From the NCBI GenBank assembly GCA_963770895.1, contig CAVYRF010000002.1, forward strand, positions 2,560,001-2,624,000: a DNA stretch of 64,000 nucleotides. The letters run 5' to 3'. Positions 1-64,000 of the stretch are shown here, piece after piece (positions within the stretch are counted from its first letter, which is position 1; every line of letters begins with the position of its first letter). The notes beneath the pieces are model-generated. The model saw nothing but the letters and a program-made list of their open reading frames with translations. It searched no databases and had not been told where the DNA came from. The DNA is from an uncultured Acidobacteriota bacterium (GTDB taxonomy: Bacteria; Acidobacteriota; Thermoanaerobaculia; Multivoradales; UBA5704). The position numbers and the translations under genes were made by a program.

Positions 1-328
1 CATCTCCTACCTGCCGGTCTCCGACCTGCTGTTCGCGGTCACGGAAGCCAAGGCCGACAAGCTGCTGACCGCCGCCGAAGCGCAAGCCCAGGGCATCGCC
101 CAGGGGCAGCCCATGCTGGCGTTCGAATTGAAAGCCGGGCAGGCGGGCAGCGAGACCCTGACGATCTACCCGGCCCTGACCGGCGCCATCCAGGGCGTGC
201 CGGCGCGGGCCAGCGGCCGCGACGTCGTGCTGCTGCTGCCGGCCGCCAAGCTGGCGGACATCCAGCAGCGCCTGCAGGCGGTGCGCGCCGAACCGGCCAT
301 GGCCGCCGCCAAACCAGCCAAGAAATAA
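1..328 (+). CDS. 3' part of a hypothetical protein, truncated at the window edge (possibly a DUF4340-like exported protein)
   Basis: Frame open from base 2 (ISYLPVSDLLFAVTEAKADKLL...AKPAKK) to TAA at 326-328, with GC3-rich codons. The family guess is weak. Confidence 0.55.
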   Translation, partial: ISYLPVSDLLFAVTEAKADKLLTAAEAQAQGIAQGQPMLAFELKAGQAGSETLTIYPALTGAIQGVPARASGRDVVLLLPAAKLADIQQRLQAVRAEPAMAAAKPAKK

Positions 329-357
329 AAACGCCGGGGCCTCCGTGGCCCCGGCGT
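327..357 (-). terminator. Intrinsic terminator between convergent genes
   Basis: Perfect 11-bp stem ACGCCGGGGCC (331-341) / GGCCCCGGCGT (347-357), flanked by an A-run that reads as a U-tract on the minus strand. A second 10-bp hairpin lies at 375-403. Confidence 0.7.
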
Positions 358-443
358 CTCGGTCGTCTGCGGACGCCCGCGGCGGGCGGGTGGCGCCGCG
401 GGCGGGCTTCCTACGGTGGAGTGGCCGGCAGCGCTGCCTGACG

Positions 444-1955
444 CTACCGCCCCTGCTTGCGCAGCTCGCTGTGCTTGGCGCCGTAGACAAAGTAGATGAC
501 GACGCCGATCACCATCCAGACGACCAGGCGCAGCCAGGTGGCGCCGGGGAGGCCGGCCATCAGGCCGAGCGCCACCAGGGCCGAAAGCGCCGGCACCACG
601 GGAACGAACGGCACGCGGAAGGCGCGCTGCAGGTTGGGCTGCGTGCGGCGCATCACGATGATGCCGAGCGAGACGATGACGAAGGCCAGCAGGGTGCCGA
701 TGCTGACCAGCTCGCCGAGGGTGGTGATGGGGGTGAAGCCCGCGGCCAGGGCGACCACCACGCCGGTGATGATCGTCGTGACGTAGGGGGTGCGGAAGCG
801 CGGGTGGACCTTCTTGGCCCAGCCTGGCAGCAGCCCGTCGTTGGCCATCGACATGAAAATGCGCGGCTGGCCGAGCATCATGACCACCATCACCGACGAC
901 AGGCCGGCGATGGCGCCCAGCTTGACCAGGAACGGCATCACGTGCATCAGCGACGCCATGAAGCCGCCGCCCACCTGCGACTTGGCGGCGTCGATCGCCA
1001 CCGCCATCGGGGCCGGCACGCCCAGCTCGGTATAGGGGACCAGGCCGACCATCACGCCCGAGACCAGCACGTACAGGATGGTGCACAGCACCAGCGACCC
1101 CAGGATGCCGATCGGCATGTCGCGCTGCGGGTTGCGCGCCTCCTGCGCCGCCGTCGACACGGCGTCGAAGCCGATGTAGGCGAAGAAGATGACGCCGGCG
1201 CCGCGCAGGATGCCGCTCCAGCCGTACTTGCCGAACTCGCCGGTGTTGGCCGGGATGAAGGGGTGCCAGTTGCCGGTATGCAGGTACATGCTGCCGGCGG
1301 CGATCACCATCAGCACCACCGCCAGCTTGAGGATGACGATCACCGCGTTGACCCGCGCCGACTCCTGGATGCCGACCACCAGCAGAGCGGTCACCAGGCC
1401 GACGATGATCACCGCCGGCAGGTTGAACACCGCGGTGACGTGCGGGCCGCTGGCGGCCATCGCCATGGCACCCTCGCCCACCGCCACGCGGGTTCCCGGC
1501 GCGGCGCTGAGCGCGGCGGGAAACTGGATGCCAAAATCCTTGAGGAAGCTGACCACGTAGCCCGACCAGCCCACCGCCACGGTGGCGGCGCCGAGGGCGT
1601 ATTCCAGGATCAGGTCCCAGCCGATGATCCAGGCCACGAACTCACCCAGCGTGGCGTAGCCGTAGGTGTAGGCGGAGCCGGCGATGGGCACGGAGGAGGC
1701 GAACTCGGCGTAGCACAGGCCGGCCAGGGCGCTGGCGAATCCTGCCAGCACCATCGACAGGACGATGGCCGGGCCGGCGTACGCCGCCGCGGCCTGGCCG
1801 GTGAGAACGAAGATGCCGGTGCCGATGATGGCGCCGATGCCCAGGGTTGTCAGGTCGAGCGCGGTCAGCACGCGCTTCAGACTGTGCTCGCCGCTGGCCG
1901 CGGCCTCCTGCTTGAGCTGCTCGATCGGCTTGGTCGCTAACAGCGGGTTGGCCAT
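444..1955 (-). CDS. APC-family amino acid permease (cationic amino acid transporter-like)
   Basis: Starts [10 protein letters not shown]; motifs [36 protein letters not shown]; multiple TM segments. The 1063-aa track ORF is an upstream extension artefact. Confidence 0.93.
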
Positions 1956-1984
1956 ACTGGGTGACCTCCGAGGGGGTTGATCTT

Positions 1985-3571
1985 TCAGGGCTCCATGGCG
2001 CCGGTAGCGCCGGCGGCGTCCGACAGGCCGGCGGCGGTAGCCGGCGGCGGGCCGGAGCGACGCCACAGCAGGTAGACCGGAATGCCTGTCAGCACGATCA
2101 GCAGGCCGGGCCAGGTGGTTTGAGTGCGGTACAGCAGCAGCACCACTTCGATCGCCACGGCGGCCACCAGGTACAGCGCGGGGACCAATGGGTAGCCGAG
2201 GGCGCGGTAGGGGCGCGGGGCATCGGGCCTGGTGCGCCGCAGCCGGAAGATGCCGGCGATGGTCAGGATGTAGAAGATCACCACCGAGAACACCACGTAG
2301 TCGAGCAGGTTGCTGTACAGGTTGCCGTACTGCGCGTGGCCGCCGGCGTCGAGCAGCGGCGCCCCCGCGGCGTCGCGCAGGCGGGTGCGCGGCAGCACCA
2401 GCAGCGACGCCCACACGCACTGCAAGGCCAGGCCGAAGGCCGGCACGTGACGCCGGTTGAGCCGCCCGGTGGCGCGGAAGAACAGGTTGTCGCAGGCCAT
2501 CGCGTAGTAGACCCGCGGCCCGGAGAGGATCAGGCCGTTGTCGCAGCCGAACGTCGAGATGATGATCGCCACCGCCATGATCGTCGCGCCGACGGGCCCG
2601 AAGATCGCCTGCAGGGCGGCGGTCGCCACGCGGTCGTCGGGGGCGTGCTGGATGGCGGTCAGGGGCAGCGTCACCAGGTAGCTGACGTTGGCCAGCACGT
2701 AGAGCCCGATCACCAGGATGGTGCCGCTGGCCAGGGCGAGCGGCAGCGTGCGGCGCGGGTTCTTGACCTCGGCGGAGGCGAAGGTGATGTTGTTCCAGGC
2801 GTCGGACGAAAACAGCGACCCGACCTGCGACACGCAGATCGCCACCAGCAGCCCGACCGCGCCGGCGCTGGCCGCGATCTGCGGCACGAACGGCAGATCG
2901 GGCCGGATCGGCGTCACGCCGCGCGGCGTCCACATGTCGTGGAAGTTGGCGGCGATGGCGGCGTGGTTGCGGCCCACCAGGATGCCGAGCAGCACCAGCG
3001 CGGCCAGCGACAGGGTCTTGGCGGCGGTGAAGGTGTTCTGCACCAGCTTGCCCAGCTTGATGCCGCGGGTATTGAGGATGCTGAGAAAGACGATCAGCAG
3101 GATGCCGACCAGCTGCTGCAACGACAGCGACACCGCGTACCCGGACGACAGGTCGATCGGCGGCACGATCCAGGCGTCGGGCGAGATCGCCGGCACCAGC
3201 ACGCCCAGAAACCGGGCGAAACCGACGGCGACCGCGGCGATGGTGCCGGTCTGGATCACCAGGAACAGCGTCCACCCGTACAGAAAACCCCACAGCGGCG
3301 AGTAGGCCTCCCGCAGGTAGACGTATTGGCCGCCGGCCCGCGGCATCATCGCCGCCAGCTCGCCATAGGAGAGGGCGGCGGCGACGGTCAGCAGCCCGGT
3401 CACCACCCACACCGCCAGCAGCCATCCGCTGGCCCCCACCTGGCGGGTGATGTCGGCGGGGACGATGAAGATCCCGGAGCCGATCATCGACCCCGCCACC
3501 ATCATCGTCGAGTCCAAAGGTCCCAGCTCGCGGACGAAGCCGGTGCCTTCCGCTTCTGACTCTGTCGGCAT
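1985..3571 (-). CDS. APC-family amino acid permease (LAT/SteT-like)
   Basis: Motifs [49 protein letters not shown]; AAGGAG upstream of ATG 3571. Confidence 0.92.
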
Positions 3572-3908
3572 CGGGTACGCTCTCCTTGGCGTGGCGCGCA
3601 AAAAGTGCCGTCATCCTACAGGCAGGAAGCGCCAAATGTCACGACGGCGCGGCATTTCAGCCGCGCCGCGGGCTCCGACCCCCAATCCGCTTGCTGCCTG
3701 CCGGCGGGCCGCTGCTGCCGATGTAGAGCAGGCTGCCGTGCCGCCCCCCACGCCGGTCGGCGCCCACAGCACGCCGCCGGGCGAGCCTGGCAGCTGCTGC
3801 AGGGCACCCTGACAGGCCGCTACCGGGAGCTCCCAGCCGTAGCGTTCGCGCAACCGCAGAATTATCAGGCAGAGCCGGAAACCCTGTGGTCGCTCAAGAT
3901 GCGACTCA

Positions 3909-4324
3909 TCACCGGCCCGTGCGGGCCGCAAGCAACCTGCGAAGGCTTATAAGGAGCCATTTTATTGGAACCTGGAATGGGCGCAAATACCAGAAGCGCC
4001 GCGACATGTAGGACCTCATCAGAGTGTCGCGCCAGCGATTGGCTGCGGCTTCGCGCACGTTGTAGTCTTTTGATAGCGCTCGGTCGATGTGATGACCGAT
4101 CTCGTGATAGAGGGTTCGCGACACAAGGGCTTCCCGAACTGCACTGCGCCGCAGAAGCCATACGGGCCAGCCATGAGCAATGGCGTCAATGTAGAGGTCT
4201 ATAGCCGCTGCCCTCGCAGCCCCTGGAGACGAGCTGAAGGCACGGCTTGCACCAGACACTCAACCGTCCCATGGAAGTCGATTGGTAGGTTGAACGTCCC
4301 AAAGTCATCAACAACTCGCACCAT
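3909..4324 (-). pseudogene. Disrupted HEXXH (zincin-like) hypothetical gene
   Basis: An N-terminal fragment MVRVVDDFGTFNLPIDF...VPSARLQGL (ATG 4324, TAG 4199-4201) and, in another frame, a C-terminal part IDLYIDAI...LYHEIGHHID...RRFWYL to 3909. GC is lower than in the flanks. Confidence 0.5.
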
Positions 4325-4409
4325 CGGAGGTTTCTACGTCCTTTTCCCGTGGTCCCAGGGTAGACGGCTGGATCACGCCGGCGGCCATGGGTACCAGCGG
4401 TGACCGATC

Positions 4410-4964
4410 CTAAACCCAGCGCTCGATCCCAAGGCTACCGAGCTCGCCCGCGAGTGCATGAATCTCCTGCTCGCGCGGGGTATACACCTCCATGTAGTTG
4501 TCGTGGCTTGTGTAGACGACCAAGGCCGCCGGGATTGAGATCACATGTGCGTCGAAGCCGAATGCGATTGCCAGGCGTGCCATGCCAAGTGCCAATGCAT
4601 ATTCCGTCTCGTCAAACAGGTGGCAAGGCGCTTCCTTGATCCAGCGCCGTTCTCCGTATCCGGCGCGGACTGCTCTCCACAAATCAGCGAAGCCGCCCCC
4701 CCTGACATCCCAATCCAAAAGCCAGATCGCCCATGACCTGGCACTTGGAGCCGCTTGAAACAGTGTGTCAACCAGCCTCGCTTGCAGGACTGAGGAATCC
4801 GGCAATTTCAGCTGAAGCGCTTCCGACTGAACTTGCGCAGGCAACGCCGCGCCGTCAGTCGACTGCTGGGACAAAATAAAACCCGCATAGAGATCCTCCT
4901 CATCCATCTTGATCCCTCGCGCTAGCAAGTAGGCGGAGCCCTCAGCAGCAGTAAGGCATATCAT
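4410..4964 (-). CDS. Hypothetical protein, putative immunity protein for the RHS toxin
   Basis: 184 aa (MICLTAAEGS...SHDNYMEV...), first gene downstream of the RHS C-terminal toxin and inside the same low-GC island. The function is inferred from position only. Confidence 0.6.
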   Translation of the reverse strand: MICLTAAEGSAYLLARGIKMDEEDLYAGFILSQQSTDGAALPAQVQSEALQLKLPDSSVLQARLVDTLFQAAPSARSWAIWLLDWDVRGGGFADLWRAVRAGYGERRWIKEAPCHLFDETEYALALGMARLAIAFGFDAHVISIPAALVVYTSHDNYMEVYTPREQEIHALAGELGSLGIERWV

Positions 4965-5161
4965 CGTGGTCTCATCCTGGTCAGATTCGAAAAGGCCTGG
5001 TGCAATGGCGAGAACGCCTGGCCCAGGTCCTCTGCGAGCTGGCACCGAGCATCAGCAAAACTTCGTTATCTATTAACATGCCTAGTCTCGCTTCCTAGCG
5101 CGCCAAGAGCGCGAGAAAAATCAACCCTGTCGCCAAGGCAGGTTCGGAAAGTGGGCGCAAG

Positions 5162-8100
5162 TTAGCCACTTGAGCCATCCGTCGAAGGTGCCAGCGGACA
5201 GCCGGGTAAGAACGGCAGTAGTATGCAAGGGCTAATAATCGGAAATAGCATTGGAGCAAAAGGATCTGGAGGTTCGATGCCGAGGGGCGCGTCTTGCGGA
5301 GTTGGCGCTGGGTGTGCCTCCGAATCTGGGACTTCATTGCCAACTTCATCCAACTTCCAGGATCTATTGCCATCGTTCAGGTCCCAGTGATCTTTGCCGA
5401 TTGCACGTCTGCCACCAGGATTGAATGGCCCCTTAGGCTCCTTGTGCCAGCTGCACTCGAGCTGAGTACCTGGGATTTTCCACTTTCCGCCACGCTTGTC
5501 TTGAGGATTGTTGATCCAACGCCAAGTCCCATTGGGCATCTGCGGCACCCCCTGCGGCTGGCCTTCAGGTGTTGTTGGTCCATAACCGGGGGGCAGCGGT
5601 GACGGTGGACCAGGCGGATGCGGTGTCCATCCGTCCGGATCGAATAGGTTGAGTGGGTCGTTTAAAGAATACGCATACAGATCGGAGCCAGCCGTTGCTG
5701 CGCCATCGCGGCTTTCCCAGCGGCCCAGATTGGGGTCGTAGGCGCGATATTTGGTCAGGTTGAGGCCGGAGGGCGAGTGGTAGTACTGGCCGGCGAAGCC
5801 GAAGCGGGGCGGGGTGCCCTGGTTGATGGTGAGGCGGCCCCAGGGGTCGTAGTCGTAGCGGCTGACGACGGTGCCGCTGGTGTTGGTGACTTCGCGGACG
5901 CTGCCCAGGTGGTCGTAGGAGAAGTAGTAGTAGCTGGGGCCGGACTGCATGCCGTTGGGGAAGAAGCGGGTCAGGATGTTTTCGTTGGGACAGGTGATGG
6001 TGTCGACGCCGGGGATGGCGGTGGCGGTGCCGCCGTAGTGCACGCTGATCGAATGGGCGGAGCCGGTATAGATCGAGAGTGTCGAGTAGGTGAAGCCGTG
6101 ATCGCCGTTGCCGATGCCGGCGTTGAGCAGGTCCTGGCGGAAGGTGCCGGCGGCGATGGTGGCAAGCAGGGTAGTGCCATCGTAGATGTCGACATCGATG
6201 GCATCGTTTGGTTCATTGGCATCCCAGGCCCAGCCGGCGATCTGGGTGCAGTCGGCGGCGTCCAGGTTGCCACCGAAGCTGGGGGCCGGGCAGGTGAGAT
6301 CGATGGTGCCGCCGATGGGGATGCTGGTGCCACCGATCTTGAGCGAAACGGTGTGCTGAGTGTTGGTCTTGAAGGCGACCGGGGTGTTGAAGAAGAATCC
6401 GTGGTTGCCGTTGCCGATGCCGGCGTTGAGCAGATCCTGGCGGAAGGTGTTGGCCTGCACGGCGGCGACCGGCGTGGTGCCGTCGTAAATGTCGACATTG
6501 ATCGGCGCATCGGGCTGGTTGGCGTCCCAGGCCCAGCCGGCGATCTGGTTGCAGTTGGCGGCGCCAAAGGAGCCGGAGAAGCTGGCCTGGGCGCAGGTCA
6601 GGGTCTGGGTGCCGAGCACAAAGGTGCTGCCGCTGGGAGTTACGGTGACGGTGTGCGCGGCGCCGGTCTTGAGCGATGCCGGGGTGTTGAAAAAGAAGCC
6701 GTGGTTGCCGTTGCCGGCGCCGGCGGCGCGCACGTCGGCGCGGAAGGCGCTGGCCAGGGTGGTGGCGGTCTTGGTCGAGCCGTCGTAGATGTCGACGTCG
6801 ATCGGCGCGTTGGGGGTGGCAGGGTTCCAGGCCCAGCCGACCAGCTGGTCGCAGTGGATGTAGTTGACCCCGCCCAGGGGCACCGGTCCGAGGCCGGGCG
6901 CGGTCGTGGCGTCGGTCTCTTCGGCGATCTGATCGCCGATCCAGATGTAGTGGCGACTGGTCTGCGCCACGCCGTTCAGCTTTTCGGTGATCTGCACCCG
7001 CCGGCCCAGGCCGTCGTAGGTGAACTCGCTGCGCTGGGTGCCGATGTTGATCGCGGTCAACCGGTTTTCGGCATCCCATTCGTAGGTGCGGGTGCCGTCC
7101 GACAGGACGTTGCCGTTGGCGTCGTACTGAAACGCCGCACCGCCGGCGGTGGTCACCACGGCGGTGGCCAGTGCCTGCACCTGCGGGTCGGCGTGGCTCG
7201 CGGCCGTGATGGTCACCGCGCCGTCGGTCGAAGGCGCGGTGAACAGACCGGTCGGGTCGATCGTGCCGGCCGAGGCCGACCAGGCGACCGTGGTGTCGGC
7301 GGCGCCGGTCACGGTGGCAGTGTACTGCTGCATCGCGCCGGCGGCCATGGGTACCTCGGCCGGCGTGATGCTCACCGATACAGCTGGAGCGGTGCTTACC
7401 GTGATCGTGACCACCCCCTGCACCGGACCTCCGGCGTCGGTCGCCTGGGCCACGACGTGGTAGACGCCCGGCGTCGCCGGGGCGGTGTAGACGCCGGAGC
7501 TGGAAACGATGCCTCCGCCGGCGCCCTCTTCGACGCTCCAGGCGACGGCCGGATTGATCACACCGCTGACCCGGGCGGTAAACGTCTGGCTGGCGCCCGG
7601 CGCCAGGCTGGCCGACGAGGGCAGCAGGATCAGGTCTTCGCCCACCGTGACGGTGCCATTGCCGGACTTGGTCGGATCGGCGGCCGAGGTGGCGGTGACA
7701 GTGTAGACACCTGGCGTTGCCGGAGCGGTGAACAGACCGTTGGCGGCGATCGCCGCCGGCGCCGGCCCGGCCACCGACCAGGTGACGGCCTGATTGGGGT
7801 GCGGCGCGGCGTTGACATCTTCGACCACCGCTGTGAATGGCTCCTGCTGACCGGAGTCGATCACCGACCGCGCCGGCGATACGGCGACGCCGGCGACCGG
7901 CATGGCGCTGTCGACCGCGACCTGTGCGGTGCCGGTAGCCGCCACCGGCCCACCGGCGGTCTGGGCGGTGACTGTATAGGTGCCGGGCGCAATCCCCGCC
8001 GGGATCTGCAACGCTCCGGCGGAAGAGACGGTACCGCCGGGCATATTGGTAGACCACTCCACCGCCTGCTGGCTGCCGGTGACGTCGGCCGCAAACTCGA

Positions 8101-8809
8101 CCGCGGAGCCGGGCGTGGCCACGACCATGTTCGGCGTGACCATCATCACGACCACGTTCACCGTTGCGACCGCCGGATTCAGGCCTTCGTTGACATCGTC
8201 GTCATTGGTTACATAGACATGGAACACGCCGCCTGGCTGGTTGACAAAGTGTTCGTATACGCCTGTCGGACCGTCTCCGAAGCCTCCGCTTCCGACGGCT
8301 TGCCCGTTGGGATCGTCGGTGAACCAGATGTAAGAAGGGTTGGTCGAATTGACCACGCTGGCGGTGAAGGTCACAGGCTGGATGCCGGCGACCGTCGCAC
8401 TGGTGGGCGAAATGGAGGTCGTCGGCGGCGCCGGGACCGTGATCGGAAAGGAAGCGGTGACCGAGTCGGCACCAGCGTACAAGACGAAATATCCCTGGGT
8501 CGTACCCGCGGTGACCGTAACCTTGTTGCCATTGGGTGCCAGCGTCAGACCGGTCGGCGGGACGACCGACCAGGTGATGGGGTCGAAGATGTCGTACACG
8601 TTCGCGGTATACACCTGCGATTCGGTCTGATCGAGGATTGATGGACCGCTGATGGTGATGCTGGGCGGCTGCGCCGCCAGACGCGGCCCAGCTGCCCAAA
8701 CCGCTCCAGCCGCCGCCAGCGCCATCAGCACACGACGCATCCGCGGCCACCGCCCACTCCGCCCGTTTCGGTCGCCGGCGCCGGCTGCCGCCAAGATCTC
8801 AGTTTTCAT
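5162..8809 (-). CDS. RHS protein part B: signal peptide, 6 Ig-like domains, terminal YD repeats with 3 inserted beta-rich repeats, RHS-associated core and C-terminal toxin
   Basis: AAGGAGG then ATG 8809. Signal peptide RRVLMALAAAGAVWAAGPRLAA-Q. YD motifs YDANGNVLSDGTRTYEWDAENRL and YDGLGRR. Core DHLGSVR...YDYDPWG...FAGQYY...YRAYDPNLGRW...NDPLNLFDPDG. Confidence 0.9.
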   Translation of the reverse strand: MKTEILAAAGAGDRNGRSGRWPRMRRVLMALAAAGAVWAAGPRLAAQPPSITISGPSILDQTESQVYTANVYDIFDPITWSVVPPTGLTLAPNGNKVTVTAGTTQGYFVLYAGADSVTASFPITVPAPPTTSISPTSATVAGIQPVTFTASVVNSTNPSYIWFTDDPNGQAVGSGGFGDGPTGVYEHFVNQPGGVFHVYVTNDDDVNEGLNPAVATVNVVVMMVTPNMVVATPGSAVEFAADVTGSQQAVEWSTNMPGGTVSSAGALQIPAGIAPGTYTVTAQTAGGPVAATGTAQVAVDSAMPVAGVAVSPARSVIDSGQQEPFTAVVEDVNAAPHPNQAVTWSVAGPAPAAIAANGLFTAPATPGVYTVTATSAADPTKSGNGTVTVGEDLILLPSSASLAPGASQTFTARVSGVINPAVAWSVEEGAGGGIVSSSGVYTAPATPGVYHVVAQATDAGGPVQGVVTITVSTAPAVSVSITPAEVPMAAGAMQQYTATVTGAADTTVAWSASAGTIDPTGLFTAPSTDGAVTITAASHADPQVQALATAVVTTAGGAAFQYDANGNVLSDGTRTYEWDAENRLTAINIGTQRSEFTYDGLGRRVQITEKLNGVAQTSRHYIWIGDQIAEETDATTAPGLGPVPLGGVNYIHCDQLVGWAWNPATPNAPIDVDIYDGSTKTATTLASAFRADVRAAGAGNGNHGFFFNTPASLKTGAAHTVTVTPSGSTFVLGTQTLTCAQASFSGSFGAANCNQIAGWAWDANQPDAPINVDIYDGTTPVAAVQANTFRQDLLNAGIGNGNHGFFFNTPVAFKTNTQHTVSLKIGGTSIPIGGTIDLTCPAPSFGGNLDAADCTQIAGWAWDANEPNDAIDVDIYDGTTLLATIAAGTFRQDLLNAGIGNGDHGFTYSTLSIYTGSAHSISVHYGGTATAIPGVDTITCPNENILTRFFPNGMQSGPSYYYFSYDHLGSVREVTNTSGTVVSRYDYDPWGRLTINQGTPPRFGFAGQYYHSPSGLNLTKYRAYDPNLGRWESRDGAATAGSDLYAYSLNDPLNLFDPDGWTPHPPGPPSPLPPGYGPTTPEGQPQGVPQMPNGTWRWINNPQDKRGGKWKIPGTQLECSWHKEPKGPFNPGGRRAIGKDHWDLNDGNRSWKLDEVGNEVPDSEAHPAPTPQDAPLGIEPPDPFAPMLFPIISPCILLPFLPGCPLAPSTDGSSG

Positions 8810-11800
8810 GGCCGCCCTCCTTGACCGCGCCCGAGGGGGTCTTGGCAACGGTTCCATCCTGCGGAGGGCCCGGCTTCGCGGAGCGCACGCGCTCCATCTG
8901 CACCGCATTCTGCGCCTGCCAGGCCAGGCCGCTCTGCAGCGTGATCAGCTGGTTGGCTCCGTCGAAGGTCGCCGTCGACAGCGCGCCGTCGATGATCTCG
9001 CTGGTGCGGTTACCCGTGGCGTCGTAGGTGAAGGCGTTGTTGTGCAGCGTTGTCACCGGCGACTGCACCGGATCGGTCGTCTGCTGCCGTGCCAGCAGCT
9101 GCTGCGCTCCGTCGTAGGTGAAGTCGAAGAAGCGCCCGCCGGGGTTGTTGAGGTCGTGCCAGGTCAACCCCACGATCTGCTGGTGCGCCGGGTCGTACGA
9201 GTAGTTGAACTGCGACAGGTTGTAGCCGTTCGTCGTCGATCCCCAGGTGAGCTGCGACAGCCGGAAGTCGTGCGCCACATCCAGGTAGCTGTAGGTGGGC
9301 CCCTGTCCGTTGGGGTACGAAAGCGCCGTCATGCGGTTGGACGATCCGGCGTACGACGCGGTGAACCGGCCGAGCGGGCTGGTCATCGTCGCCAACCGGT
9401 CCTGGCTGTCGAAAGTGCGCGTCTGAGCGATCCCGTCGAGCGTCTGCCCGACCTGCCGCCCCAGCACGTCGTACTGATAGGTGATCGCATGGTTGGGCGC
9501 CGGCGCCGTTACGCTCGCAACTTGCCCAGCCCCCAGGACACCCCCGGGATTGTAGGTGTAGGTTGTCGTGCCGATCCCGTCGGTCATCGACAGAAGCCGC
9601 GGCAGGTTCAGGTCGTATTCGTACTGCACGCCCGGCGTCGGATGCACTGTGTTCTGATAGCTGGTCGCCGCAAGCAGATTGTCGATGGTGTATGCATAGT
9701 TGGTCACCTGGTTGAGTCCGTCGGTGCGGCGCACCAGGCGGCCGGCGCTGTCGAAGCTGTACTGTGCCACCGTCTGGCCGTTGACCTGCTTGCCCACCAC
9801 CCTGTTCAATCCGTCCAGCATCCAGGTCGTCAGGTTGCCGCGCGGATCGGCCACCTGCGACAGCGCTCCGCATCCGCACCACGAATAGGTCGTCGTACGC
9901 CCCAGCGGATCGGTGATCGACATCAGACGGTCCGCCGCATCGTAGGCGTAGGCCGTCACTCGCCCCAGGCGGTCCTGCGCCGCTACCACGTCCAGACGGT
10001 TGAACACCACCTGGTCGGCGGAACCGTCCGGGTAGGTGATCTCGATCAGACGGTCCAGGTTGTCGTAGCGGAAGCTCAGCGTGTAGCCGTCCGTCGAGGT
10101 CCAGGTGGCGAGCCGGTTGGCGCCGTCGTAGGTATAGCTCTCCTGATACTGAGTGCCGGCGACCGCCACATTGGTCAGAAAGCCCCGGCCGTCATAGGTG
10201 TAGTTGGTCGTCACGCCGTCCGGCCGCTTCGCCGAAGTGAGCTCGCCAAAGGCGTTGTAGGTCATCGTGTAGGTCTGCCCCGCATCGTCCGTGTAGGTCA
10301 GCGGCCGGTGGTTGCCGTTGTAGGTATAGCTCGCCACCGTCTCGTGCACAGCGTTGATCACCGTCGACACGTCGGCGTAGCTTGGCGGCGCGTAGATAAA
10401 TGTGGTCTTGCGCCCGGCCGGATCGTAGGTCCACTGCGGTCTGCCGGCACCGTCCAGCGTGGCGCTGTAGACCTGTTGCTGGCCATTGTCCAGCACCCGC
10501 GCCACTGTGCTTGGCGTCGACAGCGTCCCCTGGTAGCTGTCGGCCGTCTCCCCAGGATAGGAAAACCACAGCCGCCGCTCCCCCTGCGGCTGCATGAAGC
10601 CGGGAATCGACGACACCGCCGTTTCGCTCTCCGTCGCGTCACGCACCCAGTGGATCGTGTAGGTGGCGTTCAGATACCGGTTGGGATCCGACGGGTTGTA
10701 GCTCTGCATCGCCGTCTGGTTCCAATAGTAGGTATTGCGGTACGCCAGGTTCTCGTTGCCGAAGCCGGCGGGAATCGGCTCGGTGGTGGTTTCGGGGATG
10801 TTCTGCGCCTCGTGCGTGAACTCGATCCGCTCCGTACTGCCCAGCGGATCCGTCGCCACCAGCCAGCGGCTGTCGCCCAGATCCGTATTGACGCACGGAG
10901 GCGCCTCACCCATGCCGAAGCTCGTGGTGCCGTAGGGCGTCGTCATCGCGTTCATGAAGTCGGTCGGAACGCCGAACGCTCCCGTGCAGAGCGGACCCGG
11001 CGGCTCGGTCGCCAGCGGTCCGTAAGTGAACGACGAGGTCATCCCCACCGCATCCGTGATGCTCTGCAGCTCGCCGTTCGCATACTGGAACACCGCCTGC
11101 CGGCCAAACGGATCGGTCACCGCTGTCAATTTGTATGGATCGCCGGACAACCCATAGCTGAGCGTCGTCTGCTGCCCCACCGGATCGGTGATCGTTACCA
11201 GGCGCATCGATGCGTCATAGGTTAGGTTGACCGAGTTGCCATACGGATCGGTCGCCTGGGTCAGGAAGTATTTGCGCATCGTGGTCGCGCCGTCCGACTG
11301 GCCGTAGGTTTCGACTGCACCGTCCGGGTAGACGCGCTGGAACCCCGTCGTGTTCGGACCATTGAGGGTATCCTGCACAAGGCGCATCGCGGTCTCGTGC
11401 GAACCGCCGATGTTGGGACCGTACTCCCACCATAAAGTGGTCGACACCTGGCTCAGGATGTAAGAGCCGCCGCCGCGCTCCGCCACGCGGATCGTGCCGC
11501 CGGTCTGCAAGGGATTGTCGTCTTCGACGTAGGACAGCCAATCGAAGTTCCAGCGCGAACCCAGGTTGGTGAAGAGGAACGTCTGCGGCTGGAAGTCTTC
11601 GCGGCTGTTGTAGGTGATGCCGAACCGCATCGCCGGACCGACCGGCGGCGTGTAGCCCACCGGCTCGTCGGTGACGTTCAAGCTCACCGGCGCGGTGTGG
11701 AAGTTGTACACCGGCATGCCGGTGTTCGCGCCGCCGCACTGCCCCGGCTTCTTGGGGTCGGCCGGCGTGGTCGCCCCCGGATTGGGATTGGCTGCGGCTC

Positions 11801-12830
11801 CCTGGCCGTGCACCCCTGCCGCTTCGGCCTCCGCCACCTCCCTCCACCCCTGGCGCGGCACGCCCCCCGGCACCGCGGCCAGCAGGTAGCCCGACGACTC
11901 CTCTTCGACCGCTGCGCGGCTCAGCCAGTGATCGTCGCCAAAGGTCAGATCCTTGACCAGGAACCGGTCGCCCTGCTGCGCCACCACCGCCGCGAAGTGG
12001 TCGGCCTTCCAGTGCAGCACCGCGGGCACCGGAATTGGCGACCCCGGCTCGCGCTTGACCGCGTACAGGCCCAGTCCGGTCTGCCGCGCGAGCTTCACCA
12101 GCTCGCCCAGCGAGGTGCCGCGCTTCGTCGATCGGTACCGCAGCACCCGCGGATCGGGCGCCGCACCGGGATGCAGCACTTCCGCCACGCGCTCCACTGC
12201 CAGCGGCCCGCAGCGGAACGAGCTGCCCGGGTCGTGTCGCATCTCCCACAGGCTGGAGCGCGCCCCCAACACCATCTCGGCGACGTGACCGGAAAGCGGC
12301 CTGGTCGCCGCCACATCCAGCAGCGCCGCCAGCGCATCGGTGCGCCCCAACGAAGCATCGATCTCGATCTCGACCGCCAGAGCCGCGTCGGCGATCTTGC
12401 GCGCCGCAGGGTCGGTGGACGCCGCCGCGCGCCGCCACGCCGCGCTGGCCGCCGCCAGCGCCCGGTCCAGGTAGCCGGTGTGGCGGTAGAGCACCGCCAG
12501 GTCGGCCTCGAGAGACGGCGCCCAGGCCGAGCCCGGGTGCCGTTCCAGGAAACCGGTCAGCGGTTCGACCGCTTCGACGTCGGCCGCCGCCCGGTAGGCG
12601 CGGATCGCCGCGGCCAGCTCGCGCGTCTCGTCTGCCGCGGGCGCCCCCACCGCCACCAGCGGCTCCGCGAAGGTCCGCCCCTCTTCCGGGCGATCCAGCG
12701 CAGGAGGAGCACCGCCCGGTGCCGCCAAGACCATCGTATCGCCGGACGCCGCGGGCATCGCCCCCGCCGCGCCCGCCAGGAGAGTTGCCGGACCGACCAA
12801 CATCAGCATCACGCCGAGACGCAGATTCAT
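8799..12830 (-). CDS. RHS protein part A: signal peptide, helical region, C39-like cysteine peptidase and YD-repeat shell, with no RHS core
   Basis: Signal peptide MNLRLGVMLMLVGPATLLAGAAGA. C39 motifs RCGPLAV, GTSLGEL, LHWKADHF, LVKD. Many YD repeats (YDASMRL, YDNLDRL, YDAADRL, YDVLGRQ, YDATGNR). No PxxxxDPxG. The stop overlaps the part B start by 11 nt. Confidence 0.9.
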   Translation of the reverse strand: MNLRLGVMLMLVGPATLLAGAAGAMPAASGDTMVLAAPGGAPPALDRPEEGRTFAEPLVAVGAPAADETRELAAAIRAYRAAADVEAVEPLTGFLERHPGSAWAPSLEADLAVLYRHTGYLDRALAAASAAWRRAAASTDPAARKIADAALAVEIEIDASLGRTDALAALLDVAATRPLSGHVAEMVLGARSSLWEMRHDPGSSFRCGPLAVERVAEVLHPGAAPDPRVLRYRSTKRGTSLGELVKLARQTGLGLYAVKREPGSPIPVPAVLHWKADHFAAVVAQQGDRFLVKDLTFGDDHWLSRAAVEEESSGYLLAAVPGGVPRQGWREVAEAEAAGVHGQGAAANPNPGATTPADPKKPGQCGGANTGMPVYNFHTAPVSLNVTDEPVGYTPPVGPAMRFGITYNSREDFQPQTFLFTNLGSRWNFDWLSYVEDDNPLQTGGTIRVAERGGGSYILSQVSTTLWWEYGPNIGGSHETAMRLVQDTLNGPNTTGFQRVYPDGAVETYGQSDGATTMRKYFLTQATDPYGNSVNLTYDASMRLVTITDPVGQQTTLSYGLSGDPYKLTAVTDPFGRQAVFQYANGELQSITDAVGMTSSFTYGPLATEPPGPLCTGAFGVPTDFMNAMTTPYGTTSFGMGEAPPCVNTDLGDSRWLVATDPLGSTERIEFTHEAQNIPETTTEPIPAGFGNENLAYRNTYYWNQTAMQSYNPSDPNRYLNATYTIHWVRDATESETAVSSIPGFMQPQGERRLWFSYPGETADSYQGTLSTPSTVARVLDNGQQQVYSATLDGAGRPQWTYDPAGRKTTFIYAPPSYADVSTVINAVHETVASYTYNGNHRPLTYTDDAGQTYTMTYNAFGELTSAKRPDGVTTNYTYDGRGFLTNVAVAGTQYQESYTYDGANRLATWTSTDGYTLSFRYDNLDRLIEITYPDGSADQVVFNRLDVVAAQDRLGRVTAYAYDAADRLMSITDPLGRTTTYSWCGCGALSQVADPRGNLTTWMLDGLNRVVGKQVNGQTVAQYSFDSAGRLVRRTDGLNQVTNYAYTIDNLLAATSYQNTVHPTPGVQYEYDLNLPRLLSMTDGIGTTTYTYNPGGVLGAGQVASVTAPAPNHAITYQYDVLGRQVGQTLDGIAQTRTFDSQDRLATMTSPLGRFTASYAGSSNRMTALSYPNGQGPTYSYLDVAHDFRLSQLTWGSTTNGYNLSQFNYSYDPAHQQIVGLTWHDLNNPGGRFFDFTYDGAQQLLARQQTTDPVQSPVTTLHNNAFTYDATGNRTSEIIDGALSTATFDGANQLITLQSGLAWQAQNAVQMERVRSAKPGPPQDGTVAKTPSGAVKEGGHEN

Positions 12831-13017
12831 GCCATGCTCCCTTCGAATGCGATCACAAACTCTTTGTGGGAGCGGCGCAAAAAGGCCCCGCTCCCATCGG
12901 CTCCGACTGCCCGATTCCGCTTCAGGCATGTATACGGGCGGTGAGTAAATAAGGTTACACGAATTTCTTGCAACGATGGGTAGCCGCGGCCCCTTGGCGG
13001 GCTCGCGGAGCCCGATA

Positions 13018-13042
13018 ACAAAAAACGGCCGCCGCTGGCCTG
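13018..13042 (-). terminator. Probable intrinsic terminator of the FIST/GGDEF-EAL operon
   Basis: The minus strand reads GGCC-AGCGGC-GGCC-G-TTTTTTGTT, about 125 nt after the EAL stop. The stem is short. Confidence 0.5.
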
Positions 13043-13165
13043 GCGCTCCTGAAGCTTCTCGCGTTCGTGGTCGGGAGTGGTGTTTTCGATCTGGGCGCGG
13101 ATCTGCTGGACCCGGCCGGCGATCGCTTCACGCCGCTTGGCGTTCCCGGAGTTGGTGACAGGCCG

Positions 13166-14999
13166 CTAGCTGCGGCCGGCGCTCCACTGCGCGGTTTCGG
13201 CGGCGCAGACCTCGTCGAGGGGGCTGGGGACGGACAGCCAGTTGCCCTGGGCGTAGTCGACCCCCAGGGCGCGCAGGCGATCGACCGCGGCGCTGCCGGG
13301 CACCATCTCGGCGACGGTCTGGATGCCCATGACGTGGCTGACCTGGTTGATCGATTCCACCATGGCGCGGTCGAGCGGGTCGTTGACGATGTCCTTGACG
13401 AACTTGCCGTCGATCTTGAGGAAGCTGACCGGGATGTCGCGCAGGTAGGAGTACGACGACATGCCGGTGCCGAAGTCGTCCAGCGCGAAGCGCACGCCGA
13501 TCGCCGACAGGCCGCTGATCAGGCGCTCGGCCTGCTGCAGGTTTTCGATGGCGGCCGTTTCGGTGATCTCGAAGCAGATCTTTTCGGGCGGCACGCAGGC
13601 GGCGGCCAGCTCGTCTTCGATGTAGCCGAGCAGGCTTTCGTCCGACAGCGACACCGCGGACAGGTTGATCGAGCAGGTGTCGAGCGCCTGCAGGAACTGC
13701 GGCGGCTGGGCTGACAGGTTGCTGGCGCAGGTGTGGATCACCCAGCGATCGAACGCTGCGCATCAGGCCGTAGCGTTCGGCGGCGCGGATCAGCTCGCTC
13801 GGCAGGTGGACCCTGCCGTCCTCTTCGATCATGCGCAGCAGCACCTCGAAGAAGATGCCGCGCCCGGCGCCGGCGCCCAGCGGGTGGATGCGCTGGCAGA
13901 AGAGCCGGAAGCGGTCCTGCTCCAGGGTCTGGCGGATGCGCAGCACCCAGTTCATTTCGCCGTGGCGGCGGATGAAGGTGGCGTCGTCTTCCTGGTAGAC
14001 CTGGATGCGGTCGCGCCCCTTCTCCTTGGCCACGTAGCAGGCATGGTCGGCGGCGGACAGCAGGTGGGCGATCGACTTGAAATCGCGGGTGATCGGCACC
14101 AGGCCGATGCTCGCCGCGACGGCAAAGGATTTGTCCTGCCAGTTGAAGCGCAGCTGGCGCAGGGCGCGCTGGAGCTTGCGCACCTGCCCTTCGGCGGCCA
14201 GCAGCGAGGTGCGCGGCAGCAGCATGCCGAATTCGTCGCCGCCCAGGCGGGCCACCGGGCCGCTGTCGCGGATCACGTCCTGCAGCAGGGCGCCGACGCG
14301 GCGCAGCAGCTCGTCGCCGGCCAGGTGGCCGCAGGTGTCGTTGACCAGCTTGAACTGGTCCAGGTCCATATAGCAGAGGGCGTGGGTGGTGCCCTCGCGG
14401 GTGGTCTCCTCCAGGCAGCGCTGGAGGTGGCTGTCGAAGGCCTGGCGGTTGAACAGCCCGGTGGTTTCGTCGTGGCTGGCCTGGTGGGCCAGCTGCAGCG
14501 CCAGCAGGCGCTTGTCCGACACGTCCTGAAACACCAGCACGGCGCCGATGATGCACGCGTCGTGGTCGCGGATCGGCGAGCAGACGCTTTCGATGGCGTA
14601 GCGCCGCCCGTCGCGCCGTTCGAGCGTCAGCCGCTCCGCCAGGCGGACGCTCACCCCCTGCGCGACGGCGCGGCGCACCGCGTCGGCGGCGCTGGTGCCC
14701 TGGGCGGCGCCGCCGTCCGCTTCGCCTTCGGCCCCTTCCGCCAGGCGGAAGACTTCGTGCAGCGGGCGGCCGGCGGCCTCTTCGCGCGTCCAGCCGGTGA
14801 TCCTTTCCGCCACCGGGTTGAGGTACTTGACCACGCCGGACGGCGCGGTGGTCAGCACGCCGTCGCCGATCGAAGCCAGGGTCACCTGGGCCAGCTCCTT
14901 TTCGGCGTAGAGCTCGGCCATCTGCTCTTCGTAGGCGCGGGTGGTTTCGGCGAGCAGGCGGCGCACGATCGCCAGCTCCAGGTGGTCGGGCTGGCTCAT
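13166..14999 (-). pseudogene. PAS-GGDEF-EAL c-di-GMP enzyme with a +1 frameshift (real lesion or sequence error)
   Basis: PAS (LASIGDGV..NPVAERITGW), DLDQFKLVND, ARLGGDEF and FFEVLLRM are in one frame. The EAL remainder (DRWVI, SINLS, FEITET, ALDDFGTG, KIDG, AQG) is in another frame, after an extra base at 13752-13753 (AGC GTT CGA T.. instead of AGC GTC GAT). Confidence 0.85.
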
Positions 15000-16222
15000 G
15001 CGGCCGCGCGCTCCGACAGCAGCACCAGGATCGCCGTCTGGTTGTAGAAGGCCAGGTCGCCCCGGTCGGTAGGACCGATCTCGGCGAAGGTGAAGAAGCC
15101 GGACAGGGCGGCGCCGCCCAGGGCGGCGGCGATCGACGCCGGCTCGACGCCGGCGCTATCTCCCAGAACCACCTCGCGGCCGACGCAGGAATAGAGGATC
15201 GCCGCTTCCGGCCGACCGGCGCTCGCGGCGGCCGCGGGGGCGGCGGAGGCGCCGGCGGCGGCGGCGGTGCGCGCCAGCGACAGGTCGTTGCCCATGCCGA
15301 GCCGCACCCGGTCGCCGGTTTCGATGCTGCCCCAGAAGGTGACGGCGCCCGGCGGCTGGTCGAAGAAGCGCATGCTGCGATAGACCCCCTGGCGGTCGGC
15401 GCCCGGCCCTTCCAGGATCAGCGGAAAGCGGTAGGCGGATTCGGGCATCGGCGCCAGCTGGCCGTCCACCGTGAAGAAGCGCCGGTACCAGTCGGTCGCG
15501 GCGACGCCGTCGATCTGGAACGCGACGTTGCCGGCGGCGCGGTCGACGGTATAGACGGGCGACGCCGGGTCCCAGCCGCGCACCACTTCGATGCGCATCT
15601 GGACGCCGTGGAACAGCACCGCCAGGCAGGCCGAGGCCAGCACCCGCTCCTGGAAGAAGACGCGCGCGCCGGGCTCCGACACCGGTTCCCGTTGCGAGGC
15701 CAGGCCGCCGGCGACCAGCGGCTTGACGGTCCCCCCCGTTCGGCCCGCGCCGCCGGGCGCTTCGCCGCAGGCGGCAAGGTGATGCCGCAGGTCGGTCAGG
15801 AACCGCTCGATGGGGAAGCGCAGGCCGTCCACCAGCAGCAGGGCGCCGTCGGCCGCCGCCAGCCGCCGGGCGAGGGCGGCCGAGCGCTCGGCCGGCGGCG
15901 GCGATTGGTGGCTGCCTTCGATGACGTCCACCGCGGTGCTGTGGCCGGGCACCGCGAACCAGAACAGCTGCACGCTGCCCGAGCAGGTCAGCGCCTGGTC
16001 CGCGAACTGCGTCACCGCCTCGCAGCCGAAGCGCAGGCTGCCCGGCCACAGGGCGGCCATGGTGGCGAGCGTCGCCGGCAGGTGCTCGTTGGCAGGCAGG
16101 AAGGCGAGCGCCAGGTCGGGCTGGTGACCGCGCAGCGCGCTGGTGGGGGGCAGTTCGCCCGCTTGGCGCAGAAATTCCGCGGGACAGGGTCCAACGGGCA
16201 GCTGGACAGTTCGGCTGTGCAT
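14996..16222 (-). CDS. FIST_N/FIST_C signal-transduction protein (NosP-like)
   Basis: LLVDGL, VAGGLAS, GWDP, and C-terminal LYSCVGR...GFFTFAEIGP...FYNQT; ATGA overlap with the downstream GGDEF-EAL gene. Confidence 0.85.
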   Translation of the reverse strand: MHSRTVQLPVGPCPAEFLRQAGELPPTSALRGHQPDLALAFLPANEHLPATLATMAALWPGSLRFGCEAVTQFADQALTCSGSVQLFWFAVPGHSTAVDVIEGSHQSPPPAERSAALARRLAAADGALLLVDGLRFPIERFLTDLRHHLAACGEAPGGAGRTGGTVKPLVAGGLASQREPVSEPGARVFFQERVLASACLAVLFHGVQMRIEVVRGWDPASPVYTVDRAAGNVAFQIDGVAATDWYRRFFTVDGQLAPMPESAYRFPLILEGPGADRQGVYRSMRFFDQPPGAVTFWGSIETGDRVRLGMGNDLSLARTAAAAGASAAPAAAASAGRPEAAILYSCVGREVVLGDSAGVEPASIAAALGGAALSGFFTFAEIGPTDRGDLAFYNQTAILVLLSERAAA

Positions 16223-16416
16223 CGCCGTGCAGGCGCGCCCCTGAATGGGCGCACCGGCAGGTTCCGCGCCCGGTGCGGCTCCTCACCGCTCGCGAGAGGA
16301 TTTCATTGTACGCTCGCAAACCGCCCTGTCAAAGGGTCTGGACTGTGCCAGTCGTGATACCCGCGGTGTGACGGCGCCGCCCGTGATGGCGGCAGGCGCG
16401 GGGCGGCGTCCGCGGC

Positions 16417-18087
<1,671 letters not shown>

Positions 18088-18093
18088 GACGGC

Positions 18094-18099
18094 ATTATA
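18094..18099 (-). promoter_or_regulatory. -10 element (TATAAT) of a probably leaderless mutase transcript
   Basis: TATAAT, 6 nt, then ATG (18087); no SD sequence. Confidence 0.6.
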
Positions 18100-18167
18100 T
18101 GGACGTGGAGGGGAGGCCTCGAGCGAGAGCGGCGGGTCCCTTCCATTTGGGGTGGTGGAGGGCCTGG

Positions 18168-18183
18168 CCACTAGATATTGTGG
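18168..18183. promoter_or_regulatory. NrdR box
   Basis: CCACTAGATATTGTGG matches the NrdR-box consensus acaCwAtATaTwGtgt and lies just upstream of the nrdJ -35 element. Confidence 0.8.
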
Positions 18184-18191
18184 TTTGTCCG

Positions 18192-18220
18192 TTGACATGT
18201 GTGGCCCCTTGTAGTAATTT
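18192..18220 (+). promoter_or_regulatory. Sigma70-type promoter of nrdJ
   Basis: TTGACA (18192-18197), 17-nt spacer, TAATTT (18215-18220); GAGGAG before ATG 18267. Confidence 0.7.
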
Positions 18221-18266
18221 CGACTGGTTTCGTCACTCTGACATTCGAACTTCGAGGAGAGATCGC

Positions 18267-21212
<2,946 letters not shown>

Positions 21213-21314
21213 GCGGGCGGGCGCCCCGGTCCCCGTCCCCTCCCGCCAAGGGAGGGGACGGCCAGGCGGGCTAGTGGACAGTGGTGGGCTAGGCCCGGCA
21301 GGTCGCTTTGGTGA

Positions 21315-21482
21315 TCAACACGCTGAGCCGCAATTGCTGGCAACAAACAGGTTACAGGAACCACCACAGGTGCGCCCTGTCCCCTCACCGGCAGCGACAC
21401 CCCCCAGGCGGTCCGGCGAGAGCTGGCGAAGGGTTTCGCGGTTCAGGCGCATCGCTTGGACAGTGACTTGCAATTTCTTCAT
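21315..21482 (-). CDS. Putative RiPP (lanthipeptide-like) precursor peptide, 55 aa
   Basis: GAGGAG SD. Leader MKKLQVTVQAMRLNRETLRQLSPDRLGGVAAG, core EGTGRTCGGSCNLFVASNCGSAC (4 Cys, 5 Ser/Thr). Locally lower GC. Confidence 0.72.
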   Translation of the reverse strand: MKKLQVTVQAMRLNRETLRQLSPDRLGGVAAGEGTGRTCGGSCNLFVASNCGSAC

Positions 21483-21590
21483 GTTGCGCTCCTCAGTTAT
21501 TGTTTGCAGACTAGCAAGGGCAGTGACGGGTGGCAAGCCGGGGGTATCGGTCCGCTTTCGCGGGCGGGGGGTTTGCCTTATGCTTAGGGG

Positions 21591-22085
21591 ATGACAGCCC
21601 GCCGCCCTGCCGCTTTTCTGGTTTCGATCGTTGCCGTGCTGCTTTTGCTTGCTTGCAGCGACGGCTCCAGCGCCGCCGACCCCAAGGTCGATTTCAGGTT
21701 GAAGACCACCGACGGCCGCACTCTTGGGCCGCGTGATTTTGCGGGGCAGGTGGTGGTGGTGGACTTCTGGGCGACCTGGTGCGGACCGTGCCGGATGCAG
21801 GCCCAGATCCTGGAGCCGCTGTGGCGGGAGGTGAAGGGGCACGGCGTGCAGTTCCTGGCCGCCGACATGGGGGAGCCGGAAGAGACCGTGCGCGGTTTCC
21901 TGCACCTCAATCCGATGCCCTACCCGGTGCTGCTCGACCAGGACAGCCGCATCTCCGACAGCCTCAACATCACCGCCCTGCCCACCCTGATGGTCATCGA
22001 CAAAAAGGGCGGCGTGCGCTACCTCCAGCCGGGGCTGGCGGACGGCGACACCATCAAGCGCATCATCCGCCAGGCCGGCGGCTGA
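21591..22085 (+). CDS. TlpA/ResA-like thiol-disulfide oxidoreductase, probable lipoprotein
   Basis: Lipobox-like LLAC; DFWATWCGPC; ALPT cis-Pro motif. Confidence 0.9.
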   Translation: MTARRPAAFLVSIVAVLLLLACSDGSSAADPKVDFRLKTTDGRTLGPRDFAGQVVVVDFWATWCGPCRMQAQILEPLWREVKGHGVQFLAADMGEPEETVRGFLHLNPMPYPVLLDQDSRISDSLNITALPTLMVIDKKGGVRYLQPGLADGDTIKRIIRQAGG

Positions 22086-22328
22086 TCAGACCTTTCCCCC
22101 AGATCGCCATCGGCACCTGATCCGCTGAGCGCGGCTGCGGGTGACTGACCAGACGCGCCCCGCAAAGATCCTGGCGGTAGCTGGCCGATAGCGCCGGTCG
22201 GCCGGTCGCAATCTGCGCCGCGCGCCGATGCGCGGGACCGGCAGCCTGTTCCAACAGGAATCTCGACAAGCCGTAGCGGCGGCCACTTGAGCGGGCGGCC
22301 TGGAGGGTGTGGCGTTCAGGTGCGTCGG

Positions 22329-22359
22329 CCGCTGCCGGTGTGTCTGGCCGGCAGCGGCG
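22329..22359. terminator. Strong hairpin between the convergent tlpA-like and ompA-like genes
   Basis: GCCGCTGCCGG / CCGGCAGCGGC, an 11-bp perfect inverted repeat with no clear U-tract. Confidence 0.4.
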
Positions 22360-22399
22360 GGTGTCCCGGTTGCAGAATGGGCTTCGGACCGACCTTGGG

Positions 22400-23047
22400 T
22401 CAGTCGAGCACGACGAGCGCCACGCGGCGGTTTTGGGCGCGGCCGTCGCGGGTTTTGTTGTCGGCGACGGGCGCGGTCTTGCCGTAGGAGATGACGTTCA
22501 TGCGGTGCAGGGGGAAGCCTTCCTTCTGGTTGAGGTAGCGATAGACCGCCTGGGCGCGGGCCAGGCCGAGCGCTTCGTTGTACTTGTCGGAGCCGACGTT
22601 GTCGGTGTGGCCCTGGACTTCGACGTAGACCGGCTTGTTGTCGTCCTTGACCTTCTTGGCGAAGTCGTCCAAGGCCTGCTGGGCGCCGGGCGACAGCTGG
22701 CTGCGGTTGAAGCCGAACTTGACGTTCTGGTCGGTCAGGACGGTTTCGTAGAGAAACTTGCCCTCGGCCAGCTTGCCGGCTTCCTGCGCGCGCTGCAAGG
22801 CTTCCTGCGCGGTCTTGGACAGCTCACCCACCTTCTGGTCGGTGGCGGCGATCTTCTGGTCTTCGCCGTTCAGGCGCTGCTCATGGTCGCCCAACTTGGT
22901 CTGGGTCTGCTCGACCTGGCCCTGCACCTGGTCCACCCGGGTGTTGACGGTGCCGGTCTGCTCCTGCACATATTTCTTGGTGGCGCAACCAGTTGCCGGC
23001 ACCACCAACAGCGCAGCGGCGAGGAGAGCCCACGATTTGGTCTGCAT
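22400..23047 (-). CDS. OmpA-family lipoprotein with an N-terminal coiled coil
   Basis: AAGGAGG SD; ATGC lipobox; FGFNRSQL, VQGHTDNVG..YNEALGLARA, SYGK..P, NRRV. Confidence 0.9.
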   Translation of the reverse strand: MQTKSWALLAAALLVVPATGCATKKYVQEQTGTVNTRVDQVQGQVEQTQTKLGDHEQRLNGEDQKIAATDQKVGELSKTAQEALQRAQEAGKLAEGKFLYETVLTDQNVKFGFNRSQLSPGAQQALDDFAKKVKDDNKPVYVEVQGHTDNVGSDKYNEALGLARAQAVYRYLNQKEGFPLHRMNVISYGKTAPVADNKTRDGRAQNRRVALVVLD

Positions 23048-23119
23048 GAGATGTACCTCCTTGGACATGAAGCGTGAAGAGGAGAACGAGCCCCTTTTGA
23101 GCGCGTTGCCGCCTCCGGT

Positions 23120-24070
23120 TCAGCCGCCGGCAGGCGGCGGTCCTTGATAGCCCTGGCGGAAGATCACGGTCGCCCGGTCTCCCAGCCCTTTGGCGCGAAG
23201 CTCGATCCGCAGGTGGCGATAGGCGCGCGCCCCCTGGCGGGTCGTAAATCCCAGGACGTACTGGTGCCGAAGGTCTGCTTCGATGGCCTGCAGAGCCTTC
23301 GGGAGATCCTGCGGGCCGCCGATCGGATAATAGCGGCCGCCGGTGGTCAGGGCGAGCAGGTTGAGCACGTCGGCATAGCGGTACTCCTTTTTGCCGTCCG
23401 CCGAAAGCGCGTACGGGCTGCCGGAGCCCAGGCCGAGCACGTAGACCGGCACCTCCGCCGCGCGGACGATCTGGCGCGCCTGGTCGGGCTGCAGGGTGCT
23501 GGCGTTGTCCAACCCGTCGGTCACCACGACGGCGAAGCGCCGGCTGTTGTGCCCTTCCGCGGAGATGTCGGGGATCCAGGCGACGGCATCGTGCAGCGCC
23601 GTCGTGCCGTAGCCCTGCCACAGGCTGACCGCGTCGCCCAGGGCGCCTAAGTCGGTGGTGAAGGGCACTTCGACCTGACCGCGGCCGCCGGCAAAGGAGG
23701 CGATCGCGAACTCGTCGCCGGCGCCGGCCTTGCTCAGAAAGTAGCGCACCACGGCGCGGCTCTCTTCGATCTTGCCGCCGGTTCCCATGCTGCCCGACAG
23801 GTCTTGCAGGAAGACCAGGCTGGTGGGCGCTTCGGTGTTCTTGTCGAAGCTTTGAATGGGCACCGGCCGGTCGTCGACATAGAGGCGGAAGTCCTTGCCC
23901 TCCAAGTTTTGGGCGTACCCCGATCGGGTCCGGACGAGCACCGGCACCAGCACCTGCGTCACGGACAGGGTATCCTCGAACGCCGGCGTCGACGGGGCGG
24001 GTGCGAGCGCCGCCGGGGGAGGGGGCGCGGCCAATAGCAACAGAGGGAGCGTCCAGCGCACCGGATTCAT
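23120..24070 (-). CDS. Exported VWA-domain protein (VWFA-related acidobacterial type)
   Basis: Signal peptide; MIDAS motif DLSGSM, TALHDAV, VTDGLDNAS, TGGRYY, LRHQYVLGF. Confidence 0.85.
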   Translation of the reverse strand: MNPVRWTLPLLLLAAPPPPAALAPAPSTPAFEDTLSVTQVLVPVLVRTRSGYAQNLEGKDFRLYVDDRPVPIQSFDKNTEAPTSLVFLQDLSGSMGTGGKIEESRAVVRYFLSKAGAGDEFAIASFAGGRGQVEVPFTTDLGALGDAVSLWQGYGTTALHDAVAWIPDISAEGHNSRRFAVVVTDGLDNASTLQPDQARQIVRAAEVPVYVLGLGSGSPYALSADGKKEYRYADVLNLLALTTGGRYYPIGGPQDLPKALQAIEADLRHQYVLGFTTRQGARAYRHLRIELRAKGLGDRATVIFRQGYQGPPPAGG

Positions 24071-24156
24071 AGCAAAAATCGCATGTGCAAGAGGCAGGCC
24101 AAAGTCAGCACCCCTGAGATCCGCGGCCGCCGTGCCGCCGCACCGCCGGAGAGACC

Positions 24157-24414
24157 ATGAGCGACGAGATCAATATCCGCAATATCTCAGTAGTTTGCGG
24201 CAACTGCCACACCTACCAGACGCTGACCTCGTTTTCGCGCCGCGAAGGCTGGAACGTCTATGTATATGAGTGCGAGAACGACCGCTGCGACCCCGCGGTG
24301 ACGCGCACCCTGATCGAGGTGCCGCGCGAGATGGATTCCTTCGCGCGCCGCGATCCCGGCTGGCGCGGAGGCGGCAAGCACGGCGCCGAGGGTGACGGCA
24401 ATCCGACCGATTGA
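24157..24414 (+). CDS. Small Cys-containing hypothetical protein (possible Zn ribbon)
   Basis: GGAG SD; 85 aa with CGNC...ECENDRC. Confidence 0.65.
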   Translation: MSDEINIRNISVVCGNCHTYQTLTSFSRREGWNVYVYECENDRCDPAVTRTLIEVPREMDSFARRDPGWRGGGKHGAEGDGNPTD

Positions 24415-24490
24415 GGCGGTTGCGGCGGCTCCCGGCGCCGAAGGTGACGGCAATCCGACCGACTGAGGCGGTTGCGGCGGCTCCCGGCGC
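24381..24490. repeat. 52-bp tandem duplication (2 copies plus 6 nt) spanning the stop codon of the upstream gene
   Basis: Units 24381-24432 and 24433-24484 differ at 2 positions. Confidence 0.9.
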
Positions 24491-24631
24491 TGTTCGTGCG
24501 CGCGGTCGTGCCGTTCTGGCACATGCTGAATCCGGTGTGCTACGCTGCGCCGCCGGGCCGGGTCCGCCGGCACTCCATCCACCGCCGCGCCGCGGTCTGC
24601 ACGGCTGTACGGATCACGCAAGGGATTCCCA

Positions 24632-25696
24632 ATGAAGACGATCGTTCACATCGTCGGCACCGGCACGATCGGCGAGCCGCTGCTGGGTCTCTTCACCGAC
24701 TTTCGCGAGCGGATGAAGATCGATGAAGTGACGTTCCACAAGCGCACGCCGCTGCCCTCCGACCGGGCGCGGCTCAACCACCTGATCGCGCGCGGCGCCC
24801 ACCTGGCCGTCGAATCCGACGTGATCGGCGAGTTCGAGCGGCTCGGCCACAAGGTGACCTTGACCGCCGAAGAAGCCCTGGCGCGCGCCACCGTGGTGGT
24901 CGACTGCACGCCGGCCGGCAACGAGAACAAGGAAAAGTTCTACCGCGGCCTCGCCGGCCCCAAGGGGTTCCTGGCGCAGGGCAGCGAGTTCGGTTTCGGC
25001 AAGCCCTACGCCTACGGCATCAACGACGAAGTGCTGGTGCCGGGGCAGGACCGCTTCGTGGAAATCGTCTCTTGCAACACCCATAACATCGCCACCTTGA
25101 TCAAGACGCTGTGCGACGACGGCGAGGCCGGCTACAACCTGGGGCGCGGGCGCTTTGTCTGTATGCGGCGCGCCAACGACGTGTCGCAAGCCGATGCCTA
25201 CGTGCCGGCACCCAACGTCGGCAGGCACGACGACGCCGAGTTCGGCACCCACCATGCCCGCGACGCCTGGCACGTGTTCGAGACCCTGGGCAAGGATCTG
25301 GACCTGTTCTCGAGCGCGGTCAAGCTCAACACCCAATACATGCATTCGATCTGGTTCAACCTGGAGCTGAACCGCGACACCACGGTCGAAGAGGTGCGGC
25401 ACCGCCTGCAGGAGAACCCGCGCGTGGCGGTGACCGACAAGCGCTACGCCAACCTCATCTTCAGCTTTGGCCGCGACCACGGCTACTATGGCCGTATCCT
25501 GTCGCAGACGGTGGTGGTGCTGCCGACGCTCACGGTGCACCGCAAACGCGAGGTATACGGCTTCTGCTTCACTCCCCAGGACGGCAACTCCCTGCTCTCG
25601 TCGATCGCCGCCGCCCTGTGGCTGATCGAACCCGACTGGAGCAGCGTGGCGAGCCGGCTGCATGCGGTGAACCGCTGGCTGTACCGCGAGATCTGA
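24632..25696 (+). CDS. Archaeal-type (class II) glyceraldehyde-3-phosphate dehydrogenase-like oxidoreductase
   Basis: GTGTIG Rossmann motif, VVDCTP, IVSCNT catalytic Cys, MRRAND, THHARD, NTQYMH. These parallel the archaeal GAPDH motifs (GYGTIG, VSCNT, RRAAD, SHHGPD, TTLMH). Confidence 0.75.
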   Translation: MKTIVHIVGTGTIGEPLLGLFTDFRERMKIDEVTFHKRTPLPSDRARLNHLIARGAHLAVESDVIGEFERLGHKVTLTAEEALARATVVVDCTPAGNENKEKFYRGLAGPKGFLAQGSEFGFGKPYAYGINDEVLVPGQDRFVEIVSCNTHNIATLIKTLCDDGEAGYNLGRGRFVCMRRANDVSQADAYVPAPNVGRHDDAEFGTHHARDAWHVFETLGKDLDLFSSAVKLNTQYMHSIWFNLELNRDTTVEEVRHRLQENPRVAVTDKRYANLIFSFGRDHGYYGRILSQTVVVLPTLTVHRKREVYGFCFTPQDGNSLLSSIAAALWLIEPDWSSVASRLHAVNRWLYREI

Positions 25697-26724
25697 ACCC
25701 GCGTCCGGCACGCCCGCGCGGCGACGACGATGCCGCGCTGCGCCCAGCCGAGCTGTGCCTGGGCGACCTGACCATCGAGGGGCTGTCGCTGGCCGGCGAC
25801 CAGACCTGGTTCCGCGTCCGCCCGCCCGGCCTGGCCTTCGACGTCGGCAGGGGCGCGGCGCAGCTCGCCGGCGCGCACGACATCTTCCTGTCCCACGGAC
25901 ACCTCGACCACGCCCTGGGCCTGCCCTACGTCCTGTCGCAACGGTCTCTGCACCAACATGCCGCCACCCGCGTCTTCTGCCCGGCGCCGATCGCCAAGCC
26001 GCTGACCATGCTGATCGAAGCCGCCGCCCAGCTGGAGCGCGTCCACTACGCCTGCGAGATCGTGCCGCTCGCCGTGGGCGATCGCGTCCCGGTGGCCCGC
26101 GACCTCACCATCGAGGCCTTCGCCACCGATCACGTCGTCCCCAGCCTGGGCTACCACCTGCATCGCCGCAAGCAGCACCTCGCCGCCGCCTTCGTCGGCC
26201 TGGCCGGCAACGAGCTCGCCGCCCTCCGCCAGCGCGGCGTCCAGATCGCCGAAACTGTCGAAGAGCAGTGGCTGACCTACTGCGGCGACACCGGCCCCGC
26301 CGTCTTCGACCTCAGCCCAGCCCTGTTCGACAGCCGCATCCTCCTGCTCGAATGCACCTTCCTGGATGCTGACCTGCCGGGAATGTCGCGACCGGCGGCA
26401 GCCGCGACTGACTTGCAAGGAATGTCGCGACAGGCGACAGCCGCGACTGACCTGCCGGGAATGTCGGGCCAGGCGACAGCCCCGACCGACCTGCCAGCCC
26501 CGACCGAGCTGCCAGGAGGCGGCGCGCGCGACAAGGGCGAGCTGTACAAGCACCTGTACTTTTCCGACATCGAACGGGTTGCCGGGCGGTTCCGCAATCA
26601 GCACATCGTGCTGCACCACCTGTCGCGCCGTTACAGGGTCGCGGATCTGCGCGCCGCGCTCGCCGCTCGTCTGCCGGACCTGGCACCGCGCGTTCACCTG
26701 ATGACAGAGGGCTCGGCACCATGA
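25693..26724 (+). CDS. Metallo-beta-lactamase-fold, RNase Z-like hydrolase (start uncertain)
   Basis: FDVG, LSHGHLDH, TDHVVPSLGY, YCGDT, LECTF, KH, LHHLSRRY. There is no ATG/GTG/TTG between the upstream stop and the conserved region; a CTG at 25693 overlaps that stop. Confidence 0.78.
   Translation: MNPRPARPRGDDDAALRPAELCLGDLTIEGLSLAGDQTWFRVRPPGLAFDVGRGAAQLAGAHDIFLSHGHLDHALGLPYVLSQRSLHQHAATRVFCPAPIAKPLTMLIEAAAQLERVHYACEIVPLAVGDRVPVARDLTIEAFATDHVVPSLGYHLHRRKQHLAAAFVGLAGNELAALRQRGVQIAETVEEQWLTYCGDTGPAVFDLSPALFDSRILLLECTFLDADLPGMSRPAAAATDLQGMSRQATAATDLPGMSGQATAPTDLPAPTELPGGGARDKGELYKHLYFSDIERVAGRFRNQHIVLHHLSRRYRVADLRAALAARLPDLAPRVHLMTEGSAP
26371..26518 (+). repeat. In-frame 39-bp tandem repeat (3 copies plus partial units)
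   Basis: Encodes DLPGMSRPAAAAT / DLQGMSRQATAAT / DLPGMSGQATAPT / DLPAPT / ELPG. Confidence 0.85.
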
Positions 26725-28997
26725 CTCCTGCCGGCGGTCCGCGACCGCCCAACCGAGGTTCCCGCGGCGGCCCGCGCGGCCCACGCGACCCCAATGCCCG
26801 CGGCGGACCCGGCGATCGGGGCGGCCGGCCGGGCTCGACTCGCCCCGGCGGCCCGGGCCGGCCGGGTGCCCCCGCAGACCCGGAAAGCCGCGGCCGCTCA
26901 AGGGCCGGCGCTGGCCCCCCGGGTCCCGCGGTTCCCGGTGAGCGCAGCCGGGAGCGTGACCGCGGCGATACAGGTCCCGGACCCGGAAATCCATCCACCC
27001 GCGGTGGCGGCGCCTATGGCCGTGGCCGTGGCGCCGCCTCCGGCGGCGACCGTAGCGGTGCCGGCGGAGGCTCCGCCGAACGTCCGGCCGATCGCGCCCG
27101 CGAGCGCGGGCGGACCAGTGAAAGAGATCGGCCAAGCCGCGGCGGCCCGCGCGGTCCCGGCGGCCCACCCCCCCGCGGCGGCTCCGGCTACCAGGGCTCG
27201 TCTGGCCCCCGCGGTGGCCCTGGCACCCACGGCGGTGTTGGCACCGGCGGCCCCCGCGGTCCCGGCGGCCCACCCCCCCGCGGTGGTCCTGGCTACCAGG
27301 GCGCTCCTGGCTCCCGCGGTGGTCCGGGCGACCGTGGCGGGTCTGGCGACCGCAGTCGTCCGGGCGGCCGGACCGGGCCGGGCGGCCAAGGTCGCCCCGG
27401 TGGTCGGAGTGGACCTCGCGACCGTGATCGGCCGGGCGACCGGGACAGAGCGGAGGCGCCGCCAAGCCCGAGCGACCGGGACAGGGGGGAGGCGACGGCA
27501 AGCCCGGATCGCCGCGACAGCTCGCCTGGCCGTGGCTACGACCGCGGTCGCGCCGGCGGCGGTGCGGGCCACGGCGGCCGTGGCGGCTCCATTGGCCGCG
27601 GTCGGCCGGGTGGCGAGCGCGGCCCCGCCGGCGGCCGCTCCGCGGGCCCACCGTGGCGCAAAGGGACGCCGGCCAGCGATCGGGGGGAGGGGCGGCGGCG
27701 CGAGGGGCCTGCCGCGGGACCGCGCGGGAGGGCTCCCCATCCTGGATCGGCGGGGGGAGACCGGCGGGTGCGCCGGACGCCACCGGCGGAGCGGGTGCCG
27801 GCTCCGGCGCCGGTGATGCGGTTTGCGGCGGTGGATGAGCTGGAGGTGGTGGTCGAGAAGCTGGTGGCGGGGGGCGAGGGGCTGGCGCGGGTGGATGGCG
27901 TGCCGCTGTTCATCCCGCGTGCGGCGCCCGGCGACCGGCTGCGGGTGCGGGTGGTGGAGCGCCATACGGACTATGGGCGGGCGGCGATCGTCGAGGTTCT
28001 GCAGGGAGGGCCTGGGCGGCGCCCCGATCCGTATCCGGAGCTGGCGCGCACCGGGATCTGCGACCTGCAGCACATCGACGATGGGCTCCAGCCGCTGCTG
28101 AAGGCGGCGGCGGTGCGCGAAACCCTGGAGCGGCTGGGGCGCTTCGCGCTGCCGGCCCACATCGAGGTGTCGGCGGGGCAGCCTTGGGGCTACCGGCTGC
28201 GCACGCAGCTGCATACCGCACCCGACCCGGCGGGAGGGCCTGCCCGCGTCGGGTACCGCGCGCGCGGTACCCACGAGCTGATCGCGGTGGCGCGATGTCC
28301 TTTGCTGGTGCCGGAGCTGGAGGAGCTGCTGGGAGAGCTGCCGGTGCTGCTCGCCGGCGTGCCCGGGCGGCGGCTCGACCTGGCGGCCGGCGACGGCGGG
28401 GCGGTGACGGCGGCGCCGCTGGTGGAGGGGTTGCCGCACGGCGAAGTGTCGATGACCGTTGGCGAGTTCTCGTATGCCTACGATGCGCGATGCTTCTTCC
28501 AGGGCCACCGGCAGCTGCTGGCGCGGTTCGTGGAGCTGGCCGTGGGGACGGGGGAGGGGGAGGAGGCCTTCGACCTGTACGGCGGGGTGGGTCTGTTCAG
28601 CCTGCCGCTCGCGCGGCGCTACGGCAGGGTGGTGAGCGTCGAAGCCGACCGCGTGGCATCGCGCTATGCGCGCAACAACGCGCGGACGCACCGGTTGCCG
28701 CAGCTGCAATGCGTCGCCCAGGTGATCGAGAGCTGGATCGAGACCCTGCCCGAGCGGCCGGATCGGGTGGTGGTCGATCCGCCGCGCGGCGGGTTGTCGG
28801 CGCGCGTGCGGCAGGTGCTGGTGGCGCGGCGCGCCCGGCAGCTGACCTACGTTTCATGCGATGCGGCGACGCTGGCGCGCGACCTGCGACAGCTGGCCGC
28901 CGCCTACACCATCCAGAGCATCCATCTGATCGACCTGTTCCCGCAGACCGGCCACATGGAGACGATCGTGCAGCTGGCAGGCTTGGACCCTGCCTGA
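26721..28997 (+). CDS. TRAM-domain RNA (uracil-5)-methyltransferase, RlmD/TrmA family, with a long Gly/Arg/Pro-rich N-terminal extension
   Basis: TRAM (VEKLVAGGEGLAR..PGD), FFQ, DLYGGVGLFSL, VDPPRGG, YVSCD, DLFPQTGHME. ATGA overlap with the upstream gene; an alternative start exists at 27813/27816. Confidence 0.88.
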   Translation: MTPAGGPRPPNRGSRGGPRGPRDPNARGGPGDRGGRPGSTRPGGPGRPGAPADPESRGRSRAGAGPPGPAVPGERSRERDRGDTGPGPGNPSTRGGGAYGRGRGAASGGDRSGAGGGSAERPADRARERGRTSERDRPSRGGPRGPGGPPPRGGSGYQGSSGPRGGPGTHGGVGTGGPRGPGGPPPRGGPGYQGAPGSRGGPGDRGGSGDRSRPGGRTGPGGQGRPGGRSGPRDRDRPGDRDRAEAPPSPSDRDRGEATASPDRRDSSPGRGYDRGRAGGGAGHGGRGGSIGRGRPGGERGPAGGRSAGPPWRKGTPASDRGEGRRREGPAAGPRGRAPHPGSAGGDRRVRRTPPAERVPAPAPVMRFAAVDELEVVVEKLVAGGEGLARVDGVPLFIPRAAPGDRLRVRVVERHTDYGRAAIVEVLQGGPGRRPDPYPELARTGICDLQHIDDGLQPLLKAAAVRETLERLGRFALPAHIEVSAGQPWGYRLRTQLHTAPDPAGGPARVGYRARGTHELIAVARCPLLVPELEELLGELPVLLAGVPGRRLDLAAGDGGAVTAAPLVEGLPHGEVSMTVGEFSYAYDARCFFQGHRQLLARFVELAVGTGEGEEAFDLYGGVGLFSLPLARRYGRVVSVEADRVASRYARNNARTHRLPQLQCVAQVIESWIETLPERPDRVVVDPPRGGLSARVRQVLVARRARQLTYVSCDAATLARDLRQLAAAYTIQSIHLIDLFPQTGHMETIVQLAGLDPA

Positions 28998-29064
28998 GGA
29001 GTTGTCCCGTCCGAGGCACTAGATCGGTTGCCGTTGACAGCCGTCGCGTGTCTGAACAGATACG

Positions 29065-29685
29065 ATGGGGGGCGCGGCAACGCCGATGGGCGGCATGCAG
29101 CAGCAGGGAGACGACGTGCTGGGTTTGGCAAGCCGGGACGAAGGTCGGGAATCGGAGCTGCTGGCGGCGGTGGCGGCGGGGGATCGCGGCGCGGCCGAGC
29201 GCCTGGTGGAGTACACCTACCAGGGGGTCTTCGCCCTGCTGCGCCGTCTGTGCGGCGAATCCGACCTGGCTGCCGACCTGACGCAGGAAACCTACCGCCG
29301 TGCCTGGAGCGCCTTGGACAGTTTCCACGGCAAGGCGCAGTTTTCGACCTGGCTCTGTCGCATCGCCTACAACGTGTTCCTCAACCACCTGCGCCGGCCG
29401 CGGCGGCTGGTGCCGATGGACGACCAGACGGCGGCGGCGGTGCGCGACCCCGCGCCGGGTGTCGACAGTACGTTCGACCAGGCGGCCGAGGGGCAGCGGC
29501 TGCGCCGCGCCGTCCTCCTGCTGCCCGAAGAGCAGCGCTTCACCGTCATCGCCCTGTTCTGGGGCGACCGTTCGGTGCGTGAAGTCGCGCTCGCCGAAGG
29601 GGTGAGCGGGGTGGCGATCCGCAAGCGGCTCAAGCGGGCGACCGAAGCCCTGGCCCGCGTCCTGGCGACGGAGGAGGCGCCGTGA
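29065..29685 (+). CDS. ECF RNA polymerase sigma factor
   Basis: AADLTQET..AW, FSTWLCRIAYN, region 4 LP..QR...SVREVA..GVS..AIRKRL. Confidence 0.9.
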   Translation: MGGAATPMGGMQQQGDDVLGLASRDEGRESELLAAVAAGDRGAAERLVEYTYQGVFALLRRLCGESDLAADLTQETYRRAWSALDSFHGKAQFSTWLCRIAYNVFLNHLRRPRRLVPMDDQTAAAVRDPAPGVDSTFDQAAEGQRLRRAVLLLPEEQRFTVIALFWGDRSVREVALAEGVSGVAIRKRLKRATEALARVLATEEAP

Positions 29686-31403
29686 CCCGGCGGCAGGGCT
29701 CGCGACCGCCGCGGTCGCCGGGCTGGCCGGGCTGGCCGAGCTGGCCAAACCGGCGCGATCGCCGCCTGGCGCGCCGCCTGGCCGCGGTGGCGCGTCCCGA
29801 GGATCGCGAACCGCCGGCCGGGCTGCTGCGGCGGCTGGCGGACGACATCCCCGACCGCTGGCCGGTGCCGGGCGCGACCCTGCCGCCCGAGGCAGCGCCG
29901 GATCGCCGCTCCGGCGCGCCCGGTGGCGCGGCCCGCACGCGCTGGATGGTGGCCGCTTCCCTGGCTGCCGCGATCGCCGCCGGCGCCCTGGGGCTGCGGG
30001 TGCTGGAGCAGACCTTGGGCCAACCCGAAAGCCGCGGCTTCCACGCGCCGGCGGCGGGTCCTGTGCCGGCCGTGATCGCCGCCGCCGCGGCAGGCAAGGC
30101 CGGCGGGTCGCCGCACGCAGGGTCGGTGCGCCGCGCCGCCGCGCCGCCGGCGCCGGCAGCCGCGACACCGGCAGAGGCCGATCGGAGGGATCTCGCCGGG
30201 CTGCCGCCCGCGGTGGCAAGAAAGCAAGCCGCCCCGCTGCAGCCGCCGCCGGCGGAGTTGGAAGCGAAGCACGCCGCGCTTGCGCCGGCGCCGGCCGCCA
30301 AGGCGACGTCGGTGCCGCCGCCACCGGTCGCGGCTGCGCCTCCGGCGGTCCTCGGCCGGGTTGCGCCGCCGGCTCGGGACCAGGCCGCGGGCGCGGGTGC
30401 GGGCTCGGCCGGGATCCCGACCCAGGCACAGGCCCCCAGGGCGGCGTCGCAGGCCCCGCCGCCGCTGGTGGCTCCTTTGCCGCGCGCCGCGCCCGCTGCC
30501 GCCGAAAAAGAGAACAGGATTAACGTCGGTGGCAATGAGTCGGGGGCCGCCGGCCTCTATACGCCCGCGGCGCCTGCCGGCGCTTCGGAGGTCGACACGG
30601 CCGCGCAGCTGCAGCACGTCGGTGGAAACCTGGCGGGAGCGCCGCCGCGGCAAGCCAGCGCTTTGCGGGTTGGCATGCCCGACGGCTCGCTGCGCTCCAG
30701 CTTCGGCGACGAGAGCGGCACCGCGGCGTATCGCCGGCTGCGGCGAGAGCTGCTGGACGCCGGCCGCCTGCCGCACGTCGGCACCTCGCAGCTCGAAGAG
30801 CTGGTCAACGCCTTTCAGCCGCGAGCCATGCTGGCTTCCTCGCCGGGGCTGTCCGCCGAAGGCGCGCCGCTGCCCGAGAGGGCCGGCGCCTACCTGCTGC
30901 GCTTCGCCGGCCACGGCCTGGCCGTGCCGCCGGGCCAGGGGGCGGTGGTGGTGGAATTCGAGCCGGCCCTGGTGGCGCGCGCCCGCCGCCTGGGCGCCAC
31001 GGCCGACAACGGCAGCGCCGCGGCGCTCTACGAGATCGACCTGCGCCGCGACCAGGTGAAACAGGCAGTCGGCGCCGACACGGCGGCGGACCCCGCGGTC
31101 GCCACCCTGACGGTGCGCGCCGGCGCCGCGGCGGGCGACGGCGCCGGGCAGGTGCGCGTGGTGCGCCTGTCCGACCTGCGCCCGTCCCTGGCCGTGGCAT
31201 CACCGGCGCTGCGGGTGCAGGGCCTTGCCGCGCGGTTCGGCGAAGCGCTCGCCGCGCCGGCCGGCGTGTCGCCGGAGCGCCTGCAACAGCTGCGGGCCGA
31301 AGCGCAGGCGCTGGCCGCGGAGCTGACCGCCGACCCCCGCGCCGGCGAGCTGCGCGACCTGATCGCCCGCGCCGCCGAGATCGCCGCCCCGCCGCGGCCT
31401 TGA
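29682..31403 (+). CDS. Putative membrane-anchored anti-sigma factor with degenerate YfbK-like segments
   Basis: GTGA overlap with the sigma gene; single TM (WMVAASLAAAIAAG); Pro/Ala linker; YRRLRRELLDAGRLP...LEELVNAF; AALYEI; C-terminal ELRDLIARA. Confidence 0.65.
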   Translation: MTRRQGSRPPRSPGWPGWPSWPNRRDRRLARRLAAVARPEDREPPAGLLRRLADDIPDRWPVPGATLPPEAAPDRRSGAPGGAARTRWMVAASLAAAIAAGALGLRVLEQTLGQPESRGFHAPAAGPVPAVIAAAAAGKAGGSPHAGSVRRAAAPPAPAAATPAEADRRDLAGLPPAVARKQAAPLQPPPAELEAKHAALAPAPAAKATSVPPPPVAAAPPAVLGRVAPPARDQAAGAGAGSAGIPTQAQAPRAASQAPPPLVAPLPRAAPAAAEKENRINVGGNESGAAGLYTPAAPAGASEVDTAAQLQHVGGNLAGAPPRQASALRVGMPDGSLRSSFGDESGTAAYRRLRRELLDAGRLPHVGTSQLEELVNAFQPRAMLASSPGLSAEGAPLPERAGAYLLRFAGHGLAVPPGQGAVVVEFEPALVARARRLGATADNGSAAALYEIDLRRDQVKQAVGADTAADPAVATLTVRAGAAAGDGAGQVRVVRLSDLRPSLAVASPALRVQGLAARFGEALAAPAGVSPERLQQLRAEAQALAAELTADPRAGELRDLIARAAEIAAPPRP

Positions 31404-31476
31404 TCCCGTTCGGTCGCACCCGCGCCGGGCGCCCGGTCCCGGCCGCCGGCAGGGAGCGGTGAGTGGTGCCTGCCGG

Positions 31477-34338
31477 TCAAGGCTGGTGGGGTGGTGCGGG
31501 TGGTGCGGTGCCGCCGGCGGTCGGGTCCGGTGGCGGTGGCGATGCCGAATGGTCGGCTTCGACCTGGCGCAGGCGCTCTTCGAGGATGTCGTTGGCGCGC
31601 TGCAGCTGGCGCAGGCGCTCCTCCAGGCTCTGGGCGGTGGCGCTGTCGGCGGCGGTTTCCTGCCGCAGCGCGCGCAGGGCGTCCTCGCGGGGATGGCGCT
31701 GCTCGTCCTGGATCTGCGCCTTCAGGCTGCGCTCCAGGGCGGGGATGGCCGCGGGGTCGCCCAGCTCGCCTAGGGCCTGCGGCACCTGCTCACGGATATA
31801 GAAGTCGGGGTCTTCCAGGTAGCCCTCAAGGATCTGCCGCGCCTGGCTGCGCTTTTCGGGGGTGGCGTGCGCGGCATAGCGCGCCAGGGCCAGCATCGCT
31901 TCGCCGCGGCCCAGGCGGGGGCTGCCGTAGCGGGCCAGCTTTTCGGCCTGGACCATGGTCTGGGGAGCGTCCAGGTCGGCGAGCGCCAACAGGGCGGCGC
32001 TCGACACCTGCTGGAGGTAGCTGGTCTGCCGCAACGCCTGCACCAGCATCGGCGCCACCTGCGCGCTGCGGCTGTCGAAATGTCCCAGCGCCGTGGCGGC
32101 GCGAGCGCGGACGGTGTAGCTGGGATCGCTCTCCAGGGCATGGTGCAGCGGCTCGATCAGCTCCACGTGGGCGGCGAAGGCGGCCAGCGAGGCAAAGACC
32201 GCGCCGCGCACCCGCGCGTCGGCATCGGCGGCGCCGCGGCGCAGGGCGGCCAGCGCCGGATCGGTGCCGATGGCGGCGAGCGCGGCGGCGGCGACCTCCC
32301 GCGCCCCGCGGTGGCGGTGGTGCAGGAGCGCCTGGCCCAGCGCCTGGATGGTCGCCGGATCGCTGCCATGGCCGGCGAGCGTCCGCGCCGCCGCCAGGTG
32401 GGCCGCCAGCGGTAGCGGGGCCTGCAGCTGGGCGATCCATTCCGCGGTCGGCTTGTCGAAGTCGAGCGTCTTGAGCAGGACGCCGCGCGGGTCGAAGACC
32501 ACGGTGAGCGGGCGCCTGGCGGCGGCGACGTAGAGCTGCTGCTGGGGCGCGGCCCGCATGTTGACGCGGCGCATCTCCACCCTGCCGTCTTCGCCGATCA
32601 GCGCCAGTTCCACGGGGAAGGAAAACAGGCCGGTCGCGCCGTCCAGCTGCTGCGTCTGGCGCAGCTCGAGGCGGACCAGGCCGCGATCCTGCTGGTAGTC
32701 CCAGCTTGCCTTGAGCTCGGGGTAGCCGGCGCCGTAGACGAACTGATCGAAGAGCGGCCGCAGGTTGACACCCGACACCTCCTCGAAAACCGCTTCCAGG
32801 TCCGCCGAGGTCACGGTGCCGAGCGCGTAGCGGGTCAGGTACAGGTGGATGCCGCGCCGCCAGGCGTCGTCACCCACCATGTCGTGCAGCATGTGCAGGA
32901 CCAGGGCTCCCTTGTCGTAGGTATGGACGTCGAACATCCGGCCGGGATCGACAAAGTACCTGGTGACCAGCGGCCGGCGGTATTTTTCGGCGTCCTCCTG
33001 CAGGTAGCTGGCGCGCGACAGGTCGAGCTTCCAGGCCATCTCGTCGTCGCCCGCGGTCGTTCCCGGCGCCGGCGCCGCGCCGGGTGCGGCTCCTGCGCCG
33101 CCGTGGGCCACGGTGGCTCCCTGGGCCGCGGCGTCGCCCTGGTACTTGTGGTACAGCGCCTCGAAGTACGTCGCCATCCCTTCGTTGAGCCAGGCGTGCT
33201 CCCAGCCGCGGCAGGAGACGTAGTCGCCGAACCACTGGTGCGCCAGCTCGTGGAGGACCAGCTCGTCGCTGGTCGAGTCCAGGGTTGCCGGCCCGTCGCG
33301 CAGGGTGTCGGCCGAGACGGTGGTGGCGGAGATGTTTTCCATGCCGTCCCACATGAAGCCGTAGACCGCCGCCTGGGAGTACTTGGGATAGGGATATGGC
33401 ACGCCGGTCGAGCGCGACAGGAAGTCCATCATGTCGACGGTGTGGGCGAAGCTGCGCGGCGCGCGCTCGGCCAGCGCGCGCGGCACGTAGGCTGCGAGCG
33501 GCACTCCGTGCCAGCTGTCCTCTGTGCGGCTCCATTCGCCGATGACGACCGAGACCAGGTAGGTGAGGTGCGGCTGTTCCATGCTCCAGTGGAAGGTGCG
33601 GCGGCCGTCGGGGCGGTCGATCACTTCCACCAGGCGGCCGTTGCCGATCGCTTCGAGCGGCCGCTCCACGGTGGCCAGCAGCTCGCTGGTGGCGCGATCG
33701 TCGGGTTCGTCCCAGCTGGGGAACCAGTAGCGGTTGAGCTGCGGCTCGCCGTCCGAGAACAGCTCCCAGGGCTGGTCGGGATAGGCGTGGTCGGGGCCGG
33801 TCACGAACAGTCCGGCGCGCGGCGTCGCCGCGTAGTCGATCGCCACTTCCAGCACGTCCTGCGGGCCGTAGGCGCGCGGCAGCTGGACGGTGAGCGTCTG
33901 CGCCGCCGGATCCATCTGGAACGGCAGGTCCGCCGCCACGCCGGCCAGCCGCACGCGCGCGACGTCGAGCTGGGCGGCGTGGAACACCAGGTGGTCGAGG
34001 CCGGGCAGCAGCGGCGAAAGCGTGTTGGTGGTGGTGCCCTGGATGTGCCGCCGCGGCAGGTCGAAAGCCAGGTCGATGCGCACGTGCCGCAGGTGATACA
34101 GGCGGTCGGACAGGTAGTGCGGCGGCTGGTCGGCAGGCGCGAAGAGGCCGCGCGGCGGCGGTGGTGGCGGCGCCGGCGCCGGCCCGCCGGCAGCGGTGGC
34201 GGCGGCGAGGGCGACGACGGCCAGGGCGAGCATCGCCGCCGCCTGCCAGGTTGGCCGGCGTTGCCATGCCGGCCGCATCCGCGCTGCCCACCGCGAGCCT
34301 GGGGCGCCGGCCGGGTCGCTGCCTGGGAGCCGATTCAT
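31477..34338 (-). CDS. M1-family aminopeptidase with C-terminal HEAT repeats, exported
   Basis: GMEN, HELAHQWFGD...WLNEG, YDKGA; HEAT-like repeats; N-terminal signal or TM segment. Confidence 0.92.
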   Translation of the reverse strand: MNRLPGSDPAGAPGSRWAARMRPAWQRRPTWQAAAMLALAVVALAAATAAGGPAPAPPPPPPRGLFAPADQPPHYLSDRLYHLRHVRIDLAFDLPRRHIQGTTTNTLSPLLPGLDHLVFHAAQLDVARVRLAGVAADLPFQMDPAAQTLTVQLPRAYGPQDVLEVAIDYAATPRAGLFVTGPDHAYPDQPWELFSDGEPQLNRYWFPSWDEPDDRATSELLATVERPLEAIGNGRLVEVIDRPDGRRTFHWSMEQPHLTYLVSVVIGEWSRTEDSWHGVPLAAYVPRALAERAPRSFAHTVDMMDFLSRSTGVPYPYPKYSQAAVYGFMWDGMENISATTVSADTLRDGPATLDSTSDELVLHELAHQWFGDYVSCRGWEHAWLNEGMATYFEALYHKYQGDAAAQGATVAHGGAGAAPGAAPAPGTTAGDDEMAWKLDLSRASYLQEDAEKYRRPLVTRYFVDPGRMFDVHTYDKGALVLHMLHDMVGDDAWRRGIHLYLTRYALGTVTSADLEAVFEEVSGVNLRPLFDQFVYGAGYPELKASWDYQQDRGLVRLELRQTQQLDGATGLFSFPVELALIGEDGRVEMRRVNMRAAPQQQLYVAAARRPLTVVFDPRGVLLKTLDFDKPTAEWIAQLQAPLPLAAHLAAARTLAGHGSDPATIQALGQALLHHRHRGAREVAAAALAAIGTDPALAALRRGAADADARVRGAVFASLAAFAAHVELIEPLHHALESDPSYTVRARAATALGHFDSRSAQVAPMLVQALRQTSYLQQVSSAALLALADLDAPQTMVQAEKLARYGSPRLGRGEAMLALARYAAHATPEKRSQARQILEGYLEDPDFYIREQVPQALGELGDPAAIPALERSLKAQIQDEQRHPREDALRALRQETAADSATAQSLEERLRQLQRANDILEERLRQVEADHSASPPPPDPTAGGTAPPAPPHQP

Positions 34339-34344
34339 CGCGGT

Positions 34345-34370
34345 ATCCTATGCCGGCGGCGGGGTAGAAT
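34345..34370. promoter_or_regulatory. Back-to-back -10 elements for divergent, probably leaderless transcripts
   Basis: Minus-strand TAGGAT (34345-34350) is 6 nt before ATG 34338; plus-strand TAGAAT (34365-34370) is 6 nt before ATG 34377. Confidence 0.6.
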
Positions 34371-34376
34371 TTCAGC

Positions 34377-34892
34377 ATGCCTGGCCTTCCCCGCTACCGC
34401 ATCGTCCTTGCCAAAGAGGACTTCAAGTTCTCCGTGGCTCACTTCACCCTTTTCGCCGACGGCCGCGCCGAGCTGCTGCACGGCCATAACTATCTGGTGC
34501 GGGCCGAGCTCGCCGGCACGCGGCTGGACGGCGCCGGGCTGCTGGCCGATCTGGAACGCAGCAAACGCTCGCTGCGGGCGCTGTGCGCGCGGCTCGATTC
34601 GCGCACGCTGCTGCCGGCCGAAAGCGACCGGGTGCAGTGCACCCGGCGCGGCCAGAACGTCGACGTGCGGCTGGACGAGCGCAGCTACACCTTCCCGGCC
34701 GCCGACGTGCTGCTGCTGCCGATCGCCAACACCTCGGTCGAGCTTTTGGCGCACATGCTGTGGCACCAGCTGGCGCCCGAGCTGCGCGGCTCGCTGGTGG
34801 AGACCCTGGGGGTGGCGGTCGAAGAGTCGGCCGGCCAGCGCTGCTGGTATGAGGACCACCTTACAGGCGCACCCCCCGCCCCCGCCAGTTGA
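34377..34892 (+). CDS. 6-pyruvoyl-tetrahydropterin synthase/QueD family protein, PTPS-III-like motif
   Basis: FSVAHF, AELLHGHNY, NTSVELLA, VEE. Glu is present and the canonical Cys is absent before HGH. Confidence 0.85.
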   Translation: MPGLPRYRIVLAKEDFKFSVAHFTLFADGRAELLHGHNYLVRAELAGTRLDGAGLLADLERSKRSLRALCARLDSRTLLPAESDRVQCTRRGQNVDVRLDERSYTFPAADVLLLPIANTSVELLAHMLWHQLAPELRGSLVETLGVAVEESAGQRCWYEDHLTGAPPAPAS

Positions 34893-36030
34893 CCAGGTAG
34901 CCGCGCCGGCTGTCGCGTACGCCGATCGCCAGCACGGCGGCGAGCAGCACGGCATCCAGCGGATAGAGCAGGGCGTACGCCGGCCGGTGGCCGCTGCCGG
35001 CGCGCAGCAACCCCGAGGTGGCGGCGCCGGCGGCCCACAGCAGCGCGGCGCCGGCGGCGCAGCCGGCGACGGCCAGGGCGGCGATCGCCAGGGGCGGCAG
35101 CGCCAGGATCGCCAGCGCGGCCAGCGCGGCGCCGCGGCGCCGCCCAAAGAGGCCGCCCAGGTTGCGCCGCCAGCCGCGGGTGGTTTCGCGCCAGCCGCGG
35201 TACATGCGCACGGAGAGCAGCTGCGGGGCGCGAAAAAACCCGGTGCGGTAGCCGCGGCGCCGCATCTCCACGGCGATCGCCACGTCGTCGAGCGGTTCGG
35301 TGCGCACCGCCGCGAAGCCGCCGCACTCCTCCCAGGCGGTGCGCCGCAGCAGCAGGAACTGCCCGGTGGCGACGGGCGCGCCGCCGTTGGCCGCCACCGC
35401 CCGCCAGTCGCCGAGCAGCGCGTCGAGCAGGGCGAAGACCGGCGGCACCAGCAGGTTCTCCGCCAGGCCGCGGGCCTCTTGCCATCCGGTCAGCGATACG
35501 ACGTCCAGGCGCCCCTGGGCCGCGGCGGCGAGCGCCCGCACCAGCGCCGGCGGCCGCTGGCGGACGTCGGCATCGGTGAGCAGCAGCCACGGCGAGGCAA
35601 CCCCCTGGGCGCCGACCCGCATGGCGTGTACCTTGCCCAGCCAGCCGTCCGGCAGCGGCCCGGCCGCGATCACCGAGAGGCGCGGTTCGGCGGCGGCCAG
35701 GGCGGCGGCAATCTCCGCCGTGCCGTCGTTCGAGCTGTCGTCCACGATCCGCACCGGCGGCTGTCCGGCCAGCCCCAGCAGCGCTTCGGCACAGGCGCGC
35801 ACGTTGATCGCCTCGTTGCGCACCGGCAGCAGCACGGTGACCGCGGTGGGGGCGTAGAGCTCGCGGGTGGCGGCCTGGTCGCCCGCGTCGTCTGGCGTGG
35901 CCGGATCTCCGGCACCGGTGGGCGCGCCGTCCGGCAGCGCTGGCGCGGACCGGCGGCGCTCCTCGATGCCGAGGCCGATCCCCAGCAAGGCGCCGCCGCC
36001 CAGCAGGGCGGCCGCGATCCACAAGCTCAA
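34861..36030 (-). CDS. GT2 glycosyltransferase, membrane-bound (HpnB/CrtQ-like)
   Basis: PVRNEA, VDDSSNDGT, LPDGWLGK, LLTDAD, GQFLL, DDV, VRMY, C-terminal TMs and WRGR; TTG start. Confidence 0.88.
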   Translation of the reverse strand: MSLWIAAALLGGGALLGIGLGIEERRRSAPALPDGAPTGAGDPATPDDAGDQAATRELYAPTAVTVLLPVRNEAINVRACAEALLGLAGQPPVRIVDDSSNDGTAEIAAALAAAEPRLSVIAAGPLPDGWLGKVHAMRVGAQGVASPWLLLTDADVRQRPPALVRALAAAAQGRLDVVSLTGWQEARGLAENLLVPPVFALLDALLGDWRAVAANGGAPVATGQFLLLRRTAWEECGGFAAVRTEPLDDVAIAVEMRRRGYRTGFFRAPQLLSVRMYRGWRETTRGWRRNLGGLFGRRRGAALAALAILALPPLAIAALAVAGCAAGAALLWAAGAATSGLLRAGSGHRPAYALLYPLDAVLLAAVLAIGVRDSRRGYLVNWRGRGVRL

Positions 36031-36100
36031 GGGGCGCCGGCCCCGCGGCGGGTGGACGGCGGAGCCGGCGCCGCGGACGCCGCGGACGGGACGGGTGCTC

Positions 36101-36361
36101 TCATGGCGGCGCCTGGGGGGCGCCGGGCAGGTGAGCGGCGATGGCGTTTTCGACTTCGCCGGCGGCCGGAAAGCGGCCGGCCCGCTTCTTCGAGAACACC
36201 AGATCGCCGTCGACGGTCACCTCGAAGACGCCGCCGCTGCCCTTCACGAGCTGTGGACGAAGGCCGAAGTTTTTTTCCAGCTGGTCCGCCAGACCGGCGG
36301 CTCGCGGAAGGTAGTTTCAAACGACGCAGTACTCGATCGTGACCTTGGGTAGATTTGCCAT
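36101..36361 (-). CDS. Rdx/SelW-SelT-SelH family selenoprotein (CxxU), 86 aa, absent from the ORF track
   Basis: MANLPKVTIEYCVV-U(TGA 36317-36319)-NYLPRAAGLADQLEKNFGLRPQLVKGSGGVFEVTVDGDLVFSKKRAGRFP... The family motifs IEYCxxU.Y..RA, GVFEV and FSK...GRFP are all in one frame across the TGA. Confidence 0.9.
36286..36316 (-). promoter_or_regulatory. Bacterial SECIS-like hairpin
   Basis: CCGCC-GGUCU-GGCGG, with the apical loop 21 nt after the UGA. The GGUC loop resembles the E. coli fdhF SECIS apical loop. Confidence 0.7.
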
Positions 36362-36494
36362 GCGCCTGATTCTACGGTGTTTTGCGGCAGCCGGATGCAT
36401 CCTTCAACATGCGTGAAATTATTGCATGGCTGCCGCGTGTTTCCTTTTTAGTGCTCGCGGCGACCCAAGCGGGACAAGTTCTTCGAAAAAAGTC

Positions 36495-36522
36495 TTGCAA
36501 CTGCCAGCGAATGGAGTACAAT
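36495..36522 (+). promoter_or_regulatory. Sigma70-type promoter upstream of the ArsR-family gene
   Basis: TTGCAA, 16-nt spacer, TACAAT, in an AT-richer intergenic region. Confidence 0.55.
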
Positions 36523-36679
36523 CGAGATTGTTCAAGAGCGGGCCGCTGACCAGGAAGGCTCTGGTAACGTCCCAAGTAGGGCACAAAAAAGGCCAAAGTT
36601 GGCCCAGGTAACGCACCGAACGATGCGCCTTGGGCCAGTTTAGGATGGGGAAGTAAATAACTGGTTGGAGGAAACCAAA

Positions 36680-37027
36680 ATGAAAGGCGAAGCGCCCAGC
36701 ATGTCTCAGAAGGAAATGGCCCAGATCCGACAGAATCTCGAAGGCACCCCGGACATCGAGGAAGCGGCCGAGTTGATGAACCTCGCCGGCAACTCGACCC
36801 GCCTCAAGCTGCTGTACCTGCTTGAGAACATGAAGGAGCTGTGCGTGTGCGACCTCGCCGAGATGCTCGGCGTTTCGGTCTCCGCGGTTTCGCAGCACCT
36901 TGCCAAGCTGAAGGCCTATGGCCTGGTCGCGCCGCGCCGCGACGCGCAGACCATTTACTACCGCCTTACCGATCACGCCTTCAACGCCAAGCTGCGGGAC
37001 AACTTCTTCCGTCAGTTCCAGGTTTAA
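36680..37027 (+). CDS. ArsR/SmtB-family transcriptional regulator
   Basis: GGAGG SD; TRLKLL, ELCVCDLA, SAVSQHLAKLK..GLV..RR....IYY. Confidence 0.92.
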   Translation: MKGEAPSMSQKEMAQIRQNLEGTPDIEEAAELMNLAGNSTRLKLLYLLENMKELCVCDLAEMLGVSVSAVSQHLAKLKAYGLVAPRRDAQTIYYRLTDHAFNAKLRDNFFRQFQV

Positions 37028-37211
37028 GGCCACGTGTAGGGCCACGAGCGTCGGGCCGCGCCCCCCGGCGTCGTTCGCAGCGGTTGGCGAACAAGGCGGT
37101 CAGTTGTTCTGGCCGCCTTTCGTGTATTCAGGGGGCTGAAAACCCCGGCCCCACCCCCGGCGATGGCTGCGCATCGGCTACAATGCGGCGCCACAAGGGG
37201 GAATCAAATCC

Positions 37212-37928
37212 ATGAACCATCACCCGCGTCCGACCTTCACCTACCTGGGCCATGCGACCGTGCGTTGCGACCTGCCCGGCGGCGAAGTGGTGTTGATCGA
37301 TCCCTGGGTGATGGGCAACCCGGCGTGCCCCAAGGAGCACGCCGACTTCGAGCGCATCGACGCGATGCTCATCACCCATGCCCATTCGGACCACATGGCG
37401 GACGCCGTGGAGCTTGCCAAGCGCCATCGGCCGCGCCACGTGGCGACCATGTTCGAGCTGGCCGTCTGGCTCCAGGGCAAGGGCGTCGAAAATACCATCG
37501 GGCTCAATCTTGGCGGCTGCACGGATGTGCTCGGCCTGACGGTGACGATGGTGCGCGCCGACCATTCCAGCGCCATCGTCGACGACGGTCAGATCATCTA
37601 CGGCGGCTCGGCGGGCGGCTTCGTGGTCAAGCTGCCCGGTGGCTTCACCTTCTACCACGCGGGCGACACCGCCCTCTTTTCGGACATGCAGCTGATCGCC
37701 GAGATCTACCGGCCCGAACTGGCCTTTCTGCCCATCGGCGACCTGTACACCATGGACCCGCCGCAGGCGGCCCGCGCCTGCCGCTACCTGAACGTCCGCA
37801 AGGTGGTGCCGATCCACTACGGCACCTTCCCCGCCCTCACCGGCACGCCGGACCAGCTGGTCAAGGCGCTCGACGACCTGGGCGTCACCTGCGAAGTGAT
37901 CGCCCTGCGTCCGGGCGAAAAGTACTAG
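37212..37928 (+). CDS. UPF0173-like metal-dependent hydrolase (MBL fold)
   Basis: YLGHAT, IDPW, THAHSDH, ADHSS, YHAGDT, LPIGD.YTM, PIHYGTFP. Confidence 0.9.
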   Translation: MNHHPRPTFTYLGHATVRCDLPGGEVVLIDPWVMGNPACPKEHADFERIDAMLITHAHSDHMADAVELAKRHRPRHVATMFELAVWLQGKGVENTIGLNLGGCTDVLGLTVTMVRADHSSAIVDDGQIIYGGSAGGFVVKLPGGFTFYHAGDTALFSDMQLIAEIYRPELAFLPIGDLYTMDPPQAARACRYLNVRKVVPIHYGTFPALTGTPDQLVKALDDLGVTCEVIALRPGEKY

Positions 37929-37949
37929 GCGAAAGGTACTGGTGCCCCA

Positions 37950-38924
37950 CTAGCCCAGCCCGGCGCGCAGGCCGAACCAGCGGGCGCGCAGCAGCAGGCC
38001 GACGCGGGTGGCGGTGCCCAGGTGGGGCGGCGCGTGCAGCAGCCTGGGGCCGGCCTCCTCGATCTCCGACAGCAGGCGGAGCGCGGCGAGCAGCGCGTAG
38101 ACTCCGGCGCGGCGGTAGGCGGCCGGCAGCTCGACCAGGCCGCGCGGCGCGCGCAGCAGGCGCGGCCGCAGCCGGGCGCACTCGCGTTCGATCGCGGCCG
38201 GCACGGCCTCCTGGTCGCTGGGCAGCGGCGAGCGGCCGCTGGCCGTCGCCCTGGCCAGACCCTGCAGGGCGCGCAGCCGGATCAGCGCGCCGACGAAGCT
38301 GTTGACCTCCGCGTTCAGGCGGTTCTCCAGCAGGGCGCCCGCCACCGCGTGCGCCAGGCCGCGCGCCTCGCTTTCCGCCTCCGCGGCGGTCGCCGCCCGC
38401 GGCCGCAGCACCCGGCGCCGGGCGCACGCGGCCAGCTCGTCCAGAGTGCCGGCCGGCCAGCGGCGGCGGGCGTTCTCACCTGCCATGCGCAGACAGATCA
38501 GCGGCACGTCCGCGGGGCCCTCGCCGGCGGCCAGCGACCGCTCAAGCGCCGCCTCCCAGCGGTCGACCGCCGCCAGACGGTCGCCGTCCGGCCCAGCCTG
38601 GTGCGCGCAGTCGAGCAGCGACCTGGCATAGACCACAAGAGTCCGCACCCGCGCGCGCTCCGTCGCCGGCAGCAGCAGCAGGCCGGGCGCGAAGTCGCCC
38701 AGCAGCTCGCGGGTGCTTTCGGCGCAGAGGGCGTCGCCGTCGCCCTGGTCCGCTGCGGTCTGCGGTTGCGCCGGCGGCTCGGCCGCGAGCGGCAGCAGGC
38801 GCCCGTGGGTGCTCTGCTCCAGCAGGTCGCCGCGCCAGCGCGGGTCGGTGGGATGGTGCTCGCGGATCGCCAGGGTGAGGGGCGGCGGCTCCGCCGCGGC
38901 CGGGGGCCGCGCGGGGTCCGCCAT
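37950..38924 (-). CDS. Divergent squalene/phytoene synthase-like protein lacking Asp-rich motifs
   Basis: DFAPGLLLLP..R.....YAR, RLAAVDRWEAAL and a C-terminal LSEIE..G...L..PP pattern follow the HpnC/CrtB layout. TGATG overlap with the upstream peptidase gene. Confidence 0.55.
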   Translation of the reverse strand: MADPARPPAAAEPPPLTLAIREHHPTDPRWRGDLLEQSTHGRLLPLAAEPPAQPQTAADQGDGDALCAESTRELLGDFAPGLLLLPATERARVRTLVVYARSLLDCAHQAGPDGDRLAAVDRWEAALERSLAAGEGPADVPLICLRMAGENARRRWPAGTLDELAACARRRVLRPRAATAAEAESEARGLAHAVAGALLENRLNAEVNSFVGALIRLRALQGLARATASGRSPLPSDQEAVPAAIERECARLRPRLLRAPRGLVELPAAYRRAGVYALLAALRLLSEIEEAGPRLLHAPPHLGTATRVGLLLRARWFGLRAGLG

Positions 38925-40183
38925 CACAGCAAGCGCAGCAGCTCGCGCTGCGGCGGGCCGCCGGTCACCTCGACCCGCGCCGAAGTCGCCGCCGCCGCGC
39001 CGGCCGTCGCGCCGGTGCCGGCCGCGCTGCCGCCATGCGCGGCATCCTCCGCGGGAGCCAGGGCGACGTTGATCTCGCTGCGCACGCCGAAATCGCCGGT
39101 GAGGTAGATGCCGGGCTCGATCGAGAAGCCGGTCATCGGCAGCAGCCGGCGGGTGTCGTGGGTTTCCAGGTTGTCCATGTTGGCGCCCGGACCGTGGTCC
39201 GAGATGCCGATGGAGTGGCCGGTGCGGTGGATGAAGCGCTCGCCGTAGCCGGCGCTCTGGATGACCTGGCGCGCCGCGTCGTCCACCTCCCAGCCGTGCA
39301 CGGGCTGCCGCGGGAAGCGGCTGCGCACCAGCGCGAGCGCCGCGTCGCGCGCCGCGGCGACGTGGCCGAAGACCTGGGCGTGCGCATCGCTCGGCGACGG
39401 CGCGCAGACCCCGCACCAGGTGATGTCGGCGTACACGCTGTGCGCCGGACGCTCCTTGGCCCACAGGTCGATGAGCAGGAAGTCGCCGCGCCGGATGGGC
39501 GCCGAGGTGCCGGCGCTCGGCTGGTAGTGGGGATCGGCGCTGTGGGCGTTGACGCCGACGATGGGCGGGCTTTCGCTCCACAGCCCGGCCTGTTCGAAGG
39601 CGTCCAGGATGCCGCGCTGCACGGTGTATTCGTCCAGCTCGTCGCCGCGCGCCAGGGCCGCGGCGACGCGGCCGAACGCGGCGTGCACGATGGCGTGCAG
39701 GTGGGTGGCGGCGCGGCGGTGGCCGGCGAGCTGCTCGGGGGTCCAGATGGCGGCGAAGCGCTGCGCCAGGTCTGCTGCCGAACGCAGCTCGACGCCCGCC
39801 GCGCGCAGCAGGTCGGCGGTCCCCGCGTCCAGGCGCGAGATCGACGGCAGCTCGTTGTCGGGGCTGTATTGCGCCGCCAGCCGGCGGTGCCCCGCGACCA
39901 GCTGCCGCAGCCGCTCGCGATGCTCCTGCCAGGTCAGATAGACCGCGGTGTCGCCCGGCAGCTGGTCCAGCATCGCCGGTTCCAGCGCATGCACCAGCTT
40001 GTGCGCCTGGCCGTGGCGCGTGATCAGGTAGTAGCAGCGGCGGGTGAGGAGCTTGCCGGCCGCGGTCAACCCCAGCAGATCCAGGCCCACCGGATCGTTC
40101 TGCTGGAAGCAGGCAAAGAACCAACCGTCCAGGTCCGCTTCGTCCAGCGCCGTCGCGATCTCCGTCATCCGGTCGGCCAGCAT
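38924..40183 (-). CDS. M24-family (Xaa-Pro) peptidase
   Basis: ADPHY, LIDLWAK, YADIT, FIHRTGHSIG, FSIEPGIY, GVRSE. Confidence 0.9.
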   Translation of the reverse strand: MLADRMTEIATALDEADLDGWFFACFQQNDPVGLDLLGLTAAGKLLTRRCYYLITRHGQAHKLVHALEPAMLDQLPGDTAVYLTWQEHRERLRQLVAGHRRLAAQYSPDNELPSISRLDAGTADLLRAAGVELRSAADLAQRFAAIWTPEQLAGHRRAATHLHAIVHAAFGRVAAALARGDELDEYTVQRGILDAFEQAGLWSESPPIVGVNAHSADPHYQPSAGTSAPIRRGDFLLIDLWAKERPAHSVYADITWCGVCAPSPSDAHAQVFGHVAAARDAALALVRSRFPRQPVHGWEVDDAARQVIQSAGYGERFIHRTGHSIGISDHGPGANMDNLETHDTRRLLPMTGFSIEPGIYLTGDFGVRSEINVALAPAEDAAHGGSAAGTGATAGAAAATSARVEVTGGPPQRELLRLL

Positions 40184-40274
40184 GCGCAATCCCCCTTGAC
40201 CCGGATGCTATCAGAGGCCCCCCGGGGCGGTGGGCTGGTGGCCCGCCCGCCGCCGCCCCAGGGTGTGTCGACGA

Positions 40275-41645
40275 TCAGTGAGCCGCCCCCGCCGCCGGCA
40301 GGACCGTGACGTCCACCCGCCGGTTGCCGCCGCGGCCGGCGCCGCTCTGGTTGGTCGCCACCGGTTCGTCGGCGCCGTGCCCTTCGACACGGATGGCGCT
40401 CGCGGGCACCCCCTGCTCCTCCAGGTAGTGCGCGACGGCGTTGGCGCGCGCCAGCGACATGGCCTGGTTGGCGGCCTTGCTGCCATGGGCGTCGGCATGC
40501 CCCACGACCAGCAGGTGGGCGCCGGCGCTCGCCTTGACGTCGCCGGCGAGGCCGTCGAGCGCCGCCCTGGCGCTGGCGGTCAGGGTCGTGGCGCGCGGGA
40601 AGAGCACCCGCACCGTGCGCGGCGCCGCCGGCCCGGTGCCGGCCGCGGCCTTCCCCTGCGCCGCGGCGCCGCCGCCGGCCGCCGCCGGTGACGGCGCCGT
40701 CGCCGCCCCCTCCGGAGCCAGGGTGGTCGCCACGTCCGGCGCCACGAAGTCGTTCCTGGCGACCATCGCCCGGCCCTCGCCGGAGAGGATGAACGCCAGC
40801 AGGTCGCGCGCCGCGCCGTGCGGTTCGCCGCGGCTGTACATCAGCAGCGGCCGGTAGATCGGGTAGGTGCCGGTGCGCACCGTTTCGACGCTGGCGTGCA
40901 CCGCCGGCTGGCCGGCGCGGGGCGCCACGCCGAGCGCCTTGACTTCGGACGTCACCCAGCCGATGCCGACGTAGGAGACGGCGCCGCGCTCGGCCGCCAC
41001 GCGCTTGACCAGGGCGCCGTTTTCTTCGATGACCTCGGCGCCGGCGACGTAGTCTTCGCTGCCCTTGTCGTTGCCGCGGCGCACCACCTTGTCGCGGAAG
41101 AACGACGAGGTGCCCGAGTAGCTCGGCCGGGTGAGGACGTGCACGGCCAGGTCGGGGCCGCCCACCTCGCTCCAGTTGCGGATCTTGCCGGTGAACAGGT
41201 CGGACAGCTGCGCCACGGTGAGCTCCGTCAACGGGTTGTCAGGTCCGACGATCACCGCGATGCCGTCGTAGCCGATGACGAACTCGCGCAGCTCGACGCC
41301 GCGCTGGCGCGCTTCGGCGATCTCGCTCTGCTTGACCGCGCGCGACGAGGCGCCGAGATCCGCCGAACCGTCCAGCAGGCCGACGAAAGCGGTGCCCGAG
41401 CCGAGCGCTTCCCACTTGATGGTGACGCCAGGATGGTGCTCCATGAACGCGCGCGCCAGCTCCTGGCCGAGCTTGCCGCCGATGGTGTCGGAGCCCTTCA
41501 CCTGAATCGCGTTGCCAGCGCCGGTCGGGGCCGCGGTGGCCGCGGCGGCGCTGGGCTGCCCGATCGCCGTGATGGCGACGGCGACGGCGACGCCGACGGC
41601 GGAGACGAGGCGCGGCGGACAGACAAATCCCTTGTGCGAGCGCAC
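40275..41645 (-). CDS. PstS-like substrate-binding domain fused to an OmpA-like peptidoglycan-binding domain
   Basis: AAGGAGG then GTG 41645; signal peptide; KGSDT, GSGT, ASSR, YDGIAV, SGT, YPIYRPL; C-terminal VGHADAHG..NQAMSLARA..GHGADEPV..NRRV. Confidence 0.85.
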   Translation of the reverse strand: MRSHKGFVCPPRLVSAVGVAVAVAITAIGQPSAAAATAAPTGAGNAIQVKGSDTIGGKLGQELARAFMEHHPGVTIKWEALGSGTAFVGLLDGSADLGASSRAVKQSEIAEARQRGVELREFVIGYDGIAVIVGPDNPLTELTVAQLSDLFTGKIRNWSEVGGPDLAVHVLTRPSYSGTSSFFRDKVVRRGNDKGSEDYVAGAEVIEENGALVKRVAAERGAVSYVGIGWVTSEVKALGVAPRAGQPAVHASVETVRTGTYPIYRPLLMYSRGEPHGAARDLLAFILSGEGRAMVARNDFVAPDVATTLAPEGAATAPSPAAAGGGAAAQGKAAAGTGPAAPRTVRVLFPRATTLTASARAALDGLAGDVKASAGAHLLVVGHADAHGSKAANQAMSLARANAVAHYLEEQGVPASAIRVEGHGADEPVATNQSGAGRGGNRRVDVTVLPAAGAAH

Positions 41646-41694
41646 GATGACATCCCTCCTTGACAAGGACAGAGCCGCCGGCCTGCCGGGCAAC

Positions 41695-42525
41695 TTACCG
41701 GAAGGTGACGGACCAGTTGATCCAGACCGGCACCGGCTTGCCGGCGAGACGGCCGGGTGTGAACCGATACTTGCGCGCCGCGTCCAGGGCGGCATCCTCG
41801 AAGGCTGCCAGGTCCATGCGCGAGCGATAGATCTTGGCGTCCGTCACCCGCCCTTCGGCATCCAGCAGCAGGCGGCAGACGACGGTCGGTTTGAGCGCCG
41901 CGCCGGCATCGGGCGCCGCCGGCGGCTGGCCCGCGACCAGGGTGGGCATGGCGTCCTGCGGCCCGGTCAGCCGCGACGCCTCCACCGCCGTCGCCGCCGG
42001 GGCCGCGGCCGGGATGGCCGCCTCGCCGGCCGCGCCGCCGGGCGCCGTCGAAACTTCGTGGCGGGCGAAGGCGAGCCAGCTGATGGCGCACACCAGCACC
42101 AGCGCGGCGGCGGCGGCGGCGATCAGCCAGCTGCGCCCACCTTGGCGCGCGGCGGCCGCGGCCGTGGGCGTCGCCGCCGCCGGCACCGCGGGCGGCCGCC
42201 GGCGCGGCCGCGGCACGTCGCCCGCTTCGATGCGGGTATTGGCTTCCAGCAGCAGCTTCTGCACGTTGCCCTGCAGGTCGCGCTGGGTTGGGTGAGCGTC
42301 GTTTTCCACCTGGAAGTGTCCGGCGCGGGCGGCGATCAGCGCCACGAAGGCGTCGAAGCCCGTCAGGTCTTCGCAGGCGGCGCTGACCACCTCGCCGCCA
42401 TCCAGGTAGAGGGCGCCGTTGCCTTCGGCGGTCATCACTTTCACGCAGCAGGTGCGGCGCGCCAGACCGGCCACCTGGACCAGGTCGGCAAGCGAGAACT
42501 CTGCAAGGTCACCAGCAAGTTTCAT
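41695..42525 (-). CDS. DUF4388 (PATAN-like) domain, TM segment and TonB C-terminal-like domain
   Basis: N-terminal LAGDLAEFSLADLVQ...GALYLDGGEVVSA...GHF...LLLEA; TM WLIAAAAAALVLVCAISW; C-terminal LLDAEGRV...FEDAALDAARKYRFTPGRLAGKPV...VTF. Confidence 0.8.
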   Translation of the reverse strand: MKLAGDLAEFSLADLVQVAGLARRTCCVKVMTAEGNGALYLDGGEVVSAACEDLTGFDAFVALIAARAGHFQVENDAHPTQRDLQGNVQKLLLEANTRIEAGDVPRPRRRPPAVPAAATPTAAAAARQGGRSWLIAAAAAALVLVCAISWLAFARHEVSTAPGGAAGEAAIPAAAPAATAVEASRLTGPQDAMPTLVAGQPPAAPDAGAALKPTVVCRLLLDAEGRVTDAKIYRSRMDLAAFEDAALDAARKYRFTPGRLAGKPVPVWINWSVTFR

Positions 42526-42701
42526 GGGGTCGTCCGCCGTCTCATTGTCATTGAATGCGGTTCATGGTAGGCAGGAGGTGCGGCGCGGTCATGGCAACCG
42601 TGTAACAGGTTCGACCGGGTGGCGGGCGCGATAGAATGGCCCGCTGCCGGCGGCACCGCGGCGCCTTCCCCTATCTGCGAACACCACAGGAGATCCCTGC
42701 C

Positions 42702-43994
42702 ATGAGCCGACCTTTCCGCCACGCGCTGTGCTTCGCGCTGCTCCTCTGTGTTGCCTCAGCCGGCACCCTGCATGCGGTCGGCCAGGGGCGGGTCGTCGGC
42801 ACCGTCGTGGATACCAGCGGTGCGCCGCTCGCCGGCGTCAAGGTCGTCATCACCAGTCCCGAGATGGCCACGCTGCGGGTCGAAAAGACGACCGACGCCA
42901 AGGGCGAGTTCAACGTCATCCTGCTGGACGCGACGCGCGCATTCGCCCTCCACCTGGAAAAGACAGGCTACGCGCCGCTCGACCAGCCGCTGCAGCCGCG
43001 GGTGCAGGACACGCTGCGCTTGACCTTCACCCTGAAGACCCTGCCGCCGGCGTCCGCCGCCGCCGCCGGCGACCTGGGCGAGCCGGCGCCGGCCAGCGCC
43101 GCCGAAGCCAAGACCCGCAACGATGCCGTCGCCGCCTACAACGACGGCGTGGCGGCGCTCAAGGCAAAGGATCTGGACGGTGCCATCGCCAAGTTCGAGG
43201 CGGCCGAAAAGCTCGACCCCAAGCTGCCCGCGGCGCCGGCGGTGCTGGCGGACCTGTACCTGGAGGCCCACAAACCCACCGAGTCGTTGCAGGCCGCCGA
43301 CCGCGCTCTGGCGCTGACCCCCGGCAAGTCGCGCCTGCTGATGGACCGCTACCAGGCCTACAAGGCGCTGGGCGACAAACCGCACGCCGCCGAAGCCCTG
43401 GACGTGCTCGCCAACAGCCACCCGGCGCCGGACGTGGCGCACGACGTCGCCGTCTACCTGTACAACGACGCGGCCGACGCCTCGCGCGAGCAGAAGGCCG
43501 ACGTGGCGATCGCCAACCTGCAGCGCGCCCTGGACGTGGACAAGACCCTGGAGCCGGCCTACCAGGCCCTGGCGGAGCTCTACACGGCGCGGCAGGACCA
43601 CCGCGCCGCGCTGGGTGTTGCCGACCGCTGGGTCGCCGCGGCGCCGCAGAGCAAGGCGGCGCTGCAGCTGCGCTACCAGCTGCTCGCGGCGCAGAAGGAC
43701 CCGCGCGCCGCCGAAGCCAAGGCGGCGATGGACAGCGCCAAGGGCACCTCCTCCAACCCGCTCAACCAGGGCATCGAGCTGTACAACTCCAACCACATTC
43801 CCGAAGCCACCAAGCTGTTCGAGCAGGTCGTCGCCGCCGACGCCAACAGCGCGCGCGGCCACTACATGCTGGGTCTTTGCTACACCAGCAGCGGCGACCT
43901 GGTGCACGCCAGGGAGCAGCTGGAAACCTTTCTCAAGCTGGCGCCCGACGATCCCGAAGCCGCCTCGGCGCGGCAGATGCTCAAGGACCTGTAG
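42702..43994 (+). CDS. Exported protein with a carboxypeptidase-regulatory-like domain and TPR repeats
   Basis: Signal peptide; GRVVGTVVDTSGAPLAGV...TDAKGEF...EKTGY; TPR motifs such as GHYMLGLCY and FLKLAPDDP. Confidence 0.85.
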   Translation: MSRPFRHALCFALLLCVASAGTLHAVGQGRVVGTVVDTSGAPLAGVKVVITSPEMATLRVEKTTDAKGEFNVILLDATRAFALHLEKTGYAPLDQPLQPRVQDTLRLTFTLKTLPPASAAAAGDLGEPAPASAAEAKTRNDAVAAYNDGVAALKAKDLDGAIAKFEAAEKLDPKLPAAPAVLADLYLEAHKPTESLQAADRALALTPGKSRLLMDRYQAYKALGDKPHAAEALDVLANSHPAPDVAHDVAVYLYNDAADASREQKADVAIANLQRALDVDKTLEPAYQALAELYTARQDHRAALGVADRWVAAAPQSKAALQLRYQLLAAQKDPRAAEAKAAMDSAKGTSSNPLNQGIELYNSNHIPEATKLFEQVVAADANSARGHYMLGLCYTSSGDLVHAREQLETFLKLAPDDPEAASARQMLKDL

Positions 43995-44040
43995 CGCGCC
44001 CGCCTGAGCGGGGTGGGAGCGGGCGCGCCCGCGGCGCCGC

Positions 44041-45435
44041 TCAGGCCGAGGTGGCGGACAGCGGCAGGCGCAGCAGCGCCTGGCAGCCGGGCGGCGGACG
44101 CCGGTTGTCCAGGGTCAGGGTGCCGCCGTGGGCTTCGGCGATCTGCCGCGACAGGGCCAGGCCGATGCCGGTGCCGTTGGGCTTGGTGGTGTAGAACGGC
44201 ACGAAGAGGTTCTCGCGGCTGGCGATGCCGGGACCTTCGTCTTCCACCCGCACCTCGACGAAGGCGCCTTCCAGGCGCCAGCCGACGCCGACGCCGCCGT
44301 GGGTGAGCAGCGCGGCGTCGACGGCGTTGCGGATCAGGTTGATCATGAGCTGCTCCAGCTGGTCGGCGTCACCTTCGACCGTGATCTCCACGCCTTTTTC
44401 GACGAAGACGGGCAGCCGGTGCTCCAGCGCGGCGATGCGGCGGATGAGCGGCGCGATCTCCAGCGAAGCGAAGCGCGGCGGCGGCAGGCGCGCCAGCCGC
44501 GCATAGGCCGCCAGAAAGCGGATCAAGGCGTCGGAGCGGTCGCCGATGATCGCCAGCCCGCGCTGCATGTCTTCGCGCCAATCCTCCGGCGGCGGCTGCC
44601 GGTCGACCAGCGACAGCAGCGTCGCGGCCATCGAGCGGATCGGCGCCAGCGAGTTGTTCAGCTCGTGGCCGAGCACGCGGATCAGCCGCTTCCATGCCTG
44701 GCGCTCCTCCTCGCGCAGGGTGCGCGAGACGTCGGAGATGACCAGCAGCCGGTGGGGCAGGCCGCGCTCGCGGAAGCTGCTGCGGCGCACGTCCCAGCGG
44801 CCGGGCCCGCCGGGGAACGTGTGGTCCAGGCTGCGCCCTTCGTCCCCTTCCAGGAAGGCCGCCAGGTGCAGGGCTGCCGCCGACCGCCCCACCAGGCGTT
44901 CGCTGGGAGCCGCCAGCAGGCGCTCGCCGGCGCGATTGACCAGCTGCAGGCGATCGCGGTTGTCGAAGGCGAAGATCGCCACCTCGACCTCTTCGATGAC
45001 GCGATGCAGCAGCGCCGTCGCCTCGACGGCGCCCAGCCGCTGCTCGCGCAGAGTGCCACCGATGGCGTTCACCTCGTCGAACACCTGGTCCAGGGCGTCG
45101 AGCGGCGGCTGCGGCGCGGTGTGGGCGCGCAGCGAGAAATCGCCTTCGCGCAGCGCCGACAACAGGTTGGCGAGGGTGCGCAGCGGCCGCACCACCCGCC
45201 CCTGCAAGGTGGACGCAAGCCCCCACCAGAGCGACAGCAGCGCCAGGGTGAACGTCCAGCGGGTGGCGCCGCCGTAGGAGCTGGTCCACAGCAGCCACAG
45301 CGAGAGCAGGGCGCCCGGCAGGCCGATCGCCAGCGCCAGCAGCAGGATGCGGCCCTCGAAGGTGCGCGGTGCCAGGGTCTGGATCGCCGGCGCCGCGGCT
45401 TCCACCTCCCGCTGGCGGACAGGCTCAGAGCCCAT
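44041..45435 (-). CDS. Sensor histidine kinase (2 TM, HAMP, PAS-like, HisKA, HATPase)
   Basis: HELNNSL, INLIRNA, DEGPG, FVPFYTTK, GTGIGL. Confidence 0.92.
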   Translation of the reverse strand: MGSEPVRQREVEAAAPAIQTLAPRTFEGRILLLALAIGLPGALLSLWLLWTSSYGGATRWTFTLALLSLWWGLASTLQGRVVRPLRTLANLLSALREGDFSLRAHTAPQPPLDALDQVFDEVNAIGGTLREQRLGAVEATALLHRVIEEVEVAIFAFDNRDRLQLVNRAGERLLAAPSERLVGRSAAALHLAAFLEGDEGRSLDHTFPGGPGRWDVRRSSFRERGLPHRLLVISDVSRTLREEERQAWKRLIRVLGHELNNSLAPIRSMAATLLSLVDRQPPPEDWREDMQRGLAIIGDRSDALIRFLAAYARLARLPPPRFASLEIAPLIRRIAALEHRLPVFVEKGVEITVEGDADQLEQLMINLIRNAVDAALLTHGGVGVGWRLEGAFVEVRVEDEGPGIASRENLFVPFYTTKPNGTGIGLALSRQIAEAHGGTLTLDNRRPPPGCQALLRLPLSATSA

Positions 45436-46813
45436 ACTTCTCGATTCGGCGGTAGAGCGCGCTGCGCGACAGCCCGAGCGCCTGGGCAGCCTGGCTGACG
45501 CTGCCGTCGTAGCGGGCCAGCGCCTTTTCGATCAGCAGCTTTTCGACGGTCTCGAGCGGCATGTCCTCGATCCGCATCGGGCTGCCGGCGGCAGCGGCGT
45601 CCAGCCCGAGATCGGCGGCGCGGATGCGGTCGCCCGACGCCATCAGCACGCCGCGCTCGACCGCGTGATCCAGCTCGCGCACGTTGCCCGGCCAATCGTG
45701 GGCCAGCAGCACCTTCACCGCGTCGTCGGCGAACCCGAGGAGCAGCGGGCCGCGGCGGTAGCGGCTGACATGCTGGGCAAGGAAGTGTTGGGCGAGCGGC
45801 AGCACGTCGGCGCGGCGCGCGCGCAGCGGCGGCAGCGGGATCTCGACGGTGTTGAGGCGGAACAGCAGGTCCTGCCGGAAGCGGCCCGCCGCGACCTCCT
45901 GACGCAGGTCGGCGTTGGTTGCCGAGAGCAGCCGCACGTCGGCCGAACGGGTGCGCGACGAACCCAGGCGCTCGAACTCGCCGGCTTCCAGCACCCGTAG
46001 CAGGCGCGCCTGCTGCGCCAGCGTGATGTTGGCGATTTCGTCCAGGAACAGGGTGCCGCCCGCGGCGAGCTCGAAGCGCCCCACGCGGTCCTCCTTGGCG
46101 TCGGTGAAGGCGCCGCGGACGTGGCCGAACAGCTCGCTTTCGAAGACCGTCTCGGAGAGACCGCCGGTGTTGACCGTGACCAGCGCGTTGGCGGCCCGCG
46201 CCGACACGGTGTGCAGCGCCCTGGCCACCAACCCCTTGCCGGTGCCGTTCTCGCCGGTGATCAGGACGTTGGCTTCGGAAGGTCCCACCCGCTGGACGAT
46301 CTCGATCACCTTGCGCATTTCGGGCGATTCGGCGATCGGCAGCGCCGCCTGCACCCCGCCGGTGGCGGCGTCGCTATCGCGCAGCAGCTGATTTTCCGCC
46401 GCCAGCCGGTTGCCCCGCCGCAGCGCCCGCGCCAGCTCGATCTGAGTGCGCAGCACCGCCAGCAGGCGCTGGTTCTCCCAGGGTTTTTCGACAAAATCGC
46501 GCGCGCCGTGGCGCATCGCCGCGACCGCCAGGTCGACGGTCGCCCAGGCGGTCATCACCACCACCGGCAGGGTTTCGTCGATCTCGCGCAGGCGCGACAG
46601 CAGGTTGAGCCCTTCCTGGCCCGACGTGGTGTCGCGCGAATAGTTGAGATCGATGAGCGCCACGTCCAGCTCGCGCCCGACGGCGGTCGCCACGACCTCC
46701 GCCGCCGACGCGGCCATCACCGCCTCGAAGCCCTCGGCCTTCAGCAGCAACCCCAGCGCTTCGCGCACCTGCCGCTGATCGTCCGCCACCAGCACCCGCG
46801 GCCGCCCACTCAT
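45425..46813 (-). CDS. Sigma54-dependent response regulator (REC-AAA+-HTH Fis)
   Basis: ADD..IDLN, GENGTGK, ESELFGHVRGAFTDA, FLDEI, RQDLLFRLN, WPGNVREL, C-terminal HTH. Confidence 0.93.
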   Translation of the reverse strand: MSGRPRVLVADDQRQVREALGLLLKAEGFEAVMAASAAEVVATAVGRELDVALIDLNYSRDTTSGQEGLNLLSRLREIDETLPVVVMTAWATVDLAVAAMRHGARDFVEKPWENQRLLAVLRTQIELARALRRGNRLAAENQLLRDSDAATGGVQAALPIAESPEMRKVIEIVQRVGPSEANVLITGENGTGKGLVARALHTVSARAANALVTVNTGGLSETVFESELFGHVRGAFTDAKEDRVGRFELAAGGTLFLDEIANITLAQQARLLRVLEAGEFERLGSSRTRSADVRLLSATNADLRQEVAAGRFRQDLLFRLNTVEIPLPPLRARRADVLPLAQHFLAQHVSRYRRGPLLLGFADDAVKVLLAHDWPGNVRELDHAVERGVLMASGDRIRAADLGLDAAAAGSPMRIEDMPLETVEKLLIEKALARYDGSVSQAAQALGLSRSALYRRIEKYGL

Positions 46814-47012
46814 GTCAACACTGTACCGCGCAAACGCCTGAGTTCAATGGCGAAGCCGGAAGGTCCGCGGGCGTTCGCGCCAGACTGCGCCGAAACACTG
46901 CGACAGGGGGGATGTGTGTTGGAGAAAGGTGGGAAGAGGAGGAGTGAAGTGATGGGGAGGAGGGGAAGGTCCAGGCGCCCCCCAGACCCTCCCCCCTGGT
47001 TGAGGAAACCTT

Positions 47013-47759
47013 TTAAACCACGAAACCCCGCTCGGCCAGTTCTTTCTCTTCGACCTGGCGCTGCGGGCCCTGCTCCTCTTCGACCACGCGGCCGTCGAAG
47101 AGGTGAATCGTGCGGTCTGCGTAACGCGCGAAGCGCGGGTCATGGGTGACCATGCAGATCGTTGCGCCTTCCTTATGCAGCTCAGCGAGAAGGTCCATGA
47201 CCGCCTCGCTGTTGCGTGAATCGAGGTTGCCGGTGGGTTCGTCAGCGAGCAGGATGGAGGGCTTGCCAACCACCGCGCGCGCCACTGCGACGCGCTGCTG
47301 CTGACCGCCGGACAGCTGCGACGGGTAGTGCTTCATGCGGTGCGACATGCCGACCCGCTCCAGCGCTTCCTGCACCCGCTCCTTGCGCTCTTTGGCGGCC
47401 ATGCCGCGGTAGGTCAGCGGCAGTTCCACGTTTTCATACACCGTGAGATCGCCGATCAGGTTGAACGCCTGGAAGATGAAGCCGATCTCCTGGTTCCTGA
47501 TGCGCGCCCGGTCGGAGAACGAAAGGTCGGCCACCTGCTTCTGGTTGAGCCGATACCGGCCGTCCGACGGAGTGTCGAGCAGACCCAGGATCGAAAGCAG
47601 GGTGGTCTTGCCGCAGCCCGACGGGCCGGCGATCGAGACGTATTCGCCGTTGCGGATCTCCAGGTGGATGCCTGACAGGGCGTGCGTTTCGACCTCATCG
47701 GTCAGGAAGACCTTGGTCACCCCTTCGAGCTGGATCAAAGACTCCATGGATGCGTTCAT
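47013..47759 (-). CDS. ABC transporter ATP-binding protein (MacB/LolD-like)
   Basis: GPSGCGKT, IGFIFQAFNL, LSGGQQQRV, LADEPTGNLD, VTHD. Confidence 0.95.
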   Translation of the reverse strand: MNASMESLIQLEGVTKVFLTDEVETHALSGIHLEIRNGEYVSIAGPSGCGKTTLLSILGLLDTPSDGRYRLNQKQVADLSFSDRARIRNQEIGFIFQAFNLIGDLTVYENVELPLTYRGMAAKERKERVQEALERVGMSHRMKHYPSQLSGGQQQRVAVARAVVGKPSILLADEPTGNLDSRNSEAVMDLLAELHKEGATICMVTHDPRFARYADRTIHLFDGRVVEEEQGPQRQVEEKELAERGFVV

Positions 47760-47798
47760 TCATCGTCTCCTAAACGCGCGGCGCTGGTTGTGCCGCGG

Positions 47799-49052
47799 TC
47801 AGTTCAACCGAATCCGGTCGAATCCGTCCTGAGCCGAGGTGTCCGACAGGATCACCTGGTCACCCTGCTTGAGGCCGTTGAGAATCTCGATCGTGTTGAC
47901 GGAGCTGCGGCCCAGCATGACCGGCACGCGTGCTGCTTCCTTGCCGCCGTCGGTGAGCTTGAACATCTCTACCTTGCTCTGCGCCTGGCCGTAGGCCGGA
48001 CGGCCAACGAACAGCACGTTTTCCAGCTTTTCGATCTCGATCGTGCCGTCCACGGAGAGGTCGGTACGGGCCCCCTGCGGCAGCGGCGGGTTGAGCGAGA
48101 CGTCCACCAGCACGGTGCCATCCTGCACGGAAGGCGCGACGCGCAGCACGGCGCCGGCGATCAGGCCGTTGCGGGTGTCGATGGACGCCCTCTGCCCGAC
48201 CCGCACGTCCTTGGCCTGCGTTTCAGGAATCTTGAGCTGCGCCTTCAGCTCATCGGGCGGCGCGACGCGCGCCAGGGTGGTGCCGGCGGTGACCTGCTGG
48301 CCGACCTGCACCGGCACTTCCTGCAGCACGCCGGCGATGCCGGCCTTCACCTTGAGCGATTCGACCTGATGCTGGCGCAGCTCGTAGACCGCGGCCAGGT
48401 TGGCGACGCGCGATTCCTGCGCGTGGACCTGCGCATCGGCGGAGGCCTGTGCCTTGACGAACTTGTCCTGCTCGATGCCGACTTCCTTGTGCAGCTCTTC
48501 GGCCTTGAGCACCGACAGCTTGAGGGTGATCTCGGGGATCAGCCCGTCGGACGACAGCTTCTTGTTGGCTTCCGCCTGCAGATCGGCCTGGGCGCTGTTG
48601 GACAGCGCGCCGGTCACCACCGACTGCTGGTTGAGCAGCGAGGTCGCCAGCTGGGCGCGCAGGTTGTCGGCGTCGGCCTGTGCCGCCTTGAGCTGGGCCA
48701 GGGCTTCGGCCGCGTTCTGTTCGACTTCGGGATTGCTCATCTCCATCAGCACGGTGTCCGCGGTCACGGTGACGCCGGGCAGGTTGGGAATCCGCTCGAT
48801 GCGCGCATCTACCAGGGACGACACGAAGCGCGGGCTGATCGGCACCAGGGTGCCGGAACCGCGCACCTCGCGCAGCATTTCACCCCGCTTGACGACATCG
48901 ATCCAGACGGTCTGGCGTTCAACGGTCGGGGCAGCCGGCTTGAGGTGCGACAGACCGAGGGAGATGAGGGCGATAAAGAGCAAGCCGACGGCGCCGATGA
49001 TGATGTTGCGGCGGCGGCGTTTTTGAGCTTGTCCGGTGCGTGCGATGTCCAT
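47799..49052 (-). CDS. Periplasmic adaptor / membrane fusion protein (HlyD/MacA-like)
   Basis: N-terminal TM, VKRG...VRGSGTLVP, coiled coil, VKAGIAG..GQQV, GLKQGDQVILSD. Confidence 0.9.
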   Translation of the reverse strand: MDIARTGQAQKRRRRNIIIGAVGLLFIALISLGLSHLKPAAPTVERQTVWIDVVKRGEMLREVRGSGTLVPISPRFVSSLVDARIERIPNLPGVTVTADTVLMEMSNPEVEQNAAEALAQLKAAQADADNLRAQLATSLLNQQSVVTGALSNSAQADLQAEANKKLSSDGLIPEITLKLSVLKAEELHKEVGIEQDKFVKAQASADAQVHAQESRVANLAAVYELRQHQVESLKVKAGIAGVLQEVPVQVGQQVTAGTTLARVAPPDELKAQLKIPETQAKDVRVGQRASIDTRNGLIAGAVLRVAPSVQDGTVLVDVSLNPPLPQGARTDLSVDGTIEIEKLENVLFVGRPAYGQAQSKVEMFKLTDGGKEAARVPVMLGRSSVNTIEILNGLKQGDQVILSDTSAQDGFDRIRLN

Positions 49053-49080
49053 GGTAATTCCCCTCTCACCTACCGCATTA

Positions 49081-49096
49081 CGCATCTCGCGTGCCA
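49081..49096 (-). promoter_or_regulatory. Sigma54 -24/-12 promoter
   Basis: Minus strand TGGCACGCGAGATGCG (GG-N10-GC), about 30 nt upstream of the adaptor ATG. Confidence 0.8.
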
Positions 49097-49126
49097 CGGT
49101 TTCAGGCTTCCCCTATGATACTGCAG

Positions 49127-49211
49127 AATCAGTCGTTTAGGCTAGTTTATCGAGACCTGGAGGAGGGCTTGCGGTGTTCGTTTTCGGGAAGCCGCGTCCC
49201 AAAATCGGACG
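49127..49211. promoter_or_regulatory. IHF-like site plus tandem upstream activator sites
   Basis: AATCAGTCGTTTA (49127-49139) matches WATCARnnnnTTR. Palindrome CGTCC-N7-GGACG at 49195-49211, with a degenerate copy at about 49176-49190. Confidence 0.55.
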
Positions 49212-49238
49212 CCCTCCTGTGTTAGCTTTAACGACGAG

Positions 49239-49760
49239 ATGAGCGTCGAGGAGCACCGCGCCCACGCGGCCGCCGTTCTGGGCTTCGCGCTGATCACGGT
49301 GAGCGACACCCGCGCCCACGCCGACGACGTCAGCGGCCGGGTGCTGCGCGAAGGCGTCCAGGCCGCCGGACACACCGTGATGGCGACCGCCCTGGTGGCG
49401 GACGACGTGGCGGCGATCCGTGCCGAAGTGCGGCGGATGCTGGCGCTGCCCGGCGCCGACGTGGTGGTGCTGACCGGCGGCACCGGCTTTTCGCCGCGCG
49501 ACCTGACGGTCGAGGCGGTGGCGCCGCTGTTCGACCGCACGGTCGAAGGGTTTGGCGAGCTGTTCCGCATGCTCTCCTACCAGCAGGTGGGGGCGGCCGC
49601 CATGTTGAGCCGCGCCGCCGCCGGCCTGGTGGGCGATCGCGCCGTGTTTCTGCTGCCCGGTTCGCCGCGCGCCGCATCCCTGGCCCTGGAAGCGCTCATC
49701 CTCCCCGAAGCCGGGCACCTGCTCGGGCAGGCGCGGCGCGCTATCAAGGCAGAGGACTGA
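49239..49760 (+). CDS. moaB: MoaB/Mog-family molybdopterin adenylyltransferase
   Basis: ITVSDTR, DVSG, TGGTGFSPRD, GFGELFR, AMLSRA, LPGSP. Confidence 0.88.
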   Translation: MSVEEHRAHAAAVLGFALITVSDTRAHADDVSGRVLREGVQAAGHTVMATALVADDVAAIRAEVRRMLALPGADVVVLTGGTGFSPRDLTVEAVAPLFDRTVEGFGELFRMLSYQQVGAAAMLSRAAAGLVGDRAVFLLPGSPRAASLALEALILPEAGHLLGQARRAIKAED

Positions 49761-49830
49761 GCCCGGCACCGCGGCGCGGCGGTCGCCGGGGCGCAGGGTC
49801 GCCGGGCTGGCACGACCGCTGGCCGGGACG

Positions 49831-50082
49831 CTACCGCCCGCGCAGCAGCCGCAGGCCGACCAGCAGCACGACGGCGCCCAGGGTGGCGATCGCCAGGTTG
49901 CGCAGGTCCAGGCCGCCCAACAGCCCGCCGAAGCCCAGAAGCGTCGACAGGGCGCCGCCCAGCAGGGCGCCGGCGACGCCGACCAGGACGGTCGCGATGC
50001 AGCCCGCAGGCCGCGCTCCGGCGATCGCCCTGGCGAGCAGTCCGGCGATCAGGCCGATGACGATCCAGGCTGCAAGTGGCAT
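49831..50082 (-). CDS. GlsB/YeaQ/YmgE-family small membrane protein
   Basis: WIVIGLIAGLLARAI...GVAGALLGG...ATLGAVVLL; AAGGAG SD. Confidence 0.85.
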   Translation of the reverse strand: MPLAAWIVIGLIAGLLARAIAGARPAGCIATVLVGVAGALLGGALSTLLGFGGLLGGLDLRNLAIATLGAVVLLVGLRLLRGR

Positions 50083-50197
50083 GGTTCCAGCAGCTCCTTT
50101 CTTGCTGCGAACGCCGCCGGGGGCCGGCAGGGGCCGCGCGCAGGGCGGTATACCAAGTTAACCGGGCGGGACACTAGTCGGACTAGAATGGCGCGGC

Positions 50198-53026
50198 ATG
50201 GATGCCGCCCGCCCCCGCCTCTTCCTGATCGACGGCTATAACACCATCTTCCGGGCGTTCTACGCCATCCGCAACCTCTCCAACTCCAAGGGCGAGCCTA
50301 CCAATGCCGTGTACGGCTTTGTCACCATGCTGCGCAAGCTGCTGCGCGAAGAGCAGCCCGACCTGATCGGCGTCGCCCTGGACGTCGGCCGCACCTTCCG
50401 CAGCGAACGCTTCGAACAATACAAGGCCAACCGCACGCCGATGCCCGAGGACCTGGCGAGCCAGCTGCCCTGGGTGCGCCGCGTGCTGGAGGCGTACCGC
50501 ATCCCGATCCTGGAGCTGGCCGGCTACGAGGCCGACGACGTGCTGGGCAGCCTGGCTTGCAACGCCGCCGCCGCCGGCTACGACGTGGTGCTGGTGTCGG
50601 CCGACAAGGACCTGATGCAGCTGGTCGAGCCGCGCGTGTCGCTCTACCACACCGGCCGCTCCAAAATGTACGGGCCGGCCGAGGTGGCGGAAGACTTCGG
50701 TGTGCCGCCGGCCAAGGTCGCCGACGTGCTGGCGCTGGCCGGCGATTCGATCGACAACATCCCCGGCGTGCCGGGCATCGGCGACAAGGGGGCAAAGGCG
50801 CTCATCGCCGAATACGGCTCGCTCGAAGAGCTGCTGGCGCGCGCCGGCGAGGTGACGCGCAAGAGCTACCGCGAAGGGCTGCAGCAGCACGCCGAGCAGG
50901 CGCGGATGTCCAAGGAGCTGTCCACCATCCACACCGACCTGCCGATCGCCTTCGATCCGGCCGCCCTGCGCCACGACGCGCCCGACCCGGTGGCGCTGCG
51001 CCGCCTGTTCGGCGAGCTGGAGTTCCACTCGCTGGCCGAAGAGCTGGCGCCGGCGGCGGGCGCCCCGGCGCTGCTGGCGCCCGGCGACGTGCGCCAGCTG
51101 ACCACGGCCGACGAATGGGCTGCGGCCGTTGCCGCCCTGGAAGGCGCCGCGGCCGCCGCCGGCCCGGCCCGCCTCGACGCCGGCGCTGCCGCTGTGCCGG
51201 CCGCCGATGCCGCGCCGGTGCCCGAAATCTTCGTCGCGATTCTGGGCGACGCCGAGCCGCTGGGGCTCGCGCTCGCCGCCGGCGGCGCGGCCGCAGCGCC
51301 GGCGGCGCCAGCGTCGCCGGACGGCAGCGGGGCGTCGCCGGACGGCGACGGGGAGGCGGCGGCAGCGGCCGCGAGCCCCCAGGCGGCCGCGGGCAGCGAG
51401 GTGCTGGTGGCGGATTTTCGCCATCCCGCGCTGCGCGCCGCGGTGGTCGCCACGCTGGAGCGGTGGATCGCCCCCGGAGCCGCGCCCGCGGTCCAGCTGG
51501 CGGGCCACAACCTCAAGGAAGTGCTGCGGCTCTGCCCCGGCGGCGCCCGCTGCGGCGTGCGGCTGTTCGACCTCATGCTGGTGTCGTACCTGCTCAAGCC
51601 TTCGGCGCACGGCCACAGCTTCGACGAGCTGGCGCTGGAGCGCCTGAACGTGCGGCCGCTGTCGGCGCGGGAAGCGGGGTGGGACAAGGGCCAGGTGCCG
51701 CTGCCCGGAGACACCCGGCTGCTCGCCTACGCCGCCGAGCGGGTGGCGCTGGCGCGCCAGATGGCGGCCGGCATGCGGCGCGAGCTGGTGGGCGACCTGG
51801 CGCGCATCTACGACGACATCGAGATGCCGCTGCTGCCCGTCCTGGTCGGCATGGAAGAGACCGGCATCCTGCTCGACTCGGCCTACCTCAAGGACATGTC
51901 GGCGGAGCTGGGGAGCGAAATCGCGCAGCTTGAAGAAGACATCTGGCGCCAGGCCGGCGAGCGCTTCAACCTCAGCTCGCCGCAGCAGCTGGGGGTGGTG
52001 CTGTTCGAACGCATGGGGCTGCCGGTGCTCAAGCGCACGCAGAAGACCAAGAGCTATGCGACCGGCGCCGAAACGCTGGAGGAGCTGGCCACGCGCGGCT
52101 TTCCGATCGCCCAGCTGCTGCTGCGCCACCGCGAGCTGACCAAGCTCAAAAGCACCTACGTGGACGCCCTGCCGGCGCTGGTCGACGGCAACGGACGCCT
52201 GCACACCCGCTTCCAGCAGGCGGTCGCCGCCACCGGCCGGCTGTCGTCCGCCAACCCCAACCTGCAGAACATCCCGGTGCGCACCGAGCTGGGCCTGCGC
52301 ATCCGCCGCGCCTTCGTCGCCGCCTCCGGCCACCAGCTGCTGGCCGTCGACTACAGCCAGGTCGAGCTGCGCATCCTGGCGCACATCGCCGGCGAGCCCG
52401 AGCTGATCCGCGCCTTCGCCGCCGGCGAGGACATCCACCGCGCCACCGCCGCCCTGGTGTTCGGCACCTCGCCCGACCTGGTCAGCGCCGACCAGCGCCG
52501 CGCCGCCAAGACGATCAACTTCGGCATCCTCTACGGCATGAGCGCCTTCGGTCTGGCGCAGAACCTCGGCATCACCAAGGCGGAGGCGGACCGCTTCATC
52601 ACCGCCTACATGGACCGCTACCCCGGAGTGCGGCGCTACGTCGAGGAGACGGTGCGCAACGCGGAGCGCGACGGCCGCGTGGAGACGCTGTACGGGCGGG
52701 TGCGCTGGCTGCCCGACATCCAGAGCAAGAACCACAACCTGCGCGAGAACGCCCGCCGCATGGCGATCAACGCCCGCATCCAGGGAACCGCCGCCGACCT
52801 GCTCAAGATGGCGATGATCGCCGTCGACCGGCGGCTGTGCCGCGAGCACCCGGCGGTGCGCCTGCTGCTGACGGTCCACGACGAGCTGCTGTTCGAAGTT
52901 CCCGAAGGCGAGGTCGCGGCGGTGACCAGCCTGGTGCGGCATGAGATGGAAGGGGTGGCGCAGCTGGCGGTGCCGCTGCGGGTCGACGCCGGCGCCGGCG
53001 GCAGCTGGTACGCGGCCAAGGCGTAG
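50198..53026 (+). CDS. polA: DNA polymerase I
   Basis: 5'-3' exonuclease (LIDG, YKANR, EADD, GDSIDNIPGVPGIG); polymerase motifs TGRLSS..PNLQN, DYSQVELR, KTINFGILYG, VHDEL. The 3'-5' exonuclease region is degenerate and has an Ala-rich insert. Confidence 0.97.
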   Translation: MDAARPRLFLIDGYNTIFRAFYAIRNLSNSKGEPTNAVYGFVTMLRKLLREEQPDLIGVALDVGRTFRSERFEQYKANRTPMPEDLASQLPWVRRVLEAYRIPILELAGYEADDVLGSLACNAAAAGYDVVLVSADKDLMQLVEPRVSLYHTGRSKMYGPAEVAEDFGVPPAKVADVLALAGDSIDNIPGVPGIGDKGAKALIAEYGSLEELLARAGEVTRKSYREGLQQHAEQARMSKELSTIHTDLPIAFDPAALRHDAPDPVALRRLFGELEFHSLAEELAPAAGAPALLAPGDVRQLTTADEWAAAVAALEGAAAAAGPARLDAGAAAVPAADAAPVPEIFVAILGDAEPLGLALAAGGAAAAPAAPASPDGSGASPDGDGEAAAAAASPQAAAGSEVLVADFRHPALRAAVVATLERWIAPGAAPAVQLAGHNLKEVLRLCPGGARCGVRLFDLMLVSYLLKPSAHGHSFDELALERLNVRPLSAREAGWDKGQVPLPGDTRLLAYAAERVALARQMAAGMRRELVGDLARIYDDIEMPLLPVLVGMEETGILLDSAYLKDMSAELGSEIAQLEEDIWRQAGERFNLSSPQQLGVVLFERMGLPVLKRTQKTKSYATGAETLEELATRGFPIAQLLLRHRELTKLKSTYVDALPALVDGNGRLHTRFQQAVAATGRLSSANPNLQNIPVRTELGLRIRRAFVAASGHQLLAVDYSQVELRILAHIAGEPELIRAFAAGEDIHRATAALVFGTSPDLVSADQRRAAKTINFGILYGMSAFGLAQNLGITKAEADRFITAYMDRYPGVRRYVEETVRNAERDGRVETLYGRVRWLPDIQSKNHNLRENARRMAINARIQGTAADLLKMAMIAVDRRLCREHPAVRLLLTVHDELLFEVPEGEVAAVTSLVRHEMEGVAQLAVPLRVDAGAGGSWYAAKA

Positions 53027-53084
53027 GCCACCGCCTCACACGGTCACACGCTCACGAGGTCACGACGTGAAAGGAGGGAGGCGC

Positions 53085-53234
53085 ATGAAGGGACGCAACA
53101 TCGGCATGATCCTGCTGGCGATCCACCTGATTCTGGTCGGCCTGATCGCAGTCGGCGTGATGTTCGCCGGGATGGGAATGCTGGCGGGGCTGTTCGCCCT
53201 GGCCGCCGGCATTTTCCTGCTGCTCGGCAAGTGA
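53085..53234 (+). CDS. Small 2-TM membrane protein (49 aa)
   Basis: AAGGAGG SD; MKGRNIGMILLAIHLILVGL...LAAGIFLLLGK. Confidence 0.7.
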   Translation: MKGRNIGMILLAIHLILVGLIAVGVMFAGMGMLAGLFALAAGIFLLLGK

Positions 53235-53323
53235 CGGGCGCCGGGGGTTACGGTCGCGGCAACCGCGACGGCCGCCGCCCCCGGCGATTCCAGCCCAAGG
53301 ATGGCGACACGGAGGAGCTCGCG

Positions 53324-53740
53324 ATGGCGGTAGAGATCAAGGGCCGGTATTTCGGCCACCTCAACACGGAAATGACCCACGGCCCGTCGGGCGTCCTGCT
53401 GCGCACCGCGGCGCCGCTCGACAACCAGGGCGACGGCAGCTCCTTTTCGCCCACCGACCTGGTGGCGGCGGCGCTGGCCTCGTGCATGGTCACCACCCTG
53501 GCGATCGTGGCGGAGCGCGACGGCATCGACCTGTCCGGCGTCACCTTCCGGGTGGAAAAGGAGATGGCGAGCGAGCCGCGGCGGATCGCCCGCCTGCCGG
53601 TCGAGATCCACCTGCCGGCCGCCCTGGCGCCCGCCGAGCGGACCAAGCTGGAGCGCGCCGCGCACACCTGCCCGGTGCACCGCAGCCTGGCGCCGGAGGT
53701 CGAAAAGGACGTCCGCTTCCTCTACGACGTGACGGGCTGA
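53324..53740 (+). CDS. OsmC-family protein
   Basis: GGAGGAG SD; FSPTDLVAAALASC...AHTCPVHRSL. Confidence 0.9.
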   Translation: MAVEIKGRYFGHLNTEMTHGPSGVLLRTAAPLDNQGDGSSFSPTDLVAAALASCMVTTLAIVAERDGIDLSGVTFRVEKEMASEPRRIARLPVEIHLPAALAPAERTKLERAAHTCPVHRSLAPEVEKDVRFLYDVTG

Positions 53741-53754
53741 ACGGGGGCGCCGCC

Positions 53755-54552
53755 ATGACCGCCACGCCCCCAGCCGTAGCCGCGACCGGGTGCAACCTCG
53801 CCGGCAAGGTGGCGCTGGTCACCGGCGCCTCGCGCGGCATCGGCGCCGCCATCGCCACCGCCTTCGCCGCCGCCGGCGCGCGGGTGGTGCTCGCCAGCCG
53901 CAAGCTCGCGGATCTGGAAGCGGTCGCCGACGCCATCCGCGCCGCGGGCGGCGAGGCGCTGCCGGTCGCCTGCCACACCGCGCGCGCTGCCGACGTGGAG
54001 GCGCTGGCCGCCGCCGCCGACGCGGCGTTCGGCGGTGTCGACGTGCTGGTCAACAACGCCGCCACCAATCCCCACTTCGGCCCGCTGCTGGAGGCGGACG
54101 AGGGGCATTGGGACAAGACGTTCGCGGTCAACGTCAAGGGCTACGCGATGGTGATCCGCGCCTGCGTGCCGTCGATGCGCCGGCGCGGCGGCGGTGCGAT
54201 CGTCAACCTGGCGTCGGTCGCCGGCATGACGCCGCACACCGGTCTGGGCGTCTACGGCGTCACCAAGGCGGCGGTGCTGATGCTCACCCGCACCCTGGCG
54301 CTGGAGCTCGCCGGCGAAGCGATCCGGGTCAACGCGATCGCCCCCGGCCTCATCCAGACCCGTTTCAGCGAAGCGCTCTGGCAGAGCGAGCCGATGCGCC
54401 GGCAGGCGCTGGCCGCCATTCCGCAGGGGCGGATGGGCCAGCCCGAAGACCTGGTGGGAGCCGCTCTCTACCTGGCGAGCGATGCGGCGCGGTTCACCAC
54501 CGGCGCCGTGCTGGTGGTGGACGGCGGCCAGACGGTCGGCGGCGCCTACTGA
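53755..54552 (+). CDS. SDR-family oxidoreductase (DHRS4-like)
   Basis: TGASRGIG, NNAA, YGVTK, RVNAIAPG, VDGG. Confidence 0.92.
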   Translation: MTATPPAVAATGCNLAGKVALVTGASRGIGAAIATAFAAAGARVVLASRKLADLEAVADAIRAAGGEALPVACHTARAADVEALAAAADAAFGGVDVLVNNAATNPHFGPLLEADEGHWDKTFAVNVKGYAMVIRACVPSMRRRGGGAIVNLASVAGMTPHTGLGVYGVTKAAVLMLTRTLALELAGEAIRVNAIAPGLIQTRFSEALWQSEPMRRQALAAIPQGRMGQPEDLVGAALYLASDAARFTTGAVLVVDGGQTVGGAY

Positions 54553-55643
54553 TCCGGCTGCGGCCGGACTGGCTGGCCGGGCGCCGCGGTCGGAGCGCCC
54601 GCCTCCTCCCCAGGCGCCGTCGCGCCGGCGTGCCCCCTCTGGATCAGCGCCTGCGCCAGCTGCTCGACGGCGGCTGCCAGCGGCGCGTCGCCCTGCAAGC
54701 CAAAGCGGCCGGTGAACTGGGCGAACAGGCGATCGCGCCGGGCGCGGTTGAGGCGCGCCAGGGCGAGCAGGCCGCTTTCCAGCGGCCGGCGCCGCTCGCC
54801 GCGCAGGCGGCGTTCATCCGGCACGCCGTCCTCCGTCAGGGTCGCATCCAGCAGCCGCCGGGCGCGTTCGGCGGCGGCCTCGCCCAGGGCGGCGGCCAGC
54901 TGGTCCGCCATGACGTGCGCGTCGTGCAGCTCGCCCAGCACGTCCTGCATGGACTTCAGCCGCTGCACCAGCGGCGACGCCTGGGCCACGTCCGCCAGCG
55001 GCTCGGCCAGGTAGCGCAGGCGCTTGGCGCTGATCCTGGCGCGGTGCGCCGGCCTGACGTCGCCGGGGCCCTCGATGCGCGCCAGCCGCCGCGCCAGGTC
55101 GGCGGCATGCTGGCGCAGGATGGCGGCGGCGGCGGCGCCGAAAGAGGGCGGGTCGCCGTCCAGGCGCACCTCGGCGCGGTAGACCGACAGGTCGGCCCGC
55201 AGCTTGGTGGCGAACGGCGGGAAGCGCTCCTCAAGGTGCGCGCGCAGCCCGCGATAGGCGTCCTTGTGCCGCTTCTCCAGCTGGGCGAGCAGCCAGGCGA
55301 GGCCGATCCGGTGATGGCGGGAAAGGTCGCGCCCGGCCTGGCGCAGCCACTCGATCTGCACCTCGACGTCGCGTCCCGGCCCGGTCGACCGGGCCAGACG
55401 CTCCAGGCGCCGCGCCAGCTTCGGCGGCACGCTGTCGCCAAGCTGGGGAGCGTACGAGCGCAGGCAGCTGCGCAGGCGCCGCAGGGCCACCCGAACGTCG
55501 TGCAGCGCCTCGTCGTCGTCTCCCGCGGCGAGCCTGGGCAGGGCCGCGGCGGCTTCCTCCAGGTAGATCAGCGCCAGGCGCCGGGCGGCTTCTTCGGGCG
55601 AGCGCAGGAGCAGCTCGGCCGCGTCCGTGCCGGCCTCAGGCAT
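54546..55643 (-). CDS. CHAD-domain (polyphosphate-binding) protein
   Basis: LHDVRVALRRLRS, RDVEV, HRARISAKRLRY, QDVLGELHD. Confidence 0.9.
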   Translation of the reverse strand: MPEAGTDAAELLLRSPEEAARRLALIYLEEAAAALPRLAAGDDDEALHDVRVALRRLRSCLRSYAPQLGDSVPPKLARRLERLARSTGPGRDVEVQIEWLRQAGRDLSRHHRIGLAWLLAQLEKRHKDAYRGLRAHLEERFPPFATKLRADLSVYRAEVRLDGDPPSFGAAAAAILRQHAADLARRLARIEGPGDVRPAHRARISAKRLRYLAEPLADVAQASPLVQRLKSMQDVLGELHDAHVMADQLAAALGEAAAERARRLLDATLTEDGVPDERRLRGERRRPLESGLLALARLNRARRDRLFAQFTGRFGLQGDAPLAAAVEQLAQALIQRGHAGATAPGEEAGAPTAAPGQPVRPQPDQ

Positions 55644-55771
55644 CGCCGGCCGTTCGCACGATCCTAGTGTCCCGCCCGGTTAATTCGCATGGTATTCGCT
55701 TGCCCTCCGGCCCCCTGGCGGCGTTGCGCCTCCTCGCGGCGGTCATCGCAGGGGCAGCCGGCGGCGCCGGC

Positions 55772-56284
55772 TCAGCCGGCCAGCTCGCGCAGCAGGGCGG
55801 GCGTCAGCGCCCACAGCAGCGAGGCGGTGCCGGCGCCCACTTCGCCGGCGAACTCCACCAGGCAGGCACCCCCCTTGCGGAAGGAAAAGAGCCGCTTTTC
55901 GGTGCCGGTCAGCAGCCACGAGACGATCAGGCTGATGCTCGGCTCGTGGCCGACCACGGCCACCGTTTCGACCCCTTGCTGGCGTTGCAGGCGCAGCCAG
56001 GCCAGGAATTCCACCGGCGACGCGTCGGGCGCCAGCTCGCCGATCTCGACTTCACGCAGGCCGCCGTAGACGGAATCGAGCACGGCGCCGGTCTGGGCGG
56101 CGCGGGTCAGCGGGCTGGTGGCAAGCAGGTCGATCTCGGGCACCAGCCCCTTGAGGCCGCGCGCCGCCTGCTTCATCTTCTTACGCCCTTCGTCGGTGAG
56201 GGGCCGCAGCCGGTCGTCCTTGCCGGTGCGGGCAAAGTCCTCCCGCTCTTCGGCGATGGCATGCCGCAGGATCAGCAGCTTCAT
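55772..56284 (-). CDS. sixA: Phosphohistidine phosphatase SixA
   Basis: LRHAIA, D..RPLT..G, TSPLTRAAQT, VGHEP. Confidence 0.85.
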   Translation of the reverse strand: MKLLILRHAIAEEREDFARTGKDDRLRPLTDEGRKKMKQAARGLKGLVPEIDLLATSPLTRAAQTGAVLDSVYGGLREVEIGELAPDASPVEFLAWLRLQRQQGVETVAVVGHEPSISLIVSWLLTGTEKRLFSFRKGGACLVEFAGEVGAGTASLLWALTPALLRELAG

Positions 56285-56351
56285 GGTGGCACCTCGGCTC
56301 GCACGCGCATAGCTTTACCCGGTCTGGCGCCAATTTGCAAAGGCCGGACTG

Positions 56352-56544
56352 AAAAAAGAGCCGGAGTGCGAGCGCGAGCGGGACGCCTGCGAACGCATCC
56401 CCGGGCTGTGCGGAGGTCCAAGGGTGGCCGCCGTGGTTGGGGAAGAGCCCCCGACGGCGACCGCGGAAAGACTACGGCAGCGCCGTCCCCGATGGGGTGG
56501 CGCATGGGTAGCGATCCGGTGACGCTTCCGTCGCGCCGGCGCTC
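56352..56544 (-). ncRNA. Candidate structured RNA of unassigned family
   Basis: Complementary ends (56358-56364 with 56536-56544), three internal hairpins, and a U6 tract right after the closing stem on the minus strand. I do not recognise the family. Confidence 0.3.
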
Positions 56545-56642
56545 ATGCCGCCCCTGCCGGCGATCGTCGGATGGCGCCGCGGGACGCTCTGGCTCGTGAT
56601 AGCGTTGCGTGCCGACACCTGCTTCCCCGGAGGCACTGCCGC

Positions 56643-57839
56643 ATGTCCAGCCCTGCAGCGCCCACCGCCGCGACCACCGCTCCTCAGACTCTGCGGCGCA
56701 CGCCTTTGTATCCCTGTCACGTCGCCGCCGGCGCCCGCATGGTGGGCTTCGCCGGCTGGGACATGCCGGTCCAGTACGCCGGCGTCATCGAAGAGCACCG
56801 CGCGGTGCGCCAGGCGGCCGGACTTTTCGACGTCTCGCACATGGGTGAGATCCGCGTCCACGGCGCCGGCGCCCTGGCCTTTCTGCAGCGCCTCACCCCC
56901 AACGACGTGGCCCGCCTGGCCGTCGGGCGGGCGCACTACAGCGGCCTGCTCACCGAACGCGGCACCTATATCGACGACCTGCTGGTCTACCGCTTGGCCG
57001 CGGACGATTTCCTGCTGGTGGTCAATGCCAGCAACGCCCAGGCCGACCTGGCCTGGATCCAGCGGCAGGCCGCCGCGGCTGCCCCGGCTGACTCAGCTGG
57101 CTCCGCTGGCTCGGACAACACGGCGGCCGAGGACGTCCAGATCAGCGACCAGAGCGACAGCTATGCGCTGCTGTCGCTGCAGGGCCCGCGCGCGCTGCAG
57201 ATCCTGGCGCCGCTCGCCGCCGGCGACGTGGGGGGGCTGCGCTACTACGGCTTCCTGCAAGGCCAGGTCGGGGGAGCGCCGGCGCTCATCTCGCGCACCG
57301 GCTACACCGGCGAAGACGGCTTCGAGCTCTACGTGGCGCCCGAGCACGCACCCGACCTGTGGCAGCAGCTGCTCGCCGCCGGCGCGCCGCACGGCCTGCA
57401 ACCGGCCGGGCTGGGAGCGCGCGACACCCTGCGGCTGGAGGCGGCCATGGCGCTCTACGGCCATGAGCTGGACAGCGATACGACGCCCTTCGAAGCCGGC
57501 CTGGCCTGGGTGGTCAAGCTGGACAAAGGCGACTTCATCGGCCGCCAGGCGCTGGCCGAGCAGCGCGAAGCGGGGGCGCACCGCAAGCTGGCAGGATTCA
57601 CCGTGCTGGGGCGTGGAATCGCGCGCCAGGGACACTCGGTTCTATCCGACGGGAGCGCGGTGGGAGCGGTCACCAGCGGCACCTGGAGCCCGACGCTCGA
57701 CCGGGCGATCGGCATGGCCTACGTGCCCGCGGCCCTGGCGACGCCCGGCACCCCGCTCGGCATCGACGTGCGCGGCCGGGTGGTCGAGGCGGTGGCGAGC
57801 GCCCTGCCGTTTTATCGCCGGCCGGCCGCGGGTACCTAA
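56643..57839 (+). CDS. gcvT: Glycine cleavage system aminomethyltransferase (T protein)
   Basis: [46 protein letters not shown]. Confidence 0.96.
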
Positions 57840-57918
57840 AGGGATTCTGATGGCGCAGGACGCCGCGGGCTGCTGGCGGGAGCTTTGATTTTCGTTCACA
57901 AAGGAGGGTACGCGACAG

Positions 57919-58291
57919 ATGTATCCCAGCGAGTATCTATATTCGAGAGAGCATGAGTGGGTGCGCGTGGACAACGACGTCTGCACCCTGGGGGTGACCG
58001 AGTTCGCGCAGCATGAGCTCGGTGAAGTGGTGTTCGTCGAGCTGCCTGAAGTCGGCCAGGTGTTCAACGCCAACGACGAGCTGGGCACCATCGAATCGGT
58101 CAAGGCGGTGGCGGAAGTCTTTTCGCCGGTGGCGGGGGAGATCGTGGAGATCAACGACGCGGTGGTCGACGATCCCGAGATGCTCAACGACGACCCGCAC
58201 ATCGAAGGCTGGCTGGTCAAGATCCGCTTCTCGTCGGCCGACGACCTCAAGGCCCTGATGACCGCCGAACAGTACGAGGAGTACGTCAAGA

Positions 58292-58305
<14 letters not shown>
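57919..58305 (+). CDS. gcvH: Glycine cleavage system H protein
   Basis: [20 protein letters not shown] (lipoyl Lys), NDDP..EGWL. Confidence 0.96.
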
Positions 58306-61342
<3,037 letters not shown>

Positions 61343-61390
61343 CGGCAGGGCAGGGCTCCAGGGCGCACCGCCGCCGGCGCCGCGGATCGG

Positions 61391-61771
61391 ATGGTGAAAA
61401 TCCTCGGCTCCGCGGCGATCGGCCTCTTTCTCGCCTGCTGGGCGATGTTCTTTCTCCAGGTTTTGGGCTTCATCCGCCTGCCGCTGCTGCCGCGCCTGAC
61501 GCTCAGCGAGCTGTACAGCGGCGCCTCCGCCCTGGGCTGGCTGGCCGGCGCCACCTACGTGCAGCGCACCCGCCACCTGGCCGGCAGCTCGCGGCGGCCG
61601 CTCTTCCTGCTCTCCTTCTGGGGCCCGCCGAGCGTCGTCTTCCTGCTCGCCGCCATGGCCCGGCTGCAGCACCAGGCGCCGCTCGTCCTGCTCTGGGCGC
61701 TCGGCGTCTTCGCCATTTTCTACCTGGTGCCAGTGTCCTTCCGTTCAGTTGGACGCGGCCCGCGCACGTGA
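61391..61771 (+). CDS. Hypothetical 4-TM membrane protein
   Basis: 126-aa hydrophobic ORF, co-oriented between gcvP and larE. Confidence 0.65.
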   Translation: MVKILGSAAIGLFLACWAMFFLQVLGFIRLPLLPRLTLSELYSGASALGWLAGATYVQRTRHLAGSSRRPLFLLSFWGPPSVVFLLAAMARLQHQAPLVLLWALGVFAIFYLVPVSFRSVGRGPRT

Positions 61772-61789
61772 CCGAAGCTGGGGCGATCG

Positions 61790-62740
61790 ATGGCAACGCC
61801 TGACCCGAAGACGGACGTCGACCAGCGCATCGCGCGGGTGGTGGCGGATCTTGCCGCGCGCGGTTCGGTGCTGGTCGCCTATTCGGGCGGCGTCGACTCG
61901 GCGCTGGTGGCCGCCCTGGCCGTGCGCGCCGTGGGCGAACGGGCCCTGGCGCTCACCGCCGCCGCCGAAACCCTGGCCGGCGCCGAGCTGGATCACGCGC
62001 GGCGGCTGGCAGCGGAGATCGGCATCCGCCACCAGATCGTCACCTACAGCGAGCTGGACGATCCCGAGTTCGTCGCCAACCCCGCCCACCGCTGCTACGT
62101 CTGCCAGGGCATGCGCATGGACGCCATGCTCGAACAGGCGCGGCGGCGCGGTCTGGCGGTCGTCTGCGACGGCACCAACGCCTCCGACCCCGGCCCCGAC
62201 CGCCCCGGCCTGCGCGCCATCCAGGAGCGCCCGGTCTACTCGCCGCTGCTCGCCCACGGCATCGACAAGCCCACCGCCCGCGCCATGGCGCAAGCCCTGG
62301 GCCTCTCGGTCTGGGACCGGCCGGCCAACGCCTGCCTGTCCTCCCGCATCCCCCACGGCCAGCTGGTCACCCTGGGCAAGCTGCGCCGCATCGAAGCCGC
62401 CGAAGAGCTGATCGCCGCCGCCGGCTTCCACGTCGTCCGCGTCCGCGACGACGCCGGCGCCGCGCGCGTCGAAGTCGACCCCCCCGCGGTCCCCCGCCTG
62501 GCCGCCACGTGGGACACCCTGGCCCCCCGCCTGCGCGACCTGGGCTTCGCCGCCGCCGCCTTCGACCCCCAAGGCTACCGCCGCGGCGGCGCCGACCTGC
62601 CGCGCCCGGCAGGCGCCGCGGGCGCCGTGGCAACCGGCGCGCAGCCAGCCGGCGACGCCTCCGCCGGGGCGCACGCCCTTCCGGCCGGCGGCAAGGTAGC
62701 GGTCCCCGCACCCGTCTCCGCGAGCGATCCCCGGCAATGA
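61790..62740 (+). CDS. larE: LarE-family ATP-dependent sulfur transferase
   Basis: PP-loop YSGGVDS, NP..RCYVC, DGTNASD, RPGLRA, PANACLSSRIP.G, VRVR. Confidence 0.9.
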   Translation: MATPDPKTDVDQRIARVVADLAARGSVLVAYSGGVDSALVAALAVRAVGERALALTAAAETLAGAELDHARRLAAEIGIRHQIVTYSELDDPEFVANPAHRCYVCQGMRMDAMLEQARRRGLAVVCDGTNASDPGPDRPGLRAIQERPVYSPLLAHGIDKPTARAMAQALGLSVWDRPANACLSSRIPHGQLVTLGKLRRIEAAEELIAAAGFHVVRVRDDAGAARVEVDPPAVPRLAATWDTLAPRLRDLGFAAAAFDPQGYRRGGADLPRPAGAAGAVATGAQPAGDASAGAHALPAGGKVAVPAPVSASDPRQ

Positions 62741-62825
62741 ATCCCGACGGCCTGCAACGCCTTCTTTGCGCTGGCGCCGCCGGCGAAGTCATGTCCAGCA
62801 AAACCCGTGTGCGCGAGCTCCGGCG

Positions 62826-63728
62826 ATGAATCCTGGCGACCTGCAACGTCTGTTGGAGGCTGTCGCGGCGGGTTCCGTGGCGCCGGCGGCGGCCGTCGAG
62901 CAGCTGGCGGAGCTCCCCTACGCCGACCTGGGCTTTGCCAAGCTGGATCTTCACCGCGAGCTGCGCGTCGGTCTGGCGGAAGCCGTCTACGCCGAGGGCA
63001 AGCAGAGCCTGGACCTGTTGCGCATCGTGCAAAGGCTGATCGCCGCCCACGGCCGCGCCCTGGTCACCCGCCTGGCGCCCGCCGCCGCCGCCCAGCTGAT
63101 GGCGGCGCTCGGCCCCGCGGCTTCCTTCCCCGCAGCCACTGACCTGGCGGCGCCAACGCAGTCGGACACGCCGCGGCCGGCGCTGTCGCCGCAGCTGGAG
63201 TCGTCATCGCGGCAGCCGGAGCCAGCGGAGCTATCGCAGCCAGAGCAACCGCCGCCGGCGGCCGGCGGCGCGGTCTACCACGAGCGGGCGCGGGTGTTCA
63301 CCTGGGGAGCGCCGACACCGCCGACCGGGCCGCCGATTGCGGTCCTTGCCGCCGGCACCTCGGATCTGCCGGTGGCGGAAGAGGCCGCGGTCTGCGCCGA
63401 ATGGTTCGGCCACCCGGTGGAAAGGGCCTACGACGTCGGCGTCGCCGGCCTGCACCGCCTGCTGGGGAGCCTCCCTGAGATCCGCCGCGCCGGCGTCGTC
63501 ATCGCCGTCGCCGGCATGGACGGCGCCCTGCCCACCGTGGTCGCCAGCCTGGTGCGCGCCCCCGTCGTCGCCGTCCCCACCAGCGTCGGCTACGGCACCA
63601 GCTTCGGCGGCCTGGCCCCCCTGCTCACCATGCTCAACGGCTGCGCCCCCGGCGTCGGCGTCGTCAACATCGACAACGGCTACGGCGCCGCCGTCCTGGC
63701 CAGCCGCATCGCCCGCCACCAACCCTAG
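62826..63728 (+). CDS. larB: LarB (nickel-pincer cofactor biosynthesis, PurE-like)
   Basis: AKLDLHR..R.G.AEAVYAEGK, AGTSDLPVAEEA, DVGVAGLHRL, AGMDGAL, PTSVGYG, NIDNGYGA. Confidence 0.92.
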   Translation: MNPGDLQRLLEAVAAGSVAPAAAVEQLAELPYADLGFAKLDLHRELRVGLAEAVYAEGKQSLDLLRIVQRLIAAHGRALVTRLAPAAAAQLMAALGPAASFPAATDLAAPTQSDTPRPALSPQLESSSRQPEPAELSQPEQPPPAAGGAVYHERARVFTWGAPTPPTGPPIAVLAAGTSDLPVAEEAAVCAEWFGHPVERAYDVGVAGLHRLLGSLPEIRRAGVVIAVAGMDGALPTVVASLVRAPVVAVPTSVGYGTSFGGLAPLLTMLNGCAPGVGVVNIDNGYGAAVLASRIARHQP

Positions 63729-63737
63729 CCGAAGCGC

Positions 63738-64000
63738 TCAGCCCCTGGGCCAGCGTCGCGGGCTGCGCGAAGTGTGTACGACCGCCAGGATTGCGAGGAT
63801 GTCGCCGCGTATCGCATAGAAGACGCCATACGGAAAGCGCGCCAGGAGCGCGCGGCGAATATTCGGCAGGATCTCGGCGTAGCGGAAAGGACCTGCCTCG
63901 ATCGACGCGAGGACGTCATCAAGAGCAGCCATGAAATCGAGGCCAAGACCGGCTAACTGCTCTTCGTACCAATCGTAGGCCTCGCCGATCTGGCGTTCCG
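63738..64000 (-). CDS. RelE/ParE-family toxin, 5' end beyond the window
   Basis: Frame open to the edge: ERQIGEAYDWYEEQLAGLGLDF...IRRALLARFPYGVFY...ILAVVHTSRSP..W. GC is lower than in the flanks. Confidence 0.85.
   Translation of the reverse strand, partial: ERQIGEAYDWYEEQLAGLGLDFMAALDDVLASIEAGPFRYAEILPNIRRALLARFPYGVFYAIRGDILAILAVVHTSRSPRRWPRG

Follow-up and report, generated by a model that had tools for sequence, protein, structure and literature searches.

The window, a stretch of 64,000 nucleotides from the genome of a soil acidobacterium, carries on its minus strand two overlapping genes, A and B, which between them hold the parts of an RHS toxin, and a small gene that may encode the cognate immunity protein. 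The features discussed below are:

8799 to 12830, minus strand: gene A, 1343 aa, an open reading frame from the ATG at 12830
12744 to 12830, minus strand: signal-peptide-like N-terminus of A, about residues 1-29 (hydrophobicity/charge heuristic)
11874 to 12212, minus strand: C39 peptidase-like domain, A 207-319 (Pfam Peptidase_C39)
8928 to 11693, minus strand: YD-repeat shell portion of A, residues ~380-1301, about 920 residues (Pfam, NCBIfam, colinearity)
8802 to 8927, minus strand: tail of A, residues 1302-1343, with no counterpart in single-chain forms
8799 to 8822, minus strand: junction, with AAGGAGG at 8822-8816, the ATG of B at 8809-8807 and the TGA of A at 8801-8799 (11-nt overlap)
5162 to 8809, minus strand: gene B, 1215 aa, an open reading frame from the ATG at 8809
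8672 to 8809, minus strand: signal-peptide-like N-terminus of B, about residues 1-46 (hydrophobicity/charge heuristic)
7145 to 8668, minus strand: six Ig-like (Big_2/PKD-type) domains, B 48-555 (Pfam for four; boundaries by eye)
6902 to 7144, minus strand: YD repeats extending the shell of A, B 556-636 (profile matches, colinearity)
5978 to 6901, minus strand: three tandem FN3/Ig-like beta-sandwich domains, B 637-944 (AF2 and Foldseek)
5627 to 5977, minus strand: last YD repeats and RHS-associated core, B 945-1061 (TIGR03696, motif, alignment)
5165 to 5626, minus strand: polymorphic C-terminal toxin, 154 aa (invariant His-Trp-Asp)
4410 to 4964, minus strand: candidate immunity gene, 184 aa from the ATG at 4964 (low-GC stretch shared with the toxin end)

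Gene A encodes, in order, a predicted signal peptide, a helical N-domain, a C39 peptidase-like domain, a YD shell and a 42-residue tail. Its N-terminus (MNLRLGVMLMLVGPATLLAGAAGA) has a hydrophobic 12-mer from residue 7 (mean KD 2.21) and then small residues, the pattern on which the heuristic call of a signal peptide is based. Peptidase_C39 (PF03412) scores 25.9 bits on the whole protein, above its curated cut-off of 22, and 28.4 bits on the N-terminal part alone. Residues C207, H278 and D294 are invariant across 52 homologues and we take them to be the putative catalytic Cys/His/Asp, with a His-Asp spacing of 16; in a weak PDB alignment (E 0.66), H278 pairs with the NHF His of the double-glycine protease 6mpz. 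The domain stands between signal peptide and RHS shell, and Pfam and NCBIfam place no transporter domains alongside it of the kind that would mark an ABC exporter acting on a GG leader. RHS_repeat (PF05593) covers seven stretches of A (E 2.6e-50), TIGR01643 also matches, and among solved structures the best sequence matches to the repeats are T6SS Rhs effectors (E 4e-22 to 2e-15). The final repeat ends ...YDATGNRTSEIIDGALSTATFDGANQL and only the tail follows; the same Pfam and NCBIfam searches found no RHS core in A. Open reading frame and profile matches thus agree with the first-pass annotation, which had described A as a signal peptide, a C39 peptidase and most of a YD shell lacking the core.

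The description given there of gene B (its own Shine-Dalgarno (SD) sequence and signal peptide, six Ig-like domains, a resumed shell, a core and a toxin) could likewise be located feature by feature, and the heuristic returns a signal-peptide-like N-terminus for B as for A and for all full-length B homologues checked. An alternative, shorter start of B at the ATG at 8740 would give MRRVLMALAAAGAVWAAG... The Ig-like units, set by eye from the sequence pattern, span residues 48-126, 127-222, 223-300, 301-388, 389-471 and 472-555, and the array is matched in Pfam by Big_2, PKD, I-set and Ig_3. Residues 556-636, the most conserved stretch of B, hold two further YD repeats beyond those of A (at 578-608; for B, PF05593 E 4.1e-12, TIGR01643 also matched), with 20 invariant positions within 562-609 in 21 sequences. 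The shell part of B is then interrupted by an insert (637-944) of three domains of ~100 residues, each with two conserved Cys. Pfam has no match for it up to E 5 and ESM Atlas scores are at most 0.77; its AF2 model (pLDDT 93.8) matches triple FN3 arrays in Foldseek at E ~1e-9. Many secreted enzymes carry the same module at their C-terminus; the first-pass annotation had not listed it. Beyond the insert, Rhs_assc_core (TIGR03696) matches residues 987-1060 (E 1.1e-17), D1025 and D1057 do not vary among 21 sequences, and residues 960-1061 align with the C-terminus of Rhs cores of known structure, the best matches again being T6SS Rhs effectors. The core ends in PLNLFDPDGW at residue 1061, which fits the cleavage-motif consensus PxxxxDPxG(W/L/F) given in the accessible portion of PMC8765631.

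What follows the core is variable: among the seven paralogues in this genome the toxins differ and identity collapses past the core, and in near-identical pairs of B the divergence is confined to the residues after it. Pfam has no match up to E 5 for the toxin (B 1061-1215). Its AF2 model is confident over residues 10-110 and has no Foldseek/PDB match at E<=0.001; the best VIA-align results, to be taken as leads only, are levivirus coat proteins (Z 3.8), CdiA-CT of E. cloacae (Z 3.0) and colicin E3 (Z 2.9). In ESM Atlas it scores 0.90-0.91 to mixed polymorphic-toxin clusters, rated as probably not one family, which include Tox-HNH-EHHH (10-25% of members), Ntox37 and Ntox17. The motif PHWD..DG.GN.......AH can be read as a putative H-N-H finger. 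The gene at 4410 to 4964, for which Pfam up to E 5 gives a chance-level match only, is a candidate for the immunity gene: a homologue 45% identical to it lies downstream of paralogue p4, whose toxin is related.

The genome holds seven A-B pairs, always in the order A then B, at 59-71% identity (the seven copies of A are 63-71% identical to that of the window), and three related Acidobacteriota genomes hold five more. The split form is found in 12 loci of 5 genomes at 40-71% identity. Across this genome and 40 relatives, A and B matches fall in the same four of 41 genomes, and the two genes adjoin each other in all 12 loci. Two of the seven pairs look damaged, so not every copy is maintained: the A gene of p5 is spread over two reading frames around residue 176-179, and A 1199-1343 and B 1-129 are missing from p7. 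A metagenome scan with A returned three fragmentary loci, uninformative on adjacency.

A stop/start overlap is present in every intact pair. The 11-nt ATG...TGA overlap of the window is common to five pairs (the window and paralogues p2-p5), and in six loci (p6, G005, two in G011 and two Holophagaceae contigs) the overlap is 4 nt long, ATGA or GTGA. The SD lies 6 nt from the ATG or GTG of B, with GGAGG-type motifs upstream of the start in each of the four junctions that were inspected (G005/G011 and window-type). As these signals are arranged, A and B are translationally coupled. A promoter/terminator scan gave no promoter-like site and 4 terminator-like ones, counts not above those of shuffled sequence. 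Short-read contigs from runs X1 and X2, both from one study that is possibly the window's own source, span 8634-9047 and 8742-9200 with neither a difference nor a gap; for run X6 no contig was placed on the junction stretch. Reads across the junction had been proposed as a check for an indel that would fuse A and B, and these contigs show none.

A and B have homologues in which all of these parts form one polypeptide. A scan of relatives, one genome per species, confirmed 538 loci in Acidobacteriota, Verrucomicrobiota, Alphaproteobacteria and others, and in 50 of 79 kept loci the end of A and the core are in one frame without a stop, that is, single-chain. These proteins, named “RHS repeat-associated protein” in the sources, are about 1500-1760 aa long and 35-39% identical to A over 93-97% of it. 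Like A they have the helical N-region, the C39-like Cys/His/Asp and the shell, and they also carry a core and a polymorphic C-terminus; at the break they have no second signal peptide or Ig array, and most lack an insert before the core, unlike B with its three FN3-like domains. In the alignment with the single-chain protein P0030, A 52-1301 corresponds to residues 62-1282, B 556-635 to 1285-1364 and B 945-1060 to 1368-1484, with nothing missing or duplicated. The break thus falls between two consecutive repeats: A holds the N-terminal ~81% of the shell, and B its last ~80 residues, the ~115-residue core and the toxin, just as had been proposed when the shell was said to resume in B at exactly the next repeat and this alignment was suggested to map the breakpoint. 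The break also accommodates about 560 extra residues (the tail of A, the signal peptide of B and the Ig array). A search for relatives of 2352-5000 aa gave none at >31% identity, and a fused A-B form is thus not on record. In a tree of the A-homologous columns, a single branch, with SH-like support of 100 and 1 change, divides the 22 short, core-less forms (a “split” class defined as length under 1400 aa, with the downstream gene inspected for a subset) from 30 single-chain forms. By comparison of the genes, then, the A-B pair is conserved, the split is real and the two halves are exactly colinear with the single-chain form.

We consider it probable that a single Sec-dependent RHS polymorphic toxin is divided between A and B, through an old gene fission within a widespread single-chain family whose members run from signal peptide and C39 peptidase-like domain through YD shell and RHS core to toxin. 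That a single-chain gene has merely been broken, whether by an indel from sequencing or assembly or by a recently arisen pseudogenizing frameshift, is so improbable that we give it hardly any weight. The genome is in three contigs, which presumably reflects a long-read assembly, a kind that can carry indels, and p5 and p7 do look damaged; yet the same split recurs in 12 loci of 5 genomes at 40-71% identity, the break holds hundreds of extra residues and not a simple frame change, and the indel-free short-read contigs already contradict it. The view that the split was designed and no frameshift accordingly stands on the 12 loci, the conserved overlaps and SD motifs and the gap-free contigs. Scarcely more probable is programmed +1 frameshifting at the stop of A, where the genes overlap, which would yield a single fused polypeptide and make the split only apparent. 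B does lie in the +1 frame of A, in a separate open reading frame, and the SD-like motif upstream of the stop loosely recalls the prfB frameshift site. Against such a shift, the spacing of that motif to the start codon is that of ordinary initiation, the overlap changes from 11 nt to 4 nt between lineages while the start codon is kept, and in every full-length homologue the N-terminus of B still has the features of a signal peptide, for which an internal segment would have no use.

A and B might also be independent, A acting as a toxin-less shell or secreted protease and B as a self-contained adhesin-toxin whose short YD/core piece serves autoproteolytic release only, with no shared cocoon; taken jointly, we hold these proposals to be unlikely, if by no means negligible. 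Each protein has its own signal-peptide-like export signal, and B holds all the elements of toxin release (core, PxxxxDPxGW motif, toxin). But the about 200 shell and core residues of B, as against about 1080 in single-chain relatives, could not make up a shell, A would lack the core that closes its own, and independence would have to accommodate a break exactly between consecutive repeats, strict adjacency in 12 of 12 loci, co-occurrence in the same four of 41 genomes and translational coupling. The first-pass annotation had gone further than a split and envisaged a constant A paired with exchangeable, separately encoded B chains, a proposal that now looks decidedly improbable. The start of the shell part of B is highly conserved (the 20 invariant positions noted above), which makes cross-pairing between paralogues conceivable. 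Of the search it had suggested for the same split and for extra stand-alone B genes, however, only the former bore fruit: no stand-alone full-length B was found in this genome or the 40 relatives. Each full-length B adjoins its own A, the A copies are not constant (they differ by about 30-37% from that of the window), and close pairs vary only in the toxin tip. Orphan pieces downstream begin at B 547, 893 or 384 and have neither a signal peptide nor most or all of the Ig array. We propose instead that the pairs diversify in the manner of other Rhs loci, recombination exchanging the toxin tip together with the immunity gene.

An architectural parallel is offered by the Tc toxins, in which TcC supplies roughly the last third of the shell and the subunits, which are not known to carry signal peptides, assemble in the cytoplasm. 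Here the break is near 81% of the shell, and with Sec-type signals on both A and B assembly would follow export, unlike in Tc. As described in the accessible portion of PMC8765631, the second chain of TcB/TcC completes the shell and bears the aspartyl autoprotease core, with the toxin inside; among the Rhs structures compared there, TcB/TcC is the only shell described as two-chain, the other solved ones being single chains. The gene layout of A and B would fit such a two-chain cocoon, and YenC2 and TccC2 match the core of B weakly (E 7.9e-5 to 1.6e-3). The C39-like domain of A and the Ig/FN3 arrays of B set the pair apart. T6SS Rhs effectors (RhsA, Tse5, Tse15, Salmonella/Photorhabdus Rhs) share the PxxxxDPxG(W/L/F) motif and an encapsulated polymorphic toxin with the pair, but each consists of one chain, has a PAAR/VgrG-linked N-terminus and lacks a signal peptide. 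WapA-type Gram-positive Rhs toxins depend on a signal peptide for export, as proposed for A and B, but are single-chain, wall-anchored in monoderms and without C39 domain or split. Our literature search turned up no study of N-terminal C39-RHS proteins and none of a split Rhs shell beyond Tc toxins, and the accessible portion of Zhang et al. (2012) mentions C39-type domains only as C-terminal toxins. Our verdict is that A-B is the second natural two-chain RHS design after TcB/TcC, one whose chains would probably assemble together.

The lack of an adjacent secretion partner, noted in the first-pass annotation, holds for the pairs at large: no secretion or partner gene is conserved among their neighbours, TssC (PF05943) gave no match in this genome, which is 95% complete (the control matched in E. 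coli), and neither A nor B has a match to PAAR or related Pfam families such as would mark a T6SS Rhs effector. VRP1 (PF03538), the mark sought for a TcA translocator, had no match in the genome, a search that is uninformative because the control matched in no genome either; the conserved neighbours include no TcA-type gene. Omp85 and secretin genes are present. The two chains would build one cocoon after Sec export: each would cross the membrane unfolded by way of its own signal peptide, and in the periplasm of this diderm the YD strands of B would lengthen the open beta-spiral of A, the core spiraling inward to close the shell around the toxin and its aspartyl autoprotease cutting after PxxxxDPxGW. 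The six Ig-like and three FN3-like domains of B would remain outside the shell as adhesin or spacer, and the assembled particle may exit by a secretin-type pathway. For the specific proposal that separately translocated, unfolded chains meet in the periplasm, where the shell piece of B completes the spiral of A by beta-strand complementation and traps its own toxin, we see the chances as evenly balanced.

If true, a two-chain RHS design would have arisen independently for a second time, here as the first example in which encapsulation necessarily takes place outside the cytoplasm. The conserved two-signal lineage raises the question of how a toxin is enclosed when shell and cargo cross the membrane separately, and the A-B pair would allow the folding, closure and opening of a cocoon to be studied where nature supplies it in two pieces. 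The parent family of signal-peptide C39-RHS proteins, with its 538 loci, is spread widely across soil and gut phyla.

Around the locus the window is rich in G+C (0.64-0.74). Across 4001-6000, where the toxin-encoding end of gene B and the ORF after it lie, the value falls to 0.58-0.59. Positions 5162-12929 are occupied by two long ORFs on the minus strand, with the following features:

8799-12830, minus: gene A, open reading frame of 1343 aa from the ATG at 12830
Residues 207-319 of A: Peptidase_C39 (Pfam, 25.9 bits against a cut-off of 22)
8799-8809, minus: A-B junction, the TGA of A (8801-8799) and the ATG of B (8809-8807) overlapping, with AAGGAGG 6 nt upstream of the ATG
5162-8809, minus: gene B, open reading frame of 1215 aa from the ATG at 8809
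Residues 578-608 of B: YD repeat (domain profile match)
5978-6901 (residues 637-944 of B): three-domain FN3/Ig-like module, two conserved cysteines per domain
Residues 987-1060 of B: Rhs_assc_core (E 1.1e-17)

The N-terminus of A is short, charged and hydrophobic, its RHS/YD repeats gave strong matches (E 2.6e-50), and a domain profile search of A found no RHS-associated core. B carries Ig-type matches (Big_2, PKD, I-set and Ig_3), and its core closes with PLNLFDPDGW at residue 1061, leaving a further 154 residues; this motif matches PxxxxDPxG(W/L/F), the autoproteolysis consensus of Rhs cores as given in the available text of PMC8765631. The first-pass annotation had described these two genes correctly, and left out the insert of about 308 residues (637-944) that breaks the shell part of B. 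Within the shell of A lies a W-C-x-C-G motif (residues 984-988, window about 9867-9881), of which W984, C985 and C987 are invariant in a 15-sequence alignment; it could be a disulfide or metal site. The minus strand also carries two genes immediately upstream of A (13128-16222), one for PAS-GGDEF(-EAL remnant) and the other for a FIST domain; the six other A-B pairs of this genome do not share them.

A search of 5.8 billion proteins for relatives of A returned two length classes. The short proteins, annotated 'YD repeat-containing protein', measure about 1285-1367 aa and are 42-87% identical to A; the long ones, annotated 'RHS repeat-associated protein', measure about 1500-1760 aa and share 35-39% identity with A across 93-97% of its length. 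By BLASTP against 42 long forms, A and B are exactly colinear with them, as in P0030, a single-chain C39-RHS homologue:

A 52-1301: P0030 residues 62-1282
B 556-635: P0030 residues 1285-1364
B 945-1060: P0030 residues 1368-1484

Because these segments are colinear with P0030, the A-B break sits between two consecutive repeats, and the shell of B resumes at the next one, as had been proposed from the sequence. Of the combined shell and core length, about 81% comes from A, and the final ~200 residues come from B. Among the protein relatives none of the close ones was 2352-5000 aa long, and a fused A-B form is therefore not on record. With each species represented by one genome, a scan confirmed 538 related loci; 79 of them were kept.

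Arrangement of the 79 loci kept
50 loci: end of A and core in one frame with no stop (single-chain form)
4 loci (L028-L031): end of A and core 3.2-5.5 kb apart, frames differ, Ig-like sequence between
1 locus (L076): split, B runs off the contig
1 locus (L036): frame change next to an ambiguous base
5 loci: core not found (little downstream DNA in four)
18 loci: end of A not included, not classifiable

The three segments are directly contiguous in typical single-chain loci; a few have additional in-frame sequence, located at the split site in L035, L063, L064 and L073 and at the insert site in L044, and both sites thus tolerate insertions. In an unrooted FastTree tree of the A-homologous columns only, with groups set by length, a single branch (SH-like support 100) divides 22 short forms from 30 long forms, a topology compatible with one fission event for the split. 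C207, H278 and D294 of the C39-like domain are kept in 52 of 52 aligned homologues, split and single-chain alike, and the role of this domain is therefore not tied to the split.

The window's own genome (8.16 Mb, 3 contigs, 95% complete) carries seven A-type genes with 63-71% identity to A, each directly followed by a B-type gene (59-64% identity). The overlap reads ATG...ACTGA in five of these pairs and ATGA in a sixth. Two pairs appear degraded: in p5 (G000:C2:653032-660581) the frame of A changes near residue 176-179, through a frameshift or an error in the assembly, and p7 (G000:C2:5442927-5449723) has lost A 1199-1343 and B 1-129, with the remnants out of frame. Of the 40 related genomes, only three matched A, and these same three alone matched B; one of them has just fragments on short contigs. 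In the related genome G005 and at both loci of G011, A is again followed by B through a GTGA overlap preceded by a GGAGG-type motif. The layout and GTGA overlap recur on two Holophagaceae contigs (about 40% identity to A), a deeper split lineage. There the B genes (L031, 7985-13813; L076, 7836-12884) are far longer, with ORFs that exceed 1683 and 1943 aa and are still open. They begin with a signal peptide and then Kelch-like repeats, so that the outer part of B is modular. Short-read contigs from two soil runs, both from one study and possibly the source of the window itself, span 8634-9047 and 8742-9200 with 0 differences and 0 gaps. Since the split recurs across paralogues and relatives and these contigs cross the junction without an indel, an indel artefact or recent frameshift is excluded for practical purposes; the earlier reading of a designed split is strongly supported, and the same split, sought in related genomes, was found in G005, in G011 (two loci) and in the Holophagaceae contigs.

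Every full-length B-type protein inspected, namely the genome's six own copies with an intact start and 11 from the database, has a positive start and a hydrophobic 12-mer (mean KD 1.8-3.0), and small residues immediately precede its first Ig-like domain; the truncated p7 and the database B-type protein P0095 are without these features. The export signal of B is putative, as scored by a hydrophobicity/charge heuristic. The insert at B 637-944 is confidently predicted to fold as three beta-sandwich domains (pLDDT 93.8) and resembles triple FN3 arrays (Foldseek E ~1e-9); no Pfam match was found for it. It recurs at 40-53% identity, C-terminally, in many proteins with matrixin, reprolysin, subtilase, glucose dehydrogenase or beta-helix domains, which suggests an unannotated mobile extracellular binding or spacer module.

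The C-termini differ among the seven B proteins; identity within close pairs is 80-100% as far as about residue 1000 and drops to 12-43% beyond it. Orphan B pieces downstream of three pairs (contig C2: 1555283-1556872 at p3, 2989084-2989587 at p2 and 649358-649840 at p5) begin at B residues 547, 893 or 384; the signal peptide is missing from them, as is the Ig array, entirely or for the most part. The piece at p3, an ORF of 755 aa, retains the complete shell piece, the inserts, the core and a toxin akin to that of the window. Judged by sequence, tip-only divergence with orphan pieces is the classical Rhs pattern. The proposal of a constant A with freely exchangeable B chains is not supported, as in this genome and 40 relatives each full-length B adjoins its own A, and the orphans have no signal peptide.

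Only 10 of 1.84 billion representatives are related to the window toxin at E<=0.001, and it has no Pfam match; its predicted fold is mostly beta, and structure comparison found no convincing solved counterpart. Across 18 sequences, His-Trp-Asp (B 1141-1143) varies little or not at all; that the toxin is a nuclease is a guess. In many toxin tips the C-terminal 30-40 residues form a Pro/Cys-rich hydrophobic tail (e.g. window 5165-5290), ending ...PMLFPIISPCILLPFLPGCP in the window and ...CIICPECCAVVALATL in p3. The ORF at 4410-4964 is probably the immunity gene; p4, which has a toxin of a related type, is followed at a distance of about 3 kb by a 45%-identical homologue of this ORF. A 116-aa ORF at 3909-4259 (minus) contains YHEIGHH, a metallopeptidase-like motif, and may be a second cassette gene; an ORF 44% identical to it lies downstream of p5.

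Apart from immunity-like ORFs and orphan pieces, no gene common to the flanks of the seven pairs was found, upstream or downstream. As first noted, no T6SS partner is adjacent: the flanks share no secretion gene, and TssC had no match in this genome (95% complete). The TcA (VRP1) search was uninformative, its control being without a match in any genome. Omp85-family genes show that the envelope is diderm. Two secretins are encoded, along with two genes of T2SS-F type, one of which lies about 7 kb from a secretin; a periplasm-assembled particle might possibly pass via a secretin pathway. The genome is rich in RHS toxins: further very large RHS genes lie at G000:C1:591458-596878, C2:4905149-4936054 and C2:5807730-5826840, with open frames reaching 4228 and 4048 aa. 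Their similarity to A (28-38% identity) is confined to part of it, within 801-1288 in the repeat region, and none extends to the C39 region (207-319).

A two-chain RHS cocoon is already known in TcB/TcC (described in the available text of PMC8765631). The A-B pair, in contrast, belongs to a different RHS family, breaks at a different shell position, has a shell with inserted domains, and bears a putative signal peptide and an adhesin-like array on its second chain. Taken together, the best reading of this anatomy is that A and B would build one putative cocoon after separate Sec export.
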